Positions 1-64,000 of a stretch of 64,000 nucleotides of DNA are shown here, piece after piece. The stretch comes from Podarcis liolepis (Eukaryota). The stretch lies in assembly GCA_965112155.1 (NCBI GenBank), contig OZ218102.1; one strand, 5' to 3'. The notes below the pieces were generated by a model, which was given only the letters and a program-made list of their open reading frames with translations, made no database searches and was not told where the DNA came from. A program made the position numbers and the translations under genes. Numbering within the stretch: the stretch's first letter is position 1; every line of letters starts with the position of its first letter.

Positions 1-1419
1 CTTTGATATCACATAATCTATATTATTTAACAAAAATCACATCTTTTATCAAATCACATCCCTTATTTGCTTCAGTTTGTAGCTCTTAAGCTGAGAGAAT
101 GCGTCACAATTTGGTCCCACTAATCAGTTGCAAATACCAAAAAAGGGTTAAATTTGAGGGGGGGGCTTAAACTTGACACCCTGGAGCCAAATGGCCTTCC
201 CAGTCCTTCCTCTGATTGGCCCTGCTTGGAACAAGTCATGAGAGCCATTTTAAACGTCATCATTTAGGTCTGGTGACAAATCAATAATGTGAGGCACAGT
301 GTGTTGAAAAGCCTTGACAAATTGCCATCACAGCTCAGCAGCATCTGCCAAGTAATGCTGTGCTACAGTAATGGTACGGCTGTTGATGTGGCAAATTTCA
401 CTACGCTTAGGGATAGTTGTGAAGCCTGCCTGAGGAAGCTTGCAGGTCAGGCTGTTGACTCATTTAGCTTCCACTGAAGTTTTTTGGGATATTGTGCTTA
501 GGCAGGAATAACTGGATCTGGGCTCCACTGTGGGAGAACATTAGTGGTCACTCTGATTATGACATCCAGGAAGAGCCAGGGGGTAAAAATGGGAGGTTTT
601 GTGAAGTATGCTGACCTGTATCTTTGATCTGCACTTGGATATGGCTTCCATGTGCATTGATCTGCCAGCACTTCTATAAGCCTTCTATTAACCTCCCAGC
701 CTTAGCTACGTCCTAGTAGGCAAACTGTTTCTTTTGAGCAACGGCAAGGAGGAGCCTGCCCAGATGGCATAGCTGGAAAGCCTTCTCAGCATGAGGGCCA
801 GGTACTGATTGTCCTGGAACTTCACAAATCATTAGAGGATCCCCACTGCTGCCTTTCTCAAATCCCTAGCATATGTAGATATTCAGAGATGACACAATTA
901 ATTAACATATATTATTGACAGCTGGATCTGAGCCTCTCTGTTGCCAAAGGGGACGTGTGTGGTTGTTCAGCTGAAGAGCTGAGAGGGCAACTCACAAACA
1001 AACCTTTATTCTACTCTGTTCCTTCTCTGAATCAAACGCTGCACTGGCTTCATCACATATAAAGCTATTTTAAATCAACACTCATGGCAATTTGATTGCT
1101 GTGTGATACTGTCCTCAGTGCTTCATCCTAGAACAGTGCCTGGCAACTATTTCGGTTGTCGGGCCATATCTGTCACCTATATGAGATCAAGTCTCAGCAG
1201 GATTTCTCCCTCTTTCACTTTCTCTACACTCTTTTATTGATTTGAAAGTGTATAATTCACTCTTTCATAAAATATACTGAGGTGGCTTACAAAATATAAA
1301 ATACAATAAAACACACACACATCTTTAAAACATAATACGCATCAGTAGAACATCAGTAAATACTTACTGGTTTAAAGAAAAATTAATATTGTGAAAGCCT
1401 ATCTAATTTTTTTTAATTT

Positions 1420-1835
1420 TTTTATTGATACTGCCCGAAACCTGGGGGTCTCAGGGCTGTTCACAGAATAAAATCAAGATATAAAACCACAAATGCATAA
1501 TAAAAGTAAAAATAACAACCCAATAGCTTCCCCTCCCCCCAAAAAACAAACATTTTAAATGGGCGTAAGATATAAATCAGATCAATCAAATGCCTTGTTG
1601 ACAAGGAATGTTTTGGCCTGGCACCTAAAGGTGTATAATGAAAGTGCCAGGCGAACTTCCCTGGGGAGAGCATTCCACAGACAGGGAGCCACTGTAGAGA
1701 AGGCCCATTCTCGTGTTGCCACCCTCCAGACCTCTCAAGGAGGAGGCACACGAAGGAGGGCCTCAGAAGATGGTCTCAGGGTAGGTTCATGTGGAAAGAG
1801 GCAGCCCTTGGGGTATTGCGGTTGTAAGCCGTTTA
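1420..1835 (-). mobile_element. L2-clade LINE 3' fragment, apparently inserted into an older L2-like remnant (~1230-2140)
   Basis: Recalled squamate L2 3'-end motifs on the minus strand (GGGAGAGCATTCCACAGACAGGGAGCCAC..AGAAGGCCC, AGGAGGGCCTC) next to a TTTATT tail. A degenerate second copy of the motif (GGCAGGGAGTTCCACAG) lies at ~1900. Boundaries are approximate. Confidence 0.6.
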
Positions 1836-3739
1836 AACAGTGCAGTTTTCAAAAGATGTCTGAAAGAAGGCAAGGACTATTCCTCCCAAAGCTCTGCAGG
1901 CAGGGAGTTCCACAGGGCAGGCCTGCCACACTAAAGGTTCACCCCGAGTGAAGGTCAACTGAACCTCGGGGTGCAGAAAACCAGCAGAAGCATCATATAA
2001 GAGAATCTTAGTGAACCAGGTGGAGTGCAAGGGCTCAAGTTATTTACGTACTTTGGCCTCAAGTTATTTAGGGCTTTGTGAATTAACCTGGAAGCTAGCC
2101 TGGTAGAAAACTGGCAAATTGATTTCAAGGAAGGAAGCTGTGTGAACTCATATGAGTTTTCAGCTCACAAAGAAAGAACACTGTTGTTGTTTCAGCAAAA
2201 TGAACTGGGTATTATTCTCTCACAGACACAGGCTGCACTCATCTGTGAGGTTTATTATGTTAGTTTTCTTTGTTGCAATGCTAGTACTTCCGTCTTGATT
2301 TCTAACACTCATCTGACGCTGCAGTATCCGCTGCATTTTGGTTTTTTGGTGGACATGCCACCATGTTGCAGCACATTTTAGACGTCAAGAAAGAACTCTT
2401 ATGTTGGGACACTGGCCCAAATTTCATCATGTGAACAGAGGACTCAAGGTGAGATGACTGCCTGAGGCAGTAGGATTCACAGGGGCAGGAGATCCCAATG
2501 CAAATCTTTATTTCCCCCCTTGTTCCTGATGTAGATCTTCACTCCCCCCCCTTCTTCCCTGTCAATATGGCATTTTGTCATTCGCCTCAGGTGCCAAAAT
2601 GTCTTGATCCAGCCTGGGAGGTGGCATGATAATGAAAGCACCATTAAAAGTGTTACAGACAGATTTTTCCTGGCAACAGCTAACATGGAAATGAGAACTA
2701 AACATCTGCTAGATCCCACTAGATTTCCAGAAGTAGCTTTCACATCATGTGAAAGCTGGAATAAGATGTGAAATTAACAGATGTGGAAATGTGGGGAAGA
2801 CAGAATAAAGTGCTGACTGGATGCAGGCATGCAGCCACAAAGGCAGAGGGAAACTCCCCTGCCAGATGGATGGGACCAACATCTCTGGCATAACTGCGTG
2901 GTCTACTAAGAGCTTACAACATTGCAAAATGTGGCCTTGTCCTTGATTGTGTTGATGCTGAAGAGTCTAAGCATGCCCACTCCTTAGTTCAAAATTTGAT
3001 TAAAGGTTTTCTCATCATCATTACTCTCCTTGATGCTGGTAGCAGGTACAAATGATTCTGCTGCTAACATTGATGCATTGAGGAGGCAAAACGAGAAAAT
3101 GCAAGGTAGCCGTGCTGGTATCAGGCAATGGCTATAATTGAAATTGCCGAGGAATGATGATGAAAGGACATAAAATATCTGCATTATGCCAAATAAATTC
3201 ATTGTGATTAGTTTTATTACAATGAATAGCAAATGAATTAAAGATGGAGACACCTGAAGCACAGAAAAGTGCTGCCTAGCTCAAAAGCCCCCCTTCTGAA
3301 GGGTCCGTCTAATGGAAAAGCCATGTATAGATTAAAAAGCTGTGCAATTATATGCTATAATTACACCCAGTCTAAGGAAAGAATCTGATTAACCATCTTT
3401 TGACAAAGTCAGCTTTGAAAAGGAGACATAGTGAAACCCTTTTTTTTTATTTCAGTACACTTTTGTAATTGAAGTGCTCTTTTGAATATTATTCATAATT
3501 TTGCATCATAATGCCTTGTGGGAGGTTGTGTGCAGTAGAGATCAGTGATGTGGCATTACCTGTATCACTGTGGCTTACCAAGAGCTTCAATGCCACCTTG
3601 TCTCTACTCCTTCTCTTCCTTGTGATGCCAGTAACAGGAGGTCAGGTAAGCTCTGATTCACCTTAATTGCATGTACCTAAATTTATGGTGTGCAATTGAA
3701 CCCCTCCTGCAAAATAGTGACAGCCTGGAGGTGACCTAG

Positions 3740-4145
3740 CGATTAATGAATCTGTTAGTTTCAATTTTTATTTCTTGGGGGGGTTTGGGGGGTTTACTAT
3801 TAAATTCAGTTTTCCACATTTGTCAGTGTTTTCAGTGTGAATTTTCCCCAATTAAACAGTGTGTGGGTGCGCACGCGCACTCGAGCGCAGTTTTAACTAA
3901 TATGCACATTTCTGCAAGCAATTTCCCCCGTCACAAGGCATACTGGTACATTATTTTCACTAATACACATATTTTTATGCACCCTGGCCCTTAATGTACA
4001 AATTGTTTAGTTGGAAACCCGCAGCACAAAATTCAGATCAGTGTGAATTTCAAAGGCGTTTCATTTTCTGCATTGGTTTGGCAAGTGCAAATCAGGAAGT
4101 TTCTCGTTAAAATGTGATCAAAAATGGATTTCTCTGCATCTCCAC
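3740..4145 (-). mobile_element. Degenerate copy of an AT-rich non-autonomous TIR element (AGGGATG...CATCCCT family)
   Basis: Aligns by eye with 16363-16794 (TTTCCACAT, TTTTCACTAATA, CAAAATTCAGA..GTGTGAATTTC). Confidence 0.5.
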
Positions 4146-4159
4146 CCAAGACTCACAAA

Positions 4160-4316
4160 GTGATGCTGTATGCCGACTCAGAAGCATGGAGCTTACTCCC
4201 AAGTAAGCAGGGACTGCAGCCACACAAGGTAGTCTGATTCATGTCTACACAGAGGTTCGTCCCAATGTGGTCAGCGAACCTTACTCCCAAGAAAGTGTGC
4301 ATAGGATTGCAGTCTT
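4160..4316. repeat. Two tandem degenerate copies of a short palindromic MITE (..CTTACTCCCAAGTAAG..ATAGGATTGCAGCC family)
   Basis: The same ~85-bp motif recurs at ~18920-19010, 23910-24006, 31080-31170, 33478-33560, 35750-35830, 37430-37515 and 60865-60910. Confidence 0.55.
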
Positions 4317-4853
4317 AGGCAAGTTAAGGGAATGCAGATCAATGGCTCTGGGGTGCTAGCCACCTTTTTAAGAATAAGATGCTCTGTGTTCACAGGCGGC
4401 TTGAAGAAGCTCACCAAGGTTCAAATGTTTGAGCAGGAAGGGCAGCAAAGAGGCTGCTGACTCATCCCAGGTAACACAAGAAGCAAGTTGTATTGGTTGT
4501 AGCCTTCATTTCCTGGCTCATAATAATAAATCTGGCATGTCAGTTTCAGGGAAATGCACAGTTGACAACCTTGCCTGCAGCGCCAACTGCTCTGTAAAAC
4601 ACAGAGAAGGTCACAGTTGGTGACTTCCTGATTTCAGGTCATGGTTCTGTGGAGAACCTCCCTCCAGCAGTAGATGTGTTTCACACCTAGCTGCTCCTTT
4701 TGCCAACCTGTCATATTTAATTAAAATGGGGCGACAGCTCTAAGATTCTTTGTAGTGGGCAAAGCGAACCTCCTTTAAAGCCTGCACTTCACTGGGGTGT
4801 CCGTGATTATTACGTTCCCATACAAATGTAATGGCTCCTCTTGAGTTTCTGCC

Positions 4854-5014
4854 NNNNNNNNNNNNNNNNNNNNNNNNNNNNNNNNNNNNNNNNNNNNNNN
4901 NNNNNNNNNNNNNNNNNNNNNNNNNNNNNNNNNNNNNNNNNNNNNNNNNNNNNNNNNNNNNNNNNNNNNNNNNNNNNNNNNNNNNNNNNNNNNNNNNNNN
5001 NNNNNNNNNNNNNN
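4854..5014. other. Assembly gap (161 N)
   Basis: Run of N. Confidence 1.
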
Positions 5015-5218
5015 GGAGGCTCTCCTTAGACTCCATCAGCCCTCTTAGACTCCATCAGCCCCTGTCAACATGGCCAATGTTTAGGGATTATGGGAGTTGC
5101 AGTCCAACAACATTTGCAACCATCAGCCAGCTTAATTATCTTGGGCTTCCCTCCCTCCAGCCTCTCCACCCCACATGTGGATCCACTCAAAATATTGGAA
5201 AATCAAGGGCCTTTCCAG

Positions 5219-5527
5219 CAGCGGTGTAGCAAGGTCAGGTGGTACTCGGTGTGGAAAAAAATCTTGTCACCCCCCCACCCTTGAAATTTATTTATTTATT
5301 GCCTGCAAAAATGGTTTGACTTTCCTGCTTGCTTGCTTGCTTTTTGTGGAGTCAAAGGTGTCGAGCTCTTTGGGGGGAGCTGAGCGGGTGGACCGTTTCG
5401 GTAGCGGGAACCCTGTGCATGCCAAAATCACAGCATCTCTCACTGACGTTGACTGACGTGCAGCATTTTGTAAACCCCTTCGGAGGTGACACCCAGGACG
5501 GACCACATCCACCTTGCAACACCTCTG
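5219..5527. mobile_element. hAT-type MITE, 309 bp
   Basis: TIRs CAGCGGTGTAGCAAGG / CCTTGCAACACCTCTG; 8-bp TSD CTTTCCAG / CTTTTCAG. Confidence 0.8.
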
Positions 5528-5989
5528 CTTTTCAGTGGCACTGTCCAGAACAGAGAATACGTGATGTTCACAGATATTTGCAGCTTCTCTAGTACTCTGA
5601 AAGAGCTGATCCAGTTCTTTGATATCATATCTCTCCCTACCATGAACATCTATTCAAAGGAGATTTTTTTAAAAAAATGCTTAGCATAGGTAAGGAACTT
5701 CCCATTTCACAGAAGGGTATATAGCTAAGCATCTTTGGGGGGCACTAATTGGCCGTTTTTCAAATTGGTAAGGGCCTCTGATTATTACTCCTAATGCATC
5801 TCCATGACCACTAACAACGTTAATTGCCAGATGTGACTACTGGCAATGAATGTTTGAAAATCTAATGTCCCCCTCCTCTCTTGTTCACCATTGTAGCTTT
5901 TCAAAAATTAAAGTTGCCTCAAATTCTAAGGGAATACTCTGCCTTGAGCTCCTTAGGGGTCTTGACTTTATGCCCAGATTTTCTTTTCG

Positions 5990-5995
5990 ATAATG

Positions 5996-6040
<45 letters not shown>

Positions 6041-6085
6041 TACCCAGCCACTCTGGGCAGTTTCCAACAAAACACTAAAATACAC
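5990..6085 (-). repeat. (AAT)n microsatellite with an adjacent short L2-like 3' end
   Basis: (AAT)n followed by CCCAGCCACTCTGGGCAG.TTCCAACA; the same motif occurs at ~34415-34445. Confidence 0.55.
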
Positions 6086-6698
6086 TAACCTATCTGGAAT
6101 GTGCTGTTTAACAACTGGTACAGCATATTGGCCCTAAGTGGAAACAGGAAACTCAATGATTTCAACTTCACAACCGCCATGAAATTGCACGATAGCCTTC
6201 AAGGAGCAATGTCCGAAGTCAAGGTAGATCAGATAGGTCAGAAATATCAGGGGAGCAATGCTGGTGTTGGGAGCAGAGATGGGAGAGAAATTCAGTTCAG
6301 TTTGCATTTAAAGGTGAACCTCCCAAATTGGCCATTTCCAAAACAAATAGACAGCTACCCTTTGAAAGTCACACTTCTCCAAATTTTGCAGGACAGTTCT
6401 CCAGGCAAAAAACACATACAAAAATGTGTGCACTAGGATAAGGAGTGTCTAAAAATGTATCTATTGGTGAAAAAACAAAACAAAAATAGTATTACAGAAA
6501 AATGTGTTCAAGAAATGTGTATGTTGGGCAACATCACATAAAACACAGTGGGCTCTTCCAGACTTACTTTTGCACTGCATTCTCAGGCAAAGGTCCCCAC
6601 TTTTTTATGATATTCAGTTTTATACATTTCAATAATTTTACAATCATTTTAACATCTCAAAATTCCTACTTCCTTCCCCCTCTTTCTGCAGTTCCTTA

Positions 6699-6769
<71 letters not shown>
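6699..6769. repeat. (AT)n tract at the left junction of the Penelope complex
   Basis: Direct; one AA interruption at 6707-6708. Confidence 0.95.
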
Positions 6770-6772
<3 letters not shown>

Positions 6773-7714
6773 TTCGTAGATTTTCACGGGTACAGGAATG
6801 CAGGTTTTGGTGTCCTCGGGTGTCTTCCCGTGTAAAAGTTGGGGTGTCTAGGCGACGTTTCGACGAGGTCTCACTCGTCATCTTCAGGCTGGTGCTTTCG
6901 GCTTCTTGTTACTGGAACAGAGCGGGATCTCAGTGTTTGAGTTCCTATAAATACTGTAGAGGGGTGTGGTGTATTGCCTCAAAAGTTCTGGGCAGAGGGG
7001 AAGTTCCCAGGCTAGTGTTCTTTTCTTCTTTTGTTCCTTAATTACTTGAGGGATATCTTGAGTGATTTCTTGAGTGATATTCTGAGTACCACTTAGGTGG
7101 GTCATTAGGTGTGGATTAGTTGCTAAAGCCTTCGTGTCTTGACCTCTTGAATTTGTGAAGAGTTTTTCTGGGAAGATGGCTGTACTGCACTTAGTTGTGC
7201 TCTGGCTTGGCTTCGTGTATAGGGGCGAGCTGTGGTTTTGTGCCCTGTGCCAGCCAGATCTGTGTAGGGATTGCAGGGGGGTGCAGCATCCGGAGGTGCC
7301 ACTATGGTTTGGTTACTGGATGGTGTCTGTAATTTATCTGTGGAGAGGGTCTGGGTTTGGGTCTGGTGTGGTTGATTGGTGGTGGCGTTCTGTGTGCCTC
7401 TGGATCTGGTGTCGGTTTTTGTGGGGAGGGCTAATTTCCAGATGTCTGGCAGGCGGGACGTGTCGTCACGCTTGTTCATGTTGTGAGGGTGTTTCTCTAT
7501 CTCGATGGCTTCCATGATTATTCTCTTGTGGTGATGTTCCATGTTAAAGAGCAATTTGGAATCTGCAAAATTAATTTCGTGTCCTGTTTCTTTCATGTGT
7601 TGGAAAAGAGAGGAAGATTTTTCTTCTTTTTTGACGGCATTCTTGTGTTCTGCGATACGTGCATTTATTCGTCTGTTTGTTTGTCCAATGTACGTGGCTG
7701 GGCAGACTTTGCAG
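6770..7714 (-). mobile_element. Penelope-like (Poseidon-type) arm A: 3' fragment, subvariant 1, with 30-nt tail (6770-6799)
   Basis: Near-exact reverse complement of ~8148-9062 plus the tail ATTCCTGTACCCGTGAAAATCTACGAAAAC. Encodes the GIY-YIG region from the YIG motif onward (ORF 7123-7596). Confidence 0.93.
6852..6890 (-). ncRNA. Minimal type I hammerhead ribozyme-like motif (arm A)
   Basis: Reverse complement reads CUGAAGA-U-GACGAG(UGAGAC)CUCGUC-GAAA-CG-UC. Confidence 0.75.
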
Positions 7715-7715
7715 A

Positions 7716-9062
7716 CTCCCTAGGACACACTATCTACCGGAAAAAAACACACACCAACCGCTACTTACATGCTCAATCACACCACCACCCTGCACAAATA
7801 AACTCCGTAGCCAAGACCCTCATCTCCAGAACCAAACGCCTGGCTGACAAAGACCACTTGACAACTGAGTTACAGAATCTCTCAAATGTGTTAATCGCCA
7901 ATGGATACCAGCAAAACAGGGTTACGAAGCTAATCCAAAAAGAAACACCCCCCAAAAACCAAGACACAGAAGAAAACAATGGCATGGCCCTCCTTCCTTA
8001 TATCAAGGGCACTACAGATAAAATTAGCAAAATCCTCCATAAACACAATATCAAAACAGCCTTTTGCACCAACCAAAAAATAGCCAATATCCTCAGAAAC
8101 CCCAAAGATAAAATCCAGTTGGAAAACCAAGGGATCTATGAAATACCCTGCAAAGTCTGCCCAGCCACGTACATTGGACAAACAAACAGACGAATAAATG
8201 CACGTATCGCAGAACACAAGAATGCCGTCAAAAAAGAAGAAAAAACTTCCTCTCTTTTCCAACACATGAAAGAAACAGGACACGAAATTAATTTTGCAGA
8301 TTCCAAATTGCTCTTTAACATGGAACATCACCACAAGAGAATAATCATGGAAGCCATCGAGATAGAGAAACACCCTCACAACATGAACAAGCGTGACGAC
8401 ACGTCCCGCCTGCCAGACATCTGGAAATTAGCCCTCCCCACAAAAACCGACACCAGATCCAGAGGCACACAGAACGCCACCACCAATCAACCACACCAGA
8501 CCCAAACCCAGACCCTCTCCACAGATAAATTACAGACACCATCCAGTAACCAAACCATAGTGGCACCTCCGGATGCTGCACCCCCCTGCAATCCCTACAC
8601 AGATCTGGCTGGCACAGGGCACAAAACCACAGCTCGCCCCTATACACGAAGCCAAGCCAGAGCACAACTAAGTGCAGTACAGCCATCTTCCCAGAAAAAC
8701 TCTTCACAAATTCAAGAGGTCAAGACACGAAGGCTTTAGCAACTAATCCACACCTAATGACCCACCTAAGTGGTACTCAGAATATCACTCAAGAAATCAC
8801 TCAAGATATCCCTCAAGTAATTAAGGAACAAAAGAAGAAAAGAACACTAGCCTGGGAACTTCCCCTCTGCCCAGAACTTTTGAGGCAATACACCACACCC
8901 CTCTACAGTATTTATAGGAACTCAAACACTGAGATCCCGCTCTGTTCCAGTAACAAGAAGCCGAAAGCACCAGCCTGAAGATGACGAGTGAGACCTCGTC
9001 GAAACGTCGCCTAGACACCCCAACTTTTACACGGGAAGACACCCGAGGACACCAAAACCTGC
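7716..9062 (+). mobile_element. Penelope-like arm B: 5'-truncated, subvariant 1, no tail; encodes RT thumb + GIY-YIG endonuclease (stop at 8739)
   Basis: YRKKTHTNRYL..SHHHP, LPYIKG..KISKIL, GIYEIPCKVCPATYIGQT, RIAEH and EAIEI..NMNKRD motifs. Ends at ...CAAAACCTGC. Confidence 0.93.
8972..9010 (+). ncRNA. Minimal type I hammerhead ribozyme-like motif (arm B)
   Basis: CTGAAGA core, 6-bp stem II GACGAG/CTCGTC, GAAA, palindromic ACGT stem III, predicted cleavage after C9008. Stem I has only ~2 bp. Confidence 0.75.
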
Positions 9063-9084
9063 ATATATATATATATATATATAT
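9063..9084. repeat. (AT)11 spacer between the 3' ends of the two Penelope insertions
   Basis: CCTGC(AT)11GCAGG, direct. Confidence 0.97.
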
Positions 9085-9136
9085 GCAGGTTTTGGTGTCT
9101 TCGGGTGTCTTCCCGTGTAAGAGTTGGGGTGTCTAG

Positions 9137-9175
9137 GCGACGTTTCGACGAGGTCTCACTCGTCATCTTCAGGCT
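9137..9175 (-). ncRNA. Minimal type I hammerhead ribozyme-like motif (arm C)
   Basis: Identical motif on the minus strand. Confidence 0.75.
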
Positions 9176-11857
9176 GGTGCTTTCGGCTTCTTGTTACTGG
9201 AACAGAGCAGGATCTCAGTGTTTGAGTTCCTATAAATACTGTTGAGGGGGTGTGGTGTATAGCCTCAAACGTTCTGGGCAGAGAGGAAGTTCCCAGGTTA
9301 GTGTGCCTTTTCTTCTTTTGTTCCTTAATTACTTGAGGGATATCTTGAGTGATTTCTTGAGTGATATTCTGAGTACCACTTAGGTGGGTCATTAGGTGTG
9401 GATTAGTTGCTAAAGCTTTCGTGTCTTGACCTCTTGAGCTTGTGAAGAGTTTTTCTGAGAAGATGGCTGTACTGCACTTAGTTGTGCTCTGGCTTGGCTT
9501 CGTGTATAGGGGCGAGCTGTGGTTTTGTGCCCTGTGCCAGCCAGATCTGTGTAGGGATTGCAGGGGGGGTGCAGCATCTGGAGGTGCCACTATGGTTTGG
9601 CTACTGGATGGTGTCTGTAATTTATCTGTGGAGAGGGTCTGGGTTTGGGTCTGGTGTGGTTGATTGGTGATGGCGTTCTGTGTGCCTCTGGTTCTGGTGT
9701 CGGTTTTTGTGGGGAGGGCTAATTTCCAGATGTCTGGCAGGCGGGACGTGTCGTCACGCTTGTTCATGTTGTGAGGGTGTTTCTCTATCTCGATGGCTTC
9801 CATGATTATTCTCTTGTGGTGATGTTCCATGTTAAAGAGCAATTTGGAATCTGCAAAATTAATTTCGTGTCCTGTTTCTTTCATGTGTTGGAAAAGAGAG
9901 GAAGTTTTTTCTTCTTTTTTGACGGCATTCTTGTGTTCTGCGATACGTGCATTTATTCGTCTGTTTGTTTGTCCAATGTACGTGGCTGGGCAGACTTTGC
10001 AGGGTATTTCATAGACCCCTTGGTTTTCCAACTGGATTTTATCTTTGGGGTTTCTGAGGATATTGGCTATTTTTTGGTTGGTGCAAAAGGCTGTTTTGAT
10101 ATTGTGTTTATGGAGGATTTTGCTAATTTTATCTGTAGTGCCCTTGATATAAGGAAGGAGGGCCATGCCATTGTTTTCTTCTGTGTCTTGGTTTTTGGGG
10201 GGTGTTTCTTTTTGGATTAGCTTCGTAACCCTGTTTTGCTGGTATCCATTGGCGATTAACACATTTGAGAGATTCTGTAACTCAGTTGTCAAGTGGTCTT
10301 TGTCAGCCAGGCGTTTGGTTCTGGAGATGAGAGTCTTGGCTACGGAGTTTATTTGTGCAGGGTGGTGGTGTGATTGTGCATGTAAGTAGCGGTTGGTATG
10401 GGTTTTTTTCCGGTAGATAGTGTGTCCTAGGGAGCCATCAGGTTTTTTGTAGATTAGGACGTCAAGGAAGGGAAGTTGGTTGTTGGCTTCTATTTCCATA
10501 GTGAATTGTATTTTGGGGTGTAGGCTGTTGAGATGTGTGAGGAAGCTATCTAGTTTTTCTTTCCCATGTGGCCAAATTACAAAGGTGTCGTCAACATATC
10601 TGAGCCAAAGTTTGGGTTTGTGTTCTGACTTGTCTAAAGCATTGGTTTCAAAGTGTTCCATGTACAAATTTGCGATGACCGGTGAGAGGGGTGATCCCAT
10701 AGGTGCTCCTTCTATCTGTTTGTATCTTTGTCCATTGTGGATGAAGTACGTGTTGGTTAGGCAGTGGTTGGTCAGGTCCAGGATGTATTCGGGGGGATTG
10801 TATTTGTTTTGAATGGCTGTCAAGGCTTCATTAATGGGCACTTGTGTGAAGAGAGATACAACATCGAAGCTCACAAGTAGGTCATCGGGATGTAGGTTTT
10901 GCTTCTTTATTGTTTCTATGAACTGGAAGGAGTTTGTAACGTGTGAAGCGATGGATTCTGCATAGGGCTGAAGTTGCTTAGCGAGAAATTTAGCGAGATT
11001 TTGTAGAGGTGAGCCTATGGAGCTGACTATTGGTCTGAGTGGTGTTCCTTCTTTGTGTATCTTGGGGAGACCGTAGAGTTTGGGGCATCTGGATGATTTT
11101 TCTCTGGGGATGATTCTTAGCTGGATTTCTTCACTGATAGGAGAGGCTTTTATTTTGGATTTGGTGGTTTTTTTCCAGATAGGTGGTGGGATCTGTTTTT
11201 ATAGGTTGGTAGGTAGGGTCTTGGAGTAGATTTGATAGTTTTGCTTGGTAGTCCGATGTGTTCATCACAACAGTGGCATTACCTTTGTCTGCTGGGAGAA
11301 TGATTATGTTGTTGTCTTTCCTCAGGTTGGTGAGTGCTTTCTGTTCTTCTTTGTGTAAATTGCTTCTGGGTGGTTTGCTGGAGCAGAGGATGTTGGTGAC
11401 TTCAAGTCTGATTTTATTGGCTTCATCTGGGTTGATTTTGGTTAGGCTAGCTTCGACTCCGCATATGATGTTTTCCGTGGGGATGCGTCTCGGGGCGACT
11501 GCAAAGTTGAAACCTTTGGAGAGTACTTTGGTTTCAGTTGAGGTGAGGATCCTGTCTGATATGTTATGTACTGTTTGTTTCATGGGTTGTTGTGGAGGGT
11601 GGCTGGGCTTCTGGCGTTTCTCTAGTTTGTGGAGTTTGTTGGTGTGTCTGTCTGTCTTATGTGAGGTCTCAGTTTCAGCTCTCCAGACGGCTAGTTGTTT
11701 GCATTTGTCCCAGAGTGCAGGGTGGATTTTGTTACAGAGTTTGAGGTGAAGAGTGAGCAGATCTTTGTTGGTTTGGTTTAGTAGGTATCTTTTCTTATGT
11801 ATTTCGTTTCTGATTAGGGATAGTTCAGTTCGTTTCAGGATCCTTTCGGTAGCTGGT
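9156..11857 (-). pseudogene. Penelope/Poseidon pol (RT + GIY-YIG endonuclease), N-terminally truncated, two +1 homopolymer frameshifts
   Basis: Removing one T from T7 at 11168-11174 joins ORF 11131-11904 (PADKGNATVVM) to LYGLPKIHK..PLRPIVS, SFDVVSLFT, GAPMGSPLSPVIANLYM, RYVDD, PFLDV and GVYEIPC..YIGQT. G7 at 9563-9569 (6 in the other arms) shifts the C-terminus to ...QPEDDE. There is no Zn-finger linker between RT and EN, consistent with Poseidon rather than Neptune. Confidence 0.92.
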
Positions 11858-11970
11858 AACTTTGGCTCAGATATGTTGACGACACCTTTGTAATTTGGCC
11901 ACACGGGAAAGAAAAACTAGATAGCTTCCTCACACATCTCAACAGCCTACACCCCAAAATACAATTCACT

Positions 11971-13059
11971 ATGGAAATAGAAGCCAACAACCAACTTCCC
12001 TTCCTTGACGTCCTAATCTACAAAAAACCTGATGGCTCCCTAGGACACACTATCTACTGGAAAAAAACCCATACCAACCGCTACTTACATGCACAATCAC
12101 ACCACCACCCTGCACAAATAAACTCCGTAGCCAAGACTCTCATCTCCAGAACCAAACGCCTGGCTGACAAAGACCACTTGACAACTGAGTTACAGAATCT
12201 CTCAAATGTGTTAATCGCCAATGGATACCAGCAAAACAGGGTTACGAAGCTAATCCAAAAAGAAACACCCCCCAAAAACCAAGACACAGAAGAAAACAAT
12301 GGCATGGCCCTCCTTCCTTATATCAAGGGCACTACAGATAAAATTAGCAAAATCCTCCATAAACACAATATCAAAACAGCCTTTTGCACCAACCAAAAAA
12401 TAGCCAATATCCTCAGAAACCCCAAAGATAAAATCCAGTTGGAAAACCAAGGGGTCTATGAAATACCCTGCAAAGTCTGCCCAGCCACGTACATTGGACA
12501 AACAAACAGACGAATAAATGCACGTATCGCAGAACACAAGAATGCCGTCAAAAAAGAAGAAAAAACTTCCTCTCTTTTCCAACACATGAAAGAAACAGGA
12601 CACGAAATTAATTTTGCAGATTCCAAATTGCTCTTTAACATGGAACATCACCACAAGAGAATAATCATGGAAGCCATCGAGATAGAGAAACACCCTCACA
12701 ACATGAACAAGCGTGACGACACGTCCCGCCTGCCAGACATCTGGAAATTAGCCCTCCCCACAAAAACCGACACCAGAACCAGAGGCACACAGAACGCCAT
12801 CACCAATCAACCACACCAGACCCAAACCCAGACCCTCTCCACAGATAAATTACAGACACCATCCAGTAGCCAAACCATAGTGGCACCTCCAGATGCTGCA
12901 CCCCCCTGCAATCCCTACACAGATCTGGCTGGCACAGGGCACAAAACCACAGCTCGCCCCTATACACGAAGCCAAGCCAGAGCACAACTAAGTGCAGTAC
13001 AGCCATCTTCTCAGAAAAACTCTTCACAAGCTCAAGAGGTCAAGACACGAAAGCTTTAG
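11971..13059 (+). CDS. Open 362-aa truncated Penelope ORF (RT C-terminal part + intact GIY-YIG endonuclease)
   Basis: Uninterrupted ATG-initiated ORF with PFLDV, thumb and GVY..YIG motifs. It lacks the YVDD catalytic motif, which lies upstream of the ATG. Expression is unknown. Confidence 0.5.
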   Translation: MEIEANNQLPFLDVLIYKKPDGSLGHTIYWKKTHTNRYLHAQSHHHPAQINSVAKTLISRTKRLADKDHLTTELQNLSNVLIANGYQQNRVTKLIQKETPPKNQDTEENNGMALLPYIKGTTDKISKILHKHNIKTAFCTNQKIANILRNPKDKIQLENQGVYEIPCKVCPATYIGQTNRRINARIAEHKNAVKKEEKTSSLFQHMKETGHEINFADSKLLFNMEHHHKRIIMEAIEIEKHPHNMNKRDDTSRLPDIWKLALPTKTDTRTRGTQNAITNQPHQTQTQTLSTDKLQTPSSSQTIVAPPDAAPPCNPYTDLAGTGHKTTARPYTRSQARAQLSAVQPSSQKNSSQAQEVKTRKL

Positions 13060-13293
13060 CAACTAATCCACACCTAATGACCCACCTAAGTGGTACTCAG
13101 AATATCACTCAAGAAATCACTCAAGATATCCCTCAAGTAATTAAGGAACAAAAGAAGAAAAGGCACACTAACCTGGGAACTTCCTCTCTGCCCAGAACGT
13201 TTGAGGCTATACACCACACCCCCTCAACAGTATTTATAGGAACTCAAACACTGAGATCCTGCTCTGTTCCAGTAACAAGAAGCCGAAAGCACC

Positions 13294-13332
13294 AGCCTGA
13301 AGATGACGAGTGAGACCTCGTCGAAACGTCGC
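13294..13332 (+). ncRNA. Minimal type I hammerhead ribozyme-like motif (arm D)
   Basis: Identical motif; predicted cleavage after C13330. Confidence 0.75.
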
Positions 13333-13412
13333 CTAGACACCCCAACTCTTACACGGGAAGACACCCGAAGACACCAAAACCTGCATTCCTGTACCCGTGA
13401 AAATCTACGAAA

Positions 13413-13414
<2 letters not shown>

Positions 13415-13476
<62 letters not shown>
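13415..13476. repeat. (AT)31 tract at the right junction of the Penelope complex
   Basis: Direct. Confidence 0.97.
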
Positions 13477-13478
<2 letters not shown>

Positions 13479-13843
13479 TGCATATTCCAAATTAACTTAC
13501 TTATAGCAAATGTCCACACTTTAAAACTCTGCATCTGAGTGGGGTTTTTGTTGTTGTTGTTGTTCCAGCATTTCCCCCAGGAAAACTCACATTTTACCAC
13601 TGAGGTGGAATCTAGACACATATAAAAAACGCAAAAATGTTTTGAAAAATATAAGCTCACCATTGCCATCTAACTGTCACGTTTGAATAATGCACTTAAA
13701 ACACACTTAAAACATTATATTTGCTGCTTATATTTGCTGCTGTATAGCTGGAGCATATGACAACCTATGGAAACCCATTTGCCGTTTGCTCCAAGGCTCC
13801 AAAAACATAGGTAAATATCCGGGAGATAGATGATAGAAATGAG

Positions 13844-13844
<1 letters not shown>

Positions 13845-13881
<37 letters not shown>
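13845..13881. repeat. (GATA)n microsatellite
   Basis: Direct. Confidence 0.9.
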
Positions 13882-16362
13882 TTCGATATGGAAACTACTG
13901 CCCATATATAGAGCTTTAAATCTCATCATTGTGCCTAGAAACATGGCGCAAAAGGAGGTGTGGTGATCCCTACATATAGTAGGAGAAATCTGGAATAATA
14001 TGCTGACGAATTTTCAGGAGAGTTTTCTTAAAAACAAATTCACAAACTGATGTGGAAATGTGGAGAACTGACTATATGATTAGAAAAAATGTGAAACAGA
14101 GAGAAACTGAAATCGATAGATTTGCCCATTCCTTGAATGGAGGCGGGGCTTAGCCCTCCCCTGCCCACATTTTCCATCTCAGTACCCCACTTGCTGCCAT
14201 TTCCCTAACCACACCTTTTCTCACATATCTGGTTTCTGGATCAAGTGGGGAAAGCAGCTGGTGAGAGTGGAAAGTAGAAAGCAGCACAGGGCAGGGAGGG
14301 TTTGGCATCCCTTGCTCCTAGCCTGTGCTTTCTCCTCTGAAAATTCAGTTTTCTCTTTGCAACCCGCCCCCCCCAACCAAAATGGCACTAGGACTATCCT
14401 AAATGCAATGTCACAATTCATTGCAGATCAAAATGTTTTTCACCACCCACTCTCCTGTAACAGAGTTCTCTGAAACCGCCAAACTTTAACAGGCATCTTT
14501 GACAAAGGCTGGACATAAAACACCAACAGTATCTTTGAAATGAATAAATTTAACATAATCCATCAATATAATACACTATCTAGAGCCGTGCTGTGAAACA
14601 ATACATACATAATTTACTTGACTACACCAGCACAAAAGCAACAGACCTATTAATGCAAAAAGGCCCCAAATATCCCAGTCCCTTCATACATTAATAATTT
14701 CCCCCTCTCCATCCGAACGCATAATTCTCTTTCAAAAGTGGGGAAATAATTCATAATTTAATGAGTACTGCAATAGAGAAATCAATGAAGATCTCAGTGT
14801 CTCTCTGATTTTTCACTCAGGGTGGTCAAATGTCCATCTCGGAACTTTTGAAACTGCATATTGGTAGAAAGCTGGGCTTGATGGGATTAAGCCATTGTGG
14901 GGTTTTTTGGGTTTTTTTGCTATGCCTTTCCACCCTTTGTGTGCACGGATGGTGCAGTTTTGGTTGCATAAGTATAGGGAGAATTGGTCTTTGAAGAAAT
15001 GGTGATACCTGGGGATGTTTCTTTCACTGGTGATCTACCTCCAGGGTGATGTTTGACAGCAGTCTTCATGGCCAGCCCAAGACATTGTGGCATCAGAGGA
15101 AGACCCCAAAATTGTGCCCCTCTCTAGACCAGGGAAGGGGTGAGGGAAGTTCTACATCAGGAACAATGGGAGGAAAGGAAGATCATGAATTTGCTAAGTT
15201 AAAAACTAGTTTACTTTCAAAGCCTCCAAAGGTCGGGTTCATGTGCTTCAGAAAAGTTGCACAGACAGTAAACCTTGGTTTAGTTACAAAGTATTAAAAG
15301 TTCCTAGATTACTGGTATAGGAACTCAATAGAGGCTTGTAAGAGCCATTTGGTCTGAGCTGGAGCAACCAGTTCAAACCTCATTAGGCATTGAATGTCTC
15401 AGGTAGACTGAGGTTACAGCAATAGGCTTGATTGCTCATTCCCTCCCAAGGTAAGGAGAAGTGACCTAGCTAAACCTGGCAGGACAACTTACTCTATGAT
15501 ATTAACCCTTTCATGCAGTACTTAGACTTAAGTATGTTGGCTATCCCACAAATTGTTAGTGCAGAAAGCCGCTCAAATGGAAATAGTCAGGAGTGATGCT
15601 GTTGCTGTTGCTGCATGTGCATCAATATGATTGTGCTTTGGAAATCCAATCTAGGATTAACAGTTTTCCTTCCTGCATTTGTTGCCTGCTTGATTCCTCA
15701 AATGTTCAGTTTTGTAAATGAGCACGTATTAAAAATAAAATAAAAATTGTAAGCTCCCCAGGGCTTGTTGGAAGGAAACAAATCCCGTGAGTTGCACACC
15801 CCCAGAACTTATCACTGAAATAGTGTAAACTGGAAACGCCCCCCCCCCATTTTGAAAAAAATTATCATCTCCTTTTCTCTTTATCTGTTGTTTGTAAGAG
15901 GAGGAGAAATATGCACCACAGCTTAGGAGGAGAAGGAGTTGGGGGCTGGAAAAAACCTAGAGGGGAACAGAAGTTCATTTGAGCAGTTTCTAATATAACC
16001 AGCAGTAGCTTTGGCATCACTGCACAGACACATTTGAAAACCTTCTGGGAGATCCCATGCATGGTGAAATGAAATGAATCACTCTAATTATGTTTTTGTT
16101 ATGGATCCTGAAGCAATAGTTATATGAAACAAAACATCTCGCCTGCCGTGATGTGTCTGTGTTTGTCAGTTTACATGGGGCTAAAGGGAGAAAAGGGCTT
16201 GTTCTGACATAGAAAAGTATAATCCAAAAGTTTTTTGTTTTTTGTGTTTTTTTTGAGAAGTATATATAAACATGCACTCACACTCTCTCAGGAACCATTC
16301 ACAAAACCAAAGGGACCATGCGTCGTCTCTTGACATTACCATGTGTATGATACATCCAAGGT

Positions 16363-16794
16363 AAGGATGGGTGAATATGACAATTTTGGTTTCTCTGTTT
16401 GGAAAAATGACAGTCTTATGTTCCAGTCATGTTTCCACATCAGTATGCATTTTTAATAGTAGCCCTTGTGCAAATTTATCAGCATTTTAATGTGAATTTC
16501 TTTCAATATACATGTATTTTTATGCAATTTTGCCTAATATACACAGTTTTCCTAAGCATTTTTCACTAATATAATGCATTTTGAACATTGTTTTCATTGA
16601 TATATATATATACATTTCTATGTACTTTACTCTGGTAGATGAATTTTGTATGGCTGGAGAAAAGCATTGCAAAATTCAGAGAAGTATGAATTCTGAAGGA
16701 TCACTGTGTTTTGGTTCAAGTATTGTTTGGGGAAATGTGAAATAGATAGGTTGGGCTTTAAATGCTCAATGAATCCAATTTCTCCCTCATCCCT
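16363..16794 (-). mobile_element. Non-autonomous TIR element (AGGGATG...CATCCCT family), apparently full length
   Basis: Termini AAGGATGGG / CTCATCCCT. Internal sequence is shared with 3740-4145, 6274-6543 + 13995-14134 and 62550-63735. Superfamily not determined. Confidence 0.6.
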
Positions 16795-19700
16795 AATCCA
16801 AGGTTCCATTTTTTTTTTTTTGCAGCCTGCCACAATGTAGGGGTTGCAATGACATGCAAAAAAAGTTTAATGTTACATGTGGTGGCAGCTTCTCACCATC
16901 AGCTGACCATAGCCACTTTGTGCTGGAGGACTTGCTAGTCCAGAATATGGTAGCTTGGCTATTAACTGGAACCTGGAGAGGACTGAATAATCTACTCACT
17001 GTCAGTTTCAAGGAGTTGGTACTTGTCTTAAAAACCCAAACAGGCTGGGAGTGGTAAACTTGAGTACCACCTCCATCCATATCCTAAAAGGCATCATATG
17101 AGACCTTGCTCTGTATCTTGGGTCATGCAGGGCTGAAAATGAAAGTGGCAACAAGGAGCAGGGTATTTTCTGTGGTGGTAGCTGTGCAGCAGATCTCCTT
17201 CCCTAGGGAATTTTAATCATCAACCAAATTTTTTATGGCATTCTTATAGCTTCATTTTAAAGAAGGTCTCCAGTGGGCACTTGCTAGGGATAGGTGAAGA
17301 GTTCAATTGGTCTGCATTTCACAGCAGACCAACCCAATCTGATACCCTCCAGCTTGCTTATGGATTGAAACACAACTCCCAGTTGGATGATGCCCTTCTC
17401 TGGATTTTTGCGATGCCGTATTGGTGCAGAAGAAACACACGCATGCATATTTATGGACAAATGCACAGAAGAGCATTGGAAAGTATGTTGTTTAGATAAG
17501 GTGTTTGTACAAAAAGTTGTACAATTTAAATGGGGACTTTTTGTATGCTTGGTCAAAAAATCCACACAAAGCGGGACAGATTGGACCATTGTCATCAAGA
17601 CTGAAATTCAACAGAATTCAGCCAGCCAGTTGGGTGGGGTATATATAATAATATTGTTGTTGTTATTCTCTGCCCACCAGTTCTTAGTGGTGGCAGTGCA
17701 TGAGAGGGAGAGAGAGATTCTAGTGTCTAATATGTTTCTAACTGCAGTGCAGAATGGATTGTAGCTTTTATAGTTTTACTTGTAATTTTATTGATTGTTT
17801 TTAAATGATATGGATATTGCCTATTATTGTAAGCTGCCCCCAGGGTCCTTTGGATCATAAGATGACTATACATGTAAACCACCATCAAAATAATTGGTGG
17901 TTAAAGGTTTGCAAGGTTCATGGATTTTTTTCTTCATCTTCCCCTCCATCCACTAAATCAGAACAGTTCTCCGGAAGCTTTTATGACTTTTTAGCTATTG
18001 TATTATAACTTTCATAGGAGTCAGTTACGGAGAATCAGGCCTGACTTGCTTTTATAAGGTCAGAGAAGAAGATACTACATTTGATAGGCCATTAGTCTGT
18101 TGTTGTATTGTAGTTAGGAATGGAAAATTCTGATAAACTGAAGTGCAGATGAGCCAAGTGTATAGACTCGTTGCCAAAAAGAAAAGAAAAAGTCCCTTCC
18201 AAAAATAAACTTGCATTGAGGCCAGGTGAAAATGTGCTCTTGGCACTTGTTTATCAGCATGTGAATCAGAGCCAGAATTTTTCTCTCTGTCCATCTCTTA
18301 GAGCAACAGCTCATTTTGAAAGTCTTATAGCTCAACTTCTCATATTTGGTTAACCAACCCCTTGCTCCAGGGTTGGGGGCTAAATAATTGTAGGCCCCTG
18401 TGGAGCAACTCGGGGTGGACAGATAAGCTTATTTTCATTGCATGCTAGCTCCATATATACACATCCATAAGTCAGTCCAGTTTTTTCTGGATTTATTTTT
18501 TTAAAATGCAAAAAGCAAATCACTCCTGAATGGGGCAGACTATGGGGTAGGGCATTTTGATGCACTCATCCCCCAATTTGGACGGCAGTGGAGAGCAAGT
18601 GGTACATATAAATCAATGGAATTGCCATTGAAGCCGAGTGCCCTCCTAGCTATTGCCACTGCCACTATACTTGGCTCTGCCCCCTGCCCCCTGGCTCCTC
18701 CCAGCCCCCACTCATCACAGGGCATGTCATCAGCTCCCCCCAGATATTTTATTCAAGTTGGCACCTCTGCTCTTCTTGGGTTCTTATGACTGGACCAGAA
18801 CCGGTACACATTTTGCAAATAGTTACTTAGCATACTAACAACAAGCTATGCTACATTACATTTTTTTAAAACTGCAACTAAGCATCCCCAGAAGTGATAC
18901 AGCACTTGTGTGTAAAATTGCAGTATGAAGTACCCATTTCACTAAGAGTAAGCCCCACCAAACACCATGGGATTTACTTCTTAATAAGCATGCATGGGAT
19001 TAAGCTGTAGGTAGAAGAATCTAGGTATGCATGGACCATGTATTTTGGTAAATTGATCATATATGCAAATCAAATTTTGGCAACCAAGGGGTATTATGTA
19101 AGGAACTATTCATGGGACTTAGAGGCTTAAGACTCCTTTTCCCGTAAGCCTCCAGATTGTACTATATCTTACTTACAAGGACTCTGAAGTTTGGAAATAG
19201 ATCCCTTCAGGTTTGCAGATGCACAAGTCACTGGGTGCTAGCTTGAAACAAAGCTGTTTATCCTGTTTTGCAAAGCCTCGTGTATAGCAGTGTTGGATCA
19301 AGAATCCTGGCAGCTGTTCAATGCCTCTATTAAGTCTCTCGGCATGCTGAGTGTGAACTAGATGTTTCCAGAAGTCTGAGCAGAATCAGACTGACTTGGG
19401 AGTTCATGCAGTTAATGAAAGGGCTAAGCTTTCTCAACTGACAAATCTGGCTCCCGGGTATTTACTTCGACTGTACAGGGCTAGTGCTTGTAGGATGCTG
19501 GCTTCTTGTTCAAAAATTCACCTGCAATCATGAAAGCCCCACTCCTTGGGCAGCTGAATTGTACAAAAATGCATTGGCTTTCCATGCTGCTTTAATACCT
19601 GGATGTGATAACAAGTTGGTTGATCTATGCCCGTTTTATACCTTCCTGAGATGCTGTGGAAACTAAGCGCTAACAACCCTCTTTTGTGTGGGCTTCTCGC

Positions 19701-20348
19701 TGTATAAGAACTTTTAAAACTTGTTGAGAATCTCCTCAATCTCTTCCCCATCTCCTGGGTGCCCAGCATTTGATTCCAAAAATCCTTGTAGTTGGGCATG
19801 GCCCAGAGATGTTCCTAGACTTCAACTAACGTCATCTCATTGACCATGCTTGTTGGGGTTGATGGGATTGGGGGTCTAACAATACCTGGAGAGTTGCAGG
19901 TTCCTTCTCTCTGCTGTAACCTGTTCTTGGCTCCCCAATCCCATCAGCCCCAACAAGCATAGTCAATGAGATGATGTAGGTTGAAGTCTAGTAACATCAG
20001 GAAGACCACAGGTTTTTCTACCCTTGGATTAGATCTTGGCGGGCTTCAGGAGGAGCAGAGCAAAGAGCATCCCATGCATGATAGTTATGGTGAAGTAGGC
20101 CACTGTTCCACTATATGTAGAGGGAGATGGTGGTAAGAACAATGCTCACAGCTGTCATTGTTAAGCTGCTGCATTGCTCTCTCATTACGCACTTCCGTCT
20201 ATCTCAGCTAAACATTTGTGTGTGTGTGCACGTGCATGCTATGGAGGAAGCACAACAACTATACTGTGCACTGTGTTGTTGTAGCAGCTTTTGAAATGAA
20301 CTGGGGCTGAGCTCAGCAGCCTGGCTTTGCACAAATGTATGCCTACTT

Positions 20349-20583
20349 CAGGCACGTCCAACTCCCAAGAGACTGCAATCTACTCCCACTATAAAAAAAC
20401 TGGCAGTGATCTACCCATTGGTTGACCAAAGGTGTTGAGCTTTTTGGGGGGAGAATTCACCAAAGTTATTGAGCTTTGGGCTTGGGGGGGGGGGAATGCA
20501 CAGGATTGTGTGCTCAACCAGGATCGACCAGGGATGCACCAAGATCGACTGGTAGATCACGATCGATCTGTTGGACATGCCTT
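20349..20583 (+). mobile_element. hAT-type MITE (GATCGAC-rich family)
   Basis: TIRs CAGGCACGTCCAAC / GTTGGACATGCCTT; degenerate 8-bp TSD GCCTACTT / ACCTCCTT. A related copy in the opposite orientation is at 38609-38981. Confidence 0.7.
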
Positions 20584-20866
20584 ACCTCCTTCAAGCATGC
20601 TGACATGGTGAAGATGATGCTGCTTTTAGTCAGAAAAATATGCATCTTCGACTTAACAAAAAATACTGTTTCCCAAATTTTATTTTTAGTTGGTTTTTCC
20701 ACAAACACAGATATACTAGCAACTGTCCCAGAGCATCTCCCGTGCCATGATAAATTGGCAACAAAGCCTCTCTGCACATGCGCACGCACACACTGTAGGT
20801 TGAAATGTTGCCACCTCTTGCATATGGGTAGGTTATCCGACATAGTACGTGAACCTGGAATGCAGA

Positions 20867-20940
20867 GAACATAAGAAGGATCCAGATCAAGCAGGCCACA
20901 AGACAGTCTCCTTTTTCTCATAGTGGTCAACCAGATGATG
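20867..20940 (-). mobile_element. CR1-like 3' end remnant (AGAACATAAGAA...), probably continuing at ~21225-21330
   Basis: Recalled CATAAGAAGAGCCTGCTGGATCAG motif; a similar remnant is at 40159-40220. Confidence 0.45.
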
Positions 20941-20993
20941 ATAAACAACAGCAACAACATTCTATTAGTCACCTTCCACAAACATTTCAAGAC

Positions 20994-21126
20994 TAGGGTT
21001 GCCATACATCGGAAACAGTGTCTGGGCAGAAATCACTGATATGTCTGGGTTGTGTAGATTGGGGGAGGGGGAGAGCTCAACAACTTTTGTGTCTGGATTT
21101 TCACCCTTTGAAATATGGCAACCCTA
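20994..21126. mobile_element. hAT-type MITE (TAGGGTTGCCA TIR)
   Basis: TIRs TAGGGTTGCCATA / TATGGCAACCCTA; degenerate TSD TTCAAGAC / CTCAAGAT. Confidence 0.75.
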
Positions 21127-22368
21127 CTCAAGATGATGTCAGATCTCAACATGTATGTTCTTCCAGAGAACGGGGGCAGCTGCACTAAAGGACCTGCTCC
21201 AAGTTACTTGGATTCCTGGTGAAAGTCCCAAAGCATGAAATGCAGGCAATAACCCCCTCCTGCTGATGTCCCCCAGCACCTGGCATTCAGGGAAAGCTGC
21301 CTCTGATCCTGGGGATATGGCTTGAATGTGCATGCAAAGTTTTACTGCTATACTGCACCTCAATTTGCACAATAGCAACGTGGTTGCAGAATGTAGTTTC
21401 TAGGCAGATCTGACTTGTGACATGGACTTTGCAGATCCAAATATTTGTTTCCCATTCTATAGAAGCAATGCAAACTAATTCCAAAGGGATACTAGCCTCC
21501 TGGTTGCTTGATATACTGCAGTCTGCCTGCATTTGACATGAATCCCAACTCAAGTCAGACAGCCCAAGACACGATTTATCCACTTAGTCTACAAGTAAGT
21601 GGATCATTTCCAGACATAATTGTTTGTAAAGCAGGAATGTTGCATAAGCCTCAATGGACTTAGCAATAGATTGTCAAGTCATGACAGCAGGCCACAATAG
21701 ACACCCCAAGGTCCACTGGCATTTCAGCACAAGCCATTTCTGTCCATATCAGTCTAAGTGTCAGGTTGGTGCAATTTGCATTGGGGGGATAGATGTCATC
21801 TGGTCTGGTGGGCTCTAATGGACTTAGGCCAGCTGTTCTCATTGGATGTGGATTCTTGAAAAGCCCCAAACCTGTAGTATGTGCTTCTGACCCTGAGGGA
21901 AGCCCCAAGGCTGTTGTGGTTGGAAGGAAAAGCAGAAGACACTGAAAGAAACAACTAGGAGTTCGCTAGAAAATGCCACTGAGGGGGCAATGTGTGTGCA
22001 AAAGGAATGTGGGTCTTTGTAAAAACAGACAGATCACAATGGCTCAGATTTGTGAGTTTTTTGGATCCCCCCCTCTTTTAAACTGTACTTAATATTTTAT
22101 AATGTATAGCAATTTCTAATGTGTCATAGCACAGAAATCAAATTAACCATAGCATCTGTTCACCTGGGCTTTTGAAACAGGAATGTTGACTGGAATTCCA
22201 GCAGCTGGTATTGTTTGGGTGGTTTTTTTGAGATGCAATTTTAGATGTTTTTAATTATTATATGGATTAATACTTTCTATGTTGCACACCACCCTGGGCT
22301 CTTATAGCAGTAAGAGGAATGTAGAAATACAGAAAAATCATAACATGGTGATTTTTTTTAAACCATAT

Positions 22369-22487
22369 GGGTGGTATTCAACTATGTTTTACTCAGAGTA
22401 AAGCTATCAAAATTAATGGGTACAAGTTAGTTGTGTTCATTAATTCCAGTGGGTCTACTCTGAGTAAAACTTTGTTGAATTCCACTC
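22369..22487. mobile_element. 119-bp palindromic MITE
   Basis: Arms GGGTGGTATTCAAC..GTTTTACTCAGAGTA / TACTCTGAGTAAAAC..GTTGAATTCCACTC, flanked by TAT on both sides. Confidence 0.7.
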
Positions 22488-23239
22488 TATACATGCTTAA
22501 TTAAATGTGAATAGTCCATAAATTATATGCCTAGGAAGACTTTTAGGAAATTATATGCCTAGGTCTAGAACATCAGGCAGCTCGTAGAGCACATTAAGTT
22601 ACTTTTTGTATGTGTTACACCCTTCCGACCTCCTGCCCTCCCTCCTGCATGACCTCACTGCATCTTGAAGAAGAGGGTCAGTGCTAGGAGGGAGATGGTA
22701 TTCTTCCACAAACTAAATCTAGTCCAAGGACTTCCAGTTTTTGAATCCTATGCCAGAAGTTCTCTTTTGAAACAAATAGTTAAGATGCTTAGATTTGCAT
22801 GAATTACATTCAGATAACATTTTATTGCTCTTTGCCACCAAACTTTTGAAATGCAGTTATAGGTATTAGGAATACTTTGATGCAGATGTGCTTTGCAGAA
22901 CCCATATGAGATGGTTTTTGTGAGACGATCAAGTCTATTAGAGACCTCTGATATCTCTGGACAGCCTTTGACTCACTCCACAATACCTGCTCTCTGCTCC
23001 CTTCCTTCTATAACTTCCACACTTTTCTGAACCCTGCTCTTTTGTCTCCTCCTAGTCCCATCTTCTCCTCTTGATGCATTGACCTTCCTCCCTCTCATCT
23101 TCCACTTCTTCAACAAAGCCCCTTCTTGAGATTCCTGCCCTCTCTCTTCTTATCAATTGCCATTTGACATTCCCCAGCTCCAGTGTTTAGGGTCAGTTCC
23201 TGATCTTCTTCCCTGTCTCAGCACATTCTGCCTAATGAA

Positions 23240-23340
23240 TACTGTAAGCTCCTTTGAACAAGGACCTCATACCATCTGTGTTGTGTACAGAACCTAGCAT
23301 CTGCATACATGCTTCATCATACCAGCAGTTATTATTAGCT
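23240..23340 (+). mobile_element. Ancient L2-type 3' end remnant
   Basis: ACTGTAAGCTCCTTTGAACAAGGAC..TGTACAGAACCTAGCA resembles the conserved amniote L2 terminus; CT-rich sequence lies upstream. Confidence 0.45.
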
Positions 23341-24303
23341 ATTCTACTCCATTCTTGAGAATGAAAGACTTCAAATAAGCTTTGACTCAGACTTTTGCTG
23401 TTAGATATCCATGCAGGCAGTAGGCTTTGTAGATCTGTCAATATTTAGGATATCACACAGCCCGAAGCTTTCAAAGAAAGGTCACACCAATTCATTGATG
23501 TCGAAAAATATATGTATGCTGAAACGGTAGTAGGACTACTTCTTGTTAACATGGAATCCTGGTATCTTTAACGAGAGGAATAACTGCTACTTACAGCCTT
23601 ATCGTGGGATTCTTCTGACGTGGCCAAAAAGCATTTGCAACTTCACAAGGCATAGTGAAGGAAATGAAGGAAATGCTGTGTTCCATTATCACAGGTATAT
23701 TGATTGGCAGAAAAGCGTAGGATCAACGTGTTAAGAACAGGCTTGCCTGGTTTGTGGCCCACTCTAACAATTGTAGCTCTGGAATGAGAAAAGCCACCCC
23801 CCCTTTATTAATCTCAGAACCTTTAATAAGCTGCAGCTCCCAGAATTCTTTGGGGGAAGCCATGACCATTTAAAATGGTTTCAATGCATTGTGGTATGTG
23901 GCCATCATTACAATGAAATCCTAACACCATGCCTACCTACACAGAAGAAAGTCCTGTTGAATTCAGTGGGGCTCACTCCCAAGTAAGTAGGGTTAGGATT
24001 GCAGCCATAGGTACATTTAAGACTCTATTGAATGAACTTTATTATTATTATTATTATTTCTTCTTCTAGGATAGCAGTTCCACCTTACGCTGTTGCATTA
24101 TATTAACTGCAAATCTTGAGCTTGATCCTGCCAAAGTGAAAAGTAGCTTTCCCAATACTTTTGACCAGAGAATGTTAACTGTAGCTTGGTCCCATCAATT
24201 ATTATCTGGATGTGATCTTTCCAACAAAAGCACGAACATTCAGCCTGAATGTGAAGTATCTTTTCCATCACTCCAGTGTCTTGCTGCTTGTTAATTGTCA
24301 CCA

Positions 24304-24340
<37 letters not shown>

Positions 24341-25268
24341 TCATCTAAATGAACTGGTTTTTTAAGATTGTGCTTGTTCAGTTTCTACAACCCACGCAAC
24401 TTTGGATAATTATGGCCACTAGACATCTACATGAAAACTTTTGCAGTCGTATGACCACTAATTATAAGCCGTCATTTTCCCTGCCTATTTTCGAAACAGA
24501 TGGGGAAAGTCAAAATGTTAAGTAGCTTCATCTTCTCCACAGGGCTCTTTTGAAAACTATAAACTTCTGGATAGCATCCAGCTTTCCTCTAAGGCATTAC
24601 TTCTTGTGTTTCGCCCCTGTCGTGTGGAGGGCAACACAAAAGCAAAGTTAAGCAGGACTCTGCTTAATCGGCACAGCTCTCTCTCTCTCTCTCCCCCCCC
24701 CCCTGCCTTGGCTCAGCAGAGGTGTGTTACTCAAAGTGGGTTAATGTTTTCAGTATATGTTGGGTTCTAAAATTAAAGCCTGAAATTGTTGGCGATTTTC
24801 AAGCTTGTCAGTGTTTATCCGTTCAAGGGCTTACTCACAGCCTTTGCAGCAGGCTTTGCACATTCTGATTCTGTGCATCTTTGTAGCTGTCCAAACGGAG
24901 GATAGTTTTCAAGTCTTTTCCTTTTTTAAAAAGATGGAATTAGAGTAAAAGATGTGCCGAGCTTGCACGAAAGAGATGCTGTGAAAGACGTTTGCATAAT
25001 AATGTACATTCATAATGTTGGAATTGAACTTCATGATGGAATTGACGAATAGTCAAATCTGACATGGCTCTGTTGTTCTGATTAAGTTACTGGGGGAATT
25101 TACCTTCACAGTACTATAGAATGATTCCATTCCTATTGGGTGCTGCAAGGTGTGGTGACATAAAATGAAGACCAGCACCATGCCCTCCTGTTGAGAAATG
25201 GGGAGGTCATATGTAGTTGTGTCTAAGTTAACTATTCTGTATGTATTCATGTTTAAGTTCACCAATAA

Positions 25269-25551
25269 TAGCTCAGTTGGTTAGAGCAGTGTTTCCCAAC
25301 CTTGGGCCTCCAGCTGTTTTTGAACTACAATTCCCATCATCCCTGACCACTGGTCTTGCTAGCTAGGGATGATGGGAGTTGTAGTCCAAAAACAGCTGGA
25401 GGCCCAAGGTTGGGAAACACTGGGTTAGAGCATGGTGCTGAAAATGTCAAGGGTGCAGGATCAATCCCTGCATGGGACATTTGCATATTCCCACATTGCA
25501 GGGAGTTAGACAATATGATCCTTTGGGGCCTTACAACTCTATGATTCTGTG
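25269..25551 (+). mobile_element. tRNA-Ile-derived SINE with CR1-like tail, interrupted by a hAT MITE
   Basis: TAGCTCAGTTGGTTAGAG|CATGGTGCTG..AAGG.TGCAGG.TCAATCCC resembles tRNA-Ile. Tail CATTGCAGGGAGTTAGAC..CAACTCTATGATTCTGTG. Confidence 0.75.
25287..25422. mobile_element. 136-bp palindromic hAT MITE
   Basis: Long TIRs CAGTGTTTCCCAACCTTGGGCCTCCAGCTGTTTTTG / ..AAAAACAGCTGGAGGCCCAAGGTTGGGAAACACTG; perfect 8-bp TSD GGTTAGAG. Confidence 0.92.
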
Positions 25552-28108
25552 TTAGAGATGGAAACCTTCTACTGAGTTTGGACAAACTCACAGATGCTGG
25601 ATTCTCAAAGCATTCTTATCCCTGCTTATCAGTACTTTTTGGTTTGTGTATGAGCTTGCTTCCAGACTACAAGGGATCACTATTGCCACCTGGCCATCCT
25701 TCTCATCTGCTATACATTCTCCCCAGTGCCATTATTCTATCTAATTGGAATTCCTTTAATGGAAACTGTAACAGAGAAAAGATGGATGATGCAGCTCCAA
25801 ATGGAATGGTCAGCAGGTGAAATGTTGGCATTGATCTCTACCAGCTGCACAGCTTCGATTATGATGGCCTGCAGTATGTATTTAATAGGCATTAATGTCT
25901 CTTGCTTATTGCTTTACTGAGGTATTACACAAGATACATTGGTAGCCTCCCTCCAACCCACCCACCCATATATTTTCCATTTCTGTTTGGCGTTTGGTAA
26001 ACCTGAGATTAGCATTACTGGTTTTAAATGGAGTATGCTGTGCTAATTATTTTTCTTCCAACTAACCACAGTGGCTTCCTCAATTGCTGATGTGGTATTT
26101 GGGAGTCAGTGATCCTTAAATGTCAGCTTAAGGATCGAGCTGCAAGGCTTCAGTCCTTTGGCTGCAGATCTTGTTTTCCCCCCAACTGTCTTCATACTGT
26201 TAGTCTAGCTGGTAAGAAAGTAGGAGAGGTTAAAGATTGTCCTGTACTGCTTTAATGAGAGAGAGATGAAAGTAACACAAGTTAAACTAATGCCACTTTA
26301 TTAATAACTAACAGCTTCATAACATTGCTTTGGAATTATAAGACTCCCCCCCCAAAAAAAAAAATCAGTGCAGTTTTGAAATTAGTGATTAAAATTAGTG
26401 AAGTTTTGAAAGTTTCAAGCCACTATCCGGACTCAAAATGGTATCCAAGTGTCTCCATAGATAAAAAAAACACTCCTTGATCTCAGCACCATACAAACTG
26501 TGGTTGTGATAACTTAAGAAGTATCCAAATGCATAACAAACAAGCAAATTTGTCTCATTAGAGGAGCCCTTTGAAAGCTCCTCTCTTCCCACAGAAATGC
26601 TTATGGGTCTCTCTTAGGTCACTGGTTAGGCGCCATCCTCCCTGTTCTGCCTAGCTTTGGTGCTAGTTCCATGTATTCATTTCTGCTCCTCCGTAATCCT
26701 TTCCTTTTGCAAATGGAATAGGAATAAAAATGACTAAATAAATGGAATTATAACCTACTATTGAAGAGTATATTTGAAAAAAAATCACTCAACTGACCCA
26801 TCCACATCAACATGCTGAACAACAAAAAAGGGGGATGAATCTGGAAGAGTGCAAAGATAAGCAGTCAAAAAATGGAAATAAGAAAGAAGCTAATGAATTC
26901 AAAGGGAATGGGCAAGACAGGAAGGAAACTGGTAGGGTATGTATGGTCCCTTAAACTGTGCAGGAGGTGTTGTTAGGGGCATATCACTGCACAAAGAAAT
27001 ATGAGAAGACCTGCCATGTGGATGCCCTGGAATTTTGATACTGCAGGACAGGGCTGAAAAACTCGTGGTCCTCCAAATGTTGCTGGTCTGCAACCCCATC
27101 AACCCATGAACCTTAACCTTGTTGACTGGGGATGAAAGGATTTGGGGTCCCACACTACCTGGAGGGCCACAGGTTTCCCTGCTCTGGTGTAAGAGAAGAG
27201 AGGAGTTGTGATTTCAATGAATACATAGACTCCCTTGATTTGATGTCCCGCTTTATGCTGCCTCAGAGGCCAGTGCCCATTGTGAAATACTGCTCTTGGT
27301 AGCTAATGGTGAGAGACAGCTTCAAGACACAGAGGACACAGTTACACCACCATTAGACACCTCTTCTTATTTTAATGGGAGAAATTTTTGACTGGACTGT
27401 GAAGAAAGAAATTCCATATAACAGGGTGGAATGTAGTAACACTTCTGATGGATAGGGCATACAGTCCTTGCATGCATTGACCATAATCCCATGAAGGTCA
27501 CTAAGATATTTCGGTAGAAAAAGACCATAATAGTGGATGTTTGCTCCATATATTATGGTGAATGACAAGAGTGTCCAATTGCAGCTACTTCCTTCAGAAC
27601 ACATTTTCTGTATCAATTTCAGTGTTCTGTACCTTCTCAGCTAGAGCAGGCAAAGCATGACAACTATTATTAATCTTGGGACTTTCCCTCTTTTCTTTCG
27701 AAAGCATGCATATTGAAATGTACCCACATCCAGTGATTTCCCAGGAGAGTAAACCATCAGCTGAAAGCAGCTGTGTGGCCAGGAACCAGCAGAAGTTTGC
27801 ACATTGACACCATCTGAAACTTTCCCTAATGCTCACTTTTTAATTCTTAAAAAAGAAAAAAAAGTATGTTGCTTATTAGATGAAGCACAGTTGGTGTGCT
27901 GTTGCTGGAGAAGAAAAAGAACAGCTATAAAGTGGAAGGAACAAAGGGTTTAGAAATTGCAGCCTGAAGGTTGTTGCCCTCATTCCTTAGAGGAATCTTG
28001 TATGGTCTCCTGGTTTCATATATTATAGGATAGAAGGGGGGGCGGGAATCCTCTACATTCAAAATTTAGCAACATTTCAGAATCAGGATTTTACTCAGCT
28101 TAATGCCT

Positions 28109-28591
28109 TTTTGTTGTTGTTGTTTAGTCGTTTAGTCGTGTCCGACTCTTCGTGACCCCATGGACCAGAGCATGCCAGGCACTCCTGTTTTCCACTGCCT
28201 CCCACAATTTGGTCAAACTCAGGCTGGTAGCTTCGAGAACACTGTCCAACCATCTCATCCTCTGGCGTCCCCTTCTCCTTGTGCCCCCCATCTTTCCCAA
28301 CTTCAGGGTCTTTTCCAGGGAGTCTTCCCTTCTCATGAGGCAGCCAAAGTATTGGAGCCTCAGCTTCACGATCTGTCCTTCCAGTGAGCACCCAGGGCTG
28401 ATTTCCTTAAGAATGGATAGGTTTGATCTTCTTGCAGGCCATGAGACTTTCAAGAGTCTCTTCCAGCACCATAATTCAAAAGCACCAATTATTCGGCGAT
28501 CAGCCTTCTTTATGGTCCAGCTCTCACTTCCATGCATTACTACTGGGAAAACCATAGCTTTTACTATACGGACCTTTGTTGGCAAGGTGAT
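28109..28591 (-). mobile_element. RTE-BovB LINE 3' fragment
   Basis: ORF 28124-28585: TKVRIVKAMVFPVVM.GSESWTIKKA..FELWCW.RLL..LKLQYFG..EKTL.LGK..G.RRRGRQR.RWLD..VHGVTKSRTRLND; (CAA)n tail. Confidence 0.95.
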
Positions 28592-30075
28592 TTTTTTTTT
28601 TTTTTTTGTGCCTTATAGCACACTCCTAACTATTCAGTGCGGCTTAATTCAAGTAAGTGGGGTTTGGACTGCAGCCTTAGTCACTTACAGCTAACATATG
28701 CCATTCCCCTTATTAAGTTTACTAGTTTTGTACTCAGACACAACAATTTCAGCTTGTACTCTGATAAGACTCTTTGGCTGCATCCGTTTCCAAAGGTCCC
28801 TCTCCTAGTTTTGGTTTTCATGATGAGTTCAATTATGTAACCTGAAGCATAAAAGAGGAGCATTTAGAAGTTGCAATTTCTAGAGTCTGGGTGTTGAATA
28901 GGGATGGGGTTCTCTGTTTGTCTTTTGATCACATCCCCCCCCCCATTGGGGTTCACATTTTCCTGCAAATTTATGAGTCTGGCAACCCCTCAAAGCCTTT
29001 CTCTCTGGCCCCAGACCACAATCCTTTCCTGGCCGCATTCCCTCTTCTTAGAGCACATCCTTGACATCCTCCTAGAAGATTTTTGCCTGGCTGGAGTGTG
29101 TCCTCAAACACTGGTAATGCTTCTCACTTGGCTAGATGGAAGATGCAGGTGTCTTTGTGTGGGTCTGCGGAAAAATTAGCCTACTGTAAGAAGCTAAAAT
29201 TCACATTCATTGCTATGCCCACTTTCATCTCTGACCCTGCCCCCCACTACCATATGGCAGCCATTAGCCCTTCAAACAAGTTCGTACAACCCCATAGATT
29301 TCAATAGGCTTAGCACTCTTCAGTTCCCCCAGCTGGAAATTTACTGATGATGAGAAAGATATACATCTTGCTAAGTCCTGTGCATTTGAAAGCAGCATTT
29401 TAAAATATTAGGCACTATAGATAATTGCATCCAAAGGGGAGGCAGGTGGGCCTTATTTATTTGCAACATTTCTTAAAATGATGTCTTCCATGTGAAAATG
29501 ATTCTTCCGAGGTAACGTCACTTTTTGTACAGTAAAATTAAGCTGAGGCTGTCCATCAACTTGACGTGCTGTAAATTGCAAGTTAAAAACAGTTCCAAAG
29601 CTGTGCATACATATATATAGCAGATACCAGTTGAGCACATTAGAGATGCCAGAATCCATATTGTGAACAATATTGTGTGAAAATCTAGGACTGTTGCCTG
29701 TCACAGCTGTGAAAGTTCAAATATGATTTTTACGCTTAATGAATGTTCCGTTTGGGTGTCATTAGTATCTGGACAGCAAGAAGTGTGTCTGTGTCAGTTC
29801 AGTAACTTGTTAATTCCAACCCACCCCCACCAAAGCTTGAAATGCCTTTGTGAAGTTACTGCAGCTCTAGTGTGAGTGTGAGGTCATGTTCGGGGGCATT
29901 AGTACCACTTCAGTAAACTTTGAAGCTGACTTGGAGAGTCCTGCTCAGGAAAATTATCTTCAGCGTTTCAAGAGAAGTAAAAAAGTGTCATGAAAAGATG
30001 AGTAACATCTCCTAGCAAGATCCAACAACAGGCTTTGAATGAGGAGGTGTAACGGGCTGCTCTTCTCTGCCAATA

Positions 30076-30303
30076 CAGTGGTGCCTCTGGTTAAGTACTT
30101 CATTCGTTCCGGAGATCCGTTCTTAACCTGAACCACCACTTTAGCTAATGGGGTCTCCTGCTGCTACCGCTGCGCCGAAGGAGCACGATTTCTGTCCTCA
30201 TCCTGAAGCAAAGTTCTTAACCCGAGGCAATATTTCTGGGTTAGCCAAATCTGTAACCTGAAGTGTATGTAACCTGAAGCCTATGTAACCTGAGGTACCA
30301 CTG
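30076..30303 (+). mobile_element. Tc1/mariner (Tigger/pogo-like) MITE
   Basis: TA-CAGTGGTGCCTC..GAGGTACCACTG-TA. Confidence 0.9.
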
Positions 30304-30390
30304 TAAGATATTTGAGGTGGTATTCACACTCAATCCAAATAATTATTCCCAGTCAATGAATTATCGGGGGGGGGGGAGAGGATAGTTTTA

Positions 30391-30635
30391 CAGTGGTACC
30401 TCGGGTTAAGTACTTAATTCATTCTGGAGGTCTGTTCTTAACCTGAAACTGTTCTTAACCTGAAGCACCACTTTAGCTAATGGGGCCTCCTGCTGCTACC
30501 GCTGCACCGAAGGAGCATGATTTCTGTTCTCATCCTGAAGCAAAGTTCTTAACCTGAGGTACTATTTCTGGGTTAGCGGAGTCTGTAACCAGAAGCGTAT
30601 GTAACCTGAAGAGTATGCAACCCGAGGTACCACTG
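30391..30635 (+). mobile_element. Tc1/mariner MITE, same family
   Basis: TA-CAGTGGTACCTCGGGTT..AACCCGAGGTACCACTG-TA. Confidence 0.92.
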
Positions 30636-30678
30636 TATTTTGTTCTGTTGTGCTAGGAGCCAGCCCAAAGGTGTAAAC

Positions 30679-30814
30679 CAGGCATAGGCAAACTCATCCC
30701 TCCAGATATTTCAAGACTACAATTCCCATCATCCCTGACCACTGATCCTGTTAGCTAGGGATGATGGGAGTTGTAATCCCAAAACATCTGGAGGGCCGAG
30801 TTTGCCTATGCCTG
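30679..30814. mobile_element. 136-bp palindromic hAT MITE
   Basis: TIRs CAGGCATAGGCAAACT / AGTTTGCCTATGCCTG; perfect TSD GTGTAAAC. Confidence 0.92.
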
Positions 30815-32416
30815 GTGTAAACCAAGAGATGCTTTGGAAGCATCTGATCTTTGATCTCCTCCTCCAGAGAACCTATTTTTAAGCCCCGAAAATGGAGTAT
30901 CCCTATATTTTGATCAGACATCTGCTTTACCTTCTTGTTTACATGTGTATTGTTTGAAAAAGCATCTGAGACTTTTGATCAGCATGGGGGGGAAATGGCT
31001 CCTATGGAAAGATTTTTACATACAGAAAAAGCATATTTGGGTGATAAGAACAGATATGATTTTCAGACCAAAAAATGACACAGTGTAATCCTACATGTCT
31101 ACTAGAAAGTGAACCTATTGAGTTTAATGTGACAAAATCTCCAGTAAAAGGGGGTGGGACAGATTTACAGAATGTTTTTGTGCATCATGGCAACATTAAC
31201 AGTCATTATGGGTTATGAACTCTACCAGCAAAACCCAGCCAACATTAAGCATATTTTATGTACCAACCTCCCTACTGCCTTTCCTCTTCCCCCTTCTGGT
31301 AAGCCACAGCAATGTTGGTGCCAGGAGATAAGCTAAATACGACAACTCAAAAAAAGAAAAAGACCAAAAACATCAAATTGGGAGGCTGAAAGGGAACACT
31401 GACCCGCCAAATGGGAGTCGATTGTATCGGTGTCAAAACCAAGAAACACATTGGAAATATGGTTGTGTCTTGGGCTAAGTCTAAGCTGAAACAGGAAGTC
31501 TCTAATAGCCCTTCCTGTCTTGAAAGGCCCAGTGACAATTTGGGGTGGGTAGGGCCAGTCCAAAGCCTGAGAAAAATTTACTTCATTGCTCAGTCCAGGT
31601 AGATGCAGTTCTTTGGCTTACCACATAGGACAGCTATACACAGAATCCAAGGGCTCATGGAAAAGCTATTGGAAGCAACGGGAGTAAACAACTTTTAACG
31701 TTGACTAGATTGCATCCCTCTTGGTTTTTTTGATAGTATTTACATTAGCTGCCTTCCAGTTGTGTTCTTAAAGTGGAATTGGTGCAACTGCAAATAGAAT
31801 AACCCTTCAGATTATGCAAGCGGAAAGCAAACTGTGGTTTTGACCAAGGAGTCTTGCTTTACGGTGGTCAGTGGAGTCTTGGTGTTTGGTTTATTTACCA
31901 TTATATGGTATGAATGACCTTGCTGCTCCAGCTCTGCTGATTTTGAAACGCACTTCTTTTGCAATTATCTAAATGCCTTGCCTGTGCTTCCATGCTCAAT
32001 GAACCCTCAAAGGCCAGTTATTGTTCTGTGTATTTTGCTGCTGCGAATGTTATCCCCTAATAATTCTCAAAAATCAATCTTCCCTAAGTAATTTCCTCTA
32101 TTGATATTTGCTCTGAAAACACACGCACACACACTAAGAACAGGGGATTGGCTAGCCAAAGCTATACTTGCATCTATATCCTGCAGGAAGCTAGGATTTT
32201 GATTTGAATGTCTGTTCATCGCTGTGCACATTTGAGCTTGGCGTTTAGCATTTGTGTTTTCTTGGGAGTGTGTGGGTCTGGTTTAATTTGGTTTACTGCA
32301 TTTCATCATGCACCCCAATTGTGTGAAATTTCAATATCAGTTCCTATAGTTTCATGATGTGTTGCATTAACACAATACCAAGTTGTGGATGAGCTTACGA
32401 TGGTGCTTGGTAAATA

Positions 32417-32943
32417 CAGTTGTACCTTGGGTTTTGAACAGCTTAGTTCACAAACAGTTTGGAACTCAAATGGCACAAACCTGCAAGTAGGTGTTCTGGT
32501 TTGCAAACTTTGCCTCAGAAGTCAAACGTCCAGCGTGGCTTCCGCACAGGGTCGTAGCTAGGGGGTGGCAAGGTGGGCCCCCACCAGGGGCATAGGCAAT
32601 GGGGGGGAGCAAAATCAGCTAAAAATATGTCCATAAATATAAATATTGATTGTTGCCTCATAAGGAATGGTTTTAAATAGAGGGTGAATTGAATGGGTGG
32701 AGGGGGTGTGTGGAAGAGAGGTGAAAAGAAGAGCTACCGGTAATTTGTCTGTGGCTAGGGGGCACAATCTGGATGGTTCTGCCAGGGGTGCAAGATCACC
32801 TAGCTACGGCTCTGCTTCTGCAGCTTCTGATTGGCTGCAGCACACACTTGCAGCCAATCGGAAGCCGTGCCTTGGTTTCCAAACGTTTCAGAAGTCAAAG
32901 AGACTTCCACAACGCATTCTGTTTGAAAACCAAAGTACAATTA
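32417..32943. mobile_element. Older Tc1/mariner MITE interrupted by a hAT MITE
   Basis: TA-CAGTTGTACCTTGG...CCAAAGTACAATTA-TA; internal palindrome GATTGGCTGCA..TGCAGCCAATC. Confidence 0.7.
32547..32814. mobile_element. hAT-type MITE, 268 bp
   Basis: TIRs CAGGGTCGTAGCTAGG / CCTAGCTACGGCTCTG; TSD CTTCCGCA / CTTCTGCA. Confidence 0.85.
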
Positions 32944-34268
32944 TAAAACCAAGCATACAATTTTGTTAACCTCAAACACTGTTCCCACTTTCCACTCCCA
33001 AAATGGTTGTAACTGTGGCAGTCTCAGACACTGACTCTTTTGTCACCCTTACTGAAGGGGTTTCCTGACGTCTGAATCATCAAAGGAAAGGACAAAAAAA
33101 GAGCAAAATTTTCAGGCAGGCAGACCAAGATCAGTAGCCATCCCTCGGCCCTCAAAAAACCCTCAGTTGAATCTAATGTGGGGAAGGGAACACATAGAGT
33201 GGAAGGCTTAAGTCACCAGGAAAACACTTCCTGAGGTCCAAACACAGTGTGATGGCATGGCTTTCGAATGAAGGGCATCCAGATGCAAAAGAGGACAAGG
33301 TTCCTGCCTCTGTCAAAGAAACTTGAAACTGGTCATTATAAAGATCCAATCTGATACGTTTGGAAGTGTTCAGAAGTGCATTGCACCTGGGTCTCCAGTG
33401 AACTGTAATAGCCCCATAATTCAAACCAAGAATGTGAGTTAATTTGTGGTTTGTGTGCATGGGTGTTTGGCATGACTAAGTGTAATCCTATGCATATCTA
33501 CTCGGGTGTGAGCCTCACACAGTTCAGTGGGACTTATTCCTGTGTAGATAGGATTGTTGCTCTGCAACAGGGAGATCCCTTAGATATTTACTCCAGTACC
33601 CATCACACTGATCATTGGTCAAGGTGGCTGATGGGATTAGGGGTCCAACAACAAACATGGCAGTCCATGTTTTCCCCATCTCTGCCTTAAAGCCAGTTGG
33701 GCCCAACAAGGTACACGATCTCTCAAGACGTGCAGCATCTCAGAAAACAGGGCTTTCCTACTTTCACTTTGATTTATTTCTGTAGTAAGAATTAGAGTGG
33801 AATTCTTCAAAGCATCCCAAAGGTCACACACTTATCTCAATGGCAGTTATTTGGTGGCATTTTCTTTGCTTATCAGAAGGTGAAGAAAACAGGCACTGGT
33901 TTGGAATGATATGTAAACTGCAGAACTGAAAGTGTTTAGATTTTTCTTTTTCTTTTCAACCAGTCGGAGTCAGTGGAACAAAATCCACTTTGATGGACAG
34001 TGCCTGGGTTAAACATCTGGTAGATCACATATTGAGGGCTAAGGTGGGGAGGGTTCAGAGCCCAGTAGTAGAAGCCATCCTTTATATGCAGAAGGTCCCA
34101 GGCTTATAGTTCCTCAAAACACTTTTGCTGGGCTTCTGTATATTTAGCTCTGGTTGCCAAAAAACAAGCAGACAAAGCTTCATGTGTATAGGTGGGAGTT
34201 TTAAACTAATTATAATTTAAATAGAACAACATTTTGCCAAAGTGGGAAAGGTTGTAACTAGGTGATCT

Positions 34269-34707
34269 CATACCCTCCAACATTTCTCTGGTGAAAATAG
34301 GGATGTCCTATTCCCCCCCCTCCTCCTCCTCTTCCTCCTCCTCCTCCTTCTTCTTCTTCTTCTTCTTCTTCTTCTTTAATATACTATGTTTACCCCCACC
34401 CCTCTGACTGGGTTGCCCCAGCCAATCTGTGTAGCTTCCAACATATATAAAAACATAATAAAACATTTAAAAGCTTCCCTATACAGAGCTACCTTCAGAT
34501 GGCTATGGGGTCAGATAACTACATACCCTCCAATATTTCTCCAATGAAAATAGGGATGGCTTACTATATGCTTCAGCAATTCTCCAATGAAAATAGGGCT
34601 GGCCTAAGGAGAAGCAGGACATTCCAGGATCAAATTGGAAACTGAGACAGTGTCTGTAAATCTGGGACTCTCCCTGGATTTATCCAGGAATGTCCCTGGA
34701 GGGTCTG
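34269..34707. mobile_element. Composite hAT-like non-autonomous element with internal CCT/CTT microsatellite and L2-like fragment
   Basis: Termini CATACCCTCCA / TGGAGGGTCTG; three copies of TTCTC..TGAAAATAGGG; TSD unclear. Confidence 0.55.
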
Positions 34708-35353
34708 TGATTTCTGCACCTCCTCAATTTGCTGTCTATGACTAGGTGCTAATTCATGAGTACAACATTCAGCAAGCTTGGCCAATAGCGAGGAATGATG
34801 AGTTGTAGTTCCTGGAGAGTGATAGCTGATTGATGAACAACTTCAAGGCTCCTTCTCTCCCTTCTGGTGGTTCTTTATCTATTAACAGAGAGCCCTTCCA
34901 GTTGAAGACACCTTCAAATAGAGGACTGTCCTCTGTAAAATAGGGTGCCCTAGCTAAAAGATGCCTCGTTAACAGCTCTACATTTACAAGGAACAGGGAT
35001 GATATTTTTAATACCTGAAAATATTTATTAGCTGCTGTTCAGTCAAAGCACTTGGAATAGCTTGAAAAACAAGGCATCAAAAGATGAGAACATCAGACTA
35101 TGACACATTTAGCAAACTGTTTAAAAATTCAAGCAAAAAAATGAGTGAATGAAAATGTTTTCACTAGGACAGAAAATGATGACATCAGTGAAACCTCTCT
35201 GGCATAAGAGTCCAAAAGATAGGACACCACAACTAAAAAGGCCCTGTCTTCAGGCCCCATGTGACTTACTAGGGTGGGGTTGAGGGGAGACACAGAACAA
35301 AGCTTCTGATATTAATGGACAGGTTCTTTCAGGAGCAATTGGTTCTTTCAGAT

Positions 35354-35606
35354 CAGGGGTCAGCAAACTTTTTCAGCAGGAGGTCGGTCCACTGTCCCTC
35401 ATACCTTGTGGAGGGGCTGGACTATATTTTGGGGGGAAAATATGAAGGAATTCCTATGCCCCACAAATAACCCAGAGATGCATTTTAAATAAAAGGACAC
35501 ATTCTACTCATGTAAAAACACGCTGATTCCAGGACCATCCGTGGCCTGGATTTAGAAGGCGATTGGGCCAGATCCGGCCCCTGGGGCCTTAGTTTGCCTA
35601 CCCATG
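35354..35606. mobile_element. hAT (Charlie-like) MITE, 253 bp
   Basis: TIRs CAGGGGTCAGCAAACT / AGTTTGCCTACCCATG; perfect TSD TTTCAGAT. Confidence 0.88.
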
Positions 35607-37156
35607 TTTCAGATACTATTATAAGTTTAAATTACCATAAATAGTCCTATGATTAAAAATATCTGAAAGCTCGTGTTCATAGGAGTTGCTTAGCACCTCT
35701 TATTCCATCCCTTAGGACTCTATGTCAATTCTGCCTCTTACAGTTTATGTATTCAATCCTAAGCAGGTCTACTCAGAAAGAGGGACCATTGAATTCAGTG
35801 GGACTTCCGGGTAAGTGCGAACAGGATTGTCGTCTTGCTGTGCAGTCCAAAGCATGGGACTCCACCAGAGGGCTGTTAAGCTGATAGATCTGCAACATCC
35901 GAATCACTCCCAGTCAAAGGGTCTTGTGGTTTGGATCACTCTGCCTATTGCTTTTAAAAAAACACAACTTTATATTTTTGATACTTTGGATAGTTGAAGC
36001 TGTTTTTCAAATTTCTTTTTAAGCCAGCTTGGGTCCTATTATGGTGGGAAAGTGGAATATAATTTTATCTTTATAAATCTAAGACAGCTTGTATTATTGC
36101 AGAATGGCTAACATTGTAAGGTTAAGAAGAGTACACAATCAGATTCCTTGCAGTTTTACCTATATTTATTGGTGGAGAGTTCTGAATGCACTTGGATTGA
36201 CTTCAGCATTTTTAAAGAACAAAGCATTATTTTTTTAAAAAAATCTATGTGATAGAGCATTATTTTTAAATGATAGGTTGCCTGCACTGAATTTCAAATA
36301 CAGATATTTATTGTGTGCTCTGTAATATGGGTAGGTGTTCCTTAAATGCGAGAAGTTAAACAAAAAAATTGTTAAAGGAGGTTTGCAGGACACTACTGTG
36401 TAAATGCCATCAATAATGCAGCTACCACTGGGGAAGAATAGAGCTTAATAGCTATGCTTAGAAATTGACAATAAAACAGAAATAATTGATCTAGAATCAA
36501 ACAGAAAGGAGTACAGAATCCTAAAGGGAGAAATCAGGAGCACTAGCAGCCATGAAAATTAGGCTTCAGGCATTCAAATAAAGACAGAAGCCTGGTATTT
36601 TATAAGTATAATGGCAACCATTTAAAATATAAACGCAGAGCTGTTAAATATGCACCTTTTCAGAGCACTGAGCTAAATATACAGAAATGTAGCAAAACTA
36701 GTATGCTTCCAGAGGCTATAAATCATGTTCAGTACCTCTGTATTATATAGCTTCCATCATGCCCACAATCATGTTATTGGAGCATGGGCTGCGCATAATG
36801 ATTACCCAACATCCGTCTTATCTTTCATTTTCGGGTTGTGTGTGAATACTTACATTCAGATATGATTTTATCCATGGAGAAATGGGTAGCTATGAGAAAT
36901 ACCACTGCTTCCAGCAATTACTCTTTCTTTCAGACTCTGCATTTCTTGCGCTTGCTGTGATACATTTTTTTAAAAAAGCCTGGTTCTATTAAACCGATAT
37001 TAGTATAGTGTGCTCTACAAAGAACTGGCCACTTTGATAAACAATGTTTGTTTGAAGGCAAATGCCTTTTTATTACTAGAACAGAACTGCAAATGTATTC
37101 ACAATCCAGCAGGCTTTCCAAAGCCATTCCGGGGATTTTGAATGCGAGATTTAAAA

Positions 37157-37298
37157 TTGCACAGTCGGTAGAGCATGAGACTCTTAATCTCAGGGTCAGG
37201 GGTCTGAGCCTCACGTTGGGTGAAAGATTCCTACATTGCAGGTGGTTGAACCAGGTGACTCTTGTGGTCCCTTCCAGCTCTATGGTTCGATGATTCTA
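37157..37298 (+). mobile_element. tRNA-Lys(CTT)-derived SINE with CR1-like tail
   Basis: CAGTCGGTAGAGCATGAGACTCTTAATCTCAGGGTC..CACGTTGGG matches tRNA-Lys-CTT. Tail CATTGCAGG.GGTTG..GTCCCTTCCAGCTCTATG..GATTCTA. Confidence 0.85.
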
Positions 37299-38608
37299 AA
37301 ACTAATATTTTGCATTTTGATTTTTTTAAAAAAAAATCAGGATTCAAGGGCATTGTTCTTAGTATTTCTTTATTATTTTGGCAGGCATCAAATATGTCCG
37401 ACGTCAAATAGTAAATATAATTTTAAGGCTTCAAACCTATGGAAGTCTACCTGAGAGTAAGCTTCATTGACCACAGTGGGAATTAATTCTAAGGAAGTGT
37501 GCATAGAGTTGTGCTATAAGGTCTTGATCCTAAAGTACATGCGAGTGTGGGGAAAACCGAAGGTGGCTCAACTGCCATAGTGTTTTCTTCCCCATTGAAA
37601 ACAATGTGCATGAAAGGGGAGGGAGTGTTTTAGACATGCTCAGGAATATGTCTGAAATTCTCTCCAGGACTGAGGCATGCCAGGGGACAGGAGTGACTTT
37701 GGGTCTCTTTCTCAGTCCTCCCTAGCACATCGTTGATATGCCTTGACATGCTCCAGGGTGTTGGACATTTCAACAGCCCTCTGGAAGAGCTATCTGACAT
37801 TGCATCTCCCTTGGCAATGCATAGCTCTGTTTCCAAATTTGGGGCACAAAATCTGATGTATTCTTCGACCCCTGTGACCCCTTCCTTGGGAGCCTAGTAT
37901 TGCAGCCCAAGTCTGTTAAATGCCACAAAATGCTGACTATTAAATACAATCTGCAGGAATGACCGCTGAGTGTGGAGCACACTTCTACCCACAGACAAGC
38001 CACAGCTGTCTGAAGATCATGCCCTCTATCTAACCTTTGGCTTTCTCAGTGGTCTGCTGTGCCCCGTCTGTGACCTTTGTCTCTTTTGTCAAACATTGTG
38101 CAAGGGGAAAGTGACGTGGTGGAAACAGGTGCCAAAATAACTTTGTGCCATGCCTCGATCTCGGGATTGTAAAGGTCACAGTCCAAAATGTATCTGACTG
38201 GTTTTGCATATTGTGCTAAAAAAAGAGCCTCAGCAGAGCTAGCTGGCAGCTTGCTTGTGCACAGCTCACCTGCATTACCAACTCCTGCCTCATGCTTTCA
38301 CTTCACAATCAGATGTTAAGCACCACTCTGTGCTAGCTGCTCTGTCAAATGCTTAAGACCATTGCTTGGCATTAAAATATTGTCATCAAATAACATTACA
38401 CGACAAATGTAGCTATAAAGTACTCGGTAGAGAATACCTTGCTTTGAAAAGTCCACCTGTGGAATCCCCACTGGCGTCACCCCAGAGAAAACAGGATGTT
38501 CCAGCTCAGGGACGGGCTGAATTGACTCATGATCTGCTAGCTCCAAGCCAGGCCCAGAGCTGTCACTGGGAATTCCTCAGGCCCCATCCTGGCCTAACTG
38601 CTGTATTG

Positions 38609-38981
38609 CAGAGATGTTCAACCAGTCAACCGCGATCAACTAGTAGATCCCCTGGTGTTCCTGGTCGATCGCGTGATCCTTATCGATTGCGGGAGTAAAA
38701 AAAAGCAGCTGTATGATGTCTCCTCCCCCCTCCCGCCTCACTTTGTCCCTCCGCCACGTAAAATGCACACTCTTTGGCGGTGTTTGGAGAGGTGAGTGAT
38801 GTATGTTATTCTCCTTAAAAATATATAATCCTCCACCCCAAAAATTCAACAACTCTGCTCTCCCTCCCAAAAAAACCCCTCAGCAACTGGTCAATCCTCA
38901 ATGACAATGGGTAGATCACTGCCAGTTTTTCATATATATACTAGGAGAGGATCACATTCTCTTGGGAGTTGGATGGACCTG
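38609..38981 (-). mobile_element. hAT-type MITE (GATCGAC-rich family)
   Basis: Termini CAGAGATGTTCAAC / GTTGGATGGACCTG; TSD CTGTATTG / CTGCATTG; shares GGGTAGATCACTGCCAGTTTTT with the reverse complement of 20349-20583. Confidence 0.75.
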
Positions 38982-41900
38982 CTGCATTGGCTACAGTTTG
39001 ACTCTGGTTGGCATGAGCAGCAGGGCAGTAGACCGAATAGTGCCCCTTCCATTCCCCAGATGCCGTTTGTATTGCAGCTCTAAACAGCATGCTGCTGCTC
39101 ACTTGTCAGAATTAGATTGTCGTACATAGTTTCATAGAAACAAACAAATCACCTCTAAGATCCTTGCAAAAAAAAATTAATAACCATTATTGCCATAATT
39201 TTCCAAACCTAACTTTTCTTTACTGGAAACAGAACAGAGTTGACGTCAACAGAGCCAAGGATAACAACAGCCCAAATGGACCATGTTTGGTTCTTAATGG
39301 AACTAAAATTTACAAGCTGATACATTTTTTTGTGGTTGGGTATTTTCACTTCTTTCGGAGATTGAGCAGGATTTCGACTGTCACCTTTACACCCGATTTA
39401 CTCGCAATATATATTTCTCTAGCAGCTAACTCCCAGTCCAACTCTGAATTGAAAATCTTGGTTTGGTGAGCATTTGGACTCGCCTTTGTTATCCTCATTT
39501 GCTGAAGAAGACTAATTTCACATGGGAAGGATGGCGAGCTTTCTCAGATATTAGATTTTAATGCTTCTATTATTTTAATATTATGCATACTTCAAAGCAG
39601 TTATTCAGCTCCTTCTACTCTAAACCTCCTGAAAATGAAAATTATTCAGTGGCTTGGAAAGAAATAGTTTCCATCCTGTGTGAAGTGAACGTGAGATAGA
39701 AATGCAAAAGTTGAGAAATATGCCTTGGTTTCTCAGTTAAGACTGCAGTCCCCTACATATTCTCCTTTTTTTTTCACTGGAAAGGTGTTTGTGGATTCTG
39801 ATGTAAATACCTCCCAATTCAGATGGTGAACACCCAGGCTATTCTTTTTCCAGTGGTTCTTGTTTGTGCTTCTGAGGTTGAACTGTCAGCAGTTTTTGAT
39901 GCAACCACTGCCACAAAGGCATGACCAAAGATGCTTCCTGACTGATCTCCTTCCCTGTGGATTGCAAGTCAAGCCTCTGAAAAGAGGTCCTAGGATAGAG
40001 TGGCAGTAGGACCCTCTCAAATCTCCCTATTCTGTTTCCACTCCCTATTTCCTCCCATCTCCAGGAGTATTGTACTGAGTCTCCTACTGTCCCAAACAGA
40101 GAGGTGATATAACCTCCTTCCAACTCCCTCTTGCCTTGTCCCACTGTGTCCATATCTCAAGAACATAAAGAAGAGCCCTGCTGGATCAGACAAAAAGCCC
40201 ATCTGGTTCAGCATTCTCTCTCTCTCTCTCCTTGCTTTCCTTCTCTTTGCCTCATCCTCTGTGCAGCATGCCCTTCTGTCCCCTTGCTTCCCCCGCTATC
40301 CTTCCACCCTCCTCCCCACTGGAGAATCTTTGGACCACTTAAAGGGAACTGCATTCTGAGAATGGGGGCAAACCCCTTTCCTCTAGCTGGCCACAGTCAC
40401 TGTCCCAGAGAAGGCCATTGAGAGAGCAGCACCCACAAAGGACATGATTTGGAAGCGTCAGCAGTTGGCGACTATCCCAGCTCAGCCTCTGCTGCAACCA
40501 GGAGGGACAGGGGAAAGATTGGAGGCTCGTTATGACTCTCATCTCGTTCATATCTGCAACAACAAACATGCAGTTTTCAGAACAGGAATGGACAATCCCT
40601 AAAGGTTCACGGCACCTCTATGTGCCATACATCTACCTGGAGCCAAAGCTGAAGCACAGTCTCTCACAGCTTGCACTGGAAATACAGTATCTACACTTGG
40701 ATGTAGAATGGTAGGGAGCAAAAAATTCAATAAGGGACACTGCTCTCTGAGAAGTGTACATTTTCTGCACGTGTTAATGGGCTGCAGTGTTTAATTTGAA
40801 ATAGTTGGCTTTGTGTGTGTGTGAGCACCCGCAGACAACTAAGAGTGTGTGTGTGTGGCAATATTTTTGAGAAGTTAATAATTGCCTGTGATCTGCTGCA
40901 AATGTAGCTTCCTCTTTTTTATTATTATATATAAAAAAGTACCTCACCTGCTTTACTCCAGCACATATGTCCTTGGTAAATTGGCTTTAGTGACTACAGG
41001 TGGCTTACAGAGAGAGTGGGAAATGGGCAATTTTTGCAATGTATTGGCACCTTTGTCTCTTTCAATGACAATAATCAGAATTTTCCTCCATAGAACACAG
41101 GGTAAGGGTCTTGCTCTCTTCTCTCATGTCTTTCTCAGATTGAAAAAAGGAGAACCAGCCCCAGTTGTCATTTATGCACATAAAAATACATAAGTGGGTG
41201 CAGGGAATCCATGAGCATCAGAGCCATATGTCTCTGGAAATTTGCAGCGGAAACAAATGACCCACAAAGAAAATGGATAATGCATTACAAAATAGGCACC
41301 CTGGAACCATGTGGCTAAACTAACAGTAAAAATGATCCATTCTTTCAACATGAAATTAATTCTCTGGTGAAATATCGAAAAGAGATTTTTAGGCAGTTTT
41401 GCCACCTGCTCCTCAAGTATTGTTTCTGTATATTCAGGTTTTTGATTTATGAGGAGCAGGGATATTTTGAAATACCTATTTCAACAGGGTGAAGTTGCTA
41501 AGATTTTTTTTATCCTTGGATTTATCCTAGCTTTGCAGCATCATAGCAAACTTTTAAATAGTTTCAGAGATAGAAGACTTCCCTGCTTCTTCTCTTCTGA
41601 TATATATGCTGTTCAGTCAAACATGCGTACCAATAGCAATACATTATATTATTTTAATTACAGGAAGACATGCTGTGCTCCTCTCATTGTTCCCCTAACA
41701 CCAGTTACTTGAGCTGCTTGGTGTTACAGAATATGCACAAACATTCTAACTTCCTGGGAAAGAAATGGGTAAGAAACAAGCTGTTCACGGTCCATCTTCT
41801 TTGAGAAGGAATACTTGTCATTTGGAGGGGGAAAATACTTCGTACATGCTCTGGGTGGAGGTGCTGTGTGAAATGGGACTAGAAAGCTGAGTGGGAGAAT

Positions 41901-44444
41901 ATTCTAGAAGCTAAGAGACCAGATGCAGGGTGCCTAAAAAACAAAACAGAGTAAAAACAAGTGAAAAAGAAGACATTGATGGAAGAGAGAGTCTGGAGGA
42001 GAAGGCTTGAAGAATGTAGGAAGGGAGTGAAACCATGCTTAAGATTGAAAGGTATGGACTCTGAAAAGGGTTTCAGTAAGAGTTGTTTAAAAAGAAGAAT
42101 TCTACCATTGTGCATCCTGCCACCACTGTGGTACAGTATTAGGAATTCGAAGATGGGATGAGGTCCAAGAAGTGATAGGGTGGTGTATTAAATGATTTGA
42201 ACTAAGCAGACTATTCTGTGACCACAAGCTTCCAGTGCACATTTCTGCTGACACATCCAGCATGCCAGATTTGAGTTATATCCTTTCAGACTCTCCTGAT
42301 GGTGTTGGAAATGTGTGTGCTGGGGACACTGTTAATTGTGGTAGCATGTGCCCTTAAACCCATCGTTCTGAATCCACCAGTGAAGATACAGAAAGGAAAC
42401 TCACCACGTGTACAAATGTTCACACTGGCATTAGGATTTGAGGCAGTTGGAATAGCCACCAGTTTTGCAGAGGCATCCTAACTGCAATGTAGGAATATGC
42501 ATCCCAGATATCTGTCTCAAGTTGTTGCTGGTATGGGTGATGGTAGCTGTTGCCTTGTGTTTGAAGAATGACTGTTGACTAGTGCCAAACAGCATATAAC
42601 TTTATTCCATAACTACGTTGCAATAAACCATGGGATTATGCCAGTGCAGTTACTGAAACCAATTTACACAGAATACTTACATACTCAGATGATGGATGAG
42701 GCAGTTGGTAAACTTAAACAACCATTGTATACATTACATTGGAAAGGATACTGTTAGAGGCAATAGTTCAATAAGGCAGCAGGGAAGGTGGAATTGGGAA
42801 CAGAAGAGTTGGGGGAAATGGAAGACATAGAATCTCTAGGCATCTAGGCTCTCCCAGCATGTCAACTCTTCACAGATCCCATTGTGGAGATGCCCAAACC
42901 CTCATCATGCTGGTTCATAGGTGATTGCTTCCAAAAATAACTTCCATATGGCTGGGTTTCCAAGTTGCTGCAGGAATTTTTGAACCAACTTCTATGCCAG
43001 TATCCTTTGTGAAGTTTTTGTGCTAGTGTGATACCCCTTTTAGAGGAGTGATAGCTTTGGAAAATGAAAAAGCTATTGTGGGCAGCCACAAAACCCCCAT
43101 TTTATGCAGGAAAACCGGCAATACTCAAACCACCCCCAAACAACAGGCAAAAAGGCACCCTCCTAAAAACTCAATAGATATGAAAATTGGGAGGGGTCGA
43201 GGGCCTTGACAGGCACCACATTGAGGACCCCAGGCGTAGGTGCTTGGGGGAGGGAACAGGGGCCTTTGCCACAAATTATCGGCCAGGTAGATCAGCTCCC
43301 CAGTGCAATTGTAAGAATCTCTGTTTAAAGTTTGGATTATGCAGATAGGGTTCAGCTTTTAGTCATCCTACTTGACAAAGGGAATGGAAAACACAAATTA
43401 GAAAGTGAATAAGCAATGCAAATCAATAGGAATTACTTCCTCCTAAAAAAAACCCCAATCAAGTAAAGTGAAATGGAAGCCCAATAGTTCTTAGCAGTGC
43501 TGTTGTGGAACCTAAGCCCCAAGGTGTAATTGAAATCTAATGGTGATCTGAATCCTTTGAGGAATTAAATTGTTATTGCAGGGGGAGAAATAAAGTTTCC
43601 TTAATATTAACAAAGTCTACTGACATACAATTTTCTCTGAGGGCTACTTCATAGCTTAGCTGCCTTATTGCTGCATTAGGACAAGTATCAGAAAAAGGAG
43701 TGAATGTGGTCTTCTTTTCATTCCAGGTCTATGACATGCCCTAGAAAAAAATCTTCCCTACTCCCTACCCCAGTAATACTGGCTTTGAACATTCTTACGC
43801 ATAATGGCTGAATATTCCAAAGTCTTGAGGAACCAACAGATGTATCATGTATCACCTTCCAGAGACTTTAGTTCACATCATCAGGACCACTGAGTGTATC
43901 CTCAATTGACAGTTTCTATAGCTATAAGTATATATTGATAAGGATGTGTGGGTGGATCAGTGTGTTTCTGGTGTGTGTCAATTATTCCATGTGCTCAATT
44001 ATATGTTCATTCAATTCTGGTTCTGAATGAAAAGTTGCATTATTTATGAACTTATTTTTCATGAAATAAAATGCATTTTACTCTAGAGTATGTAGCTTTG
44101 TCAAAAACATGCATTCATTCCAATTTTGGTATTCTTTCGGAGCTGAGAACTGTATCTGAAAATTCAAAGAAGTGTGAAAGCTGATGGGTAAATGCATACC
44201 AAGCCATGTGTGAGTCCGTGAGGAAGTGCAGATATCGTTCACTTAAAAATGTGGACCTAACAAAATCCTTGAGCTTCCAGAGCCATATGTCTGATGCTGC
44301 GAAGAACCGATTTAATATTATCATGGACCACTCCTTGGTACACTAGCCTTCTGAACTTGCAGAATGGACCTTTCATTTCCTCTCCCTTGCAGCCCCCTGT
44401 GTACCCTCAAAATCAGCTCCAGAGGGTTGGAAGACCCTCTGGAG

Positions 44445-44580
44445 CAGGCATAGGCAAACTTGGCCCTCCAGATGTTTTGGGACTGCAATTCCCATCATCC
44501 CTGACCACTGGACCTGTTAGCTAGGGATCACGGGAGTTGTAGGCCAAAAACATCTGGAGGGCTGAGTTTGCCTATGCCTG
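44445..44580. mobile_element. 136-bp palindromic hAT MITE
   Basis: TIRs CAGGCATAGGCAAACT / AGTTTGCCTATGCCTG; TSD CTCTGGAG / CTCTAGAG. Degenerate relatives lie near 5030-5140, 27050-27185, 33560-33690, 50840-50970, 58910-59040 and 63780-63910. Confidence 0.92.
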
Positions 44581-45785
44581 CTCTAGAGAAGAGTGCATGT
44601 TTGGAGGAGAGGAAATGGAAGTGCTGCTTGAATACAAACCACTCAAAATCCAGTGCATGGACATTTGAAATATATTCTCAATGACAAAATCCAGGAATAA
44701 TCCAAGAATCAACTGTAAACTCTGTGCCTATAGGCATTTAATTTTGTGCATGGTCACTGCATTGAAATCTTAAGCCCACTCATGGATCCCTGAGGCATTG
44801 AAAGCACAATATCTGTGCTGAGAATATTCACCATCTGGGTTTTCACTAAAGATCCAGTCCGCTTTCTAAGCAATTTCTCTTTGAAATGAAAGGGAAGGCT
44901 GATCATTTTTTTTATAAAAAAAACATATCTGATAACTGCAACTAGGTTCTTATTGACTTTTATGATTATGTTTAGGGATGTGAGAAGAAGCTACTACAAA
45001 CTGATCTGACGTTCACTAATTCATACACATCTCGACCTGAGCTCAATATTAGAAAAATCAGATTTGCTAGCACAGTAGAAAGTAGCTATGTTTCAAAATG
45101 TGTAAATGGGTTAATCTGCTCTAAAACATTGCTTTGCCAGCTGCGTATTTAAACATTAATGAGACAGTCAGGGAGGGAATGAGCAGTTAACGCTCTTGAC
45201 CTGAGAAATGGATTGCTATTTTTAGGAGACAAAGGATATAGCAAACTGAAGGTTTGTACATTATACAAAATCCACTGTATTATTATTATTATTAAAAAAA
45301 TATAGCTTCTTGCAGCATATAGCTGCTAGGCAGAAATGGATTTTCAGGGCAGAATGGCACAGTTTGGTTTCAGGAGTTATAAGAAGGGTTTAATACATTT
45401 GCTTGCAATCAGAGCTTGGGCAAAGTCTGTGCATTAGTTCTTAGCAAAGTTTGGAGAGTTCTCATCCTTGTGAGGTTCAAAGAACTATTAGAAAAATGTG
45501 TCTGCAGCACTTTGCATGGTCCATGTAGAACTAAGGAAGTGTCATGAGCTCATGGGAAGCTTTTCGCTTTTGGGAAAGGATTTTATGAGAGACTGCATCA
45601 GAAGACTTAACCTTTCCATACTGCAGGGCCTCGCCTGTCAGTGTGTTATCTATAAACACCTTCATCCATCTCTAGTTGCATGCTGCTGGAATCCATCTCT
45701 CTCCTGAGACAATGGAAGAATGCATCTTTGGAGATGAATTCAAACCACTGGAGAATTACAGTGCCTGCTGTGACTGTAGAGACTG

Positions 45786-45902
45786 AAGAGGAGGAGGAGG
45801 AGGAGGATTTTGGATTTGATATCCCGCCTTTCACTACCTTTAAGGAGTCTCAAAGCGGCTAACATTCTCCTTTCCCTTCCTCCCCCACAACAAACACTCT
45901 GT
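45786..45902 (-). mobile_element. 5'-truncated Squam3-like SINE (3' part with CTT/CCT tail)
   Basis: (GAG)n then TTTGGATTTGATATCCCGC..AAGGAGTCTCAAAGCGGCTAACATTCTCC..CCCCCACAACAAACACTCTGT; recalled lacertid Squam3 3' end. Confidence 0.7.
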
Positions 45903-45962
45903 CAGTCCTCCTCTGGTCACTGCTATGAATACATGAACTGACTGCCTGTTTCCAGGTACCAT

Positions 45963-46325
45963 GTTGTTGTTGTTGTTTAGTCGTTTAGTCGTGTCCGACT
46001 CTTCGTGACCCCATGGACCAGAGCACGCCAGGCACTCCTGTCTTCCACTGCCTCCTGCAGTTTAGTCAAACTCATGCTGGGAGCTTCGAGAACACTATCC
46101 AACCATCTCGTCCTCTGTCGTCCCCTTCTCCTTGTGCCCTCCATCTTTCCCAACACCAGGGTCTTTTCCAGGGAGTCTTCTCTTCTCATGAGGTGGCCAA
46201 AGTATTGGAGTCTCAGCTTCAGGATCTGTCCTTCCAGTGAGCAATCAGGCCTGATTTCCTTAAGAATGGATAGGTTTGATCTTCTTGCAGTCCATGGGAC
46301 TCTCAAGAGTCTAAGAGTCTAAGAG
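45963..46325 (-). mobile_element. RTE-BovB LINE 3' fragment with TSD
   Basis: ORF RVPWTARRSNLSILKEI..LQYFGHLMRR..VHGVTKSRTRLND; (CAA)n tail; 12-bp TSD TCCAGGTACCAT / TCCAGGCACCAT. Confidence 0.95.
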
Positions 46326-48891
46326 TCCAGGCACCATAGTTAATTATAAAGAATTATGTCAGAATGTGGGTGGGAACACACTTCACAGTTCATCGGCATT
46401 CAGATGCACATGTGTGTGTGCATCTGATTATATCTGTGGTTCATTAGTCAGATATGTGAGGGGGGAAACAGCCTCTTTCCTCTTGTCTGTATTGTGTCCT
46501 AGCCTGGCCTGGCCCTGACAAGGAGTCCATGAGGCACAGCTGAGCAACACAGGTTGGTGGTTGCAGGACCATGCACAGCTCCAAGGGAAGGCTGGAGGTG
46601 AACTGAGTCCACTTGACCCATGGCCTTCACCCCACCCCTCCCAAGCCCTGCTTCCCTTGTTCAAAGAATGGAGAACCTCAACAGGCCAACCACCTGTCCT
46701 GGAGATTACCTGGTGTGCTTCCTGTGCAATTAGGCAGGGATAGTAGTTCCGGAGGCCCATGGACTTCTGAAGGTCCTTGCTCTGATTCAGTGGCAGACTC
46801 ATCAGGAGTTAAGCTGTTTAAAGGTTTAAGACTGGGGCCATGACTAACTGTGTGGCCAAGAGTTTTCATTCATACTTTGTTCACATCTAATTCACTTATA
46901 ACCCAGGCTATGCTAAATTCTTCTCAAGAATTTTCCAAGATTCTCAGGTTCTTATCACTCACTGTTCTCTTTGTACAAGTGGTGCTGCATGCATCTTGCA
47001 CAACAGAACTATGCATATGATCATTTTCTGCTTTATTTGGTTTCTCTCACCGGTGGAAAACTACATCTTGGCTTTACATCGTAACATGTTTATGTAGAAA
47101 ATAGGAGCCTCATTTAGATGAAAAGAGCAACAATGGGTTTTTTTTGGGGGGGTGTAAACTCTTATTCATCCAGCCAAAATAAGATCAAACTTTTCCAGTT
47201 GCTGAGCATGAAATGAATACTATTTCAGTCTTAATAGATATGCCAGATTTTCGCTGTGATGTGTTAACCATCCTTGCTCTCAGCTTACCAAAAATATATC
47301 ATTTTCCTGGGATGACGAACCAGATCTAGTGGGGGGTGGTTCAGTGATGAAAAGCAAAGTTCTGCTGCTGTAGTTAATTGTGTGAGTGAGTGTGCGTATC
47401 ATCATTATTATCATTTACTGAATTGATATACCGTCCTATACTTGGGGGTCACAGAATGCATGTGTATGCATATGCCCATTTGGGCAGGAAGATGATGGTT
47501 TCAGTCTATCTATCAACTCTGTTCCATACTACGAAGTACAACACTTGCTACCCACCCTCCTAGCCATCACTGTGGCAACTGCCACAACTGCAATCAGGTC
47601 TTGTAGCACCAGAAATCAATGACAAGGGAAGAAGGGCTGGCCCTGCCATTATGGGTGTCCACAAGCACGTACCGGGGGGGGGACATGCCCCCCAGAATCC
47701 AAAAGTATTTATTTATTTTGACGTACACAGACACATGTATATCCAGCTAGTTAACAAGAGGTTGAGCATGATCTGAGACCACTGCTACTGTGAGCGGCTG
47801 CCAAACTTGGACTCTCTGTATTTTTCTGGAGGAGATAGTTCCCGGACCAGCAGGCAGCTCACAAGAATGCTGCTAGTTCTGGGCTAAGAGTGCTGTTGGG
47901 ATACTGCCAGGGAGACAAAGTCCATCATGGCCCCAAGTCGTCTGCCGGACAATCCATCGATCTCCCGTAGGCACGCAGTATCAGCAATTAGCGACATGAG
48001 TTTCTAGAAAATATCTTGCCACATTCCAGAGCTCATGCATACTCTATCAGCAGATAATTCACAGCAAAAGTCGCACTCAGGAGAGCATTATTTACAAGTT
48101 TTATTCAGCGTTGATCAGAACAAAGAAAGACATGACTGCCTACTTCAGTGTCTCCAGACACAGAGAGAAAACGAAAGCAATAGAAAGCATAAACATCCTG
48201 TGAACAGGAAATACGCAGACTCTGTGACTCTCAAAGCCTGCTCCCTTTTAAGGTGGAACGGAAATATCATAACAAGTGCTACTTCTGCTAATGTTGTAAG
48301 GTATGGAAATCCTAGAAATACAATTATAGTATAAAAAGTTGTGATGCCTTTTAAAAAAAACATATATTGTTATTTATTTCCAACATCAACGTAGCAGCAA
48401 TCAAATAAAAAATAAAATCAGATTGCAGGTGAAGATTAAATTTTTGAATGCTGCCTCCCCATTAAATAAAGAAGAAGAAAAAACCCTGCAGATAGAAAGC
48501 TAGCACTGTAGGTAAAGGTTACACACCAGCCTTCTCTTTGCTCTGTTAGTTTTCTTCCTTCAGGGATTTTATTTTATGGAAAGCTTTCAGAATCTAATCC
48601 CTCATCTGTAGTCTACCATCTGAGCAGTCTTTTGCCTTACTCTGCAGCAAGTGTTGTGAAGCAATCATCCATCCATCCCAATGAGCTAAATTCAGGCTAG
48701 ATCCAACCTTTGGCATGCACCTGCAAATATCAGTAAGCTCCTGCCTTTTCAATATTTGCCAACTCTTTCTTTTGAACTCTGCTCCTCTCTCCGCAACCTG
48801 CACTGGTTTGAGTAGCTTCTTCCATCAGCTATGCATATCCATCAGCTATCACAAGAAAATTTCCTGCCCCTATTTTTAAAACCTAGGCTTC

Positions 48892-48924
<33 letters not shown>

Positions 48925-51900
48925 CATAAATTTTAAAAACATTATCTTTTTGGCCTTTGAGGTCTACACACTTACAGTCAATGTCACCTCCTTGACTTGC
49001 ATTTTGACCTTCTTGCTCAGGTCACTTTTAATCAAAGTTTGATGGGCACATCTGAAATTATGGCCTGGTTCTGGACCCTCCCTTCTTCTTTTTGCTCTGG
49101 TACAGTCACCTTAGGGAGTGTAAGGGGTTGCCTGTCAGCAGGATTACAGTATATAGCAATGCTAGGTGTGTGGATGTAATTAAACAGTCTTCAGCCATCC
49201 TGCCAGTTGTTTTTGCTCACACAGATCTAAAGAACGAAGCATTCACTTGCATGTATCTTAGTGACTGCCTTGGAATCTTTTCCCTGTATCTCTGCTGCAT
49301 TTGCTTTTGAAACTCTTCTTGTGGGTCTTTGGACCATAATAAAAAATGTTGTTGTCATTGCATAAATCTTACTCTGTAGGGAATCAGTATGGGAGGGGGG
49401 AAATAAAAAGGGAGCCTTCCCTGTGTCTCCAGAGGCCAGATTAAAGAACTATGGGAAACGAGGACATCCTCTCTCAAGAGTCAGATCTTGGAGATCCAAA
49501 ATGGGGAGAGGCCGTGCAGGAAAAGTAAACTGAGCTGGAGGTTCAGGTGGTCTCAATACCTAAGAGTGCCTTTTACTGGCCTTGGCTGATAGGACAGCTG
49601 TGGCCATTCCTGTATTGGGATGGCTTAATTCCAGTAGCCCAGGCATTGGTTTCAAGAGTGGATTGTTGCAATGCTGCAATGCCAAACAGAATGAATGGGA
49701 TCTACCTTGGCCCTCCTGGACAATCACAAAGGGGGTTGTCATCCTGGCATTTAAGGTTGTACCAGCTACTTTTTCGACTTCCTTCTTTGTGCTATGGCAG
49801 TGTGGTCTAAGCAAGTCACCCTGTGGGGGTCTGAGTAGGGTTTGTGTGTGTCTGTGTCATTGATTCACCCCTTGGACTGCTCCCACCACCACCACTGACT
49901 CCACATTGCCTGCAGTTCTAACTGAGTGTGGTTGGTTATTTAATTTGCTGCTGTTCTTCCTTGATTGGCATGTAACCGATGTGGCCAGGGGTGTGGATTT
50001 TTTCAATGGAAAGTGTAAGCAACCTGAGGCCTCCTTGGGTGAAGACCACTTTCCAACCACCTTCCATCACTGACTAGTTGGCAGGTTTTTTGGTGGGTGC
50101 TCTTTGGGGGTCTAGAATATGTACTCCGATGAATGCTGGACAGCAGGGCCGAGGTACACAAGTTAAGTACTCATACCCACTGTTCTACCAGGAGGCAGGT
50201 AATTTTGTCTCTCATCCTAATATTTGGAGATGGAGACCAGGTGCAGTGCCTGGGGGAATGGAACAATGCATCCCTACCTGACTTACCCAAGCTCCACCTG
50301 CCCACATTTTCATAATTGGGTTGAATTGGCTCCAGCTCTTTATGTTCTATAATAAATATGACCTTTAGTGCTGCAAATGCTGCCTCTCTCGAGTCTTCTT
50401 CCTGGGTGTGCGGGCAATTAATTTTTTCATGCGGCGGCACCTATGCTTTGGCATTCTCTGCCTCTTAATATTAGGCAGACACCTTCACTATACTGCTGTA
50501 GACATCTGTTAAAAACTTTTCTTTGATTTCACAAAGTCGACCCAGACATACACTTTTATCTCTGCATTTTTGTATTTCATCTCTGTGTTATTTTAGTTTG
50601 CTTAATGTACAGTGTTTAGATATTTATTTTATTTTTTATCAACCTGTCTAAATAAATAAGTCCAAGAGCTGGCCTCTTAGCTGTAAACTGCCTGGTTAGC
50701 AACCCCCACCCCCCAAAAAGCCTATTAGTGTGCAGGGGGCATTAACTGGCATGCTGTGGTCTACTGGTGCACTTTCTTGTCTATTCTGGCTATTGCAGTT
50801 CCTTTCCTTAGCTAAACATAGGTACGCATACACATAGACCAGAGGCTATCAACATGGTGGCCTTCAGCTGTTCTGACCTACAGCTCCCATCAGCCCCAAT
50901 GGCCAGGGATGATATGATGGGAATTGTAGTTAAAATAATTTGAAAGGCATCTACTTAGCTGTCCTTGACTTGGACCAGTCCACACCTGACATCCCTCAAA
51001 ATACCAGTTCAAGGCCTGCTGCAGACTTGACTCCTAACACACCATGTAACACTTTACACAGCCTATGTGTTGGCCATGCAAGCACATTCTCTTATGGATC
51101 TGCAGGTAAACACTATTAGCAATGCACAGGCATGCAGATTACAAGAGGGCCTTTGGGAACCTGTCTGCATATACCATCCGATGCTTCTTCCTGTGTTAAG
51201 CAACTATTTGCTTTCCCACAAATGCATCCTGCTCATAGCATTTTCAGCAGAGTTAATAGGTCCCTCATTATGCTTACAGCATGCCTGTGATTATTTACTG
51301 AGTTAATTAATGATTTATATTCAAAAAGCAAGAGAGGCCATATTGGGCAATTGAAGGGTTGAAAGTCTGTATTGAAACGCATCTGGTCATAATTAAGATT
51401 TACTGTGGAATTCCATTTTGCCAAAAGATTAATTACAGGCAGCTAAATGAATATCATCATGGCTGATTGACATGTACACCATGAACAATTCAATCTGGGG
51501 AGCACACTTTACATTCCCCTGCCTTGTTTCAAGTAAGTAAAGATACTTAGCCCAGACAAGAATTCCTGGTAACTAGTGAAATTCCCACCATGTGGAATTC
51601 TCATCATATGGAAATGTGAGTATATAAAGATGAGAGCCCCAATTTCCCTTTCTCCCTGCTCTCTCCTGCTCTCTAACATTTCCATCATCATCAGTTTTGT
51701 ATGCCATTTCCCCACGATAAACCATGTGCAAAATGGCTCACTAGAACATCAGAAAAGTTTAAGTAACATATAACAGAAAATTCAAGCATCTTGAATTAAT
51801 AAATAAATGTATCATAAAATCCAGTAATCCAGTAATAATTCATGCTAAGGCCTAACAACAGAAATATAAAAAGATGCAACAACTGTGCATCTTAGCCAAA

Positions 51901-53394
51901 GCCAAATATTACTCCTGGAAACAACTGTGAGGCAGACACACACACACACACACACCTGCTAGGCTACATGCAGATGAGCCTAACAAAAAGACAGGGACCA
52001 GGTCTTGCAGGGTTCACAGCTAGATGGTATCCTTAGTTCTGTCTGTTGCCTTATCTGGTCATTGTTTCCCTGTGAATGCCCCACAGTTTTCATCCTTCCT
52101 TTACTTCCAGGCCATTCCACATTCCACATTCCAGCCCTTTCCTGTGTGTGGTTTCTAAGCATGCAAATATGTTTGGGGTGAGGGCAGGGATTGGCTGGTG
52201 CTGTGACAAAGGCACTGTAGACTTCTTAAAGCTATAGAAAGTGATGGCATCACTTTATGGCATTTCTATGGGCAAGGAAATTACAACAGCAGGGGGCGTG
52301 GGGGGTCTTCTCTACAAAGTGAAAGGTGATATGAAAATGAGTGGCAGCATTTTGTCCCAGCTGCAGTTTCTGGGTCATGATCAAAGGTAATGAAAAAAGT
52401 TCTACAAATAAATTAGTTTCTGGCCAAAATGTTCTCGTTAGAAATATACTAACAGCCTTTTCTCATCCCCGAGCCATGTGAAGCAAAGAACAAAAGCCCA
52501 TTTCTGGCTCAAAATTGACAAACATCTGTACTGCTGAAGACATTTTTATTATCCTGTACCTAGATGTTGTTCTTAAACATAAATAAAAATATACCAAAAA
52601 GGGGAAGGGAGGGGAGGAAAGAAGGAAAGAAAGGAGCCAGACATGTAATAGCTTGTGTGCAGTATAAGAAATGAAAGAAACTCGTACAGAATTAGGTAGC
52701 AGCTGTGGATGTATTTCAAGGATATTATGTATATATATAGTCTCTTAAATTCTTATTTACAGCATCTCTCAGGAAAAGATACCAGATGGTACTAGATGAT
52801 GTAGGTGCTAATAAGAATACTGAGGGGACAAGTGCACTATGGATATCTCTGTTTGGCTCACTCTGGAATCATTTAGATCTGAGGCATCTATCCGGGGGTC
52901 AGAAGGTTATGCTCGCATTGGATGGCAGAGTTTTCCTGTTGACAAGATCATTGCATAGTCAACCATCTGGCCTTCCAAAAATATTAATCTTATCTGAAAG
53001 GTGTGCCCCCAGAAGCATACATCATTGTAATGGTACCCAGAGACTGCAATGATGGGGTTGCCTATCTTCGTTCTGTAGCTTTCGGTAAGGCACAAGACCT
53101 GCAAATATATTGACTTATGGACTAATTGAGCACACTAAATAATGCTATCATTTTTATACTCCCCCCCCACCCCACCCAGGATGCTAAAATTCACCTGCAA
53201 TTTAGAGTAGAAACCGATTCACGGATGATTCCAACTTCTAATGAGCTTCTTGGCCACATGGTTGAAGAATCCAGAAAGTGAATGAAATTATTCTCAGACA
53301 TGTTCAGTCATAGAGAATGTCATTTTCACAGATGACACTGAAAGCTGCTTAAGCAGCTCTTGCACTTCTTTGTGAGCACTGTGTGTCTGTAGTG

Positions 53395-53504
53395 TCTGGC
53401 AGCAAGTCTCCAGGATATTAGGGAGAAATTTTCCCCAGTCCTACCTGAAGATGGTGTGACCTTCTGCATACAAGGCAGGTGCTATAGCTCTGAGTTATTG
53501 CCCT
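53395..53504 (-). mobile_element. Degenerate tRNA-derived SINE (Squam2-like)
   Basis: Reverse complement has ..AACTCAG..AGCACCTGCCTTGTATGCAGAAGGTC..CAGGTAGGACTGGG..CCTGGAGA..TGCTGCCAG. A similar head is at ~34050-34105. Confidence 0.45.
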
Positions 53505-54335
53505 TTGGATGCTATCAGATGCATGTGTAAGAAAGGATGAGAGCGAGGATCAGACCTCTTTTCTTGTGCAGTGGTTCAAATACAATCATTTACATGTTGA
53601 CACTGATGCATCTGAAAGCGTTAACAAGTGGATTTCGCACCCCCATCCCATATTTAATCATTTTCATGATAGCATGCCCTTAAAAGGGAGATAAATGGGC
53701 ATCTAATCCTTAGCTCTATGGAATGAACATTTCTGGTCAATAACCAGCTTTGGGAAGGAAACTATTGCTCATCTCACAAACAGGGCTTCATAAATCTTCA
53801 TCTTGATAGGAGATAATTGTGAGAGGAGCTGGGAGATGTTACAATTCACTCTGTCTCTAAAGCCAAATATTCTTGTACTTTGTTTCCCTCAAACTCTCCT
53901 CCTGCCTCTTCGATGCTCATGTTCACCTTTTGTTGTTTCTTATGATAATGATCTGCAAAATCAATCTCCCAGGACATTTTGGGGATGAATGTGGAGCCAC
54001 TATGCTAAAAAAAAATTGAGAGAGTGAGAGAGCGCTGAGCATGAATTTGCTGAGTTATAATTCATTCAAAATTCAATACTTGTTGTGCTAGGATCTAGAA
54101 CAGTGCTAAAAATTTCCCAAATTATATATATTTTTTAAAAAAGTAGGACCTAGTAGGGCTGTGCAAGTCACCTCCAGTTTGATTTGGGGCCCAATTCAGC
54201 AATCCTGATCTGGCCCCAATTTTGGCTGGATTGCTCCACGCCTAACTAATTGCAAATACAAAACAACAGAATGGGTGAAGACAGAATATTTCTCCTTGTG
54301 CTTAATTTCTATTTGCAGAATTTTGAACACACACA

Positions 54336-54510
54336 CAGTGCTTTTTTCTGGGGGTACGCAGGGGTATGCATACCCCTAAACATTTTGTAAATCATTGTAC
54401 TTTTGTCCATTTACTGTATTTATTTGTCCCAATTTGAACTATAAAATGGTGATTTTCTTGAGTCAAAATGAGAGTACTCCTGAACATTTTTTAAAAGAAA
54501 AAAAGGACTG
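54336..54510. mobile_element. Short TIR element (hAT-like MITE)
   Basis: Termini CAGTGCTTTTTT / AAAAAAGGACTG; TSD not evident. Confidence 0.6.
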
Positions 54511-56323
54511 TAAATATAGCAGGAGCATCCAAAATTAGAATCACCACCTGTAGACTGAAGCCATATTATTATTATTATTAAACTTATTAGTTGCTTGTCA
54601 CCCGAAGGTCTCCACACAACTTAAGCAAAGAAAAATACACAATGCACAATACCATAGGGGAAGAAAGCAGGGGGAATCATATAATACATTAATATTTCAT
54701 ATAACACCCATGGGGCAAAAACACCATACAGCCGTATAAATAGTAGCGAACAACATGAACAATAGTCAAAGAATAAACAAAGCAATAATCTGAGCCACTA
54801 ATTATCAAATAAATAAAACCTCAGCCTCCCCCCTAGTCCAAAATTTTTTTACATCGGACCAACAATTTTTCTCATTTAGCCTCCCTACCCCACCCAGAAG
54901 TCTGGTGTTAAGGCCAGCTGCTACAAATCAGTGGTGGGTGGTCCAGTGTCCTCTGTGGATGCTCTGCCATCTCTCTTCAGTGGTGAGCAATCACAAAGGA
55001 GCAGTAACAGTGTTTTTTCAAGAATGTGCAAAGAATCCTCATGCATCTGGAGTGCCAGCGGGAAGCCACAAAGGTAGTGATGGAATCATGAGAGTTCTAA
55101 AATGTGGGCATCTAGCTGAGTGTAGTATCTGTCAGGACCAAGAATGGCTGCAGCCAGCTGAGCCACTGTGACCACATAAAGGCTCTTTGTCTTTTGTGTG
55201 AATTTGCAATGGACATGTTTAAATCTTTCTTGATTGAACTCTTTGGCAAGAACATACCCAGTATCATACATTTGCATAGGGGATAGCCAACATGGCACCT
55301 GTGTGCATTCTTCCGTGGTTCCTGCAGAGTCCTTGCCCATGCTGAAATTTGTCTTGAAAGAAGCATTCTCCTGTACAAATAAAATAGGACTTGATATTTG
55401 TGTGGTTGTGGCATGTAGTTGAGGTGCCCATGACATTTTCTCCGCTTTGCAAATATGCCCAAGGGCCCCTTGGTCATGCTTTGCCATTTTCCAGCAATTC
55501 TGATGAATAGCATGCAACATGCTATTCATTGCTCCTCACTGGATTTCTTCAAAATCTCTATATTTTTGCTTCACCCCATTGGTGGTTCTCCTTGTTTACT
55601 GTGAGCTCTGGGCCCCAGGTATCTATGGCTGGTCCTTACCTGCCCATGCCACACAGCTGTCTGGTTAGACTCCCACATTCTCTTAACTTTCCCCGTGACT
55701 TTGATTACTACCCCATTGTTTCAAAACCCTCTATCTTTCCTCCATGCCGACTCTACTCAAATGACAGAAATATGTGTATCTTCCATCTGTTGGAGCAAAG
55801 GTGAAGTTCTAGGCAGATGCGTAGACTCTCTTCTAGGTATGGGCAAGTTTGCCATTGTCTGGGATCTACTGCTCCGTGTTAATGAGATGACCACCACCAA
55901 GATATTACCAAAAGGGACAGAATGCAACACCATGGCTCATTAGCTGCACAGACTGAGACAAGCTCACCACACCTGTGAATTGTGAACTTCTCATTGACTT
56001 CAGCACGGAGCTCAAAGACCAGGTCCTAATCTACATGGCACTTAATGGACTGGAACACAACTACTTCAGAGCTCAGCTTACACTCCTTGGTTCCACAAGC
56101 CAATGGCAAACTGTAGGGGTGTTACAGCCAAGCTCTCACTATCCATAACTGACAACAGAGTTTTATCAGAAGCTGCTGACTAAACAGAGGACAGCCCTGA
56201 ATGTGCTCTGAAGTCAGATGAATAACATCTTTAAATGAAAACTTCAATGAAAATTGCTGCACTAAATATAAATGTTACCTGCCCTGTGCAATGCTACAAT
56301 TCTCTATGGATGTTTAAGCTTTC

Positions 56324-56361
<38 letters not shown>

Positions 56362-57544
56362 GCAAATAAAAACTTACCTATTATTTATTTAAGCCTGGAA
56401 ACATAAGAAAGCAGCACTTTAGAAAAATACAAGCAATTCTTCTCCCTTCCCAATCATCTGGTGACATCCACATTTATCAGATTACATGTGCATTGTCATA
56501 TGGGTAATCCCAATTGTTTGATATAATCTAGGCCTTGGATATTGTTGACCATACGTTCTCACACATGGTTGCAGCACCTCATGGGTTTTGTAGTCTTGTG
56601 CATACCCCTGTTTCGCCTTGCAGAAGAATTTGATGACATGCTTGAGTGCAGAAAGGGTTGTGTTTCACTGGGCTGCCACTGTAAATGGCATCCCTGTACC
56701 AATTCTCCCTGCTCTGATGTTACATGCAGGATTACTTTCTGGTTGCCCCATGTTAATGACTTTGTTGTATGCTTTCCCCCCAGTAGGAGCCAATTATGTA
56801 GAGCCATTGAGGAACCATGCAAAATGACAGTGTAAATTGGACTGGCAAATCCACAACCCAATGACCTGATTCTGTACCCCTTCCCAAGATGATGAGGGAC
56901 CTTAGCCCAGATCCCACTGGGTGCGGAGGCCACGTGGCCTGCTTGCAACACCGCCCCACTCAGAAGTAGTCCAGCCTTGCCAGTTTGGGTGATGGCATTT
57001 TCCGCTATAACTAGCTTACGTATTGTGGAGGAGAGCTTGACACAAGGATGTCATTTTCAGTAGAAGCTCCACATCATACATAAGACTTCACCCATAGTAA
57101 ATGGGAAAGTGAATAGTGTTTTACACTTCCACTAATATTGTCTGGAATGCTAATGGATATCGTCGCAAGAGTTGCCTCTGCCACTGCTGAATGAAATGAT
57201 CGAAAAGGGTTGAGTGCCTATAAATTATCTTTGCTCATACCCCAAAATTGCCACTGATTAGCTGACTGTGTGTCAAATTGAATTCAGATTGCCACCAGAA
57301 AAGCTTCAGAAGTCATACTAAGAGATCCTGTGCTGAATGATGCCTCCATTGGCTGCCAGCACTCGCATTAAGAATAAAGGCTGTATTATCTCCTTGAGTT
57401 GATGGATTCCTTTCCCCTGCATCTCAAGCACACAATCTGTCTACAGCACTGCCTTTTCAAAACTTTGAACTTCCTTACCATGTTAGGTAATCTGAAGATA
57501 AATGCAAGGCAGCACTGGAAGTTAAGAACAATTCACTAAGAACT

Positions 57545-57546
<2 letters not shown>

Positions 57547-57583
<37 letters not shown>
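57547..57583. repeat. (GT)n microsatellite; others: (GT)n 24306-24337, (CA)n 48896-48924 and 51936-51954, (ATT)n 56325-56360, (TA)n 57739-57770
   Basis: Direct. Confidence 0.9.
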
Positions 57584-57585
<2 letters not shown>

Positions 57586-57651
57586 AGATCTATCATCATC
57601 TATCTACCTACAGTATCTATCTACTAAGTAGAATGTTACTGTTATAATTAT

Positions 57652-57736
57652 CTGAAGAAGTGTGTATCTGAAGAAATGTGCACACACACGAAAGCTTATA
57701 CTAGAACAAACTTAGTTGGTCTATAAGGTGCTACTG

Positions 57737-57776
<40 letters not shown>

Positions 57777-57821
57777 TTATTTTTTTGACTGCGTCAGACC
57801 AACACGGCTACCAACCTGATA
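57652..57821 (+). mobile_element. Solo pLTR of a second Penelope-like family (Neptune-type) carrying a hammerhead motif
   Basis: CTGAAGA..CACACGAAAGCTTATAC..TTAGTTGGTCT.TAAGGTGCTAC..CAGACCAACACGGCTAC resembles recalled reptile Neptune pLTRs; 10-bp TSD TTATAATTAT (57642-57651 / 57822-57831). Confidence 0.75.
57664..57701 (+). ncRNA. Minimal hammerhead ribozyme-like motif
   Basis: Stem I GUAU/AUAC, CUGAAGA, stem II UGUG/CACA, GAAA, palindromic AGCU stem III, UU cleavage site. Confidence 0.65.
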
Positions 57822-59899
57822 TTATAATTATAGATAATGCCAAGTGGCTGAGTCTTACTGTTTATTTTTATTTTTTTGTTTTGCTGGAATGGGGATTTAG
57901 AACTCCTAAAATATTGATGGCAACTTCAGTGTGATTTTTACCGCGAACCACCCGCATGAAAGATGGAGATATTAGCAGGCAGAACGGGGAGGGGGAAGAG
58001 AAAAGCACAACATCTGCAGAACTGCAAACAAATATTTAGGGGAAATGTCTGATGGAAACTCCCTCCCCACCCATTTTAAAAGCCAAGTGTATTCAGTGAT
58101 TATGGGGTGCTGACTGACTGTGTGTGAGTGTAAAACAGGAGGAAGTGAATTTAATGGAATCACTGGAATCCTAACTAGGGAACCCTCCATGCCACAACAC
58201 TTTGTGGCAGGCCCTAGTTATTGTTTTTTATTCACATTCACATGTTTTATTTACCAGAATATTCTCTTTTTGCTTCTGTCTTCCTTTGCCTGCAAAAAAC
58301 TGTATAGTCTTCCCCTCACTGGCAGATTCCTTTTGACTGGATCTTTTATTCCCTGTAGACCCAAGTGCATGAGTGTGTGGTTCTAAGGCTTCAACTGAAA
58401 ATTCCCATGAGTGTTTTTGAAAAATTCATGACATTACCGTTAAATATTCCCCACTTCTGAGATTTCGTAGAATGGGATTCGGGTACCATGCAATTGCATG
58501 CCTGTGCGTTGAAGAACAAGGCCTGGAATATTAGATTTCTGCAGTGTGTGGCTCATTTAGGTGATAAAAAGGAAAATTTGGGGCACATCTTCAAGGCAAC
58601 TTGTCAATGTAAGGATACTGTTCCTGAGTCAATCTCATAAAATGACCAGAACTGGATGGTGGGGGACAGGATGGAATCACACATCCTAAGAACACGAGCA
58701 GGGTGACCAAATACTACTATTGCCTATTGTTTGTTCTTTCTTGCAGACATCACTTGATCCAATGAACCATTTTGCAGATACCATGGGAAGATGACACCAA
58801 ATATATGAAGTACTGTGAAAGTAGAGATGGCACAGGGATGGTGAGTTACCCAAGGCATACTTGGTCGAGCAAGATTTTGAACCCAGATCCAAATTCCACA
58901 CTCTAAATTCGGGATGGGAATCCTTTGGCCCTCCAAATGTTGTGGAACTCTCATCAGCTCCAGCCAACATGGCCAATGATCAGGGATTATTGGAGTAGTA
59001 GACCAAGAGCATCTGAAGTGTACAGGTTCTCTACTCATCCTCTAGACACTATACAACATTGGCTGCTAGTTGCCTGTGGTGAGAAGAGGTTGTGGGTCCG
59101 CTCACTCACTTGGTACACATGGACTATTGATTTATTAAAGGCTATGCTTAAGATTTGCTGGTCCATATTTGCTATATTAACAATTTATTACATCTAATCA
59201 TCTTACGTAGCTTAGGTGGACATGGGGTCCAAGGGGGATATTATTACATTAGTGACACTGGAATACTCAGCTCAGCCGATTGTGTTAATTTTTAGTATGT
59301 GCCTTAAGTTCATTTTCAGTGAGTGCCCTCCAGTTCATGAAAAAGGCTAGAGGCTGCCTCTGTTTGCAGACTGTTCCTTCCTCTCATGAATGTACCTTCT
59401 TTAAACCAAGGTGTCCCAATCTCTTTAAGGGTTACAGGGAAGCCATGCATTACATCTGATCATTTGCATTACTCTTTATATATTCTTTTCCCAGTCCCAT
59501 GAGAGATGTGGGTGAACCGTTTCTATGCTGCTAAAATCAGCTGTTGGAAAACCATGAATGTATAACAAATGTAATACACAAGAGAACTGATTTAAAAGTT
59601 TTATATCTGTTTTAAAACTTACTTATGTTTTACACTTATTTTTCTCATATAAATATGTGTGTGTGTGTGAGAGAGAGAGAGATACTTTTTTCTCATATAT
59701 ATATGAGAGACTTAGTTTAAGCTTGATTTTGTCTCCAATATTTATTTTTTATTTTTTTTTGTATGCCATTTGGATGGTGGTTTCCTAAACAGGGCTCCAT
59801 TTGGTCAGCCATACTTTATTCAAGGCACTCAAACAGGTCAATGAATTCTTCTCTTTATGCACTCCCCCAACACCTAAGAGTAGGTGGAACTATCACAAG

Positions 59900-60300
59900 G
59901 TCACACCTTTATCTTAACACCTGTCAATCTTAACATCTGCGGGAAAGAGGTGGCCTTTCAGATATCTGGGGCTGAAGTCACTTAGGGATTTAAACAATAA
60001 TGTGAGCACATTGAATTGGGCCCAGAAACAAATTGGCAAGCAATGCGGCTGCTCTGGAACATGGGTTATGTGAGTTTTAAATAGAATCCCAGTCGATAAA
60101 CTGACCGGTGCATTTTGGACCAGTTGAAGCTCCTGAATTATTTTCAAGAACAGCCCAACATGGAACATGTTTCAATAATCCAGTGTGGGATTCATGGCCA
60201 AGTCATTTCTTCCAAGGGAGACCATAATTGGCAAATCAACCTGAGCCTTCATTGACAGTGTTGGGTCCAGGAACAACCCCAAGCTCTTCTCTTGATCACT
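59900..60300 (-). mobile_element. Degenerate L2 LINE ORF2 C-terminal fragment
   Basis: ORF 59914-60168 (VGLFLKIIQELQLVQNA..HITHV..HCLPICFWAQFNVLTLLFKSL..PRYLK) matches the L2 motif LQLVQNAAAR..HITPVL..LHWLP..RAQFKVL. Confidence 0.8.
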
Positions 60301-62673
60301 GGAAATTACTTGAGATTATTGAGTAAGTTGAAGCACAGTAAGAGAACCCAATGGGGGATGCGAAAGGCATATCTGAACCTTGAGTGTCTTCATGAATGGA
60401 GGGACAAAAAGAGCTGTAGTGTATCCTAAGAAAAGTTGTGACACCAGAAAAAAATAACCGAGGAGGCACAGAAGGGCCAAATTCAGTTGGTAGGTGGGGA
60501 GAAGTTTTGTCTCAGCTGTTAGATTTCCAGAAAAACAACAACATATCATTTCTGTGTGCAATGTCCCTTTCCTTCAAGTAGGTGAAGGGATCCAGCAACA
60601 GAGAATAGTTGGAAAGGTGAGCTTCTTATGTGGGGAGTGTTCACCCACAGCACTCCCCAAGATGACTATGCCTATGAGGACCTTTCCATGTGCAGCTACT
60701 TTATTTGGGCAAAAATGGCTATACTGTCAACAGTAAGGGAAAAAATCATGGTGGCAAACAGCATAAAATCAGCAATGAAAATAAATTCTGAAAACAAGAA
60801 GAAAATACAGCACAATTGTGCCCTCACTCACGGAAGAGCAATGCACTCAGCAAATAAGTAACTAATGGCACAATCCTATTCATGACTACTCAAAAGTAAA
60901 GCCCATTGAGTAAAAAGCCAAAACGCCTTTGTAACTATCAGTTTCAGTTCTTTAAAGCCTTCTGTAAAACAGAGAGGCACTGAGTAATGCAAATGGAGCA
61001 TAAGTACTATTTTTTTTTCCAGGAAACAAGTACATGTAAGGAAAGCTAATCCAATAACCCAAGATCATTCTCCAATTTGACTTTAGATACTGTCAAGTAT
61101 AATGTCATATTCACTGAGCCAGAGGGGGAGCCTTTTAATGTCTTTTAATGCCTAATTTGGAAACAATAGCATAGCAGGGCCTTTGAAATTATTGACTTCT
61201 AGGGAATGCTCAGGACCACGCTGCCATAACGTTTTCATTCTGTTTGACATCAGTGGGTACATTAACAAGAAAGTTAATTATGGATGCAAAAGAGCTGAGT
61301 TGAGTCAAGCTATGGACACTGCTGTCCATAGTTTAGGTTGCCCTGAGGAATTATGTTCCGCGTCCTGCTGATGAATGAGTGAGCCAAAATTCACATTTCT
61401 GCCTTTAGAAAAGAAAAGAACAAAATGCAGATATGATTCTGAAAGCCCTTTTCAGGTGTGTGAGAAAAATAGGGTTCAAACTGATTGGAATTCCTCTAGG
61501 GGAAAGTGGTCATTGACCCATTCTACCCTGCCTCCCCCAGACTCTGAACAGAATACTTTTAGTTTTAATTAATGTAATGAGGAAATAAAATCTTAACTGA
61601 GAGGGCTGGATTACATTTACTTGGCTTTCATTGCCTGAATGCCTGGCGTCTTAAAAAACGTATTATTCACACGTTGCTAATGGTATGCACACTGTTAATT
61701 ATCCCAACACGTCTAATTGCTGTTTTCTTAAATAACTACTAGGCCATATGTAAATGATCTTAAAAGCATTAACATTTCATTGTGTGAAAAATTAGAGCAG
61801 CTAACAGATTGGGTGATAGAGCACACAGATTGTACACATTGAGGGGGGATGAGGCTGAGTTGTTGACGGTGAGATTGAAATGTTGAACGCTTGAAGAGAA
61901 GCTGGCAACCTCTGACCCATCTGGATGAAATGGAAGTTGGTTCATTAAAGCTTCATTTAGGGAAAGACTGCCTTAGCCAACAGCCTGCAATGTCCTCCCC
62001 TTTCATTTTTTAAGACTGCCACTCCACTGAGCCATGACCAAATGCTGATTGGATTGTCATTGGCCAAATGCACATTGTCCAGCAGATAATACCCTCCCCA
62101 CAAACCCCATCAGATAACTGGGTTTACTCCGCGATGACAATAGCTCACCTAGAAAAAGAACAATGATTCCTTCCTCAAAGAGATTTTCTTTTTGCCATGA
62201 AATAATAAGTCATCGTTCAGGATCAGACCTTTTACTTGTGCAATTTCCCATCAACACAGAAATTTCTAGTGACGTAAAATTATTCCAGATCAACAGCTAT
62301 CAAGACGTGATCCTTTATGAGTGTGTTGGTCATCCCCAAGTTGATTCAAGGATACATTTTTACATGCGTCCTATGGAACACAGAAAGAAAGCTGGGTTTA
62401 ACTTAATATTGTCCACTCTGACTGGCAGGGTATCAGGCAGAGGGTCTTTCCTATTACCTATTACCTAAAAGGCAAGCAAATAAAAAAACAACACCCTACA
62501 ATCTTAGAGATTTAAGCAAGTGCTCTGCCACTGAACTGTTTTTTCCTAATAAAAAATAAAAATGTGCATAAAAATGCACATATTGGTGAAAATAGCCTAC
62601 AAACCTTGTTGTATTCTACTAAGGTTTACCCAACAAGTAGATTCACTGAAATTAACTTAGTCATGTTCATTAA

Positions 62674-63350
62674 TTTCTTTTTTTTCCAATTTCTTTTTAT
62701 TAATTTTCCAAATTTATAACAAATATCACATACTAAAAAGAGAAATAAAAAAGAAAAAAGAAAAAAAGAAAAACATACAAATAAACACACAATCCTTCTA
62801 GAATCCAATTTAGTTTTCATTGTTAACTGACTTCCTCAAATCCCCCCTAACTGAATTCCATTGTATCCCCTTGTAATAGTTTTCCAATATCTTCTTTCTA
62901 ACAAAATTTACTCCTTCCAATTACTATCTTTACTTCTTTTCGTAATTTCTAAACCCATAATGTTTTACAGTTTAATCATATTCTATTCCTTAGCCAAATT
63001 AGTACTTTCAAGTAGCTTCTACTTGTCTTATACAGTGGTACCTCGGGTTACATACGCTTCAGGTTACAGACTCCGTTAACCCAGAAATAGTACCCCGGGT
63101 TAAGAACTTTGCTTCATAATGAGAACAGAAATTGTGCTCCGGCGGCGCAGCAGCAGCAGGAGGCCCCATTAGCTAAAGTGGTGCTTCAGGTTAAGAACAG
63201 TTTCAGGTTAAGAATGAACCTCCGGAACGAATTAAGTACTTAACCCGAGGTACCACTGTATTACAATATTTAACTAAATAGTCTTTAAATTTCATCCATT
63301 GCTCTTGGTGTTCATCTTCTTTCTGATCGCGGATTCTTCCAATAAGGTTG
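62674..63350 (-). mobile_element. L1 3' fragment (ORF2 C-terminus + 3' UTR) interrupted by a mariner MITE, inside an AGGGATG-family element (~62550-63735)
   Basis: LIGRIRDQKEDEHQEQWMKFKDYLVKYC resembles the squamate L1 ORF2 terminus; T-rich tail; GACTTCC motif. Confidence 0.65.
63033..63258 (-). mobile_element. Tc1/mariner MITE (same family as 30076 and 30391, opposite orientation)
   Basis: TA-CAGTGGTACCTCGGGTTA..TAACCCGAGGTACCACTG-TA. Confidence 0.93.
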
Positions 63351-64000
63351 CCCAGCTCCAATGTCCATTTAATCTTTATTGATTTTAAATATTGAATCCA
63401 TTCACCACAAAAAGAACCAAAGGGGAAAAAAATCACATCAAATACAAAAAACAATTTCTTCCATACATTGAGACTTCCGTCCTTTGTTTCCTTTTTGACT
63501 GCATATTGTATTACTTTTAACTTACCATAAATTATCTATAATTTTTGTAGCATATAACATTACAGAAGTTAATCAAAGCATGTCGAAGATTGTGTATATA
63601 AATTCTCATGAATTTTCATGAGGACTTCTAAAAAATAAAATAAAATTGCAAGCTGATGTGGAAGTCTGGAGAACTGACCCAAAGGTTGGAAAAATTAGAA
63701 ACCGAGAAACTGAAATAGACGTATCCACAAACCCCTAGTGTACACTTTACTATATGAAAAACTATGAAGAATGCCTACCAGCTTTCCCCAACCTGGTGAC
63801 CTCTACTTGGACTGCAACACCTATCAGCCAGAGCTAGCAAGGCCAAATGTTCAGGGATGATGGGAGCTGTTATCCCCAAACACCTGGAGGAACCAGGTTG
63901 AAGAAACCTTTAATTTCCCATTCGGCCAAGGGAAACACTTGGTATTTTACTTTTAGTTCAATCTTCCCTTCAGGGGAAAGGCTGGATTGACAAAAGTGTG

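Follow-up and report, generated by a model that had tools for sequence, protein, structure and literature searches.

Two double-armed Penelope-like insertions placed 3'-to-3' in one (AT)n microsatellite of Podarcis liolepis

In canonical endonuclease-containing (EN+) Penelope-like elements (PLEs), including Penelope of Drosophila virilis, Pen2a of Adineta vaga and Naiad (PMC3846280, PMC8557442, PMC2377424), an inverted 5'-truncated copy lies beside the main copy, the repeat contains a hammerhead, and the targets are microsatellites or (TA)n. A tail, 30-40 bp long, at only one of the two inverted pseudo-LTR (pLTR) ends has been called characteristic of PLEs (PMC3846280, PMC8557442). PAc (Poseidon_Ac) from the lizard Anolis carolinensis (Frangieh et al. 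2024, PMC11167929) has an ORF encoding a reverse transcriptase (RT) and, at the C-terminus, a GIY-YIG endonuclease; stem II of a minimal hammerhead, whose end is GAAACGUC, contains the start codon. In vitro, PAc cleaves both strands of the target and extends them, AT-rich DNA is the preferred target, and reverse transcription initiates at two internal RNA sites bounding the tail (about nt 85-119), with no strand bias in the start site in vitro; coupling of the two syntheses within one event was neither seen nor tested in that work (PMC11167929). The mechanism in the original prediction for the present locus is not new, since its elements had been published for PAc, and the insertion signature is described and largely explained in the literature.

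Here we describe four inverted Penelope arms in the window (the whole 64,000-nt stretch of Podarcis liolepis DNA that was analysed), in the order (AT)31, A(-), B(+), (AT)11, C(-), D(+), (AT)31, with every predicted arm and feature present at the predicted coordinates. The left part of the target microsatellite, (AT)31 at 6708-6769, adjoins the 30-nt tail (6770-6799, minus strand; an exact match to the tail pattern, ORF nt +83 to +112) of arm A (6770-7714, minus strand, 945 nt), which is the shorter arm of event 1 and is 5'-truncated in the GIY-YIG region. One base (a, 7715), unmatched in both arms when read against arms C and D, forms the head-to-head joint with arm B (7716-9062, plus strand, 1347 nt), the untailed, longer arm of event 1. 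Arm B runs from an open piece of the ORF through a stop codon (8737-8739), a 241-nt UTR (part of the pLTR) and a putative hammerhead motif to nt 82 of the next ORF. The (AT)11 tract (9063-9084) separates the two untailed 3' ends. Arm C (9085-11856, minus strand, 2772 nt), which is the longer arm of event 2 and has no tail, contains RT and GIY-YIG; two homopolymers altered in length by 1 nt, at 9569 and about 11168, disrupt its ORF, and the 5' truncation falls roughly 60-90 codons into the ORF. Other genomic copies run on beyond 11856, as seen from a loose end in an independent sequencing run. A second lone base (t, 11857), again unmatched in both arms, leads into arm D (11858-13414, plus strand, 1557 nt), the tailed, shorter arm of event 2, which begins just upstream of the RT YVDD motif, stays open until the stop at 13057-13059 and ends in its 30-nt tail (13385-13414, plus strand). 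The right part of the microsatellite, (AT)31, follows at 13415-13476. The two outer tracts are equal, each of exactly 31 units, a symmetry without explanation.

Both events thus consist of an inverted 5'-truncated copy and a tail within the 30-40-bp range at one end only, as in other PLEs. Unlike canonical EN+ insertions, the locus has no direct pLTR or tandem unit, both arms of each event being simple 5'-truncated copies, and two double-armed units are placed 3'-to-3' across 22 bp of (AT).

Judged by its sequence, the element is a Penelope/Poseidon-type endonuclease-containing PLE with RT, GIY-YIG and a putative minimal hammerhead motif. Arm C matches RVT_1 (E=2.5e-11) as a PLE-type reverse transcriptase, and arm D contains the GIY-YIG motif GVYEIPCKVCPATYIGQT...R...EH, whose residues are invariant in the homologue alignment; the Pfam GIY-YIG score (20.5-20.9 bits) is just below the 22.6 cut-off. 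The named proteins among 1316 homologues are PLE-like proteins of lizards and insects, the best match being Podarcis muralis LOC144326219 (98% identity). The element shares with PAc the RT and C-terminal GIY-YIG in one ORF and the placement of the start codon, and differs from it as a separate family, with ~48% identity to Anolis PLE proteins, one of them from A. carolinensis, and a UTR of 241 nt. A pattern search placed the putative hammerhead at 8975-9008 (plus strand), with the ORF start codon at 8981 inside it, a layout that agrees with the PAc hammerhead (PMC11167929); the motif comprises a CUGAAGA core, a 6-bp stem II and GAAACGUC with its palindromic ACGU. Identical copies lie at 6854-6887 (minus strand), 9139-9172 (minus strand) and 13297-13330 (plus strand), making four exact matches in total. 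The predicted stem I is only about 2 bp long by eye, and the Rfam hammerhead model gave no match at E<=1, the only hits being spurious miRNA hairpins on the B-(AT)11-C palindrome and (AT)n. Each arm is built of the ORF end, the 241-nt UTR and then 82 or 112 nt from the start of the ORF, as expected of a longer-than-unit (tandem/pLTR) template.

The arm pairs A/B and C/D are two separate, recent insertions from two source variants. Arms A and B differ at 1 of 917 sites (99.89% identity), and between C and D there are 2 differences in 1526 sites and one indel in a homopolymer (99.80%), against a cross-pair identity of 97.7-98.15%. When all four arms are aligned, 21 sites (19 substitutions, 2 indels) split A and B from C and D, no site supports AC|BD or AD|BC, and only two changes are private to a single arm (A at 7617 and C at 9569). 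The four diagnostic variants named in the original prediction belong to this larger set, and its claim of two events from two source variants is borne out by the 21-to-0 split. The closest inverted pair, B and C, only 22 bp apart, has not been homogenised, an observation that speaks against gene conversion as the source of the pattern. We also rejected an origin by four independent single-arm insertions, as the variants sort the arms into perfect pairs and only one base separates the arms at each head-to-head joint.

An inverted duplication of one double-armed insertion around the AT tract, followed by deletions or gene conversion, or else the formation of all four arms in one event from two RNAs, might be read from the symmetry of the tails, which both point outward, and from the equal outer tracts. 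We regard either as very unlikely, as the internal junctions and arm lengths differ between the pairs, the pairs diverge by 2% against 0.1-0.2% within a pair, B and C remain distinct, and A and D differ at 18 sites plus gaps.

The near-identity within pairs also bears on whether unrelated copies, or fold-back chimeric reads, were merged into inverted arms during assembly, given that near-identical copies number in the thousands. Summed word depths of about 1e5, compared with about 1e2 for individual joints, show how extremely abundant the family is, and PLE structures are known from the literature to trouble assemblies. Moreover, the A/B, B-(AT)11-C and C/D joints are known here from the assembly, contigs of the family from the independent run being 80-340 nt long. 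Such an artefact is nevertheless improbable: the 21 variants are common to the arms of a pair and absent from the neighbouring pair, the arms are unequal with different 3' ends, unlike those of fold-back reads, each junction is clean and has a single unmatched base, and the architecture equals the published PLE norm (PMC3846280, PMC8557442). In addition, the independent run contains many other head-to-head joints with unequal arms genome-wide.

The 3' ends recur exactly. Arms B and C stop at CCTGC, which is +82 of the ORF, and A and D exactly 30 nt further at +112, so that in both events, as predicted, the longer arm ends at one site and the shorter inverted arm 30 nt downstream. Within the window there are exactly four occurrences of the 15-mer of the 3' end, where chance would give 0.21, and exactly two of the tail, where it would give 0. 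As tail and target both begin with AT, the untailed end can be placed only to within 2 nt. Among other genomic copies, the untailed end followed by (AT)n was found in at least 10 contigs of run X1 and at least 2 of run X4, and the same transition at 13386 in at least 14 RNA reads of run X23. The reading frame stays open throughout the tail, and the ORF has to extend beyond it. The original prediction had placed one end at an internal and the other at a terminal position of the RNA; instead, +82 and +112 both lie inside the ORF, just as both start sites of Anolis PAc are internal.

The correspondence with PAc extends to distances. In both families insertions reach no more than ~120 nt into the next ORF unit and end there at either of two fixed sites ~30 nt apart; the tail covers nt 83-112 after the AUG here and about 85-119 in PAc, and the untailed site lies 54 nt past the predicted hammerhead cut here and 56 nt past it in PAc. 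With both ends at nearly the PAc distances from hammerhead and start codon, two-site internal initiation looks conserved across squamate PLE families that are ~50% diverged. In an RNA fold of the start-site region, a CACGGG/CCCGUG hairpin encloses an AC-rich stretch and the +82 site, and is not significant (z only -0.8 to -1.8). In a survey of PLE loci on metagenome contigs, inverted repeats were present in only 9 of 80, most of the nine being broken by contig ends; these copies are old (~90% identity), with no third copy to separate tail from flank.

Within each event the arms overlap, over 915 nt in A/B and 1527 nt in C/D, which sets them apart from L1 twin priming, as the original prediction had held. 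In L1 twin priming, attributed to Ostertag and Kazazian (2001), the arms reportedly copy different, non-overlapping parts of one RNA; cDNA is said to be primed from both target strands and joined head-to-head with little or no microhomology, yielding an inversion. The locus would share with that process the priming of cDNA by both target strands, the head-to-head joining and the inversion, and would differ in that each arm starts at a dedicated initiation site.

Each arm also has sequence that is missing from its partner, namely 432 nt (event 1) or 1245 nt (event 2) found only in the long arm and the 30-nt tail found only in the short one. Two RNA-templated syntheses are therefore required per event, in agreement with the predicted two cDNAs. 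A single cDNA per event, with the second arm made by snap-back synthesis on the first (the palindrome model of PMC3846280), would account for the near-identical arms; however, with these private stretches neither arm can be a copy of the other, and both inverted junctions are asymmetric and without a palindrome. Derivation of the tail from the target is unlikely too, as it is in frame with the ORF and present at both events. Self-priming is thus the least probable of the alternatives, and the private sequence favours two RNA-templated cDNAs in a choice that was left open in 2013 (PMC3846280).

The (AT)n adjoins all four 3' ends, and AU directly follows +82 in the RNA, so that the repeat could be imagined not as target but as an addition that the RT, a relative of telomerase, made at every 3' end ahead of RNA copying. 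This is highly improbable, considering that a preference for (TA)n or AT-rich targets is documented for PLEs and that PAc cuts AT-rich DNA (PMC11167929). Furthermore, other copies have (AT)n in front of their 5'-truncated ends as well (8976, 12417), as would follow if the element entered an existing tract, and not if the repeat were added to 3' ends alone.

We consider it quite likely that the locus arose by two retrotranspositions into one pre-existing (AT)n, with priming from two strands at +82 and +112 and head-to-head joining. In this scheme, two separate, recent insertions would have entered a single microsatellite, where the GIY-YIG endonuclease of the element would cut both strands of the AT tract, and the 3'-OH exposed on each strand would prime reverse transcription of the element RNA. 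The two cDNAs would initiate at ORF +82 and, 30 nt downstream, at ORF +112, positions within the start of the next ORF unit on a longer-than-unit transcript, and both would end before reaching the 5' end. Host repair would then join the free cDNA ends head-to-head with one unmatched base, giving an inverted pair with a tail at one outer end. Cutting and priming on both strands and internal initiation at two fixed sites are suggested by analogy with PAc, for which AT-rich targeting and two-strand priming have been demonstrated in vitro. The manner of joining, the presence of (AT)n before the insertions and the sequence of the two events are inferences only.

Each natural event here pairs one start site with the other, unlike PAc in vitro, which has no strand preference, and the strict one-of-each pairing is therefore unexplained by the published data. 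Were arm length and end type unrelated, two events that each combine a tailed with an untailed end and have the tail on the shorter arm would be expected by chance ~1 time in 16, so the locus alone is no proof of a rule, and two events are too few to serve as the natural replicate of the mechanism that had been claimed. A tentative proposal, which we think possible though rather doubtful, is a convoy model in which both cDNAs are made on one RNA by a dimeric RNP: the leading RT would start at +82, and the trailing RT would start 30 nt downstream at +112 on the same template and never overtake it. If true, this would explain why each event has exactly one tail, why the tailed arm is shorter (945 < 1347 nt; 1557 < 2772 nt) and why the arms are near-identical within an event against a 2% difference between neighbouring events.

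The locus does not overturn current understanding. It is a very clean natural case of how PLEs insert, from a lizard family distinct from that on which the biochemistry was done. That start sites are paired within an event, and that this pairing goes with arm length, provides a small, testable lead on how a dimeric PLE enzyme coordinates the two strands; if the convoy model holds, the tailed arm would be the shorter one in every double-armed copy of the family.

The locus comprises four copies (arms A to D) of one Penelope-like element (PLE) family in a single (AT)n microsatellite, as resolved by reading of the window sequence, a repeat finder, pairwise BLAST of the arms and a four-way alignment. 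From the left target tract, (AT)31 at 6708-6769, it runs through arm A (6770-7714, minus strand, 945 nt), a base a at 7715, arm B (7716-9062, plus strand, 1347 nt), a central (AT)11 (9063-9084), arm C (9085-11856, minus strand, 2772 nt), a base t at 11857 and arm D (11858-13414, plus strand, 1557 nt) to the right target tract, (AT)31 at 13415-13476. The two single bases match neither neighboring arm and mark the head-to-head joints A/B and C/D. Arms B and C end 3' at ...CCTGC, and A and D are 30 nt longer there (the tail, 6770-6799 in A and 13385-13414 in D); since the tail starts with AT, the untailed boundary is uncertain by two bases. The locus region contains 0 N bases and the 64-kb window no family copies besides the four arms, and the double-armed arrangement of the original prediction is confirmed in the sequence. 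The outer tracts are both exactly 31 units long versus 11 at the center, which may be a coincidence or a clue to splitting and rebuilding of the tract. The segment B-(AT)11-C (7716-10434) is a 2.7-kb palindrome (98%) with a 22-bp AT center, which may be an unstable structure, and which yields a string of false miRNA-precursor matches in an Rfam E-value scan.

In pairwise BLAST, A and B (event 1) show 1 difference in 917 positions, and C and D (event 2) show 2 in 1526, apart from an additional G within a homopolymer at 9569; cross-pair identity is 97.7-98.15%. Within the region common to all arms, the four-way alignment gives 19 substitutions and 2 indels separating A and B from C and D, among them all four diagnostic variants of the original prediction, and 0 sites that split the arms in any other way. 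Gene conversion is unlikely to have caused the likeness within pairs, because B and C, the closest inverted pair at 22 bp apart, have not been homogenized and still diverge by 2%. It follows that the arms of a pair have a common origin and that the pairs derive from two source variants; the proposed two events are thus borne out by 21 variants.

Arm C contains a reverse transcriptase match (RVT_1, E=2.5e-11), and all long arms contain a GIY-YIG motif with a Pfam score slightly below the cut-off. The best database protein is an uncharacterized Podarcis muralis protein (98% identity), and the element has ~48% identity to Anolis PLE proteins; by these protein comparisons a lacertid lizard is the probable host, and the family is distinct from Poseidon_Ac of Anolis carolinensis. 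Downstream of the ORF stop (8737-8739 in B, 13057-13059 in D) lie a 241-nt UTR and then a minimal hammerhead motif of 34 nt, for which the four arms show one and the same sequence. The start codon of the following ORF unit, at 8981 in B and 13303 in D, overlaps the motif core. Counted in that unit, the arms end at +82 and +112, and the tail keeps its reading frame. A hairpin (CACGGG/CCCGUG, 13331-13414) is predicted around a stretch rich in AC and the +82 start site; it resembles the AC-rich stem-loop of the PAc (the Poseidon_Ac protein) system and is not significant against shuffles. Arm C is 5'-truncated, breaking ~60-90 codons into the ORF (by alignment to 836-aa relatives), and contigs of other copies extend beyond 11856 with different sequence. 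Its ORF is disrupted by two single-base homopolymer length changes (9569 and ~11168), which are absent from arm D and other genomic copies and may be true mutations, reverse transcriptase slippage or long-read consensus errors.

The 3' end of each arm abuts target DNA and is therefore a target-primed junction, and priming must have used both target strands. The (AT)n tract would have been there before the insertions. A bias of PLE insertions to (TA)n or microsatellites is described by Craig et al., and a tail at only one of two inverted ends is regarded in the literature as a hallmark of PLEs (PMC3846280, PMC8557442). The arms of a pair overlap, which rules out twin priming of the L1 type, as originally argued. 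The self-priming model proposed in 2013 for palindromic junctions (PMC3846280) is set aside by the sequence private to each arm, namely the tail in the short arm and, in the long arm, 432 nt in event 1 and 1245 nt in event 2; neither arm can thus be a snap-back copy of its partner. Following priming from both strands, the arms would be joined head-to-head, with one unmatched base per joint. Both events pair one start site with the other, and in both the shorter arm is the tailed one, a pattern with a chance of ~1 in 16 under independence. As a lead from two cases, a trailing reverse transcriptase following a leading one on the same RNA would explain both the site pairing and the shorter tailed arm.

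The family is very abundant in sequencing-run contigs and reads; among the contigs listed, none was shown to span the A/B joint, the B-(AT)11-C center or the C/D joint. Other copies continue into (AT)n at 13386, where the untailed end is followed by AT, among the matches listed in 10 contigs of run X1, 2 contigs of X4 and 14 RNA reads of X23. The (AT)n also precedes 5'-truncated ends of other copies, at 8976 and 12417, and head-to-head joints with unequal arms recur in other copies (a dozen listed and 64 more). The X23 RNA reads cover all arms (window 7450-13449), mostly in sense-transcript orientation if a standard stranded library is assumed, so that the family is transcribed in the same species or a relative. 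In the annotated Podarcis muralis protein LOC144326219, residues 1-37 are an antisense translation of the reverse transcriptase region (10660-10770, plus strand), with the sense ORF fused from residue 37 onward; judging from this fusion, the "gene" is probably another head-to-head PLE copy. Separately, four metagenome contigs with PLEs, some of them insect-associated (L010, L055, L057 and L075), terminate within inverted repeats and so show PLE arms to be break points of short-read assemblies.

The purified Anolis protein PAc was characterized by Frangieh et al. 2024 (PMC11167929). PAc cleaves and extends both target strands, prefers AT-rich DNA, and begins reverse transcription at two adjacent RNA-internal sites, which delimit the tail seen in the genome (~nt 85-119 after the AUG; nt 83-112 here). 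The PAc start codon likewise lies at the beginning of hammerhead stem II, and the predicted hammerhead cut is after nt 29 (nt 28 here). Of the originally predicted priming at two fixed RNA positions, one internal and one terminal, the two sites and the internal position hold; the terminal position is unsupported, because the ORF contains both sites and both PAc sites are template-internal. The proposed mechanism is largely right and already known from the literature. On sequence comparison, the start-site geometry is conserved nearly to the nucleotide in a family whose protein is only about half identical to that of the PAc family.

What the first reader, a model, noticed from the sequence alone, without database searches (positions are those of the whole stretch)
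8972..9010. Four identical minimal hammerhead motifs with a 2-nt loop III (ACGU palindrome) that can probably cleave only as dimers
Seen: CUGAAGA-U-[GACGAG/CUCGUC]-GAAA-CG-UC at 6852, 8972, 9137 and 13294, identical in both subvariants although the flanks differ. Stem III is one A-U pair closing CG, which is too tight to fold in cis, but ACGU is self-complementary. There is an extra U after A9, and stem I has only ~2 bp (GC/GC). Established: PLE pLTRs carry minimal type I hammerheads that are thought to act as dimers. Inference: this is either a dimer-dependent ribozyme or a degenerate one retained as a protein-binding structure.
Basis: partly seen in the sequence, partly recalled or inferred. 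Interest (0 to 1): 0.7.

Follow-up and report, generated by a model that had tools for sequence, protein, structure and literature searches.

The report
Penelope retrotransposon's minimal hammerhead ribozyme
The four motifs are copies of an already described tiny self-cutting RNA at the end of a young, very abundant jumping gene, where it overlaps the gene's start codon and likely cuts only slowly, as a pair and with protein help; this is mostly ordinary.

Summary
Observation confirmed. The four copies lie on alternating strands (- + - +) at the 3' ends of 5'-truncated Penelope/Poseidon arms; the genome holds 5809 exact copies. The motif type and the dimer idea are in print (PMC4209133). Four identical copies show nothing (chance about 0.48 at 1.85% divergence), but distant relatives keep stem II (15 of 18) and a stem III palindrome (12 of 18) with changed letters. 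The 'extra U' is the U of the ORF's ATG (906 aa), as in Anolis PAc, whose hammerhead needs protein (PMC11167929). The window's copies are likely inert: an antisense arm buries them in a hairpin, and a relative's RNA shows A-to-I-type changes in the core. Side results: 44 of 46 palindromic insertions have one long and one short end and 45 of 46 have matching arms, pointing to one RNA primed twice. Copy starts peak at the predicted cut (39 of 259 arms), but control sites give peaks of similar size, so cleavage in vivo stays unproven. The scan noted similar stubs in other genomes.

The parts
8972..9010 (+). Minimal hammerhead copy 2: stem I GC 8973-8974, core CUGAAGA 8975-8981, extra U 8982, stem II 8983-9000, GAA 9001-9003, ACGU 9004-9007, C17 9008
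6852..6890 (-). Minimal hammerhead copy 1 (C17 at 6854)
9137..9175 (-). Minimal hammerhead copy 3 (C17 at 9139), tail to tail with copy 2
13294..13332 (+). Minimal hammerhead copy 4 (C17 at 13330)
8981..8983 (+). ATG = A9, extra U, G10.1; start codon of the element's ORF (here followed only by the first 83 nt of the ORF). Position +1 in this report
   Evidence: 906-aa ORF from this ATG in L034 and L041
8909..8939 (+). TATA-like TATTTATA at 8909 and likely RNA start at G8939 (-42), the main 5' end of genomic copies
   Evidence: role inferred
6769..7714 (-). PLE arm 1, subvariant A, 5'-truncated at -834, long 3' end (with 30-nt tail)
7716..9064 (+). PLE arm 2, subvariant A, 5'-truncated at -1266, short 3' end (+83); C-terminal ORF part with GIY-YIG
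9083..11856 (-). PLE arm 3, subvariant B, 5'-truncated at -2687, short 3' end; RT and GIY-YIG in a 680-aa open frame (9156-11198), frame broken near 11198
11858..13415 (+). PLE arm 4, subvariant B, 5'-truncated at -1444, long 3' end
6709..6768 (.). (TA)n run at left end of the insertion
9064..9083 (.). (TA)10 between the two palindromic units; loop of the long RNA hairpin
13416..13475 (.). (TA)n run at right end of the insertion

Best explanation
The motif is the minimal hammerhead in the terminal repeat of a young Penelope/Poseidon retrotransposon, it overlaps the element's start codon, and it likely cuts only slowly, when two copies pair through ACGU with help from the element's protein. Shown: the motif, its place, the ATG overlap, full tandem source copies with hammerheads 2963 nt apart, and kept structure across the clade. 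Inferred: a tandem source is transcribed from about -42; the RT-endonuclease binds the RNA near the ORF start; two ACGU words form stem III; a cut after C+28 would remove the AUG and so end translation of that RNA, and would leave ends that could be ligated. Most templates are copied uncut. Each insertion is likely primed twice on one RNA, at +83 and at about +113, one primer per strand of a (TA)n target, and the two cDNAs are joined head to head. The four copies in this window are such dead-end products and are predicted to be inert, because their transcripts would fold into long double strands.
For: RT and GIY-YIG in the arms. 906-aa ORF from the in-motif ATG in 2 of 2 full tandem loci read. 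Best protein hits: Podarcis muralis 98%, Anolis carolinensis 45%. In distant PLE loci, hits chosen by sequence boxes alone have stem II in 15 of 18 and a palindrome (ACGT 8, ACATGT, ATGCAT, ATAT, AGCT) in 12 of 18; control boxes 1 of 21 and 0 of 21; shuffled partners mean 4.8, max 11. N-termini show GAAACGTC in two frames (M..ETS, M..xKRR) in 8 of 27 proteins against 1% background, so the RNA word, not the peptide, is kept. 98 of 100 flank-selected copies have the intact core. 5809 intact copies against about 39 that start at the cut: templates are mostly uncut, as for PAc (PMC11167929). One copy (L129) inserted with the core destroyed by A>G changes shared by both arms. 8939-9200 folds as one hairpin of -257.7 kcal/mol. 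RNA reads of a relative show A>G at core A14 (13325) only in one read direction: 21 of 74 vs 0 of 38, and 16 of 69 vs 0 of 61, in two of four runs.
Against: No cleavage was measured. The folding model gives the ACGU-ACGU duplex probability 0.0 between tandem copies 379 nt apart, though it cannot model the pseudoknotted dimer or protein. No pile-up of read ends at 13330/13331 in four fragmented RNA libraries, which are weak for this. The peak of copy starts at +29 is only about twice a sequence-matched control site, and a control window has an equally large peak at -5. Within the family, conservation of the core is not significant and is confounded by coding and by binding of the RT. The RNA runs are from a related organism without matched DNA.
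Confidence: 0.72

Rival explanations
1. RNA-only dimer ribozyme: two copies in one transcript pair through ACGU and cut without protein.
For: Palindrome kept with changed letters in 12 of 18 distant hits. Dimeric and trimeric Schistosoma constructs cut weakly, monomers not (PMC4209133). Full tandem copies exist.
Against: ACGU duplex only about -3.1 kcal/mol, stem I unfavourable; partners 2963 nt apart in source copies; PAc showed no cleavage without protein (PMC11167929); nearly all copied templates were uncut.
Confidence: 0.13
2. Catalytically dead structure kept only as a protein-binding or translation-control hairpin over the start codon.
For: A copy with a destroyed core still inserted (L129). 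Hammerhead mutants do not affect PAc insertion in vitro (PMC11167929). The AUG's G opens stem II, which could damp translation by itself.
Against: The catalytic boxes, G10.1-C/U11.1 (16 of 18) and the palindrome are all kept across proteins only 30-58% identical. PAc cleavage depends on C3 and G8 (PMC11167929). +29 is the top bin of its window in the first sample and above the two runners-up genome-wide.
Confidence: 0.1
3. The ACGU palindrome joins two different RNA molecules, like a retroviral dimer signal, and each RNA templates one arm of the palindromic insertion.
For: Insertions come as two arms; 1 of 46 units (L033) has arms of different subvariant 3' of the motif.
Against: 45 of 46 units have the same subvariant in both arms, where random pairing would give roughly 45% mismatches; both arms of L129 share the same A>G changes and both arms of L208/L209 the same deletion. 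Two RNAs from one source locus are not excluded for the 45, but would not explain L129 unless the source itself carried the changes (not tested).
Confidence: 0.05

Closest known systems
Minimal hammerheads (min-HHR) of metazoan Penelope-like elements, Cervera and De la Pena 2014 (PMC4209133; read: abstract, results, discussion, part of methods)
   Same: Type I core, extra nucleotide between 9 and 10.1, G10.1-C11.1, long helix II, palindromic 15.2-16.2, place in the pLTR, thousands of dispersed copies, also pairs on opposite strands; dimer proposed and weak dimer cleavage shown.
   Different: Helix I is 2 bp (as in their D. virilis case) rather than 4-5 bp; the family is near-invariant, like D. 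virilis and unlike most of their genomes. In the parts read they name turtle and snakes among reptiles, not a lacertid.
PAc, Poseidon element of Anolis carolinensis, Frangieh et al. 2024 (PMC11167929; read: main text and part of methods; three supplements searched, GenBank supplement unreadable)
   Same: [quoted passage not shown]
   Different: Protein only 45% identical to the best Anolis hit (that this hit is PAc is my inference); GAAACG read as K-R here and as E-T in the Anolis hit. A find for 'inverted' gave only a primer term, so the paper does not appear to link the two start sites to palindromic insertions.
Hammerhead variants with diminished stem III, Lunse, Weinberg and Breaker 2016 (not held; seen only as title and summary sentence in PMC6765202)
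   Same: Short stem III, PLE association, cleavage as dimers according to the title.
   Different: Could not compare sequences or rates.
Inverted pLTR insertions with a tail at one end, Arkhipova et al. 2013 (PMC3846280) and Craig et al. 2021 (PMC8557442); passages read
   Same: Head-to-head 5'-truncated copies, 30-40 bp tail often at one end only, microsatellite targets.
   Different: They suggest self-priming on an antisense template or endonuclease resolution. The counts here fit two cDNAs from one sense RNA better: either arm can reach further (short-end arm 24, long-end arm 16, equal 4 of 44), and shared A>G changes are on the sense strand.

Membership tests
PLE minimal type I hammerhead | Core boxes CUGANGA, GAAA, NUH | tested here: met
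   CUGAAGA, GAAA, GUC
PLE minimal type I hammerhead | One unpaired nucleotide between A9 and G10.1, and G10.1-C11.1 | tested here: met
   U8982, G8983-C9000; in relatives A 12, U 6 of 18
PLE minimal type I hammerhead | Helix II longer than 4 bp, kept by compensatory change | tested here: met
   6 bp; 15 of 18 distant hits with varied pairs
PLE minimal type I hammerhead | Palindromic helix III / loop 3 | tested here: met
   ACGU; 12 of 18 distant hits, five different palindromes, 0 of 21 controls
PLE minimal type I hammerhead | Short helix I closing the junction | tested here: inconclusive
   Only 2 bp possible; not in the lowest-energy fold
PLE minimal type I hammerhead | Located in the pLTR of a PLE | tested here: met
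PLE minimal type I hammerhead | Self-cleavage after C17 as a dimer or with protein | not testable with these tools
   Only indirect genomic tests, inconclusive
Rfam hammerhead families | Match to a curated covariance model | tested here: not met
   No hammerhead hit at E<=1; not filed under an Rfam family
Penelope/Poseidon clade of EN+ PLEs | Single ORF with RT and C-terminal GIY-YIG | tested here: met
   RVT_1 E 6e-16; GIY-YIG E 8e-4, below Pfam's cut-off; 906-aa ORF
Penelope/Poseidon clade of EN+ PLEs | Partial tandems forming pLTRs, inverted copies, 30-40 bp tail | tested here: met
Penelope/Poseidon clade of EN+ PLEs | No extra zinc-finger-like motif between RT and EN (present in Neptune and Nematis per PMC8557442) | tested here: met
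   By eye on the translation: no such cysteine cluster before the GIY box
Penelope/Poseidon clade of EN+ PLEs | Placement in an RT tree with named reference elements | not tested
   No tree built

The most novel reading that the evidence does not exclude
This genome holds a fossil record of the ribozyme at work and of how Penelope elements insert: 29 independent insertions start exactly at the 5' end of the predicted cleavage product, 8 of them with both arms, in the same geometry as copies that run off at the RNA start; about one template in ten that was copied to a natural end had been cut. Each palindromic insertion comes from one RNA primed at both RT start sites, and a unique array of 19 identical 379-nt units in two inverted arms records copying round a circular template.
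Probability: 0.3. Interest if true: 0.6.

Novelty: new member of a known kind. Interest (0 to 1): 0.3.

Why it matters
The motif itself adds one more family to a class described in 2014. What could matter is the open question whether PLE hammerheads cut in living animals and what for: PMC4209133 had no in vivo evidence and PMC11167929 found no reads ending at the cut. This young family, with thousands of near-identical dated copies, intact tandem sources, a mapped likely RNA start and two subvariants as markers, is a good test system for that question and for the origin of the inverted, one-tailed insertions.

Tried and rejected
1. 'The long-end arm always stops earlier' (trailing RT): rejected, 24 vs 16 vs 4 equal of 44. 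2. Simple fold-back of the first cDNA: cannot give units where the arm without tail reaches further and the other arm has the tail (24 of 44). 3. Two RNAs joined by ACGU as templates: rejected. 4. Excess conservation of the core within the family: 0 shared variant sites in 38 nt against 8.6 per 100 in the upstream pLTR and 0.9 per 100 in RT/EN, but those loci were chosen by an exact core match, so the test is biased; not used as support. The ungapped A/B comparison was misaligned upstream of -84 and is discarded. 5. Other hammerhead families in this genome: one pattern gave 1 match against 8 in the control; it allowed only an ACG-type stem III, so other families are not excluded. 6. Rfam: only AT-hairpin microRNA look-alikes below threshold. 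7. No RNA holder listed as such in the run index; contigs of four runs gave no variant in the core, not informative. 8. The +29 peak as proof of cleavage: not accepted, see full report. 9. Lunse 2016 not held; the PAc GenBank supplement could not be read, so PAc's motif was not aligned. 10. Literature searches listed no paper whose title or abstract start reports genomic truncations at the PLE cut site or twin priming in PLEs; most were seen as listings only and subscription papers are missing.

Full report
OBSERVATION. The motif is present four times, identical, on strands - + - +, and never in 100 shuffles. It has the hammerhead boxes CUGAAGA, GAAA and GUC, a 6-bp stem II, one extra U, a 2-bp stem I and ACGU in place of stem III. 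Rfam has no hammerhead match. Positions below are relative to the A of the ATG inside the motif (+1 = window 8981); the predicted cut follows C+28.

CONTEXT. Self-comparison, Pfam and mapping on a natural full unit show two head-to-head palindromic insertions of a Penelope-like element, side by side in (TA)n. Each arm is 5'-truncated and ends at the motif plus 55 or about 85 nt. The genome has 5809 exact cores and 383 copies that run past the tail into the ORF. In L034 and L041 a 906-aa ORF starts at the ATG formed by A9, the extra U and G10.1. The best protein hits are from a lacertid lizard (98%), a viper (82%) and Anolis (45%). PMC11167929 reports the same overlap for PAc.

CONSERVATION. 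Identity among four copies 98% alike is expected (0.48). In 100 copies selected by their flanks, 98 have the intact core and 2 a private change, which reflects youth. The real support comes from distance. Of 79 metagenome loci with related ORFs, 38 reach the endonuclease end with enough flank; 21 have the boxes downstream, 18 distinct; 15 of 18 pair in stem II and 12 of 18 have a palindrome, in five different spellings; controls 1 and 0 of 21. The 17 loci without boxes were not followed. The extra base is A in 12 and U in 6, so the start-codon overlap is common but not universal. In 8 of 27 protein N-termini examined (some of the 27 are truncated proteins), the word GAAACGTC appears in two reading frames (motifs chosen after seeing the sequences).

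CAN THESE FOUR COPIES WORK? Probably not. Same-strand partners are 2285 and 4322 nt apart, and a transcript through 8939-9200 folds into one hairpin of -257.7 kcal/mol that buries copies 2 and 3. Raw RNA reads of a related organism carry T>C in one read direction and A>G in the other across the motif, including core A14, in two bulk runs, with little in two single-cell runs (Fisher p 7e-5 and 2e-5). This pattern fits A-to-I editing of double strands; there is no matched DNA and reads cannot be assigned to loci.

HOW THE COPIES ARE MADE. In 50 clusters from contig 1 plus the window, 46 head-to-head units were found: 44 have one long and one short end, 45 have the same subvariant in both arms, with 42 differences in 25,978 shared positions, and the 5' extents of the arms correlate (rho 0.81). 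L129 has 20 and 15 A>G changes in its two arms, the same in the overlap, with no other changes. One RNA primed at both RT start sites described for PAc explains this best (inference). The layout is known (PMC3846280, PMC8557442); this reading of it I did not find.

DOES IT CUT IN VIVO? If it does, some cDNAs should run off at +29. I wrote this prediction down before reading the result. Positive control: 715 arms start between -55 and -31, and 46 of the 100 listed start exactly at G-42, 30 nt below a TATA-like box (counted by eye). Test: 259 arms start between +24 and +49. In the first 100, +29 is the top bin with 13, then +45 with 11 and +24 with 10; +27 and +28 have 0. Genome-wide: +29 39, +24 19, +45 17; outside the first sample 26, 9 and 6. 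The 39 arms are 31 loci; dropping one point mutant and one internal deletion leaves 36 arms in 29 loci with different flanks. Eight are perfect palindromes with a 2-nt GC overlap, the same joint as at -42. Against: the matched site -8, which also begins GCCT, has 18 arms in 15 loci (29 vs 15, one-sided p 0.024), and its window holds fewer starts overall (170), so the shares do not differ (36 of 259 vs 18 of 170, p 0.37, different filters). In that control window -5 holds 16 of 100 listed arms (by eye), a peak as large as +29 with no cut predicted. A (+26,+12) joint recurs 9 times in 50 listed loci. Verdict: suggestive, about 40% that the +29 excess reflects cleavage. Either way cut templates are under 1% of copies.

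MECHANISM. A slow, protein-assisted ribozyme in tandem source copies, using ACGU pairing for stem III; a cut would strip the AUG from the message and give ligatable ends; insertion does not need it. Steps shown here: anatomy, overlap, kept structure, mostly uncut templates. Steps from papers: weak dimer cleavage (PMC4209133), protein dependence and C3/G8 dependence (PMC11167929). Steps inferred: dimer in this family, effect on translation, circles.

PAPERS SEEN. PMC4209133 parts 1-2 of 4; PMC11167929 parts 1-2 of 4, a find, supplements searched; bioRxiv 10.64898/2026.07.22.740005 part 1 of 5 and a find; PMC6765202, PMC3846280, PMC8557442 passages only; Lunse 2016 not seen. Hammerhead numbering and the reading of A>G as ADAR editing are from my own knowledge. 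Supplementary alignments of PMC4209133 were not opened and may already list this family.

VERDICT. New member of a known kind; interest 0.3. The motif is ordinary; the single-template counts and the +29 lead are the parts worth keeping.

Noticed in passing
L298:533-8263 (G000:C4, about 19,591,100-19,598,900): One palindromic insertion whose arms hold 11 and 8 identical 379-nt units (-171..+213), each with a hammerhead; short end on one side, long end on the other, (TA)n flanks. The unit junction occurs nowhere else in the assembly. Fits repeated copying of a small circular or re-entered template; the seam is not at the hammerhead cut, so it does not show cleavage. Resembles the non-LTR retrozymes derived from PLEs. 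Assembly error not excluded.
   Followed up: partly
L129:472-831: Insertion with 20 and 15 A>G changes in its two arms and no other change; core destroyed; changes stop at +23, leaving +24 to +113 untouched.
   Followed up: partly
L186 (G000:C1:22,496,500-22,506,000): Two adjacent full 2962-nt tandem units with 0 differences; similar runs of three at other places.
   Followed up: partly
window 8976 (position -5) in genome-wide copies: 16 of 100 listed 5' ends in the -21..+5 window fall on U4 of the core; unexplained (minor RNA start or RT stop).
   Followed up: no
L208/L209: Both arms of one insertion lack -13..+28, the whole hammerhead, joined at a GC shared with +29.
   Followed up: no
L033: The one unit of 46 whose arms differ in subvariant, only at +46 and +67.
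   Followed up: no
window 25287-25422, 30670-30823, 44437-44588, 63807-63900: A family of about 140-bp imperfect palindromes, MITE-like.
   Followed up: no
window 28111-28459 and 45964-46312; 30072-30637 and 63043-63262: Other dispersed repeats, 93% and 81-91% alike.
   Followed up: no
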